Shown here piece by piece: positions 1-40,866 of a DNA stretch of 40,866 bases (positions are counted from its first letter, which is position 1; the number at the start of each line of letters is the position of its first letter). The notes under the pieces were generated by a model. It made no database searches and was not told where the DNA came from. It saw only the letters and a list, made by a program, of their open reading frames with translations. The DNA is from Clostridia bacterium (lineage in GTDB: Bacteria; Bacillota; Clostridia; UMGS1883): NCBI GenBank assembly GCA_045615265.1, contig JAZLEL010000107.1, positions 1 to 40,866 on the forward strand. The letters run 5' to 3'. Both the position numbers and the translations under genes were made by a program.

Positions 1-423
1 CATTTCCATAGTAACATGGGGGATTCCCTCTTCTAAATACTCATCGGAAACCGAAACAAAACCCATTTTCTCGTAAAATATTTCTGCCTGCTTTTGTGCA
101 TGAACACATATTTTCTTGATTTTAAAGCGTTTTTTTATTTCAGCAACGCTTTCTTTCATAAGCTTCGTTCCAAGTCCTGTTTTATGTTCAAGGGTTAAAA
201 CTCTTCCAATAGTTACAGTATCTTCATCTGACATAAATGCCCTGAGATATCCTATTACCCTTGTCCCATTAAAGAAAAAGCAATGGATACTGTCACGGTC
301 TGTATCGTCAAGGTCCTGACAGATGATATTTTGCTCCAGTAAAAAAATTTCTGACCGCGATTTTAAAATCTCATAAAGTTCATCAACGGAAAGCTCCGAA
401 AAAGTTTTTACAACAAAATTCAT
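1..423 (-). CDS. GNAT family N-acetyltransferase, ElaA-like (3' end runs off the window)
   Basis: Not in the ORF track because no stop lies in the window. Manual translation gives MNFVVKTFSELSVDELYEILKSRSEIFLLEQNIICQDLDD...YLEEGIPHVTME, typical ElaA-like N- and C-terminal motifs. In-frame upstream ATGs exist at 471 and 468. Confidence 0.85.
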   Translation of the reverse strand, partial: MNFVVKTFSELSVDELYEILKSRSEIFLLEQNIICQDLDDTDRDSIHCFFFNGTRVIGYLRAFMSDEDTVTIGRVLTLEHKTGLGTKLMKESVAEIKKRFKIKKICVHAQKQAEIFYEKMGFVSVSDEYLEEGIPHVTMEM

Positions 424-476
424 ATTATCACCATTATCTTCATATTTACATTTATTTGAAACTTCCATCATGCACA

Positions 477-533
477 CTCCTCTCGACAATATTTGACATA
501 TCTATGTAGTTCATATCTGAGCAGGGCAAAAAA
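477..533. repeat. Degenerate cassette junction (leader motif joined directly to a block-B-like sequence)
   Basis: 477-509 matches 5606-5638 at 27/33 positions. 508-533 (agttcatatctgagcagggcaaaaaa) resembles block B at 5259-5285 (agttcatatcaagctaagaacaaaaaa). Confidence 0.6.
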
Positions 534-578
534 CTTATATATGCCACAAAATATAAACACTCAAATTTCTTCAAAGTA

Positions 579-824
579 TTATAAATACAGTCCTGCTGCA
601 ACAAAACTACACGGGACAAATATAACCGGATTTGGTTTTTTAAACCACATCGGTAATGCAAATGCAATATAAGAAACTATCAATGCACCTGCAACATAGC
701 CAAACCATTCCATTTTGCCATCAAGTGACACATCAGCAAAGAAACAAACGAACAACGGGATTACAAAGCGGACATTTCTTTTCACTGTATTCAGATGTCC
801 TTTTATGTAACAGCAGTATTTCAA
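579..824 (-). pseudogene. Fragment of a multi-TM membrane protein (DUF6320-like), probable remnant
   Basis: The hydrophobic stretch WFGYVAGALIVSYIAFALPMWFKKPNPVIFVPCSFVAAGLYL resembles an internal segment of a clostridial membrane family. The ORF stops in mid-helix and has no clear RBS. Confidence 0.5.
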
Positions 825-924
825 GCTATCAAGAGTTCGGTCATATATATCATATTTTTTGAAGATTCGCCACTGACTGCCAACACTGAATATTCAGATT
901 TCTCAATGAGTTGAAATTTTACAC

Positions 925-2661
925 TTATAACCCATCTGTAAGCATTTCGTAGGTGACACCATATTTTTCTGCAATATCCCTTGCGTGTGACATACCCTCA
1001 GGTGGAGCAACTTCTATCCTAAAGGATCTTTGTCCCTCTTCACTTTTCGCAACGAGTGATGACGCCCTGGCATCAGTATTTTCCATATTAAGTTCACTAA
1101 CCGCCTCTCCAAGCTTGTGCATATGTGTATTGTATATTGTCCTGACAGATTTTTTGAGAAGGGCCTTCACAGAATCTTTTGCTATGTAATACCCCTCTTC
1201 AAATGAAGTTGTGGAGAAAGATTCATTGAGCAGATACAAACTGTCCTTCGTACAGGCGGTGTAATTTTCCTTAAAGCGAATACATTCCTCGCCCAATCTT
1301 CCCAGATCAAGGGTCTTGTCTTCGTCTGCCGGAAAATGAGTGTAAATGCAGTCAAGGGGTTTATAGTTAAAGGATGATGCAGGCACAAATATGCCTCCTT
1401 GAGCAAGGGCGTACATAATACCAATGGCCTGAGTAACAGTCGTCTTTCCTCCGCGGTTTGCACCGGTCAGAATATACACTGTATGCTCTTTGTCAAAATC
1501 AAGATCATTTGCAACAATATCGCCCTTTTCCAAACCCAAGATTGCAAGTTTAAGATTGTAAAAGCCCCTAGCCTCCATCTGTATCTCGTTATTATTAATA
1601 ACCTTTGCTTCACAGAAAGTATAACCCTTCATAATATTTTTTTCAATAAACTCGGCAAATCTTATATAATAAACAAATTCGGGGATCACGTGGGAAATAT
1701 TCACAACCGCAATATCCGCATATTTATTGAGAGTATCGCGAAGCTTTTTAAGTAGCATATCAAGCATTTTGTTTGCGGCATTTGAAAGACAAAATGTGGA
1801 ATTGGCCGTTCCGTCACCATCTGCAATTTTCGCTATGGTTTCATGTTTTACACCGCCGCCTGCTAATCCCGTCATTCCGACAAGTGCCATTTTTGATTTC
1901 TTGCTTATGAATTCGCCAAGAAATCCTTCTCCATCTGAAACCGTTTCAGCAGGATGATAATGCATATCTCTATTCCAGTCAGTTCCGTCTTGTATTTTTT
2001 GTTTTGCCGCTATGGCATCTGCAAAATTACTTACTATACTGGATTTTTTGAAATACTTATTGTTAATCGAAATAAGACCCAATCCGGTTGCTTCAAATCT
2101 ATCATTTACATTTATACCCACCGTAACACTCTTCACTTCTGAAGAATGAACCTTGAGTTCAGCAATATCTGCTTTCATTTCGCTAAAATTAGCATCGTGA
2201 TACAGTTCATCAACATATTTTCCAAACCCCTTGAGACCTTCGGATTCGACTGTATTTTCTATGAAGCATTCCTGCATTGCCTCTACACAACTTATATAAT
2301 CGTTAAGTTCATCCATTCTTCGTAGCAGATGCGAGATTCCCATTTTTTCTTCGTAGTTCAAATGATGCACACCAAAATTTCGTATAAACTCAAACTTGTC
2401 AAAAAGCTCTACCATTCGTTTTCTAAGGTTGGGGAATTTCAAGATGTCACAAAAAATCTTCTGTCTGTATTCAGCTACTCTGGGGTCTGCCGTCATATTG
2501 GAAATTATATCCATTATGAGTTTGGATTCCTTGGGATCATTAGTCAGATTCTTACACAAGACATCAAGGGACAAATCGTGACATGTAGTTTCCGAAAGTT
2601 GTTTGTATTCAACCTCATCAAAATCAGGATAAAGAATACTGTATTTCCTTCTAACTTCCAT
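925..2661 (-). CDS. MutS-related ATPase (MutS domain V, no mismatch-recognition domain)
   Basis: Walker A TGANRGGKTT, YTHFPADED, GRLGEE, LLNESFSTT, YNTH and the C-terminal SHARDIAEKYG. RBS GGAAGGTG precedes ATG 2661. Confidence 0.85.
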   Translation of the reverse strand: MEVRRKYSILYPDFDEVEYKQLSETTCHDLSLDVLCKNLTNDPKESKLIMDIISNMTADPRVAEYRQKIFCDILKFPNLRKRMVELFDKFEFIRNFGVHHLNYEEKMGISHLLRRMDELNDYISCVEAMQECFIENTVESEGLKGFGKYVDELYHDANFSEMKADIAELKVHSSEVKSVTVGINVNDRFEATGLGLISINNKYFKKSSIVSNFADAIAAKQKIQDGTDWNRDMHYHPAETVSDGEGFLGEFISKKSKMALVGMTGLAGGGVKHETIAKIADGDGTANSTFCLSNAANKMLDMLLKKLRDTLNKYADIAVVNISHVIPEFVYYIRFAEFIEKNIMKGYTFCEAKVINNNEIQMEARGFYNLKLAILGLEKGDIVANDLDFDKEHTVYILTGANRGGKTTVTQAIGIMYALAQGGIFVPASSFNYKPLDCIYTHFPADEDKTLDLGRLGEECIRFKENYTACTKDSLYLLNESFSTTSFEEGYYIAKDSVKALLKKSVRTIYNTHMHKLGEAVSELNMENTDARASSLVAKSEEGQRSFRIEVAPPEGMSHARDIAEKYGVTYEMLTDGL

Positions 2662-2679
2662 TTTTACACCTTCCAAACT

Positions 2680-3696
2680 TCATTTCGCACTTATACTATT
2701 TTGCATTTCAAACGGATATTGCAATTTAATTTGTTTTCTTATATAGTCCATTTGTTGTAAAATTCTTATACTTTCTGACATAGGCATAATGTCGCTTTGT
2801 GTTTTCCCGGCTCTTATGCAATTACAAACCTCATAAATTTCTTCTTCAAAGCCATCGCCTATGCTGGGCTTTGAAATATGTGTCTGTTTATTATTAACAT
2901 TAACAATAATTTCCTGCGCACCATAAAACAGCGGAACTTCAATATATCCTTTTGTGCCAAAGACATACCCTGTTATTGGTTTCTTTACAGTCATTCCTGA
3001 TGACACAGATGCGATGGCACCATTTTGATATTTTATTAAAATATTTGTCTGACAGTCAACCCCATAATTAACATCTGCCACCGAACAAATATCTTCTGTC
3101 TTATCTCCCAAGAACATTGCAGCAAAATTCAGTCCGTAAACACCGACATCTAAAAGCGAACCTCCTGCCATTTCACCGCGATAAATCTTAGCTTCAGGAT
3201 TATATGGAATATAATCGCAAAAATCTGCCTTAACTCCCCTTATTACACCGATTTCACCACTATTCGCTATTGAAATCGCCTCTTTGATAGCAGGCAGAAA
3301 CCTTGTCCACATTGCCTCCATCAGGAAAACGCCGTTTTCTTTTGCACATTCTGCAAGTTCAATCGCCTGGCGTTCATTAACACATACCGGTTTTTCACAC
3401 AAAACGTGTTTTTTCGCATTAAGGAAAATTTCCGCACAAGGCATGTGTATTGGGTGCGGTGTAGCAACATAAACAACATCGACAAGGTCGGAATTTGCCA
3501 TTTTTTCATACCCAACAAATACGTTTTTGATATTATGTTTATCTGCAAATCCCCTCCCCCTTTCCTCAGAGCGGGAAGCGATTGCGGTTAATTCTGCCCC
3601 TTCAACATTTTTTATTGCGTTGGCAAATCTATTTGCTATTTTGCCGGCTCCGGCAATTCCCCATTTGATTATTTTTTCCATTATCATTTGCTCCAT
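2680..3696 (-). CDS. Gfo/Idh/MocA family oxidoreductase
   Basis: WGIAGAGKIA Rossmann motif, HVLCEKP, MEAMWTRF, GGSLLDVGVY. Confidence 0.92.
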   Translation of the reverse strand: MEQMIMEKIIKWGIAGAGKIANRFANAIKNVEGAELTAIASRSEERGRGFADKHNIKNVFVGYEKMANSDLVDVVYVATPHPIHMPCAEIFLNAKKHVLCEKPVCVNERQAIELAECAKENGVFLMEAMWTRFLPAIKEAISIANSGEIGVIRGVKADFCDYIPYNPEAKIYRGEMAGGSLLDVGVYGLNFAAMFLGDKTEDICSVADVNYGVDCQTNILIKYQNGAIASVSSGMTVKKPITGYVFGTKGYIEVPLFYGAQEIIVNVNNKQTHISKPSIGDGFEEEIYEVCNCIRAGKTQSDIMPMSESIRILQQMDYIRKQIKLQYPFEMQNSISAK

Positions 3697-3788
3697 TTCT
3701 TATTATTAGGTATAACCTATTTAAGCGAGAACTAAAACCAAACATATGTTATAACGACATATTCATTATCTTACATGGCAAGCTTCAA

Positions 3789-5165
3789 TTAGGTTTGGTC
3801 TTGTGGAAGATTTTTTAAAAAGTTCAATACAAGCGGTGCCGAAATAAAAAACGCAAGCACATCTGCTATTGCCTGAGCCGATTGAACTCCGAAAAGTCCA
3901 AAAAGTTTTGTCAGAACCAACAAAATTGGTATAAATAATATTCCGCTCCTGAGCATTGATAAAAAAGTTGCTTTTTTATTTTCTCCTATACTCTGAAAAA
4001 GCATATTTGAACAGATTGTCAACGGGTGGAAAAAAAGTGCTAAAAGCTGCAGTTTAAGACTGACTGTGCCTATCTCAATAACCATCGGGTCATCACGAAA
4101 GATTCCAATTAAGTGATTTGAAAACAACAAGCCAACCACAACAAACACACCCAGAAGCAGTTCTCCTGCCCCGAAGGTAAAGTAAAAAGAACTTTTCACT
4201 CTTGAATATATCTTTGCCCCATAATTAAATGACGCAACGGGCTGAAATCCCTGACCGATACCAAGCCCTACCGCAAAGATAAAGAATGTAATTCTGTTTA
4301 CAATCGACATTGCCGCGACAGCAGCATCACCGCCAACTCCGCCTGCCAGATTATTTAACGTCATTGTAGCAATACTGCTTAATCCCTGACGGCAAAGGCT
4401 TGGAAAGCCTGTTGCCATAATCTGAAATATTCCTTTGGGGTTATCCTTTATTAATTTTACATTAAGCTGACTCACTGTTTTTCCTCTAAAAAACATTGAA
4501 ATTAAAATTAAAAATCCCACAACTTGTGAAATCGCCGTAGAAAGCCCTGCACCTGCTATACCCATATCAAGACCGAATATCAGTATGGGGTCGCATATTA
4601 TATTCAAAACGCCGCCAATGGTAAGACCAATCATAGCGAAAAATGCTTTACCTTCATATCTTAAAATATTATTTAAAGCAAAGCTCGCCATAGTAAGCGG
4701 AGAAGCAATAAGAATGTATATTCCGTATTCCCTTGCATAAGGAAGAATTGTTTCCGTACTGCCAAGCATTCGCATAAGAGGGTCTATGAACATCAGACCC
4801 AAAGCACCAATCAGCGTACCTACAAAAAGACATGCCAGGACACTTAAGGTTGCAAAAACACTTGCACTGTGAGCATCTTTCTGCCCTAATTTCCTTGCAA
4901 TTATACTTCCTGCTCCGTGGCCAAACATAAATCCAAATGCCTGAATAATTGCCATTAAGCCAAATACAACACCTACTGCACCGCTGGCACTGTTACCAAG
5001 CTCACTTACAAAATATGTGTCTGCCATGTTATAGACGTTTGTTACCAGCATACTGATAGTTGTTGGAATGCCCAATGTAATTACAAGCTTAGGTATGGGC
5101 CAGGTGGTCATTTTTTCATATTGATTTACTTCATTATTCTGTTTCATTTGTTCATCTCTTTTCAT
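3789..5165 (-). CDS. MATE family efflux transporter
   Basis: About 12 hydrophobic segments, with YNMADTYFV, NIICDPILIF, GIAGAGLSTAISQ and QPVASFNYGA. Confidence 0.93.
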   Translation of the reverse strand: MKRDEQMKQNNEVNQYEKMTTWPIPKLVITLGIPTTISMLVTNVYNMADTYFVSELGNSASGAVGVVFGLMAIIQAFGFMFGHGAGSIIARKLGQKDAHSASVFATLSVLACLFVGTLIGALGLMFIDPLMRMLGSTETILPYAREYGIYILIASPLTMASFALNNILRYEGKAFFAMIGLTIGGVLNIICDPILIFGLDMGIAGAGLSTAISQVVGFLILISMFFRGKTVSQLNVKLIKDNPKGIFQIMATGFPSLCRQGLSSIATMTLNNLAGGVGGDAAVAAMSIVNRITFFIFAVGLGIGQGFQPVASFNYGAKIYSRVKSSFYFTFGAGELLLGVFVVVGLLFSNHLIGIFRDDPMVIEIGTVSLKLQLLALFFHPLTICSNMLFQSIGENKKATFLSMLRSGILFIPILLVLTKLFGLFGVQSAQAIADVLAFFISAPLVLNFLKNLPQDQT

Positions 5166-5216
5166 AGTATGGGGGGATTATAAAAGCTTTATAATCTGGA
5201 TGCCTATTTTTTAGTA

Positions 5217-5285
5217 ATTGCGAGGCATAAGGTTTAGATGCAAACCCTTTTGGGTGCTAGTTCATATCAAGCTAAGAACAAAAAA
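5217..5285. repeat. Bipartite cassette-boundary repeat, copy 1 (putative att site)
   Basis: attgcgaggcataaggtttagatgca (5217-5242), a 16-nt spacer, then agttcatatcaagctaagaacaaaaaa (5259-5285). Abuts the stop codon at 5286. Confidence 0.9.
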
Positions 5286-5597
5286 TTATTCAGCTTCTTG
5301 CAACGCCTTTTTATATTTTTGTTTCAATTCTTCATGGTTAATATCATTTAACGAAACAGAATAAATTCCTTTTGAAAAATTTTCTCTACTCATCTTGTGC
5401 AACAACCCAAATACACTCCATATCATAAAATCAACACCGTTGCCTGTAATCGCATTCTTATCTTCTGCACTATGCCACGCTTTGGAAAGTTTTTGTGAGA
5501 AAAAACCATTATCATTTCTTAATTCCCCATCCGAAATATCTATTTCTTCAGGAAAAAGCTTTAAAGTATCTTGAATTAATTTTTCTATATTCTCCAT
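5286..5597 (-). CDS. Hypothetical protein (~103 aa), single-gene cassette
   Basis: RBS AAAGGAG about 8 nt upstream of ATG 5597. Lies between repeat copies 1 and 2. No recognisable motif. Confidence 0.7.
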   Translation of the reverse strand: MENIEKLIQDTLKLFPEEIDISDGELRNDNGFFSQKLSKAWHSAEDKNAITGNGVDFMIWSVFGLLHKMSRENFSKGIYSVSLNDINHEELKQKYKKALQEAE

Positions 5598-5634
5598 AGT
5601 CATTTCTCCTTTCGTCAATATTCGACATATCCAT

Positions 5635-5703
5635 ATTGCGAGGCATAAGGTTTAGATGCAGCCAATATTCAACGAAAGTTTGTGTCAAGTTAGTCCAAAA
5701 AAA
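5635..5703. repeat. Bipartite cassette-boundary repeat, copy 2
   Basis: Identical 26-bp block (5635-5660), a 16-nt spacer, then agtttgtgtcaagttagtccaaaaaaa (5677-5703). Confidence 0.9.
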
Positions 5704-5736
5704 TTGTTGTTTCTCACTTGTAATTTAATGTGTATT

Positions 5737-6981
5737 TTACAATCTTTTTAAAACTTCTTGCTTTTTTTCTTCAAATTCTTCTTTTGTAAGAATTCCTTTT
5801 TCATATAAGTTTGCCAATTTATCCAAAAGCTCTATATCGGTATCGTTGGTTTTGCTTGAAGATAGGTTATCAGCATTGGCTTGTATAACTACATCATAAT
5901 CCTTTTCTGGAATTAATTTAGTAAATATTTTATAGGCATTTGAACTAAATGTTATTACTTGCTCTAAATCACTAGAATATAATAATACAACTTGTTCATC
6001 GTGTATTGTTGATGTTCCTTTAACTTCATTAACCGCTTTTCGGCTTCCCACAATAGCACCAACATCACCAGCAATTAAACCACCTATAACAGCCCCTTTA
6101 ATGGAAGAACCGCCTCCGCCACCACCTGTTATTTCGGTTGTGACATATTTTTGACCTATTGATCTAAAATATTTAATGTCATCTATTGAAATATCAACAC
6201 CCTGGCAACTATCTGTATTTAATAAACAAATCTTATCATCTTTTTTCCAATAACGCATTCTTCCGCTCAGATTAAAATCCGCTGAAGATATTTCAAGATA
6301 AACCGCTGGATCTATATCAAAAGGATGTCTACAAGAAACTTTTTCAACAAACATGCCATGTTTAATAGGTTCTGAATATTTGTACGCAATTTGTATCAAT
6401 GTATCTATATCGTTAGTGTATCCTGGATAAAAAGGAAATGCTATTTCACCCTGTGGTTCTAAAATTAACGCAAAATTTTTGACCGTACCATCATCTTTAC
6501 ACTTTTTTATACCAACAATTTTTTCAAAACTCTGTTTTTTGTCCCCTAATTCACGAGGATATAAAATCGTCTTGTTTTCAAGATTAATATCAGCCCATAT
6601 ACTAGGTCTATTTTCATATTCCCACATTAGTATTCTAGTGGCATTTTCATCAATTTCATATTTAACAGGTTTAGTGGCACATATAATACACTTTTTAAAT
6701 AGCCCTGCTATTTGAACTATATAGTAATTAGTAATGTCTTCTTTTTCGCACCCAAAATGGGCTGCAGCTTTTTCTCTACAAGCATCTTCTGAAAAACCAG
6801 AAAAATCCAAACGTATTCTCTCGCCATTCTCATCTGTTTCATTCAACCAATCTTGTTCTAGCTGTTCATCATAATAGATTTTCTCTCCACATTTTGTACA
6901 CAGAAAATAATTACTTACAAATTTGCCCAAACCATCTCTACCACAATTTTTACATTTAAAATAACTCCAGCATCTTTCCAT
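5737..6981 (-). CDS. Zn-ribbon / SHOCT domain protein, single-gene cassette
   Basis: N-terminal CKNC...CTKC, glycine-zipper-like GAVIGGLIAGDVGAIVG, and C-terminal SHOCT-like LDKLANLYEKGILTKEEFEEKKQEVL. Confidence 0.75.
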   Translation of the reverse strand: MERCWSYFKCKNCGRDGLGKFVSNYFLCTKCGEKIYYDEQLEQDWLNETDENGERIRLDFSGFSEDACREKAAAHFGCEKEDITNYYIVQIAGLFKKCIICATKPVKYEIDENATRILMWEYENRPSIWADINLENKTILYPRELGDKKQSFEKIVGIKKCKDDGTVKNFALILEPQGEIAFPFYPGYTNDIDTLIQIAYKYSEPIKHGMFVEKVSCRHPFDIDPAVYLEISSADFNLSGRMRYWKKDDKICLLNTDSCQGVDISIDDIKYFRSIGQKYVTTEITGGGGGGSSIKGAVIGGLIAGDVGAIVGSRKAVNEVKGTSTIHDEQVVLLYSSDLEQVITFSSNAYKIFTKLIPEKDYDVVIQANADNLSSSKTNDTDIELLDKLANLYEKGILTKEEFEEKKQEVLKRL

Positions 6982-7035
6982 ATTTCATTTCTCCCTATTT
7001 TCATAATTTAGACATTATCCAACATAATTTGCATT

Positions 7036-7103
7036 ATTGCGAGGCATAAGGTTTAGATGCAAACCTTTTTAGCGCAAGTTCGCAATAAGTTAGGAACAAA
7101 AAA
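7036..7103. repeat. Bipartite cassette-boundary repeat, copy 3
   Basis: Identical 26-bp block (7036-7061), a 15-nt spacer, then agttcgcaataagttaggaacaaaaaa (7077-7103). Abuts the stop codon at 7104. Confidence 0.9.
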
Positions 7104-7769
7104 TCACTCTTTGTTTTTAATTAGCAAATATACTTGTGACATTATTTTTATATCTGGCACCTTTGCATTTTTAACTTGTGTATCTATAATTTCTCTCATC
7201 AGCGCCATACAGAATTTCATTCCCACATTTTCAGCGATTATATCTTTCAAGTATATATTTTCGCCATCATACTTTTCAGGGAAATTAACTGTAAAATAAG
7301 TCATTTCTTTCTTTTTTTCTTCCCATATTCTATAGTGAAGCGTTCCCTTCCCATCAATTTTTATTGTGGTACATTTTTTTAAGAATTTATCAATTTGTCC
7401 AGCCTTAATCCATGTGGCCATATTTTCATTTATATATACCTCATCCCAAGTTTTAAAAACAGGAAAATGCAAAAGCAAATTTCTTATAAAACTAAACAGA
7501 CCATCCGCTATTACGCCTTCAAGCGGCGGTCTTCCGCCATTTTTCATCCATTCCACATATTGTTTTATCGGTTCATAACTTAATAATTCTTTATATATAG
7601 AAAAAGCTTCTCTTAATTTAAAGAAACGAATATGAGCTTGTTCGTTAAAAAAACTATCGTTAGTTATTTCATCATACAAATCATAGAAACGATTATAAAA
7701 CAAGGTAAGAACTTGTATTTCCTTTTCATTTGGCATATTACTTTCCATTTTATCATGACCTTTATACAT
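7104..7769 (-). CDS. Hypothetical protein with a HEPN-like RX4H motif
   Basis: 221-aa ORF with IRNLLLHFP in a helical-looking region. The HEPN call is an inference from the motif alone. Confidence 0.65.
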   Translation of the reverse strand: MYKGHDKMESNMPNEKEIQVLTLFYNRFYDLYDEITNDSFFNEQAHIRFFKLREAFSIYKELLSYEPIKQYVEWMKNGGRPPLEGVIADGLFSFIRNLLLHFPVFKTWDEVYINENMATWIKAGQIDKFLKKCTTIKIDGKGTLHYRIWEEKKKEMTYFTVNFPEKYDGENIYLKDIIAENVGMKFCMALMREIIDTQVKNAKVPDIKIMSQVYLLIKNKE

Positions 7770-7772
7770 TTA

Positions 7773-9062
7773 CTACTTTTTCATCTCTGATTTTATCCAC
7801 AGAAAACCAAAAAATATAAAGTTTACACTCAATACCACAAAACTCCATTTTTCAGACAACCCAAATATATTATGTATTACCGGAATTGCACCAATGCCAC
7901 TTATAAAAGCGAGTATATATAATAATATATTTAACAACAATGAGTTTTTGTTTTTTCTTTTTTCTTGATAAATCTTCAAATACGAAACCTTAAATTTTAT
8001 AGCTTTCTCATACAACCTAAACGAATTTGTTTGTTTCATATTTTCTATCGCATTTAAAGTAATAATTGGCACTTTAGTCAAGTATGTAATTCTTTCAAGT
8101 TCAAGTTGCTTGTCTATTGTAGTTTCTAGATCATTTGTTATATCAAAATTTATAATTTGCTTGAGCATAAAATACATTTTCATAACTTCAAGCAATTGAC
8201 AATCAAAAAATGCTTGTTGTTCACAATTACTATCGATGTCTGTAACAACTCCCATGTACTCTTGCGAATAATATTTATATGCATGATTGTTGTTAATATT
8301 TTTTAAACTTATCTCTATTTCATTTACCCCTAACACATCCAAAAAATATTTTTGTAAATTCTTTAATTTGTCGGTCACTACAAATATGTTATGTACAAAG
8401 CTAAAACTATCAATTTGATATTTATTATTTGCCACTTTTTCAAGACATCCTGATATATTATTAAAAATTATATCCGATATCTTGTCTACTTTATCTTCAA
8501 ATTTATTTTCATTAAAATAACATATTTTTTCCGTTTGCAGTATGTTGTAGTTATTACTTCTTCCAAATATCTCGTCTTTCTTTAAGGGAACACCTGTTTT
8601 ATAATCGATAAGTTCATAGTTAACAAATAACATATCATTCATAAAAAAAGCCAAAGGATCAACCTGAAGAACTCGATTATTAATTGTAACCAAAAACCTC
8701 TCCATTGTTATATAAAACGGAATTTTAAAAAAGCGCTCATCTAAGATGAGTTCCATAGAATGCGACATATTAAAAATCCACGAAACATTATCTATTTCAT
8801 CTTTGTAATCATCTAAAGTTTTGTCTTTTTGTTTAATTTCAAAATCAAAAGTTGTTAGTTGTTTATAAGGATCAAAATTTCTTTTATATCCTAGAATTCC
8901 TTTTTGCGTTAGTAATTTATTTTCCGTAACAATACTCTCTATATGAAATTGCTTCAAAATATTTTCTTTTCTTTTTGCTTTTTTTAAACTAAAAATTTTG
9001 CCTTTAGATTCATTAATTTTATATGCTGTCATAAAAACAACACAATCTTGTTTTTCTTTCAT
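7773..9062 (-). CDS. Hypothetical protein with two C-terminal TM helices
   Basis: 429-aa ORF with a soluble N-terminus, then LLLNILLYILAFISGIGAIPVI and FVVLSVNFIFFGFLWI. Confidence 0.75.
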   Translation of the reverse strand: MKEKQDCVVFMTAYKINESKGKIFSLKKAKRKENILKQFHIESIVTENKLLTQKGILGYKRNFDPYKQLTTFDFEIKQKDKTLDDYKDEIDNVSWIFNMSHSMELILDERFFKIPFYITMERFLVTINNRVLQVDPLAFFMNDMLFVNYELIDYKTGVPLKKDEIFGRSNNYNILQTEKICYFNENKFEDKVDKISDIIFNNISGCLEKVANNKYQIDSFSFVHNIFVVTDKLKNLQKYFLDVLGVNEIEISLKNINNNHAYKYYSQEYMGVVTDIDSNCEQQAFFDCQLLEVMKMYFMLKQIINFDITNDLETTIDKQLELERITYLTKVPIITLNAIENMKQTNSFRLYEKAIKFKVSYLKIYQEKRKNKNSLLLNILLYILAFISGIGAIPVIHNIFGLSEKWSFVVLSVNFIFFGFLWIKSEMKK

Positions 9063-9121
9063 CTTTTAAAACACGCTTTCATTTAATAGCATTATTATAC
9101 AACAAATTCATTTGCATTTAT

Positions 9122-10138
9122 TTAATTATCCCCATTTTCAATAGTATTGCGCATGCGCTTAATACTGCTACGAATAATTTCTATATACATTTCATCCTGC
9201 TTATCTTCGCTTAATTTTCTTACCAAGTTAACTGTAGACAAAAATCTTTCGTTCTCGTGTAAAGACTCATAATAATGGTTCAATTGTACTAAAGAATTTT
9301 TATAAACAAAAAGGGATGTTCCAGCTATAACTTCTACTATGGCTCCTCCTATAGCAGTTATAATTGAAACTTCATATTTTCCGCTCATAAAAAATGGCAA
9401 GACAACTGCCACTACTATAAGAACAAAACCTAACACGCACATCCATACAGCAAGACGAAAAGAATCTTTTGCTTGAGTTTTACTAAGTGTATAGTATGCT
9501 TTAATTTCAGCCATATTAACAAGCATCAATCTCAAAGCATCATTTTCATCTGTATTATCTTCTGCAACAGAACTCTTTTGATTATTATGTCTAAACGATT
9601 TATTAACTGGCATAACTGTGTTTTTTAACTTTGTAGAATAATTTAATAACTCATCATTATCTTGTTGCCTTTTTAAAACAGAGGTTATTAAAGCCATGCA
9701 ACTTGTGATCAAAATGCTTATTAACGGCAATAGCATTTCCTTAAACAAGCTATATGGAGAAAAAAATAATGAATATACAAAAATTAGCATCAATATGACT
9801 AATATCATCATCATTACAAGTGCCAAAATCTTAATTTTGTTAATATTAAAATTTTTAGGAACTTGCTTTTTTATCGTTTTAAACTCAACCATAAATTTTT
9901 CATAATCACTTATCGAAAGATAGAATTCTGCCTCATAACCATCTTCAGCATAAGTTTCAAAACTTATTACTCCTCTTTTTGATAGTTGGTTAAGATAATT
10001 TTCTAAACTTGATAAATTTATATCTCCAAAAAAATTTGAATAATTTGATTCAGTAAATATAAATTCCTTTTCTTTCTTAAAAATATTTATGATTTTTTGC
10101 ATGACACAAAATTTTTCCTTTGTTGTCAAGTCAAACAC
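9122..10138 (-). CDS. Membrane protein with a TRADD-N-associated 2TM-like C-terminal domain
   Basis: YYTLSKTQAKDSFRLAVWMCVLGFVLI...GGAIVEVIAGTSLFVYKNSLVQLNHYYESL resembles the TRADD-N-associated membrane domain. Two further TM helices lie upstream. Confidence 0.7.
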   Translation of the reverse strand: MFDLTTKEKFCVMQKIINIFKKEKEFIFTESNYSNFFGDINLSSLENYLNQLSKRGVISFETYAEDGYEAEFYLSISDYEKFMVEFKTIKKQVPKNFNINKIKILALVMMMILVILMLIFVYSLFFSPYSLFKEMLLPLISILITSCMALITSVLKRQQDNDELLNYSTKLKNTVMPVNKSFRHNNQKSSVAEDNTDENDALRLMLVNMAEIKAYYTLSKTQAKDSFRLAVWMCVLGFVLIVVAVVLPFFMSGKYEVSIITAIGGAIVEVIAGTSLFVYKNSLVQLNHYYESLHENERFLSTVNLVRKLSEDKQDEMYIEIIRSSIKRMRNTIENGDN

Positions 10139-10185
10139 ATATATTCCCCCTTAATCCGAATGTCCTTACACAATCCATTTATAAT

Positions 10186-10214
10186 ATTATACCATAATAT
10201 TACAAGATTCGCAA
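10186..10214 (-). promoter_or_regulatory. sigma-A promoter for the cargo genes downstream of the recombinase
   Basis: Minus strand TTGCGA-17 nt-TATAAT with extended TG. Confidence 0.65.
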
Positions 10215-10259
10215 TTGTTATTAAGAAAAAGGTCGGTAGCATATTGAACAAAATTCATT

Positions 10260-11861
10260 TTACTGATTTCTATATGAAACATAAACATCAAAATCTTCTA
10301 TGTTCATTAAGTCTTCTTTATTCCGTCGTAGTTTATTTAATCTGTTACCAATGATGTAGTATGCTATTTTTGTCACCCAAGATGCAAATCTGCATTTTCC
10401 GTGATACTTATGTAAAATTTCAAATGATCTTAACAAAGCATCCTGACATATATCATCATAATCTCTCATCATTTGCCAGTATGTATTAAAACCAGCTTTC
10501 CATAAATTATTTCTTATAAACTCTTTTATCTTCTTAAAGGATTCTTCATAAAGCAAATTAAGTGCAATTCTATCTCCATCCAATGCAGCTTGACTCATTT
10601 GATATTCTCGTATTTTATATAATTCATTTTCATTGTAGTCTTTAATTTCAACCGCTATTTCATTGCTGATTTCTATTCTATCAAGATATTGTTTAACTAC
10701 CTCTTCATCATATTTGTAAACCAGTAATTTATCAGCTATAGCCTTTTCAATTTCATCATTTGATACAGTAATTGAATTTTTGCAATTTCTATTTCCATGC
10801 TCAATCCTGCTTGCACATCTCCAAAAAAGTTCATTTCCTTTCTTCGTTTGACGTGTCCTTCGTCTATAACTAGCACCACATTCACTGCAAAATATTCTAC
10901 CGGATAGTAAATCATTTGAATATCTGTTTTTCTTCCTGACAGTCTTATTTTTAACAGTTGATACATTGCTTCTGTTCTCCTTCTCTTGCTGAACTCTGTT
11001 AAACATTGATTTTGTTATAATTGGTTCGTGATGGTTTGTAACCAGGTATTTTGCTTTCTGTCCTTTATTATTAACTTGTTTTCCATCAAGAAAATTTTCG
11101 ACATAAGTTTTCTGTCCTATTACTTCGCCGGTAAGCTTTTCATTTGATATCAGTTTTGAAATTGTTTCGCTACTCCACTTATCTTTTCCTGTTGGCGATT
11201 TAATCCCTGCATTTTCTAATTCTTTTGATATTCCTGATAAGCTATATCCGTTTAGGTACATCTCGAAAATCAATTTTACTATCGTAGCCTCAAATTCATT
11301 GATTATCAAATTTCCATTTTCGTCTTGAGAATATCCATAACAGATTCTATCATATATCTTCGATTTTCCTGTCTTAAATCCATATTCTATACCAAACTTT
11401 ATGTTGCCGCTTTTTGATTCACTTTCCGACTGAGCTACTGTTAGCATTATGGCAAAATCGCTATCACTTGAAGTGGATAATTTCATACCATTCATTTCAA
11501 TCCATACATCTACCCCAAGTGATTTTAAATATCTGAGATTAACGAGACCCTCATAAACATTTCTTCCAAATCTACTAATAGATTTTACAAGAATCAAATC
11601 AATCTCGCCAATCTTACATTTTTCTATCATCTCGTTAAAAGATTTTCTGTTTTCTACTCTTAATCCTGATTTAGTATCGCAATATACACCAACAAAGTCC
11701 CAGTCTGGATTTCTCCTGATCTCGGACTCGTAATTTTTTACCTGAGATTGAAGAGAGGTCGCCTGGTCATTAGTTTCTGTACTGACTCTACAATATGCAG
11801 CCACTCTCAATCTCTTATTCGATTTCTTTTCCTTTTGGGGTATTACAATTACTTCAGGCAT
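10260..11861 (-). CDS. Large serine recombinase with C-terminal sigma-70 region-2-like domain
   Basis: AAYCRVST (catalytic Ser), VKSISRFGRN, recombinase domain RICYGY...NEKLTG...HEPII, Zn ribbon CSECG...WRC...C, plus an extra ~115-aa tail. Confidence 0.92.
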   Translation of the reverse strand: MPEVIVIPQKEKKSNKRLRVAAYCRVSTETNDQATSLQSQVKNYESEIRRNPDWDFVGVYCDTKSGLRVENRKSFNEMIEKCKIGEIDLILVKSISRFGRNVYEGLVNLRYLKSLGVDVWIEMNGMKLSTSSDSDFAIMLTVAQSESESKSGNIKFGIEYGFKTGKSKIYDRICYGYSQDENGNLIINEFEATIVKLIFEMYLNGYSLSGISKELENAGIKSPTGKDKWSSETISKLISNEKLTGEVIGQKTYVENFLDGKQVNNKGQKAKYLVTNHHEPIITKSMFNRVQQEKENRSNVSTVKNKTVRKKNRYSNDLLSGRIFCSECGASYRRRTRQTKKGNELFWRCASRIEHGNRNCKNSITVSNDEIEKAIADKLLVYKYDEEVVKQYLDRIEISNEIAVEIKDYNENELYKIREYQMSQAALDGDRIALNLLYEESFKKIKEFIRNNLWKAGFNTYWQMMRDYDDICQDALLRSFEILHKYHGKCRFASWVTKIAYYIIGNRLNKLRRNKEDLMNIEDFDVYVSYRNQ

Positions 11862-11865
11862 AATC

Positions 11866-12468
11866 TTATAATCCGCTTACTATATTAAGCATGTCATGCG
11901 CCGTATTTATTCCCATGTTGTTTCCTCTGCTTCTTTCTACTTTAGCATTTTGAACAGCTTTGAATAATTCTAAGTTAATGATTGCAGGATGAGTATTAGT
12001 GGTCAAGTATCGATCTACTAGTCCTTTATTATCAACCTGTGTTCCATTAACGGTAACTGTTTTCCGCAAAAGAACTGAACCTACGTATTTTTCATTTGAT
12101 AACAATTTATCTATCGCCTCTCTGTTCCATCTGTCTTTACCTGATGGAGACTTTACTCCTCTCTCGAATAATTCGTTGGCAATTTTACCTAAACTGTATC
12201 CTGAAAGATAGCTTTCAAAGATCCACATTACAGTCAATGCTTCTTCAGGGTTAATAATTAATTCACCCTTATCATTTTGAGAATATCCATAGCATATTCT
12301 CTTTGCTAATTTCGATGTTCCGTTTTGAAATCTTTCTTTATTTGCGTTTTTTATTTCACTACTTCTTGTTTTCATTATATCACTCTCTTCCATATTAATT
12401 TCATTATTCAAATAGCCATTTTCGTAAGAATCTTTATTTTCAATTTTATAATTAATGTGTTTTTTCAT
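11866..12468 (-). CDS. Recombinase-domain-only protein (no catalytic resolvase domain)
   Basis: RICYGY...SPSGKDRW...LLSNEKYVG...HPAII is paralogous to the neighbour's recombinase domain. No YxRVS motif and no Zn ribbon. Confidence 0.85.
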   Translation of the reverse strand: MKKHINYKIENKDSYENGYLNNEINMEESDIMKTRSSEIKNANKERFQNGTSKLAKRICYGYSQNDKGELIINPEEALTVMWIFESYLSGYSLGKIANELFERGVKSPSGKDRWNREAIDKLLSNEKYVGSVLLRKTVTVNGTQVDNKGLVDRYLTTNTHPAIINLELFKAVQNAKVERSRGNNMGINTAHDMLNIVSGL

Positions 12469-12517
12469 TTCATTTAAACTCCTTTCGTTTATTATTACAT
12501 TAAATTTGTTTATGAAA

Positions 12518-12549
12518 AAAGTGCCGTAATCTGTGAATTACAGCACTTT
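12518..12549. terminator. Intrinsic terminator-like hairpin upstream of the recombinase genes
   Basis: aaagtgccgtaat / attacagcacttt inverted repeat with A and T runs on both sides. Confidence 0.65.
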
Positions 12550-12614
12550 CGTTTTTTTCTATATTAAGTTTTAATTTTCGTTAAATTTTCGAGCAGGTTT
12601 GTCAACTTATCAAT

Positions 12615-12641
12615 AGTTCGTGTCAAGTCGGGAACAAAAAA
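12615..12641. repeat. Half copy (block B only) of the cassette-boundary repeat
   Basis: agttcgtgtcaagtcgggaacaaaaaa. The 26-bp block A is absent from its expected position. Confidence 0.8.
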
Positions 12642-12668
12642 TACTTTGATATAATATAGTCGTCTATT

Positions 12669-13028
12669 TTACTTATATTCCCTGAATTGTACGGACACAT
12701 CATCGGGGTCATAAACGTAAAAATACTTTGCATCAGGCTCCGGATGACGAATGTCTGACGGATTCATGCCAAGCGAAACAGCCCGAGCGTGAACCTTCTC
12801 AAGATTATCTGTAGCAAAGCATAAAAACATACCTTTTCCCTCAAACAATTGACCCTCGGGCATGGCTATTAATTCTACTTGGGTATCGTTTTCAGAATCA
12901 TAAAGATAAGCAACATTTCCGCCGCCTGCAGAAAATTGCTTACCGATCTTAAGCTCTACAAGTTCGGTATAAAATTTTAAAGATTTCTCAAAATCTTTAA
13001 CTCTTAACGATATGTGATGAAATTTCAT
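12669..13028 (-). CDS. VOC / glyoxalase family protein
   Basis: FHHISLRVKDFEKSLKFY...YFYVYDPD. RBS GAAAGGA upstream of ATG 13028. Confidence 0.88.
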   Translation of the reverse strand: MKFHHISLRVKDFEKSLKFYTELVELKIGKQFSAGGGNVAYLYDSENDTQVELIAMPEGQLFEGKGMFLCFATDNLEKVHARAVSLGMNPSDIRHPEPDAKYFYVYDPDDVSVQFREYK

Positions 13029-13104
13029 GTTAATTTTCCTTTCTATAATACAAATAATAAATGCCATTACTTTTCATTTGCAAAACAACACAAGTTCCTC
13101 TGTG

Positions 13105-13167
13105 TCAAAGTTTTCGATATTCTTCATTCCCCATGGAAAGAAGGGTTCTTTGAATTGTGTGTTTTAT
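13105..13167 (-). pseudogene. 5' remnant of a possible DNA alkylation repair (AlkD-like) gene
   Basis: RBS GAGGTG, then ATA-KHTIQRTLLSMGNEEYRKL-stop, which resembles N-termini of clostridial alkylation repair proteins. Only 20 codons. Confidence 0.4.
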
Positions 13168-13204
13168 GTCAATCACCTCTATCAAAAACCATTTTTGCTA
13201 ATCT

Positions 13205-13233
13205 ATTATATAACATATTTCTAATAATTACAA
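13205..13233 (-). promoter_or_regulatory. sigma-A promoter reading into the accessory region
   Basis: Minus strand TTGTAA-17 nt-TATAAT. Confidence 0.55.
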
Positions 13234-13238
13234 GCAAA

Positions 13239-13275
13239 AAAGAGGGGGTAAAACCAACTGTTTTGCCCCCTCTTT
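13239..13275 (-). terminator. Rho-independent terminator of rnj-tgt
   Basis: aaagagggggtaaaac / gttttgccccctcttt stem followed by a U tract on the minus strand. Confidence 0.85.
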
Positions 13276-13277
13276 AA

Positions 13278-14408
13278 TCATACTCTGTTATTCATTTTTT
13301 CGAGTGCTTCTGCCTTAAATTCCGCAAACCGATTCTCCTCAATAGCTTTTCTTATCTGTGCCATAAGGTCATTATAGAAATGAAGATTATGAAGCACGCA
13401 AAGACGCATACCGAGCATTTCCTTTGCCTTTATGAGATGGCGTATATAGCTTCTCGAATAGTTTTTGCAGGCAGGACACTGACATCCCTCCTGAAGAGGT
13501 CTTTCATCTTTTTCAAACTTTTTGTTATTAAGGTTAAGAACGCCTATATCTGTAAAGAGATTTGCATGTCTTGCATTCCTGCTGGTAATTACGCAGTCGA
13601 AGAAATCAACGCCCCTTTCAACCGCTTCTAAAATATTCTGCGGTGTTCCTACACCCATAAGATATCTTGGCTTATCTTTGGGCATATGGGGTTCTACCGC
13701 ATCAATTATTCTGTACATTTCCTCTGCACTTTCGCCTACGGCAAGTCCGCCTATTGCATAGCCGTCAAGGTCAAGCTCGGCTATTTTTTTCATATGCTCA
13801 ATTCTTAAATCCTCATACGTTCCGCCCTGATTGATTCCGAAGAGCATTTGATTTTTATTGATAGTATCGGGGAGCGAGTTAAGACGCTTGATTTCATTCT
13901 TGCATCTTTCCAGCCAGCGGTAGGTCCTGTCGCAGGAATTTTTGACATATTCATAAGGAGCAGGGTTTTCAATACATTCGTCAAATGCCATTGCAATAGT
14001 AGATGCAAGATTTGACTGAATCTGCATACTTTCCTCAGGGCCCATAAAAATACGTTTTCCGTCTATATGGGACTGAAAATTAACGCCTTCCTCTGTTATT
14101 TTACGCAGTGACGCAAGGGAGAACACCTGAAATCCACCGCTATCGGTGAGAATCGGTCTGTCCCAGTTCATAAATTTGTGAAGTCCGCCCATATCACGGA
14201 TAAGCTCATCCCCAGGACGAACGTGAAGATGGTAGGTGTTTGAAAGCTCTACCTGACAACCGACATCCTTTAAATCAAGTGATGAAACTGCACCCTTGAT
14301 AGCAGCAGAAGTTCCGACATTCATAAAAACGGGAGTTTGTATTGTGCCGTGCACGGTTTTAAATGTACCCCTTCTTGCACGACCTTCTTGATTCAGTAAT
14401 GTAAACAT
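13278..14408 (-). CDS. tgt: tRNA-guanine(34) transglycosylase
   Basis: TPVFMNVGT, LTDSGGFQVFSL, PRYLMGVG and the CxCxxC...H zinc site. Confidence 0.97.
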   Translation of the reverse strand: MFTLLNQEGRARRGTFKTVHGTIQTPVFMNVGTSAAIKGAVSSLDLKDVGCQVELSNTYHLHVRPGDELIRDMGGLHKFMNWDRPILTDSGGFQVFSLASLRKITEEGVNFQSHIDGKRIFMGPEESMQIQSNLASTIAMAFDECIENPAPYEYVKNSCDRTYRWLERCKNEIKRLNSLPDTINKNQMLFGINQGGTYEDLRIEHMKKIAELDLDGYAIGGLAVGESAEEMYRIIDAVEPHMPKDKPRYLMGVGTPQNILEAVERGVDFFDCVITSRNARHANLFTDIGVLNLNNKKFEKDERPLQEGCQCPACKNYSRSYIRHLIKAKEMLGMRLCVLHNLHFYNDLMAQIRKAIEENRFAEFKAEALEKMNNRV

Positions 14409-14462
14409 AAATTTGTTATTCCTTTGTAATTTTTTACTTTTTTACGATGACTTTGTCATCCA

Positions 14463-16130
14463 TTACACGTCCATTATAACGGGGAGTATCATCGGCTTTC
14501 TGTGAGTCCCCTCATAGATATAGCTGCCAAGAGCATTTTTGACATTTCCCTTAATTGTATTCCAGTCGTGATGCTTGGAAATAAGTGTATCCTGAAGTGC
14601 AACTGTGGCAATTTTCTTAAGCTCATCCATAAGCCCCTCATTATCACGCATATATATAAAACCTCTTGTGATAACCTGCGGGTCGGCAGCCATTTTATGG
14701 GTTTTTCCATTGATTGCCATAACCACCATAATAATACCATCTTCTGCAAGGTGCTTTCTGTCACGGAGGACAATGCTTCCTACATCGCCTACACCGTATC
14801 CGTCAACAAGAAGTTCGCCCGCCTGAACATTGCCTGTTACTTTGGCACTGCCGCCTGAAAACTCCAGCACACTGCCATTTTCAAGCTTGAAGATATTTTT
14901 CTTATTAATTCCCATCTCCTCTGCCAGCATTGCATGGCGGCGAAGATGACGGCTTTCACCATGAACAGGAATAAAGTATTTGGGCTTTACAAGACCCATT
15001 ATAATTTTAAGCTCTTCACGGCAGGCGTGGCCTGATACGTGTACCTCAGTAAGTGCAGAGTGTACAACCTCCGCCCCTTTACGATAAAGCTCGTTAATAA
15101 CATTTGATACGGTTTTTTCATTGCCTGGAATCGGCGATGCAGAAATAATTACAAGGTCACCTTTTCCTATTTCCACTTTTTTATGGTCGGAAAACGCCAT
15201 TCTTGTAAGAGCACTCATAGGCTCGCCCTGACTTCCTGTTGTAATAATTACAAGCTGGTGGTCCTGATATTTCTTTACGTCCTCAATGGAAATCATCGTT
15301 CCTTCAGGGATTTTTAAATATCCCAGAGTTGATGCAACATCGATAATATTTACCATACTTCTGCCCGAAACTGCAACCTTTCTTCGGTTGCGGACAGCGG
15401 CGTTTATTACCTGCTGAACACGATCGACATTTGATGCAAATGTTGCTACAAATATTCTTGAGCGTGTGCCCTTAAACAGTGTTTCAAAGGTTTCTCCAAC
15501 AGTACGTTCACTCATGGTATATCCTGGGCGTTCCACGTTGGTAGAATCACTCATAAGAGCTAAAACTCCGCTCTTTCCCAGTTCGCCGAAGCGCGCAAGA
15601 TCAATCATACTTCCCTCTATGGGAGTACAGTCGATTTTAAAGTCCCCCGTATGCACAACAGTTCCCACAGGAGTTTTAATTGCCATACCCACTGCATCGC
15701 TGATACTGTGATTAACACGAATAAATTCCACACTGATATTTTTACTGATTTTTACGGTATCCCCTGCCGTTACCCTGTTAAGCTTTGCAACACTTAAAAT
15801 TCCGTGTTCCTTAAGCTTCTGCTCAATAAGGCCGCATGCAAGGCGAGTGCCGTAAACAGGGACATTTACACTACGCAAAAGATACGCAATACTGCCGATG
15901 TGATCCTCGTGTCCGTGGGTAATTACAACACCCTTAACCTTGTCCTTGTTATTTACAAGATATGTCATATCGGGGATTACGCAGTCTACGCCGAACATTC
16001 CTTCCTCGGGGAAAGCCATACCGCAATCGAGTACCAGAATTTCGCCACCTATTTCAAAAGCAGTAATATTCTTGCCGATTTCATTCAATCCGCCAAGAGG
16101 AATAATCTTCAATTTTAATTTCTTTGCCAT
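14463..16130 (-). CDS. rnj: Ribonuclease J
   Basis: PLGGLNEIGKN, THGHEDHIG, TGSQGEP, HVSGH, PVHGE. Confidence 0.96.
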   Translation of the reverse strand: MAKKLKLKIIPLGGLNEIGKNITAFEIGGEILVLDCGMAFPEEGMFGVDCVIPDMTYLVNNKDKVKGVVITHGHEDHIGSIAYLLRSVNVPVYGTRLACGLIEQKLKEHGILSVAKLNRVTAGDTVKISKNISVEFIRVNHSISDAVGMAIKTPVGTVVHTGDFKIDCTPIEGSMIDLARFGELGKSGVLALMSDSTNVERPGYTMSERTVGETFETLFKGTRSRIFVATFASNVDRVQQVINAAVRNRRKVAVSGRSMVNIIDVASTLGYLKIPEGTMISIEDVKKYQDHQLVIITTGSQGEPMSALTRMAFSDHKKVEIGKGDLVIISASPIPGNEKTVSNVINELYRKGAEVVHSALTEVHVSGHACREELKIIMGLVKPKYFIPVHGESRHLRRHAMLAEEMGINKKNIFKLENGSVLEFSGGSAKVTGNVQAGELLVDGYGVGDVGSIVLRDRKHLAEDGIIMVVMAINGKTHKMAADPQVITRGFIYMRDNEGLMDELKKIATVALQDTLISKHHDWNTIKGNVKNALGSYIYEGTHRKPMILPVIMDV

Positions 16131-16270
16131 TATTTTCTCCTTTTCAAATCCGCGGCGTTCTTAAAGACACACCCTGCACATCTCCTATGTACATTTCTGT
16201 ATATCTTTTGCCGCTGTATTCAGTACTACTGAGGCTTTACTACTTTAATTATACACCTCTTCAAGTAGTA

Positions 16271-16298
16271 ATTATACCATAACAAGGTAAAAAGTCAA
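16271..16298 (-). promoter_or_regulatory. sigma-A promoter of rnj
   Basis: Minus strand TTGACT-16 nt-TATAAT with extended TG. Confidence 0.6.
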
Positions 16299-16402
16299 CA
16301 AATTTAACTTGCGATAATTAGTCCTATTTGTCAAATTTTCTCTTTACTAATTACCTTATTGTATGTTATAATAAACTGATTTGTTATGAGAGTTTCTAAT
16401 TT

Positions 16403-16515
16403 TTCATAATTATGCACAAAGTTTTTACACATTTGTCCGTTTTTATGGGCATTTTAATTTTTTTTAAAAATTTTTATGCAAAAAGCTTGCATAATTATTC
16501 AAAACGAGTTAGAAT
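16403..16515 (+). promoter_or_regulatory. argC promoter with ARG boxes (ArgR/AhrC sites)
   Basis: TTGCAT(16487)-17 nt-TAGAAT(16510). Boxes TTCATAATTATGCA (16403), AAAATTTTTATGCA (16467) and TGCATAATTATTCA (16488). The core is shared with the argG promoter. Confidence 0.75.
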
Positions 16516-16551
16516 GTATTTACCACAATTTTTGTTTGGAGAGATTTTACC

Positions 16552-17484
16552 ATGAAAAAGGTATTCATTGACGGCAGTTCCGGCACCACCGGACTGAGGA
16601 TTGTTGAAAGACTTTCCAGTAGAAAAGACATAGAACTTATAAAGCTTCCAGAAGAGCTTCGCAAGGATAACGATGCGAGAAAAGAAGCACTTAATTCTTG
16701 CGACATTGCTTTTCTGTGTCTTCCCGATGCGGCAGCTATTGAAGCGATTAATATGATAGAAAATGAAAACGTGGTTGTTCTTGACACCTCTACGGCACAC
16801 AGAACAAACGACGGCTGGGCGTACGGCTTCCCCGAACTTTCCAAAGAGCATTTTGAAAAGGTTGCTTCAGCAAAGAGAATTGCAGTACCCGGTTGTCACG
16901 CAAGCGGATTTATCGCCCTTGTATATCCCCTTATTGAAAAAGGTATTATTGATAAGGATACTCTTCTCACCTGCCACAGCATCACAGGTTATAGTGGCGG
17001 CGGCAAGAAAATGATTGCAGAGTATGAGGATGCAGAAAGAGCTGAACTTTTTGATGCACCCCGTCAGTATGCATTAGGTCAAACCCATAAGCATCTTCCT
17101 GAAATGTGCAAGGTGACAGGGCTTAAAAACGCCCCCATCTTCTGCCCTATCGTATCGGATTTTTACAGCGGAATGGCAGTAACAGTACCGATTTTCAAAA
17201 GCCAGCTTAACGATGGTTTTACCGTGGAAGATATCAGGAAAGTATATAAAGAAAAGTACACAGGCGAAATTGTTACTTATCTTGAAAGCATTGATGAAGG
17301 CGGACTTATAAGTGCAAACACACTTTCCTTTAAGGATTCAATGCAGATAACCGTTTCCGGTAATGATGAGAGAATTCTCCTCATCGCAAGATATGACAAT
17401 CTCGGCAAGGGTGCCTCCGGTGCGGCACTTGAATGTATGAACATCGCAATAGGAAATTCTCCCTTTGAGATGCTCGACATATGA
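16552..17484 (+). CDS. argC: N-acetyl-gamma-glutamyl-phosphate reductase (short type)
   Basis: VFIDGSSGTTG, STAHR, PGCHASG, TGYSGGGK, DNLGKGASG. Confidence 0.95.
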   Translation: MKKVFIDGSSGTTGLRIVERLSSRKDIELIKLPEELRKDNDARKEALNSCDIAFLCLPDAAAIEAINMIENENVVVLDTSTAHRTNDGWAYGFPELSKEHFEKVASAKRIAVPGCHASGFIALVYPLIEKGIIDKDTLLTCHSITGYSGGGKKMIAEYEDAERAELFDAPRQYALGQTHKHLPEMCKVTGLKNAPIFCPIVSDFYSGMAVTVPIFKSQLNDGFTVEDIRKVYKEKYTGEIVTYLESIDEGGLISANTLSFKDSMQITVSGNDERILLIARYDNLGKGASGAALECMNIAIGNSPFEMLDI

Positions 17485-17498
17485 AAGGAATGATATCT

Positions 17499-18722
17499 AT
17501 GTTTAAAATAATAGAAGGCGGCATTTGTGCTCCTAAAGGATTTTCTGCAAATGGTATACATTGCGGAGTACGTAAAAATCGTACAAAGCGTGATATTGCA
17601 CTTATTTTAAGTGAAGCACCCTGTGCTGCTGCTGCGACATATACAACAAACTTAGTTAAGGGTGCTCCTCTTACAGTTACAAAAAACAATATTGCAAACG
17701 GTTATGCACAGGCGGTTATCTGCAACAGCGGTAATGCAAACACCTGTAACGCAGATGGTATAGAGGTTGCACAGAAGATGTGTGCTCTTGTTGCTGAAGA
17801 AATTGGCATTGATAAAAATGACGTTATCGTAGCATCGACAGGCGTCATCGGTCAGCCGCTTAATATTGAGCCTATAAAAGAAGGTCTTCCCGAGCTTGTA
17901 AAGGGACTTGGTAGCGATGCTTTGCACAGCAGCTATGCATCAGAAGCAATTCTTACAACTGACCTTGTTGAAAAGGAGATTGCAATAAGCTTCACCCTTG
18001 GCGGAAAAGAATGCAGGATTGCAGGAATTGCAAAGGGAAGCGGTATGATTCATCCCAATATGGCAACAATGCTGGTATTTATTACAACGGATGTCGCAAT
18101 CTCTCCCGAAATGCTCCAGAAAGCACTTTCAACGGATATAAAAAACACTTTCAATATGATAAGTATTGACGGAGATACATCTACAAATGATATGGTAAGT
18201 GTTATGGCAAACGGACTTGCAGGAAATACTATGATTGAGTCTGAGGGCGAGGATTTTGAGATTTTTGCAAAAGCACTTAATACAGTTACAATCCATCTTT
18301 GCAAAATGATTGCAGGCGATGGTGAGGGTGCGACAAAGCTTCTTGAATGTACGGTAAGCGGTGCAAAGGACGAAAAGTGTGCAAAAGCAGTTGCAAAATC
18401 CGTTATCTGCTCTTCCCTGCTTAAGGCGGCGATGTTCGGTGCCGATGCAAACTGGGGCAGAGTGCTTTGTGCAATAGGTTACAGCGGTGTCCAGGTAGAC
18501 GTTAATAAGATTGACGTATCCTTTTCTTCAAAGGAAGGAACAATCGCAGTTTGTAAAAACGGAGCAGGTGTCGATTTTTCTGAAGAAATTGCAAAGAAAA
18601 TATTGCTTGAAAAGGAAATTAATATTATAATAGAACTTAATTACGGTAATTCATCCGCTACTGCTTGGGGATGTGACTTAACCTACGATTACGTTAAGAT
18701 AAACGGCGATTACAGAACCTGA
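17499..18722 (+). CDS. argJ: Glutamate N-acetyltransferase (ornithine acetyltransferase)
   Basis: NSGNANTC, STGVIG, KGSGMIHPNMATML, DGDTSTND, DGEGATK. Confidence 0.96.
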   Translation: MFKIIEGGICAPKGFSANGIHCGVRKNRTKRDIALILSEAPCAAAATYTTNLVKGAPLTVTKNNIANGYAQAVICNSGNANTCNADGIEVAQKMCALVAEEIGIDKNDVIVASTGVIGQPLNIEPIKEGLPELVKGLGSDALHSSYASEAILTTDLVEKEIAISFTLGGKECRIAGIAKGSGMIHPNMATMLVFITTDVAISPEMLQKALSTDIKNTFNMISIDGDTSTNDMVSVMANGLAGNTMIESEGEDFEIFAKALNTVTIHLCKMIAGDGEGATKLLECTVSGAKDEKCAKAVAKSVICSSLLKAAMFGADANWGRVLCAIGYSGVQVDVNKIDVSFSSKEGTIAVCKNGAGVDFSEEIAKKILLEKEINIIIELNYGNSSATAWGCDLTYDYVKINGDYRT

Positions 18723-18768
18723 TACTGTGACAACGAAAAATTTCAAGACACAAGTTGGAGGAAATAAG

Positions 18769-19623
18769 ATGACAAATGCGCAAAGAGCTGAGGTTTTAAC
18801 TCAGGCACTTCCTTACATACAGAAATATACAGATAAAATCATCGTTGTTAAATACGGCGGAAACGCTATGATTAATGACGAGCTTAAGGATGCCGTTATG
18901 GGTGATATAGTTCTTCTCTCCCTTATTGGTATTAAGGTTGTTCTTGTTCACGGCGGTGGTCCCGAAATCACGCAGATGCTTAAGGCTGTGGGAAAAGAGT
19001 CAAAGTTCGTAAACGGACTTCGTGTTACAGATAAGGAAACTGTTGACATTGTACAGATGGTACTTGCAGGTAAGGTTAACAAGAATCTCGTAAACCTTCT
19101 TCATCACAAGGGTGGCAAGGCTGTCGGCCTCTGCGGTATTGATGGTGGAATGATTGAAGCTGAGATGCTTAACCCAGAGCTTGGCTTTGTTGGCGAAATT
19201 ACAAATGTCAATGTTGAGCCTATTACTGACGTGCTTGAAAAAGGGTATATTCCCGTAATTTCCACAGTAGGCTGTGACAAAGAGGGTAATGTTTACAATA
19301 TCAACGCTGACACAGCCGCTTCCAAGATTGCAGGAATTTTAGGTGCTGAAAGTCTTATTTCAATGACAGATATCGAGGGTATTCTTCGTGATAAGGACGA
19401 CCCCTCTACTCTTATTTCCAAAATCGTTGTTGATGATGCACCCAAGCTTGTTGAGGAAGGTGTTATCTCCGGCGGTATGATTCCCAAGGTTGAGTGCTGT
19501 ATAGATGCAATCAACAGTGGCGTAAGAAAGGTATTTATAATAGATGGCAGAATCCCCCACTCCATACTTATCGAAACCCTTACTAATGAGGGTATCGGTA
19601 CTATGTTTGTTCGGGGTGAATAA
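18769..19623 (+). CDS. argB: Acetylglutamate kinase
   Basis: VVKYGGNAM, VHGGGPEI, NINADTAA, GGMIPK. RBS GGAGG. Confidence 0.96.
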   Translation: MTNAQRAEVLTQALPYIQKYTDKIIVVKYGGNAMINDELKDAVMGDIVLLSLIGIKVVLVHGGGPEITQMLKAVGKESKFVNGLRVTDKETVDIVQMVLAGKVNKNLVNLLHHKGGKAVGLCGIDGGMIEAEMLNPELGFVGEITNVNVEPITDVLEKGYIPVISTVGCDKEGNVYNINADTAASKIAGILGAESLISMTDIEGILRDKDDPSTLISKIVVDDAPKLVEEGVISGGMIPKVECCIDAINSGVRKVFIIDGRIPHSILIETLTNEGIGTMFVRGE

Positions 19624-19631
19624 ACTTATTT

Positions 19632-19663
19632 TTACGGTGCAGTACTTTTTGTACGCACCGTAA
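19632..19663 (+). other. Intergenic hairpin between argB and argD
   Basis: ttacggtgc...gcaccgtaa stem. Could be an internal terminator or a stability element. Confidence 0.55.
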
Positions 19664-19689
19664 TTTGGGATATATAAGGAGTTAATTTT

Positions 19690-20853
19690 ATGAACACATT
19701 TGAGAAAGATAAAAAATTCGTTTCCCCCACTTACGGCCGTTTCCCCGTGGAAATTACAGGCGGTAAGGGTGCAATTTTAAGGGGTAATGACGGTAAAGAA
19801 TATATTGACCTTGGAAGCGGTATTGCCGTAAATACATTCGGTGCGTGTGACAGTGAATGGGTAGATGCAGTAAAGGCACAGCTCGATAAATTTTCCCATA
19901 CATCAAACCTGTACTACACGTCCCCTTGTGCGGACCTTGCCGAGATGCTTTGCGAAAGAACGGGAATGAAGAATGTGTTTTTCTCTAACTCTGGTGCGGA
20001 AGCAAACGAATGTGCCATAAAGGTTGCACGCAGATACGGCGCTCTCAACAAGGGCAGTGATTATTATACAATAGTAACACTTGAAAAGAGCTTTCACGGA
20101 AGAACACATACAACTCTTGCTGCAACAGGGCAGGAAAATTTTCATAAGGAATTTCTTCCGCTGACAGAGGGCTTTGTACACGCAACGCCCAATGATATTG
20201 TTTCACTTAACGAAGCAGTTAAGAACAACAAATGTTGTGGAATAATGATTGAAATTGTTCAGGGCGAGGGCGGTGTAAATGCTCTTGATAAAGAATTTAT
20301 CGAAGAGGTTAACAGACTTTGCAAGGAAAATGACCTTGTACTGATTGTTGACGAGGTACAAACAGGAAACGGCAGAACAGGTAAGCTTTACGCATATATG
20401 CACTACGGTATTGAGCCTGATGTTATTTCAACTGCAAAAGGACTTGCTGGCGGTCTTCCCTTAGGTGCAACAATGCTGGGCGAAAAGGTTAAGGATATCT
20501 TTGAACCGGGACTTAACGGCTCCACCTTCGGCGGAAACCCCGTTTGCTGCAGCGGTGCGATAAATGTACTTTCAAGACTTACTGATGAATTTTTGGATGA
20601 GGTTACAAAGAAAGCTAATCTTATCCGTGAAACACTCTCGGGTGCAGAGGGTATTGAAAGCATCTCGGGTCTTGGACTGATGATAGGTATTAAAACAACC
20701 AAAGAAGCAAAGGAAGTTGTAAACTACTGTATTGAAAAGGGAGTGTTGGTACTTACCGCAAAAGACAAGGTAAGGCTTCTTCCCCCGCTTAACATAGAAA
20801 CCAACGAGCTTGTAAAAGCTCTTGACATAATTAAGGAGGCATGTAAATTATGA
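19690..20853 (+). CDS. argD: Acetylornithine aminotransferase
   Basis: NSGAEANE, SFHGRT, DEVQTG, AKGLAGG, STFGGNP, in arg operon context. Confidence 0.94.
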   Translation: MNTFEKDKKFVSPTYGRFPVEITGGKGAILRGNDGKEYIDLGSGIAVNTFGACDSEWVDAVKAQLDKFSHTSNLYYTSPCADLAEMLCERTGMKNVFFSNSGAEANECAIKVARRYGALNKGSDYYTIVTLEKSFHGRTHTTLAATGQENFHKEFLPLTEGFVHATPNDIVSLNEAVKNNKCCGIMIEIVQGEGGVNALDKEFIEEVNRLCKENDLVLIVDEVQTGNGRTGKLYAYMHYGIEPDVISTAKGLAGGLPLGATMLGEKVKDIFEPGLNGSTFGGNPVCCSGAINVLSRLTDEFLDEVTKKANLIRETLSGAEGIESISGLGLMIGIKTTKEAKEVVNYCIEKGVLVLTAKDKVRLLPPLNIETNELVKALDIIKEACKL

Positions 20854-21752
20854 AACACTTACTAAAACTCGGTGACCTTTCCAAGGAAGAGATTGTAGAA
20901 ATTCTCGACCTTGCGGATAAGCTGAAATATGAAAAGAGAAATGGTATTGAGCACCATCTCTTAAAGGGTAAGACTCTGGGTATGATTTTCCAGAAGTCTT
21001 CCACAAGAACAAGAGTATCTTTCGAGGTTGGTATATTTGACCTTGGCGGCAGTGCTCTTTTCTTAAGTCCCCGTGACTTGCAGATTGGCCGTGGCGAAGT
21101 TATTGAGGACACTGCAAGGGTTCTTTCCAGATTCTTAGACGGTATTATGATTCGTACCTTCGAGCAGAAAGAGGTTGAGGATCTGGCTGAGTTTGGAAAT
21201 ATCCCGATTATTAATGGTCTTACAGACTATTGTCATCCCTGTCAGGTTCTTGCAGACCTTATGACAATCCGTGAAAAGAAAGGTAAGCTTGAAGGGCTTA
21301 AGATGTGCTTCGTGGGTGACGGAAACAATATGGCAAACTCACTTATTGTCGGCGGTATCAAGATGGGCATGGAAGTTTCCATTGCCTGCCCCAAGGGTTA
21401 TGAACCTGATGCCGACATTATGAAGTGGGCATATGAAACAGGAAAATTCACCTGCACTCCAGATATTAAAGAGGCGGCTACCGGTGCAGATGTTCTTTAT
21501 ACAGATGTATGGGCATCTATGGGGCAGGAAGACGAATCCCAGGCGAGAGCAAAAATCTTTAAGGATTATCAGATTAACTCCGAGCTTATGAAGGTTGCAA
21601 ACGACGGTGCAATGGTACTCCATTGTCTTCCCGCACATCGTGGAGAAGAAATCACCGCTGAGATAATCGAACAGCACGCAGATGAAATTTTTGAAGAGGC
21701 GGAAAACAGACTCCACGCACAAAAGGCTGTTATGGTTAAGCTTATGGCTTAA
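20850..21752 (+). CDS. argF: Ornithine carbamoyltransferase
   Basis: SSTRTR, HPCQ, DVWASMG, HCLP. Confidence 0.96.
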   Translation: MKHLLKLGDLSKEEIVEILDLADKLKYEKRNGIEHHLLKGKTLGMIFQKSSTRTRVSFEVGIFDLGGSALFLSPRDLQIGRGEVIEDTARVLSRFLDGIMIRTFEQKEVEDLAEFGNIPIINGLTDYCHPCQVLADLMTIREKKGKLEGLKMCFVGDGNNMANSLIVGGIKMGMEVSIACPKGYEPDADIMKWAYETGKFTCTPDIKEAATGADVLYTDVWASMGQEDESQARAKIFKDYQINSELMKVANDGAMVLHCLPAHRGEEITAEIIEQHADEIFEEAENRLHAQKAVMVKLMA

Positions 21753-21811
21753 GCCCCACATAATTCGTATTTACAATTTTACTATACTACAATTCAGAAA
21801 GGCATGGTTAT

Positions 21812-22864
21812 ATGAAAGCATATTTGATTCTGGAAAACGGAAAAGTTTTCTGTGGTGAAAGCTTCGGCGCAGTAACAGAAGAAACCGGCGAAATCGTTTT
21901 TTCCACATCTATGGGAAGCTACATTGAAGCTCTTACAGATCCTTGCTACTACGGACAGATTCTTGTTCAGACGTATCCCCTTATCGGTAACTACGGTATG
22001 ATTTATTCCGATATGGAAAGTGAGAAGGTTCATTTGAAGGGTTACATCGTTCGTGAAATCTGCGATATGCCCTCAAACTTCCGCTGCGAAGGAACACTGG
22101 ATAATTTCCTCAAGGAACAGGGAATTATGGGTATATGCGGAATCGACACAAGAGAAATCACCAAGATTATCCGTGAAGAGGGTACAATGACCGCACGCAT
22201 CACTACAAAAGAACCTGACGGTGCAAAGTTTACAGCTTTTGATACAAAGGATGCAGTTTCAATTGTCAGCACCAAGGAAAAATATACAGTGGGTGACGGC
22301 GATGCAAAAATTGCTCTCCTTGATTTAGGAAGCACAAAGAGTGCCGTTAAGACACTTGCCGATAAGGGTGCAACAGTTACTGTTCTCCCCTGCAATACAA
22401 AAGCGGACGAGCTTCTCTCCTATGATGCGATTTACCTTTCTGACGGTCCCGGAAATCCTGAGGATATGACAGATGAGGTAAATGTTATAAAGGAAGTATT
22501 CGGTAAAAAGCCCATCTTTGCAACGGGGCTTGGTCATCAGCTTCTTGCTATGGCAAATGGTGCAAAGATAGAAAAGCTTACCTACGGACACAGAGGTGCA
22601 AACCAGCCTGTTAAGCAGATCGAAACAGGGCGTGTTTATATAACAAGCCAGAATCATAGCTATGCAGTAGTAACAGATTCACTTCCTGAAGGTGCAACAG
22701 TTACTTACGAAAACCTTAACGACAAGAGTTGTGAGGGTATTGAATACAATGGAAAGAATGCCATTTCAATTCAGTTCCGCCCTATTCCGGGTGACGGACC
22801 TAACGAAACAAACTTTCTGTATAACAAATTTTTTGAAATGATTGGAGGAAACAAGAATGCCTAA
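21812..22864 (+). CDS. carA: Carbamoyl-phosphate synthase small subunit (glutaminase triad degenerate)
   Basis: GEIVF, TDP, YPLIGNYG, GHRGANQPV and SQNH are present, but FATGLGHQ and QFRPI replace GICLGHQ and QFHPE. Confidence 0.93.
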   Translation: MKAYLILENGKVFCGESFGAVTEETGEIVFSTSMGSYIEALTDPCYYGQILVQTYPLIGNYGMIYSDMESEKVHLKGYIVREICDMPSNFRCEGTLDNFLKEQGIMGICGIDTREITKIIREEGTMTARITTKEPDGAKFTAFDTKDAVSIVSTKEKYTVGDGDAKIALLDLGSTKSAVKTLADKGATVTVLPCNTKADELLSYDAIYLSDGPGNPEDMTDEVNVIKEVFGKKPIFATGLGHQLLAMANGAKIEKLTYGHRGANQPVKQIETGRVYITSQNHSYAVVTDSLPEGATVTYENLNDKSCEGIEYNGKNAISIQFRPIPGDGPNETNFLYNKFFEMIGGNKNA

Positions 22865-25800
22865 GAATAAAGACATCAAAAAGGTACTCGTTATCGGTTC
22901 CGGACCTATTGTTATCGGTCAGGCTGCAGAGTTCGACTACGCAGGCGCTCAGGCTTGCCGTGTCCTCCGTGATGAGGGCGTTAACATCGTTCTTGTAAAC
23001 TCTAACCCTGCTACAATTATGACAGACAAGGCTCTTGCAGATGAAATTTATCTTGAGCCTCTTACTGCAGATACAATAAAGAGAATTATTGAAAAGGAAA
23101 GACCCGACAGTCTCCTTGCTTCCCTTGGCGGACAGACAGGTCTTACCATCGCAATGCAGCTTGACAAGGAAGGCTACCTTGACAAAATGGGCGTTAAGCT
23201 TATCGGTACAAATGCTGAAGCTATTGACCGTGCAGAAGACCGTGAGCTTTTCAAAGAAGCAATGCTCAAAATCGGACAGGGTTGTATCCCATCCGACATT
23301 GCTACAACAGTTGATGAATGTCTTAGCATTGCAGAAAAAATTGGCTATCCCGTAATCGTTCGTCCTGCTTTCACACTCGGCGGTGCAGGCGGCGGTGTTG
23401 CATACGATGCCGACACACTTGCTAAAATTGCAAACAACGGTCTTACACTCTCCCCCATAACTCAGGTACTTATTGAAAAGTACATCTACGGCTGGAAAGA
23501 AGTAGAATTTGAGGTTATGCGCGACCATGCAGGTAATGCAATCACCATCTGCAGCATGGAAAACGTTGACCCCGTTGGTATTCATACAGGTGACAGTATA
23601 GTTGTTGCTCCTGCGGCAACTCTTTCAGATAAAGAATATTCAATGCTACGCAAGGCGGCTCTTGATATTATTACAGAGCTTAAGATTGAGGGTGGCTGTA
23701 ACTGTCAGTTCGCTCTTAACCCCGACAGCTTTGAATATGCAGTAATCGAGGTTAACCCACGTGTTTCACGTTCTTCTGCCCTTGCAAGTAAGGCAACTGG
23801 TTACCCCATTGCAAAGGTTACTACAAAGATTGCTCTCGGTTACACACTTGACGAAATCAAAAACGATGTTACAGGCGTAACATACGCTTGCTTCGAGCCT
23901 GCAGTTGACTATATGGTAGTTAAGTTCCCCAAATGGCCCTTTGATAAGTTTGTGTATGCTGACAGAAAACTCGGCACACAGATGAAGGCTACCGGTGAGG
24001 TTATGTCTATCGGCAACTCCTTTGAATCAGCACTTATGAAGGCTGTAAGAGGTGCAGAGCTTAAGACAGAAACTCTCCAGCACAAGGAAGTTCAGGCTAT
24101 TGAAGATATTGAAAAGAAGCTTTATGACCTTGACGACCTTAGAATTTTTACAGTTTATGAAGCATTGGTTAGAGGAATTACAATTGACAGAATTAACGAA
24201 ATCACAAAGATTGACAAGTGGTTCCTTTCCAAGATTAAAAACATTGTTGACTATGAAAAGAGCATCCGCGGAAACCTTACTCCCGAGCTTTATGAAAAGG
24301 GTAAAAAGCTTGGTTTTACGGACAAAGCTCTTGAGGAAATCAGCGGTTGCAAGTGCCCCGCACATAAAAACTGTGTTTACAAAATGGTTGATACCTGCGG
24401 CGGCGAGTTTAAGGCAAAGACTCCTTATTTCTACTCAACATATGACGAGAACTGCGAAGCAAGAGCAGTTACTACCAATAATAAGAAGGTTATTGTTCTC
24501 GGCTCCGGTCCTATAAGAATTGGTCAGGGTATCGAATTTGACTATTCCTCCGTTCATTGTGTATGGGCTCTTAAGGAAATGGGCTATGAGGTTATTATCA
24601 TTAACAACAACCCCGAAACAGTTTCCACCGACTTTGACACGGCTGACAGGTTGTATTTCGAGCCTCTCACTCCCGAAGACGTAATGAATGTTATTGAGGT
24701 TGAAAAACCCGAAGGCGTTGTTGTTGCATTCGGCGGTCAGACGGCAATCAAGCTTGTTAAGTTCCTTGATGAAAACGGAATTAAAATCCTCGGTACATCT
24801 GCAAAGAGTATCGATATGGCAGAAGACCGCGAACAGTTCGATGCACTCCTTGAAAAGTTTGGTATCAGAAGACCTAAGGGACTTACTGTTATGACTCGTG
24901 ATGAAGCACTCAATGCAGCAGAAACCCTTGGTTATCCAGTACTTCTCCGTCCCTCCTATGTAATCGGCGGTCAGAATATGACAATTGCTTACAAGGAAGA
25001 GGATGTTGAGCGTTATATGGATATCATTCTTTCACAGAAGATTGATAACCCCGTTCTTGTTGACAAATATATGATGGGTAAAGAGCTTGAAGTTGATGTA
25101 ATAAGTGACGGAAAAGACGTTCTTATCCCCGGTATCATGGAACACGTTGAGCGTGCCGGTGTTCACAGCGGTGACTCCATTGCGGTATATCCGCCTTTCA
25201 ATATAACAGATAAGATGCTTGACAAAATTGTAGATTGTTCAATCAAGCTTGCTCTTTCTCTTAAGACACAGGGACTTATTAACATTCAGTATCTCGTTTA
25301 TGAAAATGAGTTGTATGTAATCGAAGTTAACCCCAGAGCATCAAGAACAGTTCCATATATCAGCAAGGTTACAGGCATTCCTATGGTTGACCTTGCGACA
25401 CAGGTAATGCAGGGTACTCCCCTCCTTGACCTCGGCTTTGGAAGCGGTCTTTACAAGATGCCCCCGTATTATGCAGTTAAGGTTCCCGTGTTCTCATTCG
25501 AGAAGCTTTCAGGTATCAACTCAATATTAGGACCTGAAATGAAGTCCACAGGCGAAGTTCTCGGTATCGGTAAGACTCTTAACGAGGCACTTTACAAGGG
25601 ACTTGTTTCTGCCGGCTTTAACCTTGAAAGCCGTGGCGGAGTATACATCAGCGTTGACTCCAAGGATAAGTATGACCTTATCGAGCTTGCTAAGAAATTA
25701 TCTGATGCAGGACTTCAGATCTATGCAGATGAAAAGAATGCAATTATCATTGATTCTCTCGGTATTCCCGTTGAAACAGTTGAGGGCGAAAAAATTTACT

Positions 25801-26861
25801 CACTCCTTGAAAGTGAAAAGATTGGTTATATCATTCATACCAATTCCGGTCGTCCCAAGGAAATTGAAAAGTTTATCAGACTTCACCGCAGAGCACTGCA
25901 GCTCAGCATCGCTTGTCTTACATCTCTTGATACTGCAAATGCGTTGGCAGACATTCTCTTAAGCCGTTTCAACCAGTACAATACAGAGCTTACAGACATT
26001 GCAAAGCTTCGTACAGAAAAGCTTAGTATTCCTTTCATCAAGATGGAAGGCACAGGCGATGACTATATATTCATCAATAACTTTGACGGAAGCATTAAAT
26101 TCCCCGAAGCACTTGCAATTGTATTTAGTGACCGTCACAGAGGTATCGGTGCAGACGGACTTGTTCTTATCGAAAAGTCCGAGGTTGCAGATGCTAAAAT
26201 GCGTATATTTAACACTGACGGAAGCGAAGGCAGAATGGCTGGTAACTCCATTCGTTGCGTAGGTAAATACCTTTGGGATAACGGCTATGTATCGCACCGC
26301 CATATCACAGTTGAAACTGCAAGCGGTGTAAGAAAGCTGACACTTCATCTCTTTGACAAGAAAGTTACAAGCGTAACAGTCCAAATGGGTAATGCACAGT
26401 TTAGTCCTGCTGCTATCCCGGTGGATATGCCAGGCGACAAGATTGTAAATGAAACCGTTACAATCGGCGGAAAGAAATATGACATTACTTGTCTTTCAAT
26501 TGGTAATCCTCATTGTGTTGTCATCTGTGATAATGTATATAACATAGATATTCCCACAATCGGTCCCCGTTTTGAAAACGCACCTATCTTCCCCGAACGT
26601 ATCAATACAGAATTTGTTAAGATCATTGACAAACGTACAATCAGAATGCGTGTATGGGAACGTGGTAACGGCGAAACACCTGCTTGCGGTACCGGTGCTT
26701 GTGCAGCGGCTATTGCAGCAGTTGAAAATGGTTACTGCGAAAAGGATACCGACATCTCTGTAAGAGTTGAGGGTGGCGAGCTTATCGTACGCTACACTGA
26801 TGAAGGTGTATTCTTAACCGGCGATGCAGAAAAGGTATTCGAAGGCATCTACGAATATTAA
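22857..26861 (+). CDS. carB: Carbamoyl-phosphate synthase large subunit fused to a C-terminal diaminopimelate-epimerase-like domain
   Basis: GSGPIVIGQAAEFDY, EVNPRVSRSS and a second ATP-grasp half (EVNPRASRT). The last ~278 aa have DapF motifs: GIGADG, GNPH, NTEF, RVWERG, ETPACGTG. Confidence 0.95.
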   Translation: MPKNKDIKKVLVIGSGPIVIGQAAEFDYAGAQACRVLRDEGVNIVLVNSNPATIMTDKALADEIYLEPLTADTIKRIIEKERPDSLLASLGGQTGLTIAMQLDKEGYLDKMGVKLIGTNAEAIDRAEDRELFKEAMLKIGQGCIPSDIATTVDECLSIAEKIGYPVIVRPAFTLGGAGGGVAYDADTLAKIANNGLTLSPITQVLIEKYIYGWKEVEFEVMRDHAGNAITICSMENVDPVGIHTGDSIVVAPAATLSDKEYSMLRKAALDIITELKIEGGCNCQFALNPDSFEYAVIEVNPRVSRSSALASKATGYPIAKVTTKIALGYTLDEIKNDVTGVTYACFEPAVDYMVVKFPKWPFDKFVYADRKLGTQMKATGEVMSIGNSFESALMKAVRGAELKTETLQHKEVQAIEDIEKKLYDLDDLRIFTVYEALVRGITIDRINEITKIDKWFLSKIKNIVDYEKSIRGNLTPELYEKGKKLGFTDKALEEISGCKCPAHKNCVYKMVDTCGGEFKAKTPYFYSTYDENCEARAVTTNNKKVIVLGSGPIRIGQGIEFDYSSVHCVWALKEMGYEVIIINNNPETVSTDFDTADRLYFEPLTPEDVMNVIEVEKPEGVVVAFGGQTAIKLVKFLDENGIKILGTSAKSIDMAEDREQFDALLEKFGIRRPKGLTVMTRDEALNAAETLGYPVLLRPSYVIGGQNMTIAYKEEDVERYMDIILSQKIDNPVLVDKYMMGKELEVDVISDGKDVLIPGIMEHVERAGVHSGDSIAVYPPFNITDKMLDKIVDCSIKLALSLKTQGLINIQYLVYENELYVIEVNPRASRTVPYISKVTGIPMVDLATQVMQGTPLLDLGFGSGLYKMPPYYAVKVPVFSFEKLSGINSILGPEMKSTGEVLGIGKTLNEALYKGLVSAGFNLESRGGVYISVDSKDKYDLIELAKKLSDAGLQIYADEKNAIIIDSLGIPVETVEGEKIYSLLESEKIGYIIHTNSGRPKEIEKFIRLHRRALQLSIACLTSLDTANALADILLSRFNQYNTELTDIAKLRTEKLSIPFIKMEGTGDDYIFINNFDGSIKFPEALAIVFSDRHRGIGADGLVLIEKSEVADAKMRIFNTDGSEGRMAGNSIRCVGKYLWDNGYVSHRHITVETASGVRKLTLHLFDKKVTSVTVQMGNAQFSPAAIPVDMPGDKIVNETVTIGGKKYDITCLSIGNPHCVVICDNVYNIDIPTIGPRFENAPIFPERINTEFVKIIDKRTIRMRVWERGNGETPACGTGACAAAIAAVENGYCEKDTDISVRVEGGELIVRYTDEGVFLTGDAEKVFEGIYEY

Positions 26862-26879
26862 AAGTGAGTTGTTAAAAAG

Positions 26880-26922
26880 TGAATATTAGTGCATAAAATA
26901 TAGCTTTATGCACTAATATTCA
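26880..26922. repeat. Perfect 18-bp inverted repeat whose arms are ARG-box-like
   Basis: tgaatattagtgcataaa-atatagc-tttatgcactaatattca. Confidence 0.85.
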
Positions 26923-26930
26923 AAAATTTA

Positions 26931-26980
26931 TGAATTTTTATGCAAAAAAGCTTGCATAATTATACATTTAGTGTTATACT
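26931..26980 (+). promoter_or_regulatory. argGH promoter with tandem ARG boxes
   Basis: TGAATTTTTATGCA (26931) and TGCATAATTATACA (26953). TTGCAT-17 nt-TATACT with extended TG. Confidence 0.8.
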
Positions 26981-27022
26981 GATTTCAATGAAAGAAAGAT
27001 AACTGAAAAGGAGCTAATTAAA

Positions 27023-28249
27023 ATGGACAAAAAAGATATTAAAAAAGTAGTTCTCGCCTATTCCGGCGGACTTGACACATCAATTATTATTCCGTGGCTT
27101 AAGGAAAACTACAACAACTGTGAAGTTATTGCAGTTGCCGGTAATGTAGGTCAGAACGACGAGCTTGAAGGTCTTGAGGAAAAGGCTATAAAGACAGGTG
27201 CTTCAAAGCTTTATGTACTTGACCTTACTGAAGAATATGTAGATGATTTCATCATCCCCACAATGAAGGCAGGTGCAGTATACGAGGAATATCTTCTCGG
27301 TACAAGCCATGCACGTCCCTGTATTGCAAAAGGTCTTGCTGAAATTGCAATTAAGGAAAATGCAGATGCAGTATGCCATGGTTGCACAGGAAAGGGTAAT
27401 GACCAGGTTCGTTTCGAGCTTGCTCTTAAGCACTTCCTTCCCGGAATGCCCATTATCGCACCATGGAGAATCTGGGATATCAAATCCCGTGAAGAGGAAA
27501 TCGAATATGCAGAAGCACACAATGTTCCTCTTAAGATAAACCGTGAAACAAACTACTCAAAGGATAAGAACCTCTGGCACCTCAGCCACGAAGGTCTTGA
27601 CCTTGAAGATACAGGTAATGAGCCTCAGTACGAGAAGCCCGGTTTCCTTGAAATGGGCGTATCTCCCATTATGGCTCCCGACGAACCCACATATATTACA
27701 CTTGACTTTGAAAAGGGTATCCCCGTAGCTTTCAATGATAAGAAGATGAGTGCAAAGGAAATTATCCTTGCCCTTAACGAAGTTGGCGGAAAGAACGGTA
27801 TCGGTCTTTTGGACATCGTTGAAAACCGTCTTGTAGGTATGAAGTGCCGTGGCGTATATGAAACTCCCGGTGGTGCAATCCTTTACAAGGCTCACAGCGT
27901 ACTTGAGTCAATCTGTCTTGACAAGATGACTCTTCACGAAAAGCAGAAGCTTTCTATCACCTTTGCAGAGCTTGTTTACAATGGTCAGTGGTTTACACCT
28001 CTTCGTGAGGCACTCAGTGCATTCGTTGACAAGACTCAGGAAAAGGTTACAGGTAAAGTAAGACTTAAGCTTTACAAGGGCAATATGATTAACGCAGGTG
28101 TATGGAGCGATTACTCTCTCTACTCCGAGGAAATCGCAACATTTGGTGAAAGCGACTACAACCAACAGGATGCTGAAGGCTTCATAAACCTCTTTGGTCT
28201 TCCTGTTACTGTACAGGCAATGGTTGATGCTCAGAATAAGAATAAATAA
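27023..28249 (+). CDS. argG: Argininosuccinate synthase
   Basis: [36 protein letters not shown]. Confidence 0.97.
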
Positions 28250-28272
28250 TTCTTTGAAAAACTAAAATTTGT

Positions 28273-28295
28273 GGCTGGTGGCAGTGTCACCAGCC
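28273..28295 (+). other. Intergenic hairpin between argG and argH
   Basis: ggctggtg...caccagcc stem, without a strong U tract. Confidence 0.5.
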
Positions 28296-28319
28296 TAATA
28301 CTTTAAAGTAGGTGTTTTA

Positions 28320-29690
28320 ATGGATAAGATGTGGGCAGGGCGTTTTTCCAAGGCGCTCGATAAGGAAGCTGATGATTTTAACTCTTCCATACATTTTGAC
28401 TGCAAGATGTACAAGCAGGATATAAAAGGCTCTATTGCACACGCAACAATGCTTGCAGCGTGTAATATAATATCACAGAGCGACTGCGACACAATTATAA
28501 AAGGACTTGAGGAAATTCTTTCTGACCTTAACGAAGGAAAGCTTCAGTTCGATTTCGATGCGGAAGATATTCATATGTTTGTTGAGGCGGAGCTTACAAA
28601 GCGTGTTGGCGATATAGGTAAACGTCTTCACACAGCCCGTAGCCGTAATGACCAGGTAGCTCTTGATATCCGCCTTTTTATGCGTGATGAAGCACAGGAA
28701 ATCATTGCTCTTATAAAGAAGTTTCTCAGTGCGATACTGGTACAGGCTGAAGCAAATAAGGAAACAATACTTCCAGGTTATACACACCTTCAGCGTGCAC
28801 AACCGATTATGTTTGCACATCATCTGTGTGCTTATGCAATGATGTTTATCCGTGATATGGGTAGAATTGAAGATGCCGTAAAGAGAATGAACTTCTCCCC
28901 CCTTGGCTCTTGTGCATTGGCAGGTACAACCTATGAAACTGACCGTGATATGACAGCAAAGCTTTTAGGCTTTGACGGAATTACGCTTAACAGTATTGAT
29001 GGAGTTTCCGACCGTGACTTCTGTGTTGAGCTTATGAGTTCATTTGCCCTTATTATGACACATCTTTCCCGATTTGCTGAGGAAGTAATTCTGTGGTCAT
29101 CCTGGGAATTTAAGTTCGTTGAGCTTGACGATTCTTACACAACAGGATCTTCCATTATGCCGCAGAAGAAAAACCCCGATATGGCGGAGCTTGTCAGAGG
29201 TAAAACAGGCAGAGTTTATGGCGATTTAATGGCAATGCTTACAATTCTTAAGGGCATTCCCCTTGCATACAACAAGGATATGCAGGAGGATAAGGAAGCA
29301 ATTTTTGACAGCGGTGAAACCGTTAAAAAGTGCCTGAGCGTATTTGCACCAATGATTGAAACAATGTCAGTAAGAAAGGATAAAATGTACGCCGCTGCAG
29401 GCGAAGGCTTCATCAATGCGACAGACCTTGCAGATTACCTTGTTAAGAAGGGTCAGCCTTTCCGCAGTGCGTATAAAACAGTAGGTCAGATTGTAGGAAA
29501 GTGTGTTGCCGAGGGCAAGACACTTGAAACACTTACTCTCCCCGAATATAAAGAATTTGACAATCTCTTTGAGGAAGATCTGTACGGCGAAATAGACCTT
29601 AAAAACTGTGCCGAAAAGAGAATCTCTGCAGGTGGTACATCAGTAGCATCAATTGAAACACAAATTGAGTATATAAAAAAGTTTATATAA
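28320..29690 (+). CDS. argH: Argininosuccinate lyase
   Basis: HTARSRNDQV, PGYTHLQRAQP, TGSSIMPQKKNPD. Confidence 0.97.
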   Translation: MDKMWAGRFSKALDKEADDFNSSIHFDCKMYKQDIKGSIAHATMLAACNIISQSDCDTIIKGLEEILSDLNEGKLQFDFDAEDIHMFVEAELTKRVGDIGKRLHTARSRNDQVALDIRLFMRDEAQEIIALIKKFLSAILVQAEANKETILPGYTHLQRAQPIMFAHHLCAYAMMFIRDMGRIEDAVKRMNFSPLGSCALAGTTYETDRDMTAKLLGFDGITLNSIDGVSDRDFCVELMSSFALIMTHLSRFAEEVILWSSWEFKFVELDDSYTTGSSIMPQKKNPDMAELVRGKTGRVYGDLMAMLTILKGIPLAYNKDMQEDKEAIFDSGETVKKCLSVFAPMIETMSVRKDKMYAAAGEGFINATDLADYLVKKGQPFRSAYKTVGQIVGKCVAEGKTLETLTLPEYKEFDNLFEEDLYGEIDLKNCAEKRISAGGTSVASIETQIEYIKKFI

Positions 29691-29692
29691 AG

Positions 29693-29722
29693 AAAAGTCA
29701 GGTTCAAATGAACCTGACTTTT
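29693..29722. terminator. Bidirectional intrinsic terminator
   Basis: aaaagtcaggttc-aaat-gaacctgactttt between convergent genes. Confidence 0.88.
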
Positions 29723-30154
29723 TTATTTACCTGCTATTCTCTTTATTTTCCTTACTGCACGTTTTACAAAGCTGATTATACGCCTTTTAGGGAGGGTTTT
29801 CACGGCAACAACACCATACTTAAGAAACTCCCTATCGTGGCGATCGATATATTTATCGCCCTGATAAAAGCCCTCAAGCATACCTACGATATCACATTCC
29901 CTAATATCTTTTTCTAAATTTGCACGATTGTCACCGCAAATAATATAACCGTTTTTTGTCACTTTAACAATGCGATGCATTGTATAATGATCGAGCCTTC
30001 TATATACGGGTACATCATACTTTTTTAGGGGGAACCTTGGAGGAACTATTACAACCTTGTCCCTGCCCTCTACAAGCATAGGATTCATACTGTCCCCTTT
30101 TGTAGCCGTTACATATATTCCGTTTTGTTTTAAGCTTTCTTCCAAACCTATCAT
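29723..30154 (-). CDS. S24/S26 family peptidase-like protein
   Basis: GDSMNPML, HRIV, GDN motifs. Confidence 0.8.
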   Translation of the reverse strand: MIGLEESLKQNGIYVTATKGDSMNPMLVEGRDKVVIVPPRFPLKKYDVPVYRRLDHYTMHRIVKVTKNGYIICGDNRANLEKDIRECDIVGMLEGFYQGDKYIDRHDREFLKYGVVAVKTLPKRRIISFVKRAVRKIKRIAGK

Positions 30155-30937
30155 TTAATCCAGCTCCAATAAATTTTTCGCATTGGTATAGAATATCTTT
30201 TCCTTTTCCTCTTCAGTAAGGTCAAGTGCTTCTATCTTGTCCGCTTCTTTCTTTAAAGAAACGGCAGGGTAATCTGAGCCGAAAAGCACCCTGTCTGCAC
30301 CGTGTGCACGAATCATCTCGACCATTTTTTCTGGAGTTACCTCCCACATTGTGCTGGAGGTGTCAAACCAAACATTTTTACCGACAAGGCTTTTCGCTTC
30401 GTTATCCCACACGCTGTAACCGCCCATATGTGCCGCTACAAATTTATGTTCGGGGAACTTTTCAAGGACTCTGGAAAGCCTTTCGGGATTTGAGAAATCG
30501 AGGTTTTTGTCACCCACGTGCAAAACTATGGGATAATCCTGACCAATTTCCTCATACATCAAAAGTGCCTTATCATCGTCAATATTAAAAGCCTGAAAAT
30601 CGGGGTGGAATTTAAAGCCACGAAGTCCGTGATTTTTTATACGCTGAATTTCTCCCTTTACATCTTCAAAATCGGGATGTACAGAACCGAATACTATAAA
30701 TCTGTCGTCCCTTAAATCAAAGAGGAAGTTGTTATTTATAACAACCTGAGTGGGTTTTGTAGGAGTAGAAAATATCACTGCCTTATAAAAGAGCGACTTA
30801 TCCATCTCTTCTTTCATATCAGTAAATGTTCCTAAGCATTCCCATGGCATACCATAATGCTCTTCAAGGTTTGCAATGGCAAGATGTGCAATCTTAGGGT
30901 TAAATATATGTGCGTGAAAGTCAATTATCTTTCTCAT
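30155..30937 (-). CDS. Amidohydrolase family protein (Amidohydro_2-like)
   Basis: IDFHAH, KFHPDFQ, LHVG, AAHMGG, LFGSDYP. Confidence 0.9.
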   Translation of the reverse strand: MRKIIDFHAHIFNPKIAHLAIANLEEHYGMPWECLGTFTDMKEEMDKSLFYKAVIFSTPTKPTQVVINNNFLFDLRDDRFIVFGSVHPDFEDVKGEIQRIKNHGLRGFKFHPDFQAFNIDDDKALLMYEEIGQDYPIVLHVGDKNLDFSNPERLSRVLEKFPEHKFVAAHMGGYSVWDNEAKSLVGKNVWFDTSSTMWEVTPEKMVEMIRAHGADRVLFGSDYPAVSLKKEADKIEALDLTEEEKEKIFYTNAKNLLELD

Positions 30938-30958
30938 TTTAAAACTTCTTTCTAAAAA

Positions 30959-30989
30959 TATTGTTGCAGTGAAATTCACTGCAACAATA
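30959..30989. terminator. Inverted repeat downstream of alaS-hit (probable terminator)
   Basis: tattgttgcagtgaa-a-ttcactgcaacaata. Confidence 0.65.
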
Positions 30990-31001
30990 AAATCTGTCTA
31001 A

Positions 31002-31343
31002 TCAGCCTGGAGGCCAAGCTAAAGAACGTCCGCCAAGCATATGGAAATGAAGGTGACCAACTGTCTGTCCGCCATCCTGACCGCAGTTATTTACGATACG
31101 ATAACCACCGTCTGCGATGCCTTCTTCCTTTGCAATTTTTGCCGCAACTGCAAAGATATGACCCACTATGGATGCGTTTTCCTCAGTAAGTTCATTTGCA
31201 GATGCAATATGCACTTTAGGAATTATCAATATATGCACAGGTGCCTGAGGCTCAATATCACGAAATGCGTATACCTTATCGTCCTCATACACCTTTGCAG
31301 AGGGAATATCCCCTGCTATAATTTTACAAAATAAGCAATCCAT
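31002..31343 (-). CDS. Histidine triad nucleotide-binding protein
   Basis: CLFCKI, PQAPVH, GQTVGHLHFH, WPPG. Confidence 0.95.
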   Translation of the reverse strand: MDCLFCKIIAGDIPSAKVYEDDKVYAFRDIEPQAPVHILIIPKVHIASANELTEENASIVGHIFAVAAKIAKEEGIADGGYRIVNNCGQDGGQTVGHLHFHMLGGRSLAWPPG

Positions 31344-31344
31344 A

Positions 31345-33969
31345 TTACAAAAGCTCCTCTACCTTATTAAGTGCTTCGGCAATCTTACTTGCATCCTTAC
31401 CGCCGCCCTGAGCACTGTCGGGCTTACCGCCGCCGCTGCCGCCTGCAATAGCGGTAATTTCCTTAATAATCTTTCCGCAGTGTACGCCTGCCTTAACCGC
31501 ATCAGAACTTGCCATTGCAACAAAGGAAATCTTTCCTTCTGTTTCTGCACCGAATACGCAAACGCTCATAGGAGTCTTTTCCTTAATTGCGTCACCTGTC
31601 TTACGGAGAGAGTCAACTGTTGTACCGTCAAGCTGTGCAACGATAAGTGTTATATCGCCAATTCTCTTAGCATTTGACATAATGTCGTTAGCCTTGGCAT
31701 TAGCCATCTGGGAAGCAACCTGCTCAAGCTTCTTCTGCTGCTCACGGTTTTCACTTACAACAGCTTCTGCACGGTGAACAAGCTCACCCTCGGTGGTCTT
31801 AAGAGCCGCTGCGGTATTTGTAATGATTTCATTCTTTTCTTCAATATAACGAAGAACGCCCTCGCCTGTTACGGCTTCAATTCTTCTTACGCCTGCTGCA
31901 ACACCGCTTTCAGAAAGAATCTTGCAAAGACCTGCCTGAGCAGTGTTTGAAAGATGGCAACCGCCGCAAAGCTCGATTGAATATCCGCCCATATTAACTA
32001 CACGTACTGTATCGCCGTACTTCTCGCCGAAGAGTGCCATTGCACCCTCAGCCTTAGCATCAGCAATCGCCATATTCTTGATTATTACGGGGTATGCTGC
32101 AAGGATTGCCGCATTAACCTTGTTTTCAACTTCCTGAAGCTGCTCTTTTGTAACCGCTTCAAAATGGGTAAAGTCGAAACGGAGTCTATTTTCATCAACG
32201 TAGCTACCTGCCTGCTCGATGTGGTTTCCGAGAACTTCACGAAGTGCCTTCTGCAAAAGGTGTGCAGCACTGTGATTACGGGTAATAGCAATTCTCCTCT
32301 TGGTATCGATAGAAACTGTAACCTTATCACCCTTGGAAGCGGTACCCTCAAGAACTGTTACATGGTGCAAAATCTTACCATCGCCAAGCTTCTTAGCATC
32401 GGTAACTTCCATCTTGAAGCCTTCGCCCTCGATTACACCATTATCACCTACCTGTCCGCCGCTTTCGCCGTATGCAACGGTTTTGTCGAGAATTATAACT
32501 GCATTCTCGCCGTCGGATACAGAATCTGCAACCTGACCGTCTTTAACGATTACTGTTATATTTGCATCACAGCTATCATTTTCATAGCCGATAAATTCTG
32601 TTGTAATTTCCTTGCCGAGTGTCTGGTAGATGTCCTCGCTCCAAGCGACTTCATCACCGACTTTTCTTCCTTCTCTTGAACGTTTCTTCTGTTCAAGAAG
32701 AAGCTTATTGAATTCTTCTCTGTCAACCTCAAGACCCTTTTCCTGAAGAATTTCTTCTGTAAGGTCAATGGGGAAACCATATGTGTCGTTAAGAATGAAT
32801 GCATCGTCACCGGAGAGAATCTTTCCGCCACTCTCTTCAAGGTCAGCAATTTTTTCTTCAAGAATTGAAAGACCGCGGTCAATTGTCTGTGCAAAGCTTT
32901 CTTCTTCTCTCTTTATAACCTTCTTGATATAGTCCTGCTTTTCTTCAAGCTGAGGATATGCACCCTTAGACTCTCTTACAACTGTATCAACAATATCGGA
33001 AAGGAACATACCCTTTATACCGAGGAGTCTTCCGTGACGAGCGGCACGGCGGAGAAGTCTTCTAAGAACGTAACCACGTCCCTCGTTGGAAGGTAGTACA
33101 CTGTCACAGGTCATAAAGGTTGTACTTCTGATATGGTCTGTGATAACACGGAGAGAAACGTCTGTCTTTTCATTGTCACCGTAGTTAACATTTGCAACCT
33201 TACTGATTTCAAGCATAATATTGCGGATTGTATCAACCTCAAAAAGGTTATTTACATCCTGCATAATAACAGCCATTCTTTCAAGTCCCATACCTGTATC
33301 GATATTGGGATTTGCAAGACGATTGTAGTTGCCTTCTTCATCCTTGTCAAACTGTGTGAATACAAGGTTCCAGAATTCCACAAATCTGTCACATTCGCAG
33401 CCTACCTTGCAATCAGGGCTTCCGCAGCCATACTTTTCTCCACGGTCAAAATAAAGCTCGCTGCAAGGGCCGCACGGACCTTGTCCGATTTCCCAGAAGT
33501 TATCCTCTTTACCCATTCTGGAAATATGAGAGGGGTCTACGCCAACTTCCTTTGTCCAGATTTCGATAGCTTCATCGTCATCTTCGTAAACAGTTACATA
33601 CACTCTGTCCTCAGGAAGTCCCAAATCCTTCGTAACAAATTCCCAAGCCCATGCCGTAGCCTCGTGCTTGAAGTAATCGCCAAAGGAGAAGTTACCGAGC
33701 ATTTCAAAGAACGTACCGTGACGTGCAGTTATACCTACACGCTCAATATCAGGTGTACGGATACATTTCTGGCAAGTAGTAACACGTTTTCTTGGAGGAA
33801 TCTCCTTGCCTGTGAAATAAGGCTTAAGAGGCGCCATACCTGCATTTATAAGAAGGAGACTGTTGTCATTCTGCGGAACAAGCGGAAATGACGGCAGTCT
33901 TAAATGTCCTTTACTTTCAAAGAATTTTAAATATCTTTCTCGTATTTCGTTGAGTCCAAGTTTTTCCAT
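31345..33969 (-). CDS. alaS: Alanine--tRNA ligase
   Basis: NAGM, HGTFFEMLGNFSFGDYFK, DTGMGLER, the editing motifs HSAAH and ELCGGCH, and GGGKP. Confidence 0.98.
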   Translation of the reverse strand: MEKLGLNEIRERYLKFFESKGHLRLPSFPLVPQNDNSLLLINAGMAPLKPYFTGKEIPPRKRVTTCQKCIRTPDIERVGITARHGTFFEMLGNFSFGDYFKHEATAWAWEFVTKDLGLPEDRVYVTVYEDDDEAIEIWTKEVGVDPSHISRMGKEDNFWEIGQGPCGPCSELYFDRGEKYGCGSPDCKVGCECDRFVEFWNLVFTQFDKDEEGNYNRLANPNIDTGMGLERMAVIMQDVNNLFEVDTIRNIMLEISKVANVNYGDNEKTDVSLRVITDHIRSTTFMTCDSVLPSNEGRGYVLRRLLRRAARHGRLLGIKGMFLSDIVDTVVRESKGAYPQLEEKQDYIKKVIKREEESFAQTIDRGLSILEEKIADLEESGGKILSGDDAFILNDTYGFPIDLTEEILQEKGLEVDREEFNKLLLEQKKRSREGRKVGDEVAWSEDIYQTLGKEITTEFIGYENDSCDANITVIVKDGQVADSVSDGENAVIILDKTVAYGESGGQVGDNGVIEGEGFKMEVTDAKKLGDGKILHHVTVLEGTASKGDKVTVSIDTKRRIAITRNHSAAHLLQKALREVLGNHIEQAGSYVDENRLRFDFTHFEAVTKEQLQEVENKVNAAILAAYPVIIKNMAIADAKAEGAMALFGEKYGDTVRVVNMGGYSIELCGGCHLSNTAQAGLCKILSESGVAAGVRRIEAVTGEGVLRYIEEKNEIITNTAAALKTTEGELVHRAEAVVSENREQQKKLEQVASQMANAKANDIMSNAKRIGDITLIVAQLDGTTVDSLRKTGDAIKEKTPMSVCVFGAETEGKISFVAMASSDAVKAGVHCGKIIKEITAIAGGSGGGKPDSAQGGGKDASKIAEALNKVEELL

Positions 33970-33995
33970 TTGCAAACACTCCTTTACAGAATAAC

Positions 33996-34024
33996 ATTAT
34001 ACCTTTTTTTGTCATTATTGTCAA
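33996..34024 (-). promoter_or_regulatory. Consensus sigma-A promoter of alaS
   Basis: Minus strand TTGACA-17 nt-TATAAT. Confidence 0.85.
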
Positions 34025-34146
34025 CCGATTTGACCTTATTTTCGGGGATTTCGGCAAACAATACGGCAGTAGAGAAAAAAACAGTAGATTTTTCCATCCT
34101 AATATGCTAGAATAGATATAATAGTATGTTTATAGGAGGTTTCTGT

Positions 34147-34980
34147 ATGTCCGTTCTTGAAGCACTTATATTAGGACTCATTCAAGGGGTCAGCGAGTTT
34201 CTGCCGATTTCCTCATCTGGACATCTGTCAATCGCAGGTACACTAATGGGTATGAATCCTGAGTCAGAAAATTTACTCTCATTCAATATACTTTTGCACG
34301 TGGCGACACTTGCTGCTGTATTTATCGTTTACAGAAACGATATATGGGAAATGATAAAGGCGTTTTTCGGTATGTGTAAAGACCTTTTTACCGGCAAAGG
34401 CTTACGTCTTAAGGAATTTTTATACCGCAGACTTATAGTAATGCTGGTTGTTGCGACACTTCCTGCTGTTGTGGCAGCACTTTTCCTCGGAGATATTATT
34501 GAAAATCCGCAGTTATGGCAAATTGGTACTTTCCTTATAATTACTGCCATTTTACTCTTTCTTAGCGAAAGGCTTGCCGGCGGAGGAATAAACCTTGAAA
34601 ATATGTCCGTAAAGCGTGCATTATGTGTAGGATGTTTTCAGGGACTTGGAACACTTCCCGGAATCAGCCGCAGCGGAAGCACCATCGTGGGAGGACTTTT
34701 CTGTAATCTTGACAAGGCTTCTGCCGTAAGATTTTCATTCTTAATGTCAATCCCAGCGATTATGGGGGCATTGGTGCTGGATATTAAAGATATGATTTCT
34801 GCACAGTCACAAGCGCTTTCCCTCCTCCCCGTTTCGGTGGGTATGATTACGGCGGCAATCAGCGGATATTTTTCAATAAAGTTTTTACTTAAGCTGGTTG
34901 AAAAAAGCAAACTCAGCTATTTTTCAATATACTGCATTGTTGCAGGTATTTTCTCAATAATACTTAATTTCACTATATAA
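34147..34980 (+). CDS. uppP: Undecaprenyl-diphosphate phosphatase
   Basis: QGVSEFLPISSSGH, PGISRSGST, FSFLMSIP. RBS AGGAGG. Confidence 0.95.
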   Translation: MSVLEALILGLIQGVSEFLPISSSGHLSIAGTLMGMNPESENLLSFNILLHVATLAAVFIVYRNDIWEMIKAFFGMCKDLFTGKGLRLKEFLYRRLIVMLVVATLPAVVAALFLGDIIENPQLWQIGTFLIITAILLFLSERLAGGGINLENMSVKRALCVGCFQGLGTLPGISRSGSTIVGGLFCNLDKASAVRFSFLMSIPAIMGALVLDIKDMISAQSQALSLLPVSVGMITAAISGYFSIKFLLKLVEKSKLSYFSIYCIVAGIFSIILNFTI

Positions 34981-34984
34981 AAGG

Positions 34985-37465
34985 TTGCTGAAGAAAATGA
35001 AAAAAACAACTACAAAGAAAACTTCTAATTCAAAGAAGGGTCTTTCACCTTCGGGCAAAAAGCTCACCTCGAGAAAACCTTCGGGGCAGTCCTCCTCAAA
35101 AACAACGCAGAAGCGTTCAACTAAGGCATCTTCCGTTTCAAAATACCCATCAAAGGAACTGCATCTTATATATTTGTCAGTTGCTACTGTGGTTTTTATT
35201 CTCTCCTATTATTTCAACGCATTCGGAATTGTGGGAGAATTTCTTAAGGTAATAGGGAGATTCTTTTTTGGCAGTATGTGTTTTGCAATCCCTGCAGTTC
35301 TTCTTATTATCACAATACACGTTTTCATCAAGGGAGGTCTTTCCCCTCACAAGCATCGTTATGTTTTTTCTTCAATCGGTATAATGTGTATCGGCGGACT
35401 TCATACACTTTACTGTGCATCTGCTAATCCTGACTTTTTCTCTGGCAGCTTTATTAATATATGCAGTTCAGTTCTTGATACCAGCACATATTATAAATCA
35501 GGCGGAGCTATCGGTGCTTTGTTATCGCTTCCGCTTCGTTCTTTGGTTTCAAGTGTGGGCGCTGCGATAATACTTATTACTATGGTATTAATCTGCTTTG
35601 TGATTACAACCGGTAAACAGCCTCTTATAAAGCTCGCAGGTTTTATCTCCTCCTCCCTTTCTGATTTCATAAAAAGCATCAAAGACGAAAAGGATGCAGA
35701 AGATGAAAAGGGCGATGGCATAAAAATCACAGGCGTAACTGAAGATGGCGAAACCCCCAGAGTAAAAACACGTAAGAGAGCTGCTGCACACGAAGATAAT
35801 GAAGATATTAAAGATTCTTCATCGGCTCAGACGGAATTTAAAATTAATCTCTATGATGATAAAAAAGATAAATCCGATGATATTGCCGAAACAAAAGAGG
35901 TTGTAATTCCCGATGATATAAAGAAGATGGCAATGGAAGAATCGGGCGGTGTTGAACAGGAAAAAGAGGATACATCCCCGATAGAGGTTGACGATGATGA
36001 AATTGAAACTGATTATATAGAATATACCTTCCCGCCCGTAGATTTGCTTATGAAAGCAAAAACACCCTCAGGCTCGCAGGACAAGCCTGAAGACCTCAGG
36101 ACGCAGGCGAAAAAGCTTGTCGACACACTTCAAAGCTTTGGTGTTGAGGCAAAGGTTCTTGAAGTAAGTAAGGGACCCTCTGTTACAAGGTTTGAACTTC
36201 AGCCTTCAGCAGGTGTTAAGGTCAGCAAAATTGTAAATCTTGCTGATGATATAGCACTAAACCTTGCAGCCTTTGGTGTGAGAATTGAAGCACCTATTCC
36301 CGGAAAAGCAGCAGTAGGCATTGAAATTCCCAACAAGAGCACCTCTATGGTGGCACTTCGTGACGTAATAGACAGCGATCAATTTCGCAGTTTTGACTCA
36401 AAAACAGCTTTCGCAATGGGTAAGGATATATCAGGACAACCTGTTATCAGCGATATTTCAAAAATGCCCCATATGCTTATAGCAGGTGCGACCGGTAGCG
36501 GTAAGAGTGTATGTATAAATTCACTTATTACCAGTATTCTTTACAAAGCAGACCCAAACGAGGTTAAGCTTATCCTTATCGACCCCAAGGTAGTTGAGCT
36601 TGGTGTGTATAATGGTATTCCCCACCTTTTAATCCCTGTTGTAACAGACCCAAGACGTGCTGCAGGTGCACTTAACTGGGCAGTACAGGAAATGGTTAAG
36701 CGTTACAGTATGTTTGCCACTGCAAATGTCCGTGATATCAAAGGCTATAATGAATACGCTTCAATGAGCGGAGAACGTCAGCTTGAACAAATTATTATTG
36801 TAATTGACGAATTGGCTGACCTTATGATGGTTTCACCGCACGAAGTTGAAGACTCTATATGCCGACTTGCACAGATGGCAAGAGCTGCGGGAATGCATCT
36901 TGTAATTGCTACCCAGCGTCCATCCGTTGATGTTATCACAGGTCTTATTAAGGCAAATGTTCCCAGCCGAATAGCCTTTTCCGTATCCAGCCAGATTGAC
37001 AGCCGTACAATTTTGGATATGGGCGGTGCAGAAAAGCTCCTCGGCAAGGGTGATATGCTCTTCCTTCCCATGGGCGCAAGTAAGCCTAAAAGACTTCAGG
37101 GTGCATTTGTATCAGATAAGGAAATCGAAAGAATTGTTGAATTTGTCAAGGCAGATTCCTCTGCACATTATAGCGAGGATATAATTGAACATATTGAAAA
37201 CAGCACCGAGGACCATTCCTCCGGCGATGATTCCGATGCAGATGATCTTCTTCCTCAGGCTATCGAAATAGTTGTGGAAATAGGTCAGGCAAGTGCATCT
37301 CTTCTCCAGAGAAAGCTTAAGGTTGGTTACTCCCGTGCAGGAAGACTTATAGACCAGCTTGAAGAACGAGGAATAATCGGTCCGCACGAAGGGAGTAAAC
37401 CACGAAAGGTTTTAATGAGCAGAAGTGAATTTCAGGAAATGATGGTAAATAATTTAGAAGAATAA
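34985..37465 (+). CDS. ftsK: DNA translocase FtsK/SpoIIIE
   Basis: N-terminal TM segments, AGATGSGKS, IDELADLMM, ATQRPS and the gamma domain LQRKLKVGYSRAGRL. Confidence 0.95.
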   Translation: MLKKMKKTTTKKTSNSKKGLSPSGKKLTSRKPSGQSSSKTTQKRSTKASSVSKYPSKELHLIYLSVATVVFILSYYFNAFGIVGEFLKVIGRFFFGSMCFAIPAVLLIITIHVFIKGGLSPHKHRYVFSSIGIMCIGGLHTLYCASANPDFFSGSFINICSSVLDTSTYYKSGGAIGALLSLPLRSLVSSVGAAIILITMVLICFVITTGKQPLIKLAGFISSSLSDFIKSIKDEKDAEDEKGDGIKITGVTEDGETPRVKTRKRAAAHEDNEDIKDSSSAQTEFKINLYDDKKDKSDDIAETKEVVIPDDIKKMAMEESGGVEQEKEDTSPIEVDDDEIETDYIEYTFPPVDLLMKAKTPSGSQDKPEDLRTQAKKLVDTLQSFGVEAKVLEVSKGPSVTRFELQPSAGVKVSKIVNLADDIALNLAAFGVRIEAPIPGKAAVGIEIPNKSTSMVALRDVIDSDQFRSFDSKTAFAMGKDISGQPVISDISKMPHMLIAGATGSGKSVCINSLITSILYKADPNEVKLILIDPKVVELGVYNGIPHLLIPVVTDPRRAAGALNWAVQEMVKRYSMFATANVRDIKGYNEYASMSGERQLEQIIIVIDELADLMMVSPHEVEDSICRLAQMARAAGMHLVIATQRPSVDVITGLIKANVPSRIAFSVSSQIDSRTILDMGGAEKLLGKGDMLFLPMGASKPKRLQGAFVSDKEIERIVEFVKADSSAHYSEDIIEHIENSTEDHSSGDDSDADDLLPQAIEIVVEIGQASASLLQRKLKVGYSRAGRLIDQLEERGIIGPHEGSKPRKVLMSRSEFQEMMVNNLEE

Positions 37466-37515
37466 AAAGGTTCCAAAAAAATCCATTTCACAGATTTTTT
37501 GGTGATTTTCGACAA

Positions 37516-37563
37516 AAAAAGTGCATTAAATTGTCCTTAGTTGAGCAATTTAACGCACTTTTT
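37516..37563 (+). terminator. Probable terminator after ftsK
   Basis: aaaaagtgcattaaattg...caatttaacgcacttttt. Confidence 0.65.
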
Positions 37564-37565
37564 AC

Positions 37566-37594
37566 TTGACAATTAGAATTTTGAGTGTTATAGT
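37566..37594 (+). promoter_or_regulatory. sigma-A promoter of sigH
   Basis: TTGACA-17 nt-TATAGT with extended TG. Confidence 0.75.
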
Positions 37595-37615
37595 TATATG
37601 TAATGGGGGAGTTAT

Positions 37616-38239
37616 ATGGACAAGATATCGAAGGAAAACTTCACCTCATTCAGTGATGAAGAATTGGTTATTCTGGCACAGCAAGGTGACGACAAGGCAC
37701 TTGACTATTTAATAAGCAAATACTTTGTCTATGTGCGTAGCAAATCTCTTTCTTATTATATTGTCGGCGCTGATAGAGATGACATAATTCAGGAGGGTAT
37801 GATTGGTCTGTTCAAGGCAGTCAGGGACTTCAGCAGTGAGCGTGGTGTGTCGTTCAAAACATTTGCAGATGTTTGCGTCACCAGACAAATAATCACCGCA
37901 GTCAAGAATGCCAGCAGACAGAAGCATGCACCTCTTAATTTTTATGTTTCTTTAAATAAATCTGTATCCGATGATGAAGATGATTCTACTCTGGCTGATA
38001 TTATTGGTCATACGGGGGATCTTAATCCCGAGGAAATTCTTATAAAGAAAGAAAAAGCAGATATCCTAGGAAGTGAAATGAACCGCCTTCTTTCGCAGTT
38101 TGAGCTTCTTGTGCTTTCCTTATATCTGCAAGGCAACAGCTATTCAGATATAGGAAAAATAATCGGCAAGAATCCCAAATCAGTAGATAATGCGTTACAA
38201 CGCATAAAGAAGAAGTTTGAAAAAATTTCTTCGGATTAA
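37616..38239 (+). CDS. sigH: RNA polymerase sigma factor SigH
   Basis: DDIIQEGMIGLFKAVRDF, RQIITAVK..RQKH.PLN.YVSL, KSVDNALQRIK. Confidence 0.93.
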   Translation: MDKISKENFTSFSDEELVILAQQGDDKALDYLISKYFVYVRSKSLSYYIVGADRDDIIQEGMIGLFKAVRDFSSERGVSFKTFADVCVTRQIITAVKNASRQKHAPLNFYVSLNKSVSDDEDDSTLADIIGHTGDLNPEEILIKKEKADILGSEMNRLLSQFELLVLSLYLQGNSYSDIGKIIGKNPKSVDNALQRIKKKFEKISSD

Positions 38240-38318
38240 AATGCTATATGCCCTAAACGGCGTGATAACCGCAAGGGGTAAAAAATATTTTTATAGGTAA
38301 AAGTAAGGAGATTAAACA

Positions 38319-38588
38319 ATGTACGAAGACAAGACTTTAGTCTGCAAGGATTGCGGACAGGAATTCGTGTTCACAGCCGGCGAGCAGGAATTCTATGCTG
38401 AAAAGGGCTTCCAGAATGAGCCTCAGAGATGTAAGGAATGCAGAGCTGCAAAGAAAGCATCTCTCAGAGAAAACAGAGAAATGTATACTGCTGTTTGTGC
38501 TGAGTGCGGTGGCGAAGCAAAGGTTCCTTTCGTTCCCAAGAACGACAGACCTGTTTACTGTAGCGAGTGCTTTGCAAAGAACAAATAA
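38319..38588 (+). CDS. Zinc-ribbon / CxxC-x17-CxxC domain protein
   Basis: DKTLVCKDCG.EFVFTAGEQEFY...CKEC and CAECG...VPF.P...RPVYCSEC. Strong RBS. Confidence 0.9.
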   Translation: MYEDKTLVCKDCGQEFVFTAGEQEFYAEKGFQNEPQRCKECRAAKKASLRENREMYTAVCAECGGEAKVPFVPKNDRPVYCSECFAKNK

Positions 38589-38611
38589 TCTCCTTATAAC
38601 CAGAGAAGATT

Positions 38612-38655
38612 ACAACAAAAAGGTTGTTGCTGTTGCAACAACCTTTTTTTGTTGT
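38612..38655. terminator. Bidirectional intrinsic terminator
   Basis: aaaaaggttgttgc-tgtt-gcaacaaccttttt between convergent genes. Confidence 0.85.
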
Positions 38656-38659
38656 GTCT

Positions 38660-40498
38660 TTATTTTATTTTCAGCATACGCATTGCATTGAGAACTGCTA
38701 TTATCATTACGCCTACATCGGAAAATATTGCGGCATACATATTATCAAAGCCTGCCATACTCAGTATCATTACCCCAAATTTCACTATAAGAGATAGAGT
38801 GATATTCTGACAGACAATTCGCATTGTTTTTTTGGAAAGTTTCACGGCTTCGGCAATCATCAGAAGGTTGTCATTCATAATAACAACATCCGCTGCTTCT
38901 ATCGCCGCATCACTTCCCAATGCACCCATAGCTATACCGATATCGGCACATGAAAGCACAGGGGCGTCATTTATACCATCACCTGCAAAGGCTACCTTTC
39001 CTGCCCCATCTTCCCTTAGGGATAAAACAAGCTCCACCTTATCCTGCGGGAGAAGTCTTGAATATACTTCATCTATGCCTACAACCTTAGCCACGCTTTC
39101 CGCAGTGTATTCATTATCCCCTGTAAGAAGCAGGTTGCGGTTTATACCGCTCTTTTTAAGCAGTGCTACTGCATCTTTTGCCTCGGGTTTCACATTGTCA
39201 GAAAGAAGAATATACCCCATATACTCCCCGTTCTTAGCTACGTGAACAAGCGTGCCATCTTCAGAGGTTTCTGTTATTTCAATCGAATTATTTTTCATCA
39301 ACAGGCAGTTTCCCACAAGCACACTTTCTCCGTCAATCTGAGCCTTAATCCCACTTCCCGAAAGATTTACCGTGTTTTCTACTCTATCAGTGTCAAGCTC
39401 TTTTTTATATCCATCTATTATGGAAAGTGCTATGGGGTGTTTTGACTGACTTTCAGCTAATGCTGCAATTTCTAAAAGCTTTTCCTCTGTTATGTTTTCA
39501 GGACATACTTTTTCCACAGAAAAACCGCCATGGGTAAGTGTTCCTGTCTTATCAAAAGCCATTTTCTGAACCTTTGACAGTGTTTCCAAATGGCTTGAAC
39601 CTTTTATAAGTATGCCCCTTTTTGATGCGGCACCAATTGCACTGAAAAATGTCAGCGGAACTGAAATAACCAGTGCACACGGGCACGAAACCACAAGGAA
39701 AACCAATGCACGTCTTACCCATACTGCAAGCGGCTGACTGAATAGCAAAGGTGGCAAAAATGCGGTCAATAGCGCTAGCCCAAGCACGCACGGGGTATAT
39801 TTGCGTGAAAACTTTGTAATAAACTTTTCCGAGTGTGATTTGTGTGCAGAGGAGGTTTCTACCAGCTTGAGAATTTTTGCTACCGTACTTTCTTCATAAG
39901 TTCCGCTTACACGTATCCTTACAGGGCTTTTCAGATTAATCATTCCGCTGATTGCCCTGTCCCCCTCAAAGGAGGGTACCGACACGCTTTCCCCTGTGAG
40001 AGATGATGCGTCAAAGCTTGTATTTCCCTTTTCAATTATTCCGTCAAGTGCAACCTTTTCCCCAGGCAGCACCAGAATAATCTCATCCTTCTCCACTTTT
40101 TCAGGGGGAAGCTTTATTTCCTGACCATCACGGATAACAGTTGCAAAGTCGGGCTTAAGCTTCATCAGCTCTTTTATGGACCTGCGGCTCTTGCCCACTG
40201 CAACCGCTTGAAACAACTCTCCAAGCTGATAAAGCAGCATAACCATAGCTGCCTCCGGAAATTCTTCCATCATCACAGCACCCACAGTTGCAAGGCTCAT
40301 TAAAAATTCTTCATCAAATATTTGTCCCGACAATATTTTTCTGCCGGCGGATAAAAGCACATCGTAACCTACAATAAGGTATGCCAGCATTTGAAAAACG
40401 ACCTGTATTACATCTATTTTAAAGAACAGAAAAGATGTGGCAAAAACTACTGCCGAAATTATTATTCTTATTAATCTCTTTTTTTGACGCTTGCTCAT
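38660..40498 (-). CDS. cadA: Heavy-metal translocating P1B-type ATPase (CadA/ZntA-like)
   Basis: LTGES, SCPCAL, DKTGT, HP, GDGINDAP. The start is placed after the HMA gene stop. Confidence 0.9.
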   Translation of the reverse strand: MSKRQKKRLIRIIISAVVFATSFLFFKIDVIQVVFQMLAYLIVGYDVLLSAGRKILSGQIFDEEFLMSLATVGAVMMEEFPEAAMVMLLYQLGELFQAVAVGKSRRSIKELMKLKPDFATVIRDGQEIKLPPEKVEKDEIILVLPGEKVALDGIIEKGNTSFDASSLTGESVSVPSFEGDRAISGMINLKSPVRIRVSGTYEESTVAKILKLVETSSAHKSHSEKFITKFSRKYTPCVLGLALLTAFLPPLLFSQPLAVWVRRALVFLVVSCPCALVISVPLTFFSAIGAASKRGILIKGSSHLETLSKVQKMAFDKTGTLTHGGFSVEKVCPENITEEKLLEIAALAESQSKHPIALSIIDGYKKELDTDRVENTVNLSGSGIKAQIDGESVLVGNCLLMKNNSIEITETSEDGTLVHVAKNGEYMGYILLSDNVKPEAKDAVALLKKSGINRNLLLTGDNEYTAESVAKVVGIDEVYSRLLPQDKVELVLSLREDGAGKVAFAGDGINDAPVLSCADIGIAMGALGSDAAIEAADVVIMNDNLLMIAEAVKLSKKTMRIVCQNITLSLIVKFGVMILSMAGFDNMYAAIFSDVGVMIIAVLNAMRMLKIK

Positions 40499-40499
40499 T

Positions 40500-40721
40500 T
40501 TATGCCTCTGTAATTTCAAAATCTCTTTCGGTTTTTCTTCCTGCCTTAACAATTTCCTTTTCAAGGCGGAGAAAATTATCCTCATCAGCCTCAACCATAA
40601 GGGTCTGCATTATAAAGTTAAGCTGTGCACTCTTAACACCGTCAATCTTCTTTATGGCATCTTCTATCTTTCCTGCACATACTGCACAATCAATTTCCGA
40701 AACCTCATATTTTTTTATCAT
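40500..40721 (-). CDS. Heavy-metal-associated (HMA) domain protein
   Basis: IDCAVCAGKIE motif. RBS GAGGA. Sits directly upstream of the ATPase. Confidence 0.88.
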   Translation of the reverse strand: MIKKYEVSEIDCAVCAGKIEDAIKKIDGVKSAQLNFIMQTLMVEADEDNFLRLEKEIVKAGRKTERDFEITEA

Positions 40722-40866
40722 ATTAATCATCCTCGTATAATAAATGTAGTAGTTTTTAGAGTTCCTCTCCAAGAACTATGATATAATTGTTTAGATGCTG
40801 TGGATTGGTTAATCATCCTACCACTTGATGGTTCAAGAAAGGCTCCAACCACAGTCTCTTTGCAGT

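What the first reader, a model, noticed from the sequence alone, without database searches (positions are those of the whole stretch)
5217..12641. Integron-like gene-cassette array next to a large serine recombinase
Seen: a ~68-bp bipartite repeat at 5217, 5635 and 7036. It has an identical 26-bp block A (attgcgaggcataaggtttagatgca), a 15-16 nt spacer that differs in each copy, and a 27-bp semi-conserved block B (consensus agttcgtgtcaagttaggaacaaaaaa). The copies delimit units of 418 bp and 1401 bp that each hold one gene, plus a larger unit containing the recombinases. In two of three copies block B starts exactly at the upstream gene's stop codon. All genes are co-oriented and functionally unrelated. 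Established: integrons use tyrosine IntI and attC hairpins, and neither is seen here; Firmicute elements can also pile up in tandem and leave repeated att sites. Inference: these are recombination sites through which the serine recombinase captures, excises or reorders minimal gene cassettes.
Basis: partly seen in the sequence, partly recalled or inferred. Interest (0 to 1): 0.9.

Follow-up and report, generated by a model that had tools for sequence, protein, structure and literature searches.

The report
Integron-like gene-cassette array in gut Clostridia
The three repeats are junction sites of a single-gene cassette array of a kind found in many uncultured gut Clostridia, built around a nearly invariant 26-base core at which cassettes are swapped between genomes, and the neighbouring serine recombinase is not generally part of it.

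Summary
Block A occurs exactly three times in the window (5217, 5635, 7036; 0 expected by chance). A fourth, block-B-only copy lies at 12614-12642. All genes are on the minus strand, inside a low-GC island.

The repeat is not private to this locus. The core is found in 27 of 87 genomes of the order and 52 of 401 sampled genomes of the class. It is often arrayed at spacings of 0.2-3 kb.

Across 232 distinct sites, 24 of the 26 core positions are at least 90% conserved. Ninety-five inter-site units have a median length of 542 bp, and 72 hold one sense ORF. ORFs next to sites are co-oriented 276 to 25.

Cassettes shared between genomes at 90-98% identity sit beside different neighbours. Their identity breaks inside the core.

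No tyrosine recombinase lies near any array examined. Serine recombinase genes lie near only a few. The window's 2.4-kb recombinase module recurs at 97% in one congener with entirely different cargo.

Verdict: this is a real cassette system, integron-like in architecture. It lacks IntI and a supported attC-like hairpin, and its recombinase is unidentified.

The parts
3789..5165 (-). Flanking MatE-family transporter gene (about 40% GC, host-like), directly downstream of the last site
   Evidence: Pfam MatE E=5e-47; GC profile
5177..5206 (-). Module C': promoter-like TAGGCA-18-TATAAT between the terminal core and MatE. The conserved motif (TATAATCTGGATGCC on the + strand) lies at 5190-5204
   Evidence: Consensus scan, 10 of 12 matches. 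The same module precedes the core in 30 of 236 distinct sites. Promoter function is inferred
5217..5285 (-). Junction site 1 (terminal): core A 5217-5242, spacer 5243-5258, block B 5259-5285
5286..5618 (-). Cassette ORF, 110 aa as listed (probable ATG start near 5600, after AAAGGAG); no family match
   Evidence: An RNA-library contig covers 5438-5613
5610..5634 (-). Leader D': two TGTCGAA-type repeats plus the Shine-Dalgarno sequence, directly 3' of core A' in gene sense
   Evidence: Contig loose ends pile up at 5610
5635..5703 (-). Junction site 2: core A 5635-5660, spacer, block B 5677-5703
5737..6981 (-). Cassette ORF, 414 aa, with a C-terminal SHOCT domain
   Evidence: Pfam SHOCT E=7e-8. 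A 2389-nt contig of run X2 carries it at 96% identity with unlike sequence on both sides
7036..7103 (-). Junction site 3: core A 7036-7061, spacer, block B 7077-7103
7104..10138 (-). Three cargo genes with no sites between them: 221 aa, 429 aa, and 338 aa with a CyanoTRADDas_TM (weakly SLATT-like) membrane domain
10139..10177 (-). D'-like leader of the 338-aa gene. The 97%-identical recombinase module ends exactly at its edge
   Evidence: Alignment with L030, read against the D' consensus; inference
10178..12613 (-). LSR module shared with congener G032 at 96.8% over 2466 bp. It comprises an outward promoter-like site (10186-10214, TTGCGA-17-TATAAT with TG), the LSR gene (10260-11861), a 200-aa recombinase-domain-only ORF (11866-12468), a terminator-like hairpin plus T-run (12515-12546), and a decayed spacer/core remnant (12585-12613)
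12614..12642 (-). Block-B-only copy at the head of the island, 27 nt after the glyoxalase stop codon. It is 75% identical to its G032 counterpart, against 97% for the module
12669..13067 (-). Flanking glyoxalase-family gene
   Evidence: Pfam Glyoxalase E=5e-16

Best explanation
The repeats are junction sites of a gene-cassette array belonging to a family spread among uncultured gut Clostridia.

In gene sense each junction reads as follows:
- the stop codon of the upstream gene;
- B', two roughly 11-nt phased repeats, semi-conserved;
- a short variable spacer;
- A', a 26-bp core invariant except for 2-3 central-left positions;
- an optional promoter-like module C';
- D', two TGTCGAA repeats plus the Shine-Dalgarno sequence;
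- the start codon of the next gene.

A cassette is the stretch from one core to the next. It carries its own ribosome-binding leader and 3' arm.

Cassettes are exchanged within and between genomes by recombination whose crossovers fall inside the core. The most likely mechanism is a double-strand, site-specific reaction catalysed by an enzyme encoded elsewhere (in trans). That step is inferred.

In this window the array is the distal part of a low-GC island whose head is a 2.4-kb LSR module. That module sits exactly where a core and spacer would normally lie, between a B arm and a D leader. It carries a decayed core remnant and an outward promoter-like site. I read it as a separate mobile or cassette-like unit, or as the integrase of the island, lodged in an array junction. 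I do not read it as the demonstrated cassette recombinase.
For: Shown:
- The core is exact three times here, with 0 expected.
- It is present in 25 of 61 relatives, 27 of 87 genomes of the order and 52 of 401 class genomes in 26 of 216 genera, with reversed-pattern controls at 0 in the class sample.
- Among 232 distinct sites, every core position is at least 90% conserved except positions 8-9.
- The 95 distinct core-to-core units have a median of 542 bp. Seventy-two hold one sense ORF and 12 hold none.
- ORFs of at least 90 aa within 300 nt of a core lie 276 on the opposite strand and 25 on the same strand.
- The 79 cassette ORFs scanned hit 41 unrelated Pfam families: DUF559 in 6, WapI immunity in 3, plus HAD, GH1, EutH, VanY and others. 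Phd-Doc pairs occur in 7 loci.
- Among 53 matches of at least 250 bp and 90% identity between loci, 15 of 39 mapped left ends fall within -2..+1 of the core start and 7 of 19 right ends fall at +24..+26.
- In 25 printed site pairs sharing the B side and 13 sharing the D side, the other flank is unrelated right up to the core.
- The same chromosomal place (next to cysE/cysS) holds different cassettes in G029 and G006.
- Contigs of four public runs pile up on the site bins (summed depth 38-177 in three DNA runs, against 15 or less in other bins). They break at 5610, 5660 and 7065-7071.
- No tyrosine recombinase was found among 1096 ORFs around sites or in 12 further arrays of 10-20 kb.

Inferred: that the exchange is enzyme-catalysed and site-specific.
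Against: - No excised circle, empty site or presence/absence polymorphism of a single cassette was found. No such locus pair exists in the set. The read joints are short-sided and unreliable. Fourteen congeners have no synteny downstream of tgt.
- No recombinase was identified. The C106-like tyrosine recombinase occurs in 18 of 27 core-bearing genomes and 35 of 60 core-lacking genomes. LSR homologues occur in 16 of 25 and 17 of 36.
- The variable trinucleotide (positions 8-10) is linked to neither flank. Neighbouring sites share it no more than chance predicts (32 of 93, against 0.32 expected). This also fits crossovers scattered through a 26-bp homology.
- Only 86 of 232 sites have a recognisable B arm and 109 of 232 a D leader.
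- Many arrays touch contig ends, so their heads are often unseen.
Confidence: 0.55

Rival explanations
1. An LSR is the cassette recombinase. LSR-headed arrays (this window, G032, and two in G347) are the complete platform, and the many headless arrays are the equivalent of CALINs, served in trans.
For: - Four arrays in three genomes have a co-oriented LSR gene at the gene-sense head, followed by variable cargo and then core sites.
- The window's module is 97% identical to that of G032, while all downstream genes differ.
- The two G347 copies are 94% identical up to about the stop codon and then diverge.
- The module occupies exactly the core/spacer position of a junction and keeps a core-like remnant.
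- The LSR has the YCRVST catalytic motif.
- G000 has only two serine-recombinase catalytic domains and three tyrosine recombinases in all.
- LSR genes are repeats at which assemblies break, so heads may be under-seen.
Against: - LSR homologues lie at only 6 distinct places (7 loci, one place fetched twice) among the roughly 150 site-bearing loci, close to what their genomic density would give by chance (my rough estimate).
- Arrays inside 120-250-kb contigs have none within the 10-20 kb examined.
- Nine of 25 repeat-bearing relatives have no LSR533 homologue at E<=1e-20, although they are incomplete genomes.
- Eight more distant LSR loci (at most 41% identity) have no sites nearby.
- From established knowledge: LSRs recombine unlike attP and attB sites and need matching central dinucleotides. 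Here every junction carries the same core, and arrays mix the CA and GG variants at random.
- A metagenome relative (85% identity) has cargo with C'-D' but no core in 3.3 kb.
Confidence: 0.2
2. The conserved junction is an expression adaptor that travels with horizontally transferred genes: a 3' arm or antisense terminator, an optional promoter, and a leader with the ribosome-binding site. Cassette exchange is then ordinary homologous or homology-facilitated recombination at these short conserved stretches, with no dedicated recombinase.
For: - D' contains the Shine-Dalgarno sequence, and C' and the module's outward site match sigma-70 consensus.
- C'-D' occurs without the core.
- On the A strand, the core's 3' part and the spacer can form AAGGTTT/AAACCTT followed by a T-run in 152 of 232 sites.
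- RNA-library contigs cover D plus the core.
- The central trinucleotide is unlinked to either flank.
- No recombinase was found nearby.
Against: - A 26-bp stretch at least 90% invariant across many families of a class is unusual for a promoter, leader or terminator. No Rfam family matches and there is no consensus structure or covariation.
- Promoter-like hits in the region are no more frequent than in shuffles (52 against 46.9).
- 26 bp is at or below the usual minimum for efficient homologous exchange (established knowledge), yet breakpoints concentrate there.
- Twelve of 95 units carry no ORF yet keep cores on both sides.
Confidence: 0.2
3. SCC-like tandem accretion. The units are remnants of independent LSR elements that integrated one after another into the same attB, each leaving an att scar.
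For: - The LSR is Ccr/XisF-like, well below those families' cut-offs.
- The repeats are direct repeats inside one island next to the LSR pair.
Against: - The units are 0.2-3 kb with one ORF and no recombinase.
- The same core is found at many unrelated chromosomal places without an LSR.
- The sites are not in a conserved target gene.
- All junctions are the same full site rather than attL/attR hybrids.
Confidence: 0.05

Closest known systems
Integrons and CALINs (IntI tyrosine recombinase, attI, attC; clusters of attC sites lacking an integrase)
   Same: Arrays of co-oriented, mostly single-ORF cassettes of a few hundred bp, carrying unrelated functions that include toxin-antitoxin pairs. A recombination-associated site lies at every junction. 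Content differs between relatives. Many arrays lack a neighbouring recombinase.
   Different: No IntI or other tyrosine recombinase lies nearby. The site is a sequence-invariant 26-bp core with phased arm repeats, not a structure-defined attC hairpin. Each cassette brings its own ribosome-binding leader. The hosts are Clostridia, and Cury et al. 2016 (PMC4889954, passages read) found no complete integron in Firmicutes.
rAID-1 clusters of Bacteroidales (Ross et al. 2019, bioRxiv 10.1101/471110; passages read)
   Same: Skewed GC, arrays of small co-oriented genes including immunity genes, and repetitive intergenic sequences described there as reminiscent of integrons. Gut bacteria.
   Different: rAID-1 clusters have a conserved XerD-family recombinase at their head; none is found here. 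The phylum and repeat are different, and the cargo here is far broader than immunity genes.
Xer-dependent modules (pdif modules of Acinetobacter plasmids, IMEX elements); characterisation recalled, apart from the reviews listed
   Same: Gene modules bounded by short sites and moved by a chromosomally encoded recombinase acting in trans, so no recombinase is needed in cis.
   Different: The core has CAT-N9-ATG rather than the dif-type CAT-N10-ATG spacing. It shares only 6 of 11 positions with the XerD arm of the best dif-like candidate in this genome (my reading). All sites are in direct orientation, not alternating.
SCC elements with CcrAB large serine recombinases
   Same: Tandem serine-recombinase ORFs in the island (only the 533-aa one is complete), and direct repeats at unit boundaries.
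   Different: See the fourth rival explanation: the units are single genes without recombinases, and the sites are not scars in one conserved target gene.

Membership tests
Integron | IntI-type tyrosine recombinase gene adjacent to the array | tested here: not met
   PF00589 hits in 5 genomes are never near arrays; where one shares a contig it lies 86 kb or 148 kb away. phmmer with 3 tyrosine recombinases found 0 hits among 1096 ORFs around sites and 0 in 12 further arrays.
Integron | attC: imperfect palindrome that folds as a single strand, defined by structure rather than sequence | tested here: not met
   Single-strand DNA folds of the window copies give z-scores of +0.35 to -1.76. RNAalifold on 50 sites finds 3 pairs and -0.29 kcal/mol. 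The only candidate helix is paired in 72.9% of cells, with no covariation beyond shuffles.
Integron | Short, mostly single-ORF, co-oriented cassettes whose content varies between relatives | tested here: met
Large serine recombinase (ORF 10260-11861) | Resolvase catalytic domain with the active-site Ser, plus a Recombinase domain and a zinc ribbon | tested here: met
   Pfam Resolvase 1e-22, Recombinase 3e-24, Zn_ribbon_recom 2e-15. The motif RVAAYCRVST is present. ORF 11866-12468 has the Recombinase domain only.
SCC-type tandem accretion | Each unit is an element integrated at an attB in a conserved gene, bounded by att scars | tested here: not met
   Units have a median of 542 bp and one ORF. 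The sites occur at many unrelated places.
Xer/dif-type modules | 28-bp site (11-6-11) resembling the host dif site | tested here: inconclusive
   A generic inner-palindrome scan of G000 gave 14 hits, one of them dif-like at C55:8033. The resemblance of the core to it is weak (my reading). The dif site was not verified in relatives.
Xer/dif-type modules | Recombinase supplied in trans by the host | not testable with these tools
   Absence of a cis recombinase is compatible but is not evidence for Xer.
rAID-1 | Conserved XerD-family recombinase heading the cluster | tested here: not met
REP/BIME or MITE repeats | Palindromic units scattered in intergenic DNA in both orientations | tested here: not met
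   Strong orientation bias, 276 to 25. No conserved hairpin. The sites are clustered in arrays.

The most novel reading that the evidence does not exclude
A Clostridial counterpart of the integron that evolved independently. A double-strand 26-bp core site with helically phased arm repeats captures single-gene cassettes, each of which brings its own ribosome-binding leader. Under this reading the arrays headed by a large serine recombinase are the complete platform and the many headless arrays are its CALIN-like form. Alternatively, a still unknown trans-acting enzyme does the work. Either way it would be a cassette-capture system with neither IntI nor attC, present in about one in eight sampled Clostridia genomes.
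Probability: 0.3. Interest if true: 0.9.

Novelty: new variant of a known kind. Interest (0 to 1): 0.8.

Why it matters
Cury et al. 2016 found no complete integron in any Firmicutes genome they surveyed. How gut Clostridia assemble small accessory genes is poorly understood.

Here a sequence-defined junction site marks hundreds of exchangeable single-gene units, including toxin-antitoxin pairs, immunity proteins, DUF559 nucleases, membrane proteins and enzymes. It occurs across many families of uncultured animal-gut Clostridia. If the exchange is enzyme-driven, this is a new route of gene capture in a dominant gut lineage.

The invariant 26-mer gives a direct handle for several things: PCR recovery of cassettes from metagenomes, finding the recombinase, and possibly a new site-specific recombination tool. 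If instead it is a portable expression adaptor, it would still be an unusual, widely shared regulatory module.

Tried and rejected
- **Known RNA families.** Rfam at E<=1 found nothing in window 4800-13200 or in L023 6000-11000.
- **attC-like or RNA structure.** None was supported.
- **Empty site.** The tgt locus in 14 congeners loses synteny right after tgt and has no glyoxalase, no close MatE and no sites, so no pre-insertion sequence could be obtained.
- **Single-cassette presence/absence between loci.** No such pair was found.
- **Read evidence for excision or circles.** All four runs were Logan contigs. The joints at 5243>5607/5621, 5661>7036 and others have 21-36 nt on their shorter side and were obtained at 90% likeness, which the tool itself flags as unreliable. 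I draw nothing from them. Parts of the stretch without cover are not evidence.
- **Candidate recombinases by co-occurrence.** LSR533 homologues and the C106-like tyrosine recombinase show no useful association. Y1 (HUH) transposases are absent from G000 and G029.
- **Neighbourhood clustering.** Clustering 1096 ORFs gave no recurrent neighbour apart from cargo and housekeeping genes.
- **Xer idea.** The resemblance to dif is weak. The papers read give no Clostridial dif sequence.
- **Plasmid and phage collections.** No match to the site. One viral contig has a site beside a cassette-like gene upstream of terminase and portal genes.
- **N-terminal half of the G347 recombinase.** Not found on the contigs tried.
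- **Defence-system models.** No hit for the cargo.
- **Prior description.** Eight literature searches found none. The core letters occur in no held paper; one unrelated sesame primer shares a 13-mer. Supplementary files were not consulted.


Full report
**1. The observation**

Block A (26 nt) is present exactly at 5217, 5635 and 7036 on the + strand. No match appeared in 100 shuffles, even allowing three mismatches. It occurs nowhere else in the 1.42-Mb, 139-contig genome. The repeat finder recovers the 74-nt family with spacings of 418 and 1401 bp. It also finds a fourth copy of block B alone at 12614-12642.

All ORFs of the region are on the minus strand. Read in gene sense, each site begins at or just after a stop codon and ends shortly before the next start. 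The stretch from about 5.2 to 12.6 kb is 26-33% GC, against 35-44% in the flanking 1-kb windows. It lies between a MatE transporter gene and a glyoxalase gene followed by tgt.

Island genes:
- an unassigned 110-aa ORF;
- a 414-aa SHOCT-domain protein;
- three genes without sites between them (221 aa, 429 aa, and 338 aa with a CyanoTRADDas_TM domain);
- a 533-aa large serine recombinase (LSR);
- a 200-aa ORF with only the Recombinase domain.

**2. The repeat is a widespread, arrayed element**

Allowing up to 3 mismatches, block A occurs in 25 of 61 relatives, in two families of the order. Copies often cluster 0.2-2 kb apart, for example six on one contig of G035.

A 17-nt part of it, with up to 1 mismatch, is found in 27 of 87 genomes of the order. 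An IUPAC form, with up to 1 mismatch, is found in 52 of 401 evenly drawn genomes of the class, in 26 of 216 genera. The reversed-pattern control gave no match in that class sample and only scattered single matches in the order search.

All listed records are Clostridia MAGs from animal guts (Oscillospiraceae, Acutalibacteraceae, Ruminococcus, Congzhengia, Ructibacterium and others). One viral contig has a copy. The plasmid and phage collections have none.

**3. Anatomy of the site**

From 232 distinct sites, every core position is at least 90% conserved except positions 8-9. There, CA(C) (103 sites) and GG(C) (79 sites) dominate.

An alignment of 50 full sites gives this gene-sense consensus:
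- a T-run;
- B', roughly GTCCTAACTTGACACGAACT, forming with the spacer two phased copies of about 11 nt;
- an A-rich spacer;
- the core;
- ATGGATATGTCGAATnTTGTCGAAAGGAG, that is two TGTCGAA repeats plus the Shine-Dalgarno sequence.

A B arm is recognisable in 86 of 232 sites and a D leader in 109 of 232. A third module, C', lies between core and leader in 30 of 236 sites. C' reads TTGGCA-18-TATATA in gene sense and TAGGCA-18-TATAAT in the window. It also occurs without a core. The B and D repeats are inverted relative to each other around the core; this is my reading.

**4. The units behave as cassettes**

The 139 loci held 243 cores on the majority strand and 95 distinct core-to-core units of at most 4 kb. 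Unit lengths run from 44 to 3259 bp, with a median of 542 bp. Seventy-two units hold one sense ORF of at least 50 aa, 9 hold two, 2 hold more, and 12 hold none.

Of ORFs of at least 90 aa within 300 nt of a core, 276 lie on the strand opposite block A and 25 on the same strand.

Seventy-nine cassette ORFs matched 41 Pfam families. DUF559 (6 ORFs) and WapI-like immunity (3 ORFs) were the most frequent. The rest are unrelated enzymes, transporters and surface proteins. A near-identical Phd-Doc pair recurs in 7 loci.

**5. Exchange at the core**

Between different loci there were 53 matches of at least 250 bp and 90% identity. Of the ends that could be mapped near a core, 15 of 39 left ends fall within -2..+1 of the core start and 7 of 19 right ends fall at +24..+26. 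This is what is expected if identity runs into a core shared by all sites and stops at its far edge.

Printed side by side, 25 site pairs share the sequence on the spacer/B side, and 13 pairs share the D side. In these pairs the other flank differs right up to the core. One example is a 1.86-kb unit that is 98% identical between genomes of two families (L027 and L033). The locus set holds a few places twice because they were fetched by two routes. Sites and units were de-duplicated by sequence; the match pairs were not fully de-duplicated.

The variable trinucleotide differs in the three best B-side pairs (98%). It is the same in only some D-side pairs. Neighbouring sites share it in 32 of 93 cases, against 0.32 expected. 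So it is linked to neither flank.

The same chromosomal neighbourhood (cysE, cysS, transketolase) carries arrays with different content in G029 and G006.

In four public runs, three of metagenomic DNA and one RNA library, contigs pile up on the site bins. In the three DNA runs summed depth there is 38-177, against 15 or less in other bins. Many contigs break at 5610, 5660 and 7065-7071. One 2389-nt contig carries the 414-aa gene at 96% identity in another context.

**6. No recombinase in cis, and none identified**

- PF00589 hits in five genomes are never near arrays.
- Three tyrosine recombinases of this genome found no relative among 1096 ORFs around sites, nor in 12 further arrays of 10-20 kb taken from large contigs of other families.
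- Resolvase-domain hits in G029, G035, G349 and G347 lie on other contigs. The exceptions are one place in G035 and one 30 kb from a site in G349.
- Y1 transposases are absent from G000 and G029.
- Co-occurrence is uninformative. LSR533 homologues are present in 16 of 25 repeat-bearing relatives and 17 of 36 others. The C106-like tyrosine recombinase is present in 18 of 27 and 35 of 60.

**7. The serine recombinase module**

Window 10178-12643 is 96.8% identical to a stretch in congener G032. Nothing else in the two islands is similar except the sites.

The shared part ends on one side exactly where a D-like leader of the next gene begins. On the other side it ends at block B, which is only about 75% identical. 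Inside the module, next to B, lies a decayed spacer/core remnant. Then come a hairpin with a T-run and the two ORFs. At the far end is the only TG-extended promoter-like site of the region, facing the cargo.

In G032 the gene upstream of the module is a cassette that elsewhere (L141) is followed by a normal site. The module thus occupies the core/spacer position of a junction in two different arrays.

A metagenome relative (85% identity) again has different cargo, with C'-D' but no core in 3.3 kb. In G347, from another family, two arrays begin with 94%-identical copies of an LSR that is 40% identical to this one. These copies diverge at about the stop codon. Eight loci with other LSR relatives (at most 41% identity) have no sites.

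The LSR has the YCRVST motif. The 200-aa ORF lacks a catalytic domain.

**8. Structure and RNA tests**

There is no Rfam match. Single-strand folds of the window copies are unremarkable. RNAalifold on 50 sites finds no structure. The one plausible helix (AAGGTTT/AAACCTT around the loop AGATGC) is paired in 72.9% of cells but shows no covariation, because one side never varies. On the A strand it is followed by a T-run in 152 of 232 sites. An antisense terminator role therefore cannot be excluded.

**9. Reading**

The best-supported account is a cassette array whose units recombine at a 26-bp core, probably through a double-strand, site-specific reaction by an enzyme acting in trans. The window's LSR module would then be a separate unit lodged at a junction, or the integrase of the island. 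Confidence is 0.55.

The rivals are:
- the LSR is the cassette enzyme, with headed and headless arrays (0.2);
- the junction is a portable expression adaptor exchanged by homologous recombination (0.2);
- SCC-like accretion (0.05).

What is shown is the anatomy, the distribution, the orientation bias, the unit sizes and the breakpoints. What is inferred is the chemistry and the catalyst.

**10. Comparison and novelty**

The architecture is integron-like, and CALIN-like where there is no head. But the IntI test fails and the attC test is not met.

It resembles rAID-1 of Bacteroidales (passages read) without that system's XerD-family gene. It resembles Xer-dependent modules in having no cis recombinase, but the likeness of the core to dif is weak.

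Eight literature searches and a search for the core letters found no description. Supplements were not seen.

I rate it a new variant of a known kind (site-bounded cassette arrays). There is a fair chance that it is a new recombination system.

Noticed in passing
window 10260-11861 (minus strand), residues about 419-527: The LSR carries a C-terminal stretch resembling sigma-70 region 2 of ECF sigma factors (NCBIfam SigY E=2.5e-8 and about 15 other sigma models, all below their cut-offs; Pfam Sigma70_r2 E=0.003). A recombinase fused to a sigma-region-2-like domain is unusual.
   Followed up: no
L023 8489-8722, 9553-9782 and 10471-10705; similar units in L024, L026, L027, L059, L131, L136, L139 and others: Non-coding units of about 180-245 bp lie between two cores (or between a core and a B arm). 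They are built of about four TCGATAT and four ATATCGA heptamers, each separated by a small hairpin. One unit folds with z = -7.55 against shuffles and has no Rfam match. Twelve of 95 units hold no ORF.
   Followed up: partly
L032 8645-9013, L046, L048, L062, L066, L073 and others: The most frequent cassette encodes a DUF559 (Vsr-like endonuclease fold) protein. Its 3' end overlaps a GC-rich palindrome, and it follows the core directly without a B arm.
   Followed up: partly
window 11866-12468; G046:C33 and G012:C87 (L179, L182): A recombinase-domain-only ORF directly upstream of a full LSR recurs in two other genomes at 47-50% identity. There it carries internal stop codons, suggesting a decaying or repurposed paralogue.
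   Followed up: no
own genome, contig C55 near 8033 (outside the window): A 28-nt sequence with the arm/spacer/arm pattern of a Firmicute-type dif site is the best candidate for the chromosome's dif among 14 pattern hits. It was not verified.
   Followed up: no
window 16463-16516 and 26927-26981: Two similar stretches of about 55 nt (78-91% identical) lie upstream of + strand operons, the first of them the semialdehyde-dehydrogenase/ArgJ genes at 16552-18722. They may be a shared operator or promoter (families D8 and D20).
   Followed up: no
window about 16.2-16.6 kb: Gene orientation switches from minus to plus, and GC skew changes sign between the 16-17 kb and 17-18 kb windows. This may reflect only gene-strand bias.
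   Followed up: no
L160 1-1243 (viral contig): A full B-spacer-core site and a 376-aa unassigned gene sit immediately upstream of terminase and portal genes, so a cassette-type junction lies inside a phage-like contig.
   Followed up: partly

Follow-up and report, generated by a model that had tools for sequence, protein, structure and literature searches.

A conserved fusion of a large serine recombinase to an ECF-type sigma region 2 in Clostridia

Cells normally leave site-specific recombination to one set of proteins and the initiation of transcription to another, which raises the question of why a recombinase gene of a gut bacterium, lying in a small mobile element, should end in a stretch that resembles a sigma factor. 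The gene occupies 10260..11861 on the minus strand of contig JAZLEL010000107.1 from a Clostridia bacterium (GCA_045615265.1), which was analysed over its positions 1 to 40,866 (hereafter the window, 40,866 nucleotides). The original prediction, made from the letters alone, had quoted residues of an ECF sigma pattern at the C-terminal end of this open reading frame, and these are indeed present, in frame behind the zinc ribbon. We refer to the protein as LSR-sigma2, and ask below whether both of its halves are what they appear to be, how the fusion is distributed and maintained, and what the sigma-like part may do.

The recombinase half raises little doubt. According to the ORF list and Pfam, the frame is that of an intact large serine recombinase (LSR), open over 533 aa and closed by a TAA stop at 10260-10262. 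It carries a catalytic (resolvase) domain at residues 20-166 (11364..11804, minus strand; PF00239, 81 bits against a cut-off of 23.3), a recombinase domain (RD) at residues 191-297 (10971..11291, minus strand; PF07508, 85.8 bits) and a zinc ribbon at residues 318-379 (10725..10910, minus strand; PF13408 Zn_ribbon_recom, 57.7 bits), all three scoring above their Pfam cut-offs. S27, nearly invariant in alignment A4, would by its position be the catalytic nucleophile, and of the four zinc-ribbon cysteines three (C325, C328 and C360) do not vary at all in the same alignment, while C349 hardly varies. The full-length structure model resembles solved serine integrases (9dxd_A, E 7e-21), with 4kis, 6dnw and Bxb1 also matching the predicted fold. 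The best NCBIfam models are XisF (121 bits, cut-off 375) and CcrB (108.9 bits, cut-off 900), and all scores with the named equivalog models fall far below their cut-offs. Canonical LSRs use a coiled coil for synapsis and directionality, and this element is absent after the zinc ribbon of LSR-sigma2: in the structure model, strands 393-406 follow the zinc ribbon with no long helical hairpin in between, and the gap is visible both in alignment A4 and in the tree alignment. The long relative P0121 has ~100 extra residues at the place of the missing coiled coil.

The last ~120 residues of LSR-sigma2 (residues 411-533; 10263..10631, minus strand) make up a true sigma region-2 (sigma2) domain of the ECF type, as originally proposed, and their likeness to sigma factors exceeds chance. 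The NCBIfam SigY model matches at E 2.5e-8, aligning residues 419-516 with profile positions 5-93 of 180, together with 20 further NCBIfam sigma models, and the PHROGs family phrog_1740 ('RNA polymerase sigma factor') matches at E 6.3e-7. When the tail alone was compared, filter-free, with 1.84 billion representative proteins, 47 reached E <= 1e-3. The top matches are fragments of the same fusion family, and beneath them stand proteins of ~100-280 aa that match by their N-terminal part, the four of these that were checked (P0017, P0021, P0036 and P0038) being sigma factors. The suggested check with a Sigma70_r2 HMM gave a divided answer: LSR-sigma2 itself stays below the Pfam cut-off of 24 bits (PF04542; 17.7 bits, E 0.0031, or 21.2 bits for the tail in a six-frame search), whereas relatives from the same clade pass it. 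The NCBIfam sigma70-ECF model (TIGR02937) likewise gives the tail 25.7 bits, under its cut-off of 42.9, and covers profile positions 22-77 only. Structure prediction, the second check suggested, returned a sigma2 fold. The AF2 model of the tail has a pLDDT of 91.8, and ECF sigmas, matched by their sigma2 domains, fill all of its best 12 PDB rows, headed by 4lup_A (TM 0.77 over the target, rmsd 2.7 Å), with weak Foldseek E-values (best 3.5e-3); because ECF sigmas are part of the model's input alignment, this fold is not independent of the sequence match.

Within the tail, the classical region 2.1-2.4 motifs are the best conserved residues. In a gap-free alignment with E. coli sigmaE, residues F64 and W73, which PMC6648896 assigns to the -10 pocket, correspond to Y and to an invariant W, and the position of N80, the wedge residue in PMC6648896, is Y in LSR-sigma2 and H, S, R or A in relatives with a complete sigma. 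No region 4 follows, again in agreement with the original prediction: no r4 model matches the LSR frame or the next gene, and a whole-genome search detected no r4 remnant within the island, the sole r4 match on the contig lying 27 kb from LSR-sigma2 in a separate complete sigma gene. Nor is a sigma2 domain part of standard LSRs, as had also been stated.

LSR-sigma2 is one member of an LSR clade without the coiled coil, which comes in three forms: short proteins with no tail, sigma2-only proteins, and proteins with sigma2+sigma4, that is, a complete ECF sigma. In the tree, all fusions (30/30) fall inside one 48-row clade with a support of 99, and the 18 sigma2-only proteins, LSR-sigma2 of the window included, form a single clade with a support of 100. 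P0057 (533 aa, 63% identical to LSR-sigma2) scores 28.9 bits with Pfam Sigma70_r2, above the cut-off, and P0079, P0091 and P0072 exceed the Pfam cut-offs for both r2 and r4 (Sigma70_r2 at 35.7 bits in P0079 and 41.2 bits in P0091). Over the whole TIGR02937 profile, P0079 and P0068 reach 62.5 and 58.5 bits, above the 42.9 cut-off. A free sigma gene, as expected of a split form, does not adjoin the short clade members in the two loci inspected (L031 and L032). A search for sigma2+sigma4 loci in 399 Clostridia genomes gave no match past residue 434 of 598, the window's own genome excepted, and IMG/VR yielded no relative. In the phage and plasmid searches all matches were below 60% identity, and among the 12 matches listed for each none extends to the C-terminal end. 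A metagenome scan for relatives returned short contigs only, without repeats, and a literature search found no publication on the LSR-sigma2 fusion.

The best explanation of the locus is that LSR-sigma2 serves as recombinase to a mobile platform of 2.47 kb carrying exchangeable, often defence-type, cargo. The conserved 2.47 kb comprise a recombinase paralogue that lacks the catalytic domain, the gene for LSR-sigma2 and a promoter directed outward, after which variable cargo follows. The paralogue (200 aa; 11866..12468, minus strand) matches Pfam Recombinase only (80 bits), having neither catalytic domain nor zinc ribbon by Pfam. It stands directly upstream of the LSR gene, 80-91% conserved, in four other loci (L016, L017, L019 and L020), is cut off by the contig end in a fifth (L018), and has a dN/dS of 0.08-0.18. 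The platform starts, where DNA homology to the five other loci begins, with R4 (12585..12643, minus strand), in which the left part of the repeat described below recurs in diverged form, this repeat half being family D3. A TTGATA-17-GAAAAT site lies here (12613..12585), and the start may hold the promoter of the recombinase operon. The platform ends at an outward sigma-A-type promoter (10178..10214, minus strand; TTGCGA, 17 nt with TG, TATAAT), and within a few bases past its -10 box the homology to the other loci breaks off, a boundary that is probably a crossover site. This promoter has 10/12 consensus matches besides the TG, and is kept with at most one mismatch in L016-L019. Although a scan for sigma-70-type promoters gave 50 sites against 45.4 +/- 7 in shuffles, it is the only one that stands out, and it looks like an ordinary sigma-A promoter needing no special factor. 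The sigma2 tail lies inside the conserved platform, ~80 nt ahead of the platform end. We rejected an exchange of tails on integration, with an attP in the 3' end of the gene, since the tail and the 80 nt beyond it are conserved platform.

Variable cargo takes up 5286..10138 (minus strand) in the window, with ORFs of 338, 429, 221, 414 and 110 aa, the 338-aa product being a TRADD-N-associated 2-TM domain protein and the 414-aa product a SHOCT protein. None of these ORFs was found in the other platform-bearing loci and PADLOC gave no match on the window's cargo; across the loci, cargo of a defence-like kind is frequent, and a 74-nt repeat separates it in part. The repeat copies flank cargo units. 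On the minus strand of the window, R3 (7036..7109) lies between cargo units, followed by R2 (5635..5708) and by R1 (5217..5290), the last copy, which the repeat comparison and GC profile place at the boundary between low-GC and host DNA ahead of a MatE gene. R1 and the last repeat of L016 are 87% identical over 94 nt, and the L016 copy abuts an unrelated gene. The original prediction had also raised the question of whether the repeat accompanies the fusion, and this is so in 3 of the 6 other loci (4/7 with the window) but not in the rest.

We examined the repeat for signs of function and of recombination. No strong dyad is visible by eye in its sequence, and a reading of the repeat as an ECF promoter (GAAC-type -35, TCTAA-type -10) was rejected for its spacer of 18-19 nt and its poorly conserved -35 element; neither this reading nor the sigma-70-type scan identified a cognate promoter for the sigma2 tail. 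The platform end and the repeat end share an inverted match of 7 nt, which was set aside as too short and found post hoc, and Rfam returned nothing over 4500-13500. The search for an empty site led to MatE orthologues in two congeneric species (75% and 71% identical), which have no repeat or glyoxalase gene upstream. Neither an excision product nor an empty site was observed. Some contig joints skip or go back between repeat copies, with a shorter side of 21-36 letters, and these are not evidence of excision because the repeat occurs in many contexts.

From the homology, fold, conservation, clade structure and context of the tail we infer binding to RNA polymerase and a coupling to transcription, and the reading that we tentatively prefer is that the tail docks the DNA-bound recombinase on the polymerase. 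The original prediction had likewise suggested that the tail may tether recombination to RNA polymerase or promoters, regulate cassette transcription or help melt DNA, roles that remain conjectural. The tail would most likely go back to an ancestral fusion with a complete ECF sigma (sigma2+sigma4), as in the related branches, with sigma2 kept by purifying selection without sigma4. It would then dock the recombinase on the beta-prime clamp helices of the RNA polymerase core and perhaps hold a melted -10-like strand, while the recombinase's own DNA-binding domains would do the job that sigma4 does in the relatives. How far the recombination sites are occupied, or which state they are in, could in this way be coupled to the transcription of neighbouring cargo or of the recombinase's own operon. 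We count in favour of polymerase docking that a strong outward promoter lies exactly at the platform end, and that dCas12f-sigmaE, discussed below, offers a precedent. Against it stand the lack of a cognate promoter in the scans, the ordinary sigma-A-like character of the outward promoter, the replacement of the wedge residue N80, the scores of the tail below curated cut-offs, and the short clade forms, which presumably work without any sigma part. A bolder version, which we regard as unlikely, would make LSR-sigma proteins recombinase-anchored sigma factors that recruit RNA polymerase, open the DNA at the platform end and at the 74-nt repeats ahead of each cargo unit and start transcription of captured cassettes, with sigma4 fully replaced by the recombinase's DNA-binding domains in the sigma2-only clade. 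If true, LSR-sigma would be the serine-recombinase counterpart of the integron with a built-in initiation factor.

The main rival to polymerase docking, doubtful in our view, is that sigma2 replaces the coiled coil as a recombination-control module, with no role at RNA polymerase. It might, for instance, provide subunit contacts at synapsis, bind or melt crossover-site DNA, or be the dock for a directionality factor. Anti-sigma factors are known to bind sigma2. Such a substitution would fit a clade that does without the coiled coil of canonical LSRs, and a platform boundary, a probable crossover site, that coincides with a -10 box, the type of sequence contacted by sigma2. It would also fit the catalytic-domain-less paralogue directly upstream in every intact platform, whose conservation suggests an unusual accessory control. 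However, the short clade members have neither coiled coil nor tail, which argues that the tail is not needed to offset the lost coiled coil, and the conserved region 2.1-2.4 motifs, together with full-sigma relatives that score above curated cut-offs, make a role at RNA polymerase the simpler fit.

Fairly improbable, to our judgement, is that the tail acts as a competitor or decoy for the RNA polymerase core, or as a target of anti-sigma factors, and so modulates host transcription or senses stress instead of directing transcription at the recombinase's own sites. The conserved region 2.1-2.2 motif would serve such a function, as would the inability of a sigma2 without sigma4 to read a -35 element, and sigma2-only proteins are reportedly common among both bacteria and phages (10.64898/2026.10.08.757525). 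But a decoy offers no reason for a covalent tie to a DNA-bound recombinase across three architectures, and the platform contains no conserved anti-sigma-like gene.

It is very improbable that the tail has no function and is left over from a sigma2+sigma4 fusion whose 3' part has disappeared, even though region 4 is missing, the sigma2-only proteins make up one clade and the scores fall short of curated cut-offs. Purifying selection acts on the tail, whose dN/dS ranges from 0.09 to 0.33 over dS values of up to 0.95; in 14 of 15 pairs it is 0.09-0.24 against 0.09-0.13 in the recombinase core, the closest pair having 0.33 in the tail and 0.27 in the core. The length and end point of the tail are constant from 96% down to ~52% overall identity. 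Frameshifted or truncated tails do not occur among the five intact loci, and the sole decayed copy (L021) has lost the recombinase too.

Finally, the fusion might have been an artefact: an assembly chimera, a product of read-through, or one half (5') of a host sigma gene that an inserted element had split, as in skin/sigK. In its favour, the sequence comes from a metagenome-assembled genome in 139 contigs, and serine-recombinase elements that split sigma genes do exist (skin). This reading is already refuted and hardly credible, given that the same ORF recurs in 10 protein clusters from several sources and in five other, independent Clostridia MAG loci with differing genomic surroundings (tails 73-99% identical), that contigs from four sequencing runs of three studies span the recombinase-tail junction, that the tail sits within the conserved platform and that no region-4 coding stretch lies nearby. 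The fusion is thus kept in homologues and is not specific to this assembly.

That a serine integrase and a sigma domain are joined covalently, and stay so across relatives, suggests a direct link between the sites at which mobile DNA is cut and joined and those at which RNA polymerase starts. The fusion is conserved in a whole enzyme family. Should the tail bind polymerase, it would show a sigma module being aimed in nature by a DNA-binding scaffold of foreign origin, as so far known from dCas12f-sigmaE, and would explain how small platforms of gut Clostridia express their cargo, which often consists of defence genes. Practical interest attaches to the clade as well, since its members are compact serine integrases without a coiled coil. 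To our knowledge, the coiled coil governs directionality in all studied serine integrases.

Set beside known systems, LSR-sigma2 shares its catalytic, recombinase and zinc-ribbon domains with the LSRs and serine integrases (A118-LI, Bxb1, PhiC31, TP901-1, CcrA/B, XisF and SpoIVCA), from which it differs by lacking the coiled-coil insert in the zinc-ribbon domain and by adding sigma2 behind the last beta-hairpin. Like SCC elements (CcrAB) and integrons, the locus consists of a recombinase platform followed by exchangeable units that are parted by a repeated site. An SCC-type element combines one or two Ccr recombinases with intact catalytic domains and tandem units that have direct repeats on either side. 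In SCC as in the platform, an LSR acts as recombinase and a second recombinase-like gene adjoins it, whereas that second gene has no catalytic domain in the platform and the repeat occurs in only 4/7 loci. An integron combines the tyrosine integrase IntI with attI and with attC sites that fold as hairpins. Here too an outward promoter reads into the units, like Pc, but the recombinase is of the serine and not the tyrosine type, and no strong dyad was seen in the repeat. In skin-type elements (sigK/SpoIVCA) a large serine recombinase likewise adjoins sigma coding sequence; the sigma part of LSR-sigma2 is instead ECF-type and belongs to the recombinase ORF and the platform, not to half of a host gene. 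We rejected a skin-type split sigma gene as no matching 3' half or r4 remnant is nearby and the tail is part of the platform. Compared with the ECF (group 4) sigmas (E. coli sigmaE, B. subtilis SigY/SigW/SigX), region 2 is alike in sequence and fold, and related recombinases bear a full sigma2+sigma4 that passes TIGR02937. LSR-sigma2 differs in having no sigma4, in carrying sigma2 as the C-terminus of a 410-residue recombinase and in the replacement of the wedge Asn, as that residue is defined in PMC6648896. The logic proposed here is that of dCas12f-sigmaE (10.1101/2025.06.10.658880), in which a DNA-targeting protein derived from a mobile element takes over the -35 recognition step alongside an ECF sigma; that system is made of two separate proteins with a complete sigma, whereas LSR-sigma2 is a covalent fusion without sigma4.

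At its C-terminus, a large serine recombinase (LSR) encoded in the window and lacking a coiled coil bears a homologue of sigma region 2, kept by selection, and its gene is part of a mobile cargo platform from which a promoter points outward. The ORF of this protein, LSR-sigma2 (10260..11861, minus strand), comprises 533 open codons with Resolvase (residues 20-166), Recombinase (191-297) and Zn_ribbon_recom (318-379) domains, all well over their Pfam cut-offs, and translation and DNA agree that it continues in frame past the zinc ribbon as had been reported. A full-length structural model strongly matches solved serine integrases (9dxd_A at E 7e-21; also Bxb1, PhiC31 and LI). The original prediction assigned the C-terminal tail to sigma region 2, and this is borne out by several searches. 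The NCBIfam SigY model matches residues 419-516 (E 2.5e-8), followed by 20 more sigma models, and PHROGs family 1740, ‘RNA polymerase sigma factor’, matches LSR-sigma2 at E 6.3e-7. The Pfam Sigma70_r2 match to residues 467-513 is sub-threshold (17.7 bits, cut-off 24), and a relative, P0057 (63% identical, 533 aa), passes at 28.9 bits without region 4. When the last 124 residues only were searched with no word filter against 1.84 billion representative proteins, 47 reached E <= 1e-3. The best matches belong to the protein's own family (P0001, the fragments P0011, P0012 and P0014, and P0013, a recombinase cut at its N-terminus with a 49% identical tail); lower ones are proteins of ~100-280 aa aligned via their N-terminal part, of which those checked (P0017, P0021, P0036 and P0038) are sigma factors of ECF or phage type. 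AlphaFold2, run on the tail with this alignment, gave a confident model (mean pLDDT 91.8) whose 12 best PDB matches are exclusively ECF sigma2 domains (sigmaE, SigC, ShbA and AlgU), led by 4lup_A (TM 0.77 over the target, rmsd 2.7 Å) with weak Foldseek E-values (3.5e-3 at best); the fold is not independent evidence because ECF sigmas were present in the alignment given to the model. HMMER aligns the tail with Escherichia coli sigmaE region 2 without gaps. Of the two -10 pocket residues of sigmaE (PMC6648896), F64 is replaced by Y and W73 is kept as W, nearly invariant in protein alignment A3, and the ‘wedge’ N80 is replaced by Y.

That no region 4 follows also holds: no region-4 model matches the LSR-sigma2 ORF, the gene that follows it or the 121-nt spacer between the two, and a scan of both region-4 families across the whole genome returned none in the island, the low-GC region that includes the cargo. 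The sole region-4 match on the contig is in a separate complete sigma gene 27 kb off (37616-38239, plus strand; 207 aa; region 2 over its cut-off and region 4 just under), which is unrelated to the island. Elsewhere in this genome, three small ORFs (128-202-aa open frames) match sigma region 4 (G000:C52:8494-8652, G000:C19:2975-3097 and G000:C64:4054-4215), with no region-2 match reported in the same frame.

Our literature search found no published description of a recombinase-sigma fusion among the papers listed. ‘Recombinase’ and ‘resolvase’ do not occur in the main text of two ECF surveys (PMC7826278 and PMC7671368), the supplementary tables of which may list such architectures, and the accessible portion of a further study describes sigma2-only proteins as common, with recombinases unmentioned there (10.64898/2026.10.08.757525). 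The finding is broader than the original prediction, since LSR-sigma2 belongs to a family with three architectures. Of 8000 candidates scored in a full-length search, 2068 reached E <= 1e-10, and we sorted the best 120 of these with sigma2-block and sigma4-block profiles made from protein alignment A4, finding 20 with sigma2 only (three being fragments), 13 with sigma2 and sigma4, and 87 with neither. Pfam agrees with this sorting for the 19 proteins scanned: P0079 (35.7 bits for region 2, 35.4 for region 4), P0091, P0072, P0071 and P0068 pass both models. NCBIfam sigma70-ECF is passed over its whole 165-position profile by P0079 (62.5 bits) and P0068 (58.5 bits; cut-off 42.9), the latter already named ‘sigma-70 family RNA polymerase sigma factor’ by one source. 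In a quick, unrooted IQ-TREE analysis of the recombinase core (99 rows, 413 columns, leaving out rows < 370 aa and P0061, P0065, P0073, P0091 and P0092), all fusions (30 of 30) fall in one 48-row clade (support 99), the rest of which is 18 short forms. The sigma2-only proteins, also 18, make up a single clade (support 100), and the 12 sigma2+sigma4 proteins lie in at least two subclades interspersed with short forms (4 changes). Gain and loss are not formally separable because the tree is unrooted; read most simply, an old fusion to a whole ECF sigma arose once, sigma4 was lost once, and the entire tail was lost several times.

Canonical LSRs have a long coiled coil within the zinc-ribbon domain, with a role in synapsis and directionality, whereas LSR-sigma2 has none. 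In its full-length model (pLDDT 78.4), the zinc ribbon is followed by two short helices, a beta-hairpin (393-406) and, directly after that, the tail helices (411-532). ‘Long’ relatives such as P0121 have the equivalent helix and the hairpin separated by ~100 additional, heptad-like residues, and these are missing from short forms and fusions alike. Short LSRs of ~380-420 aa occupy 40 of the 99 tree rows (P0080, P0083, P0085 and others; also L031:1495-2661 and L032:1447-2604) and consist of catalytic domain, recombinase domain and zinc ribbon, with neither coiled coil nor tail; some of their clusters have > 100 members.

For the function of the tail, we tentatively favor contact with RNA polymerase. 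Sigma2 domains bind the beta-prime clamp helices (PMC6648896); docked there, the tail would couple the DNA-bound recombinase to the polymerase, and the DNA-binding domains of the recombinase would substitute for sigma4, in analogy to dCas12f-sigmaE (10.1101/2025.06.10.658880). The main rival, somewhat less probable, is that the tail takes over from the coiled coil in controlling recombination; against this stand the short members of the clade that have neither. A role as a decoy appears improbable, weaker than both polymerase tethering and recombination control.

Among 53 candidates from a tail-based search of recombinase-length proteins, 10 clusters of 532-537 aa carry the fusion, with tails 73-99% identical and end-to-end alignments to LSR-sigma2 at 83-96% identity. 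When genomes were scanned with the tail, six loci turned up in metagenome-assembled genomes (MAGs) labelled as different Clostridia, five with the full fusion gene (L016-L020) and one with a decayed remnant (L021). Pairwise Nei-Gojobori comparison of six genes (15 pairs, highest dS 0.95) gave dN/dS of 0.09-0.13 for the recombinase core and 0.09-0.24 for the tail in 14 of 15 pairs, and 0.27 and 0.33, respectively, in the closest pair. The low values indicate purifying selection on the tail, so that it is neither a relic, which we regard as very unlikely, nor an assembly artefact. An artefact or split gene is hardly credible, and the recombinase-tail junction is spanned by contigs of four sequencing runs (three studies, animal gut). 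The fusion is not unique to this assembly, a concern raised at the outset.

By DNA comparison the gene lies in a conserved platform (12643..10178, 2466 nt), 97% identical to L016 and 83-85% to L017-L020, with different sequence downstream in every locus. The platform starts with a diverged half-copy (12614-12642) of a 74-nt repeat. A 200-aa paralogue with only the recombinase domain (11866-12468, minus strand; counterparts L016:8167-8769, L017:2925-3491, L019:8203-8769 and L020:8263-8769) is 80-91% conserved (dN/dS 0.08-0.18), and every intact platform has a paralogue without catalytic domain immediately 5' of its LSR-sigma gene; that of the sigma2+sigma4 locus L022 (219-1079) has recombinase domain and zinc ribbon. 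This paralogue, of which we know no described counterpart, may act in directionality or as an accessory DNA-binding protein. In relatives of the window's genome, serine-recombinase genes often lie in adjacent pairs (G003:C5:120850-123235, G024:C19:1298-3654, G021:C119:2800-5180 and G037:C11:26668-30227), and in G034:C33 and G012:C87 a full LSR is preceded by a short stretch of recombinase domain that contains one TAG stop. A near-consensus outward promoter (10186-10214, minus strand; TTGCGA, 17-nt spacer with TG, TATAAT) has at most one mismatch in L016-L019, and the platform ends a few bases past its -10 box, an end so marked in five loci. In the decayed platform of L021 (9847-10220), the repeat core precedes the platform start, and the latter is joined directly to the final ~250 nt coding for the tail. 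Behind this remnant lies a cargo gene for a 766-aa GGDEF-domain protein, with a counterpart of the same length and Pfam domain in L020.

The island has a GC content of 26-33% against ~42% in its surroundings, and among 40 relatives outside the window's own genome it has no close copy (best match 38% identical). Its cargo comprises a TRADD-N-associated two-TM protein and four unknowns; L018 (1914-4596) has PycTM and two cyclase-domain proteins, a Pycsar-like set, and in L017 (5195-8467) DUF5677 is accompanied by a PLD-like protein. In all three, the cargo genes that come first after the platform (in the window 9122-10138, minus strand) look defence-related, and PADLOC found no system in the window's own cargo. 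Three copies of the repeat (5217-5290, 5635-5708 and 7036-7109), with no Rfam match, separate the window's cargo units and share an identical 26-nt core absent elsewhere in its genome. With up to 5 mismatches allowed, L016 has three cores downstream of its platform (repeats at 13552-13596, 14566-14650 and 15517-15618), L017 has one upstream (repeat at 1820-1906) and L021 has one; none was found in the retrieved parts of L018-L020. The repeat therefore goes with the platform in 4 of 7 loci, the window counted. Of four gut metagenome runs, two (X3 and X4) have bins with the repeat that are ~10x deeper than their surroundings, and contigs end sharply at both edges of a ~35-nt repeat core, so the repeat is present in many contexts in these communities. 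Neither an empty site nor a clear excision product was seen in related genomes or metagenome contigs. The repeat may be where exchangeable cassettes recombine, in which it would resemble the sites of SCC elements and integrons, and the outward promoter, comparable to the integron Pc promoter, is directed at the variable cargo.
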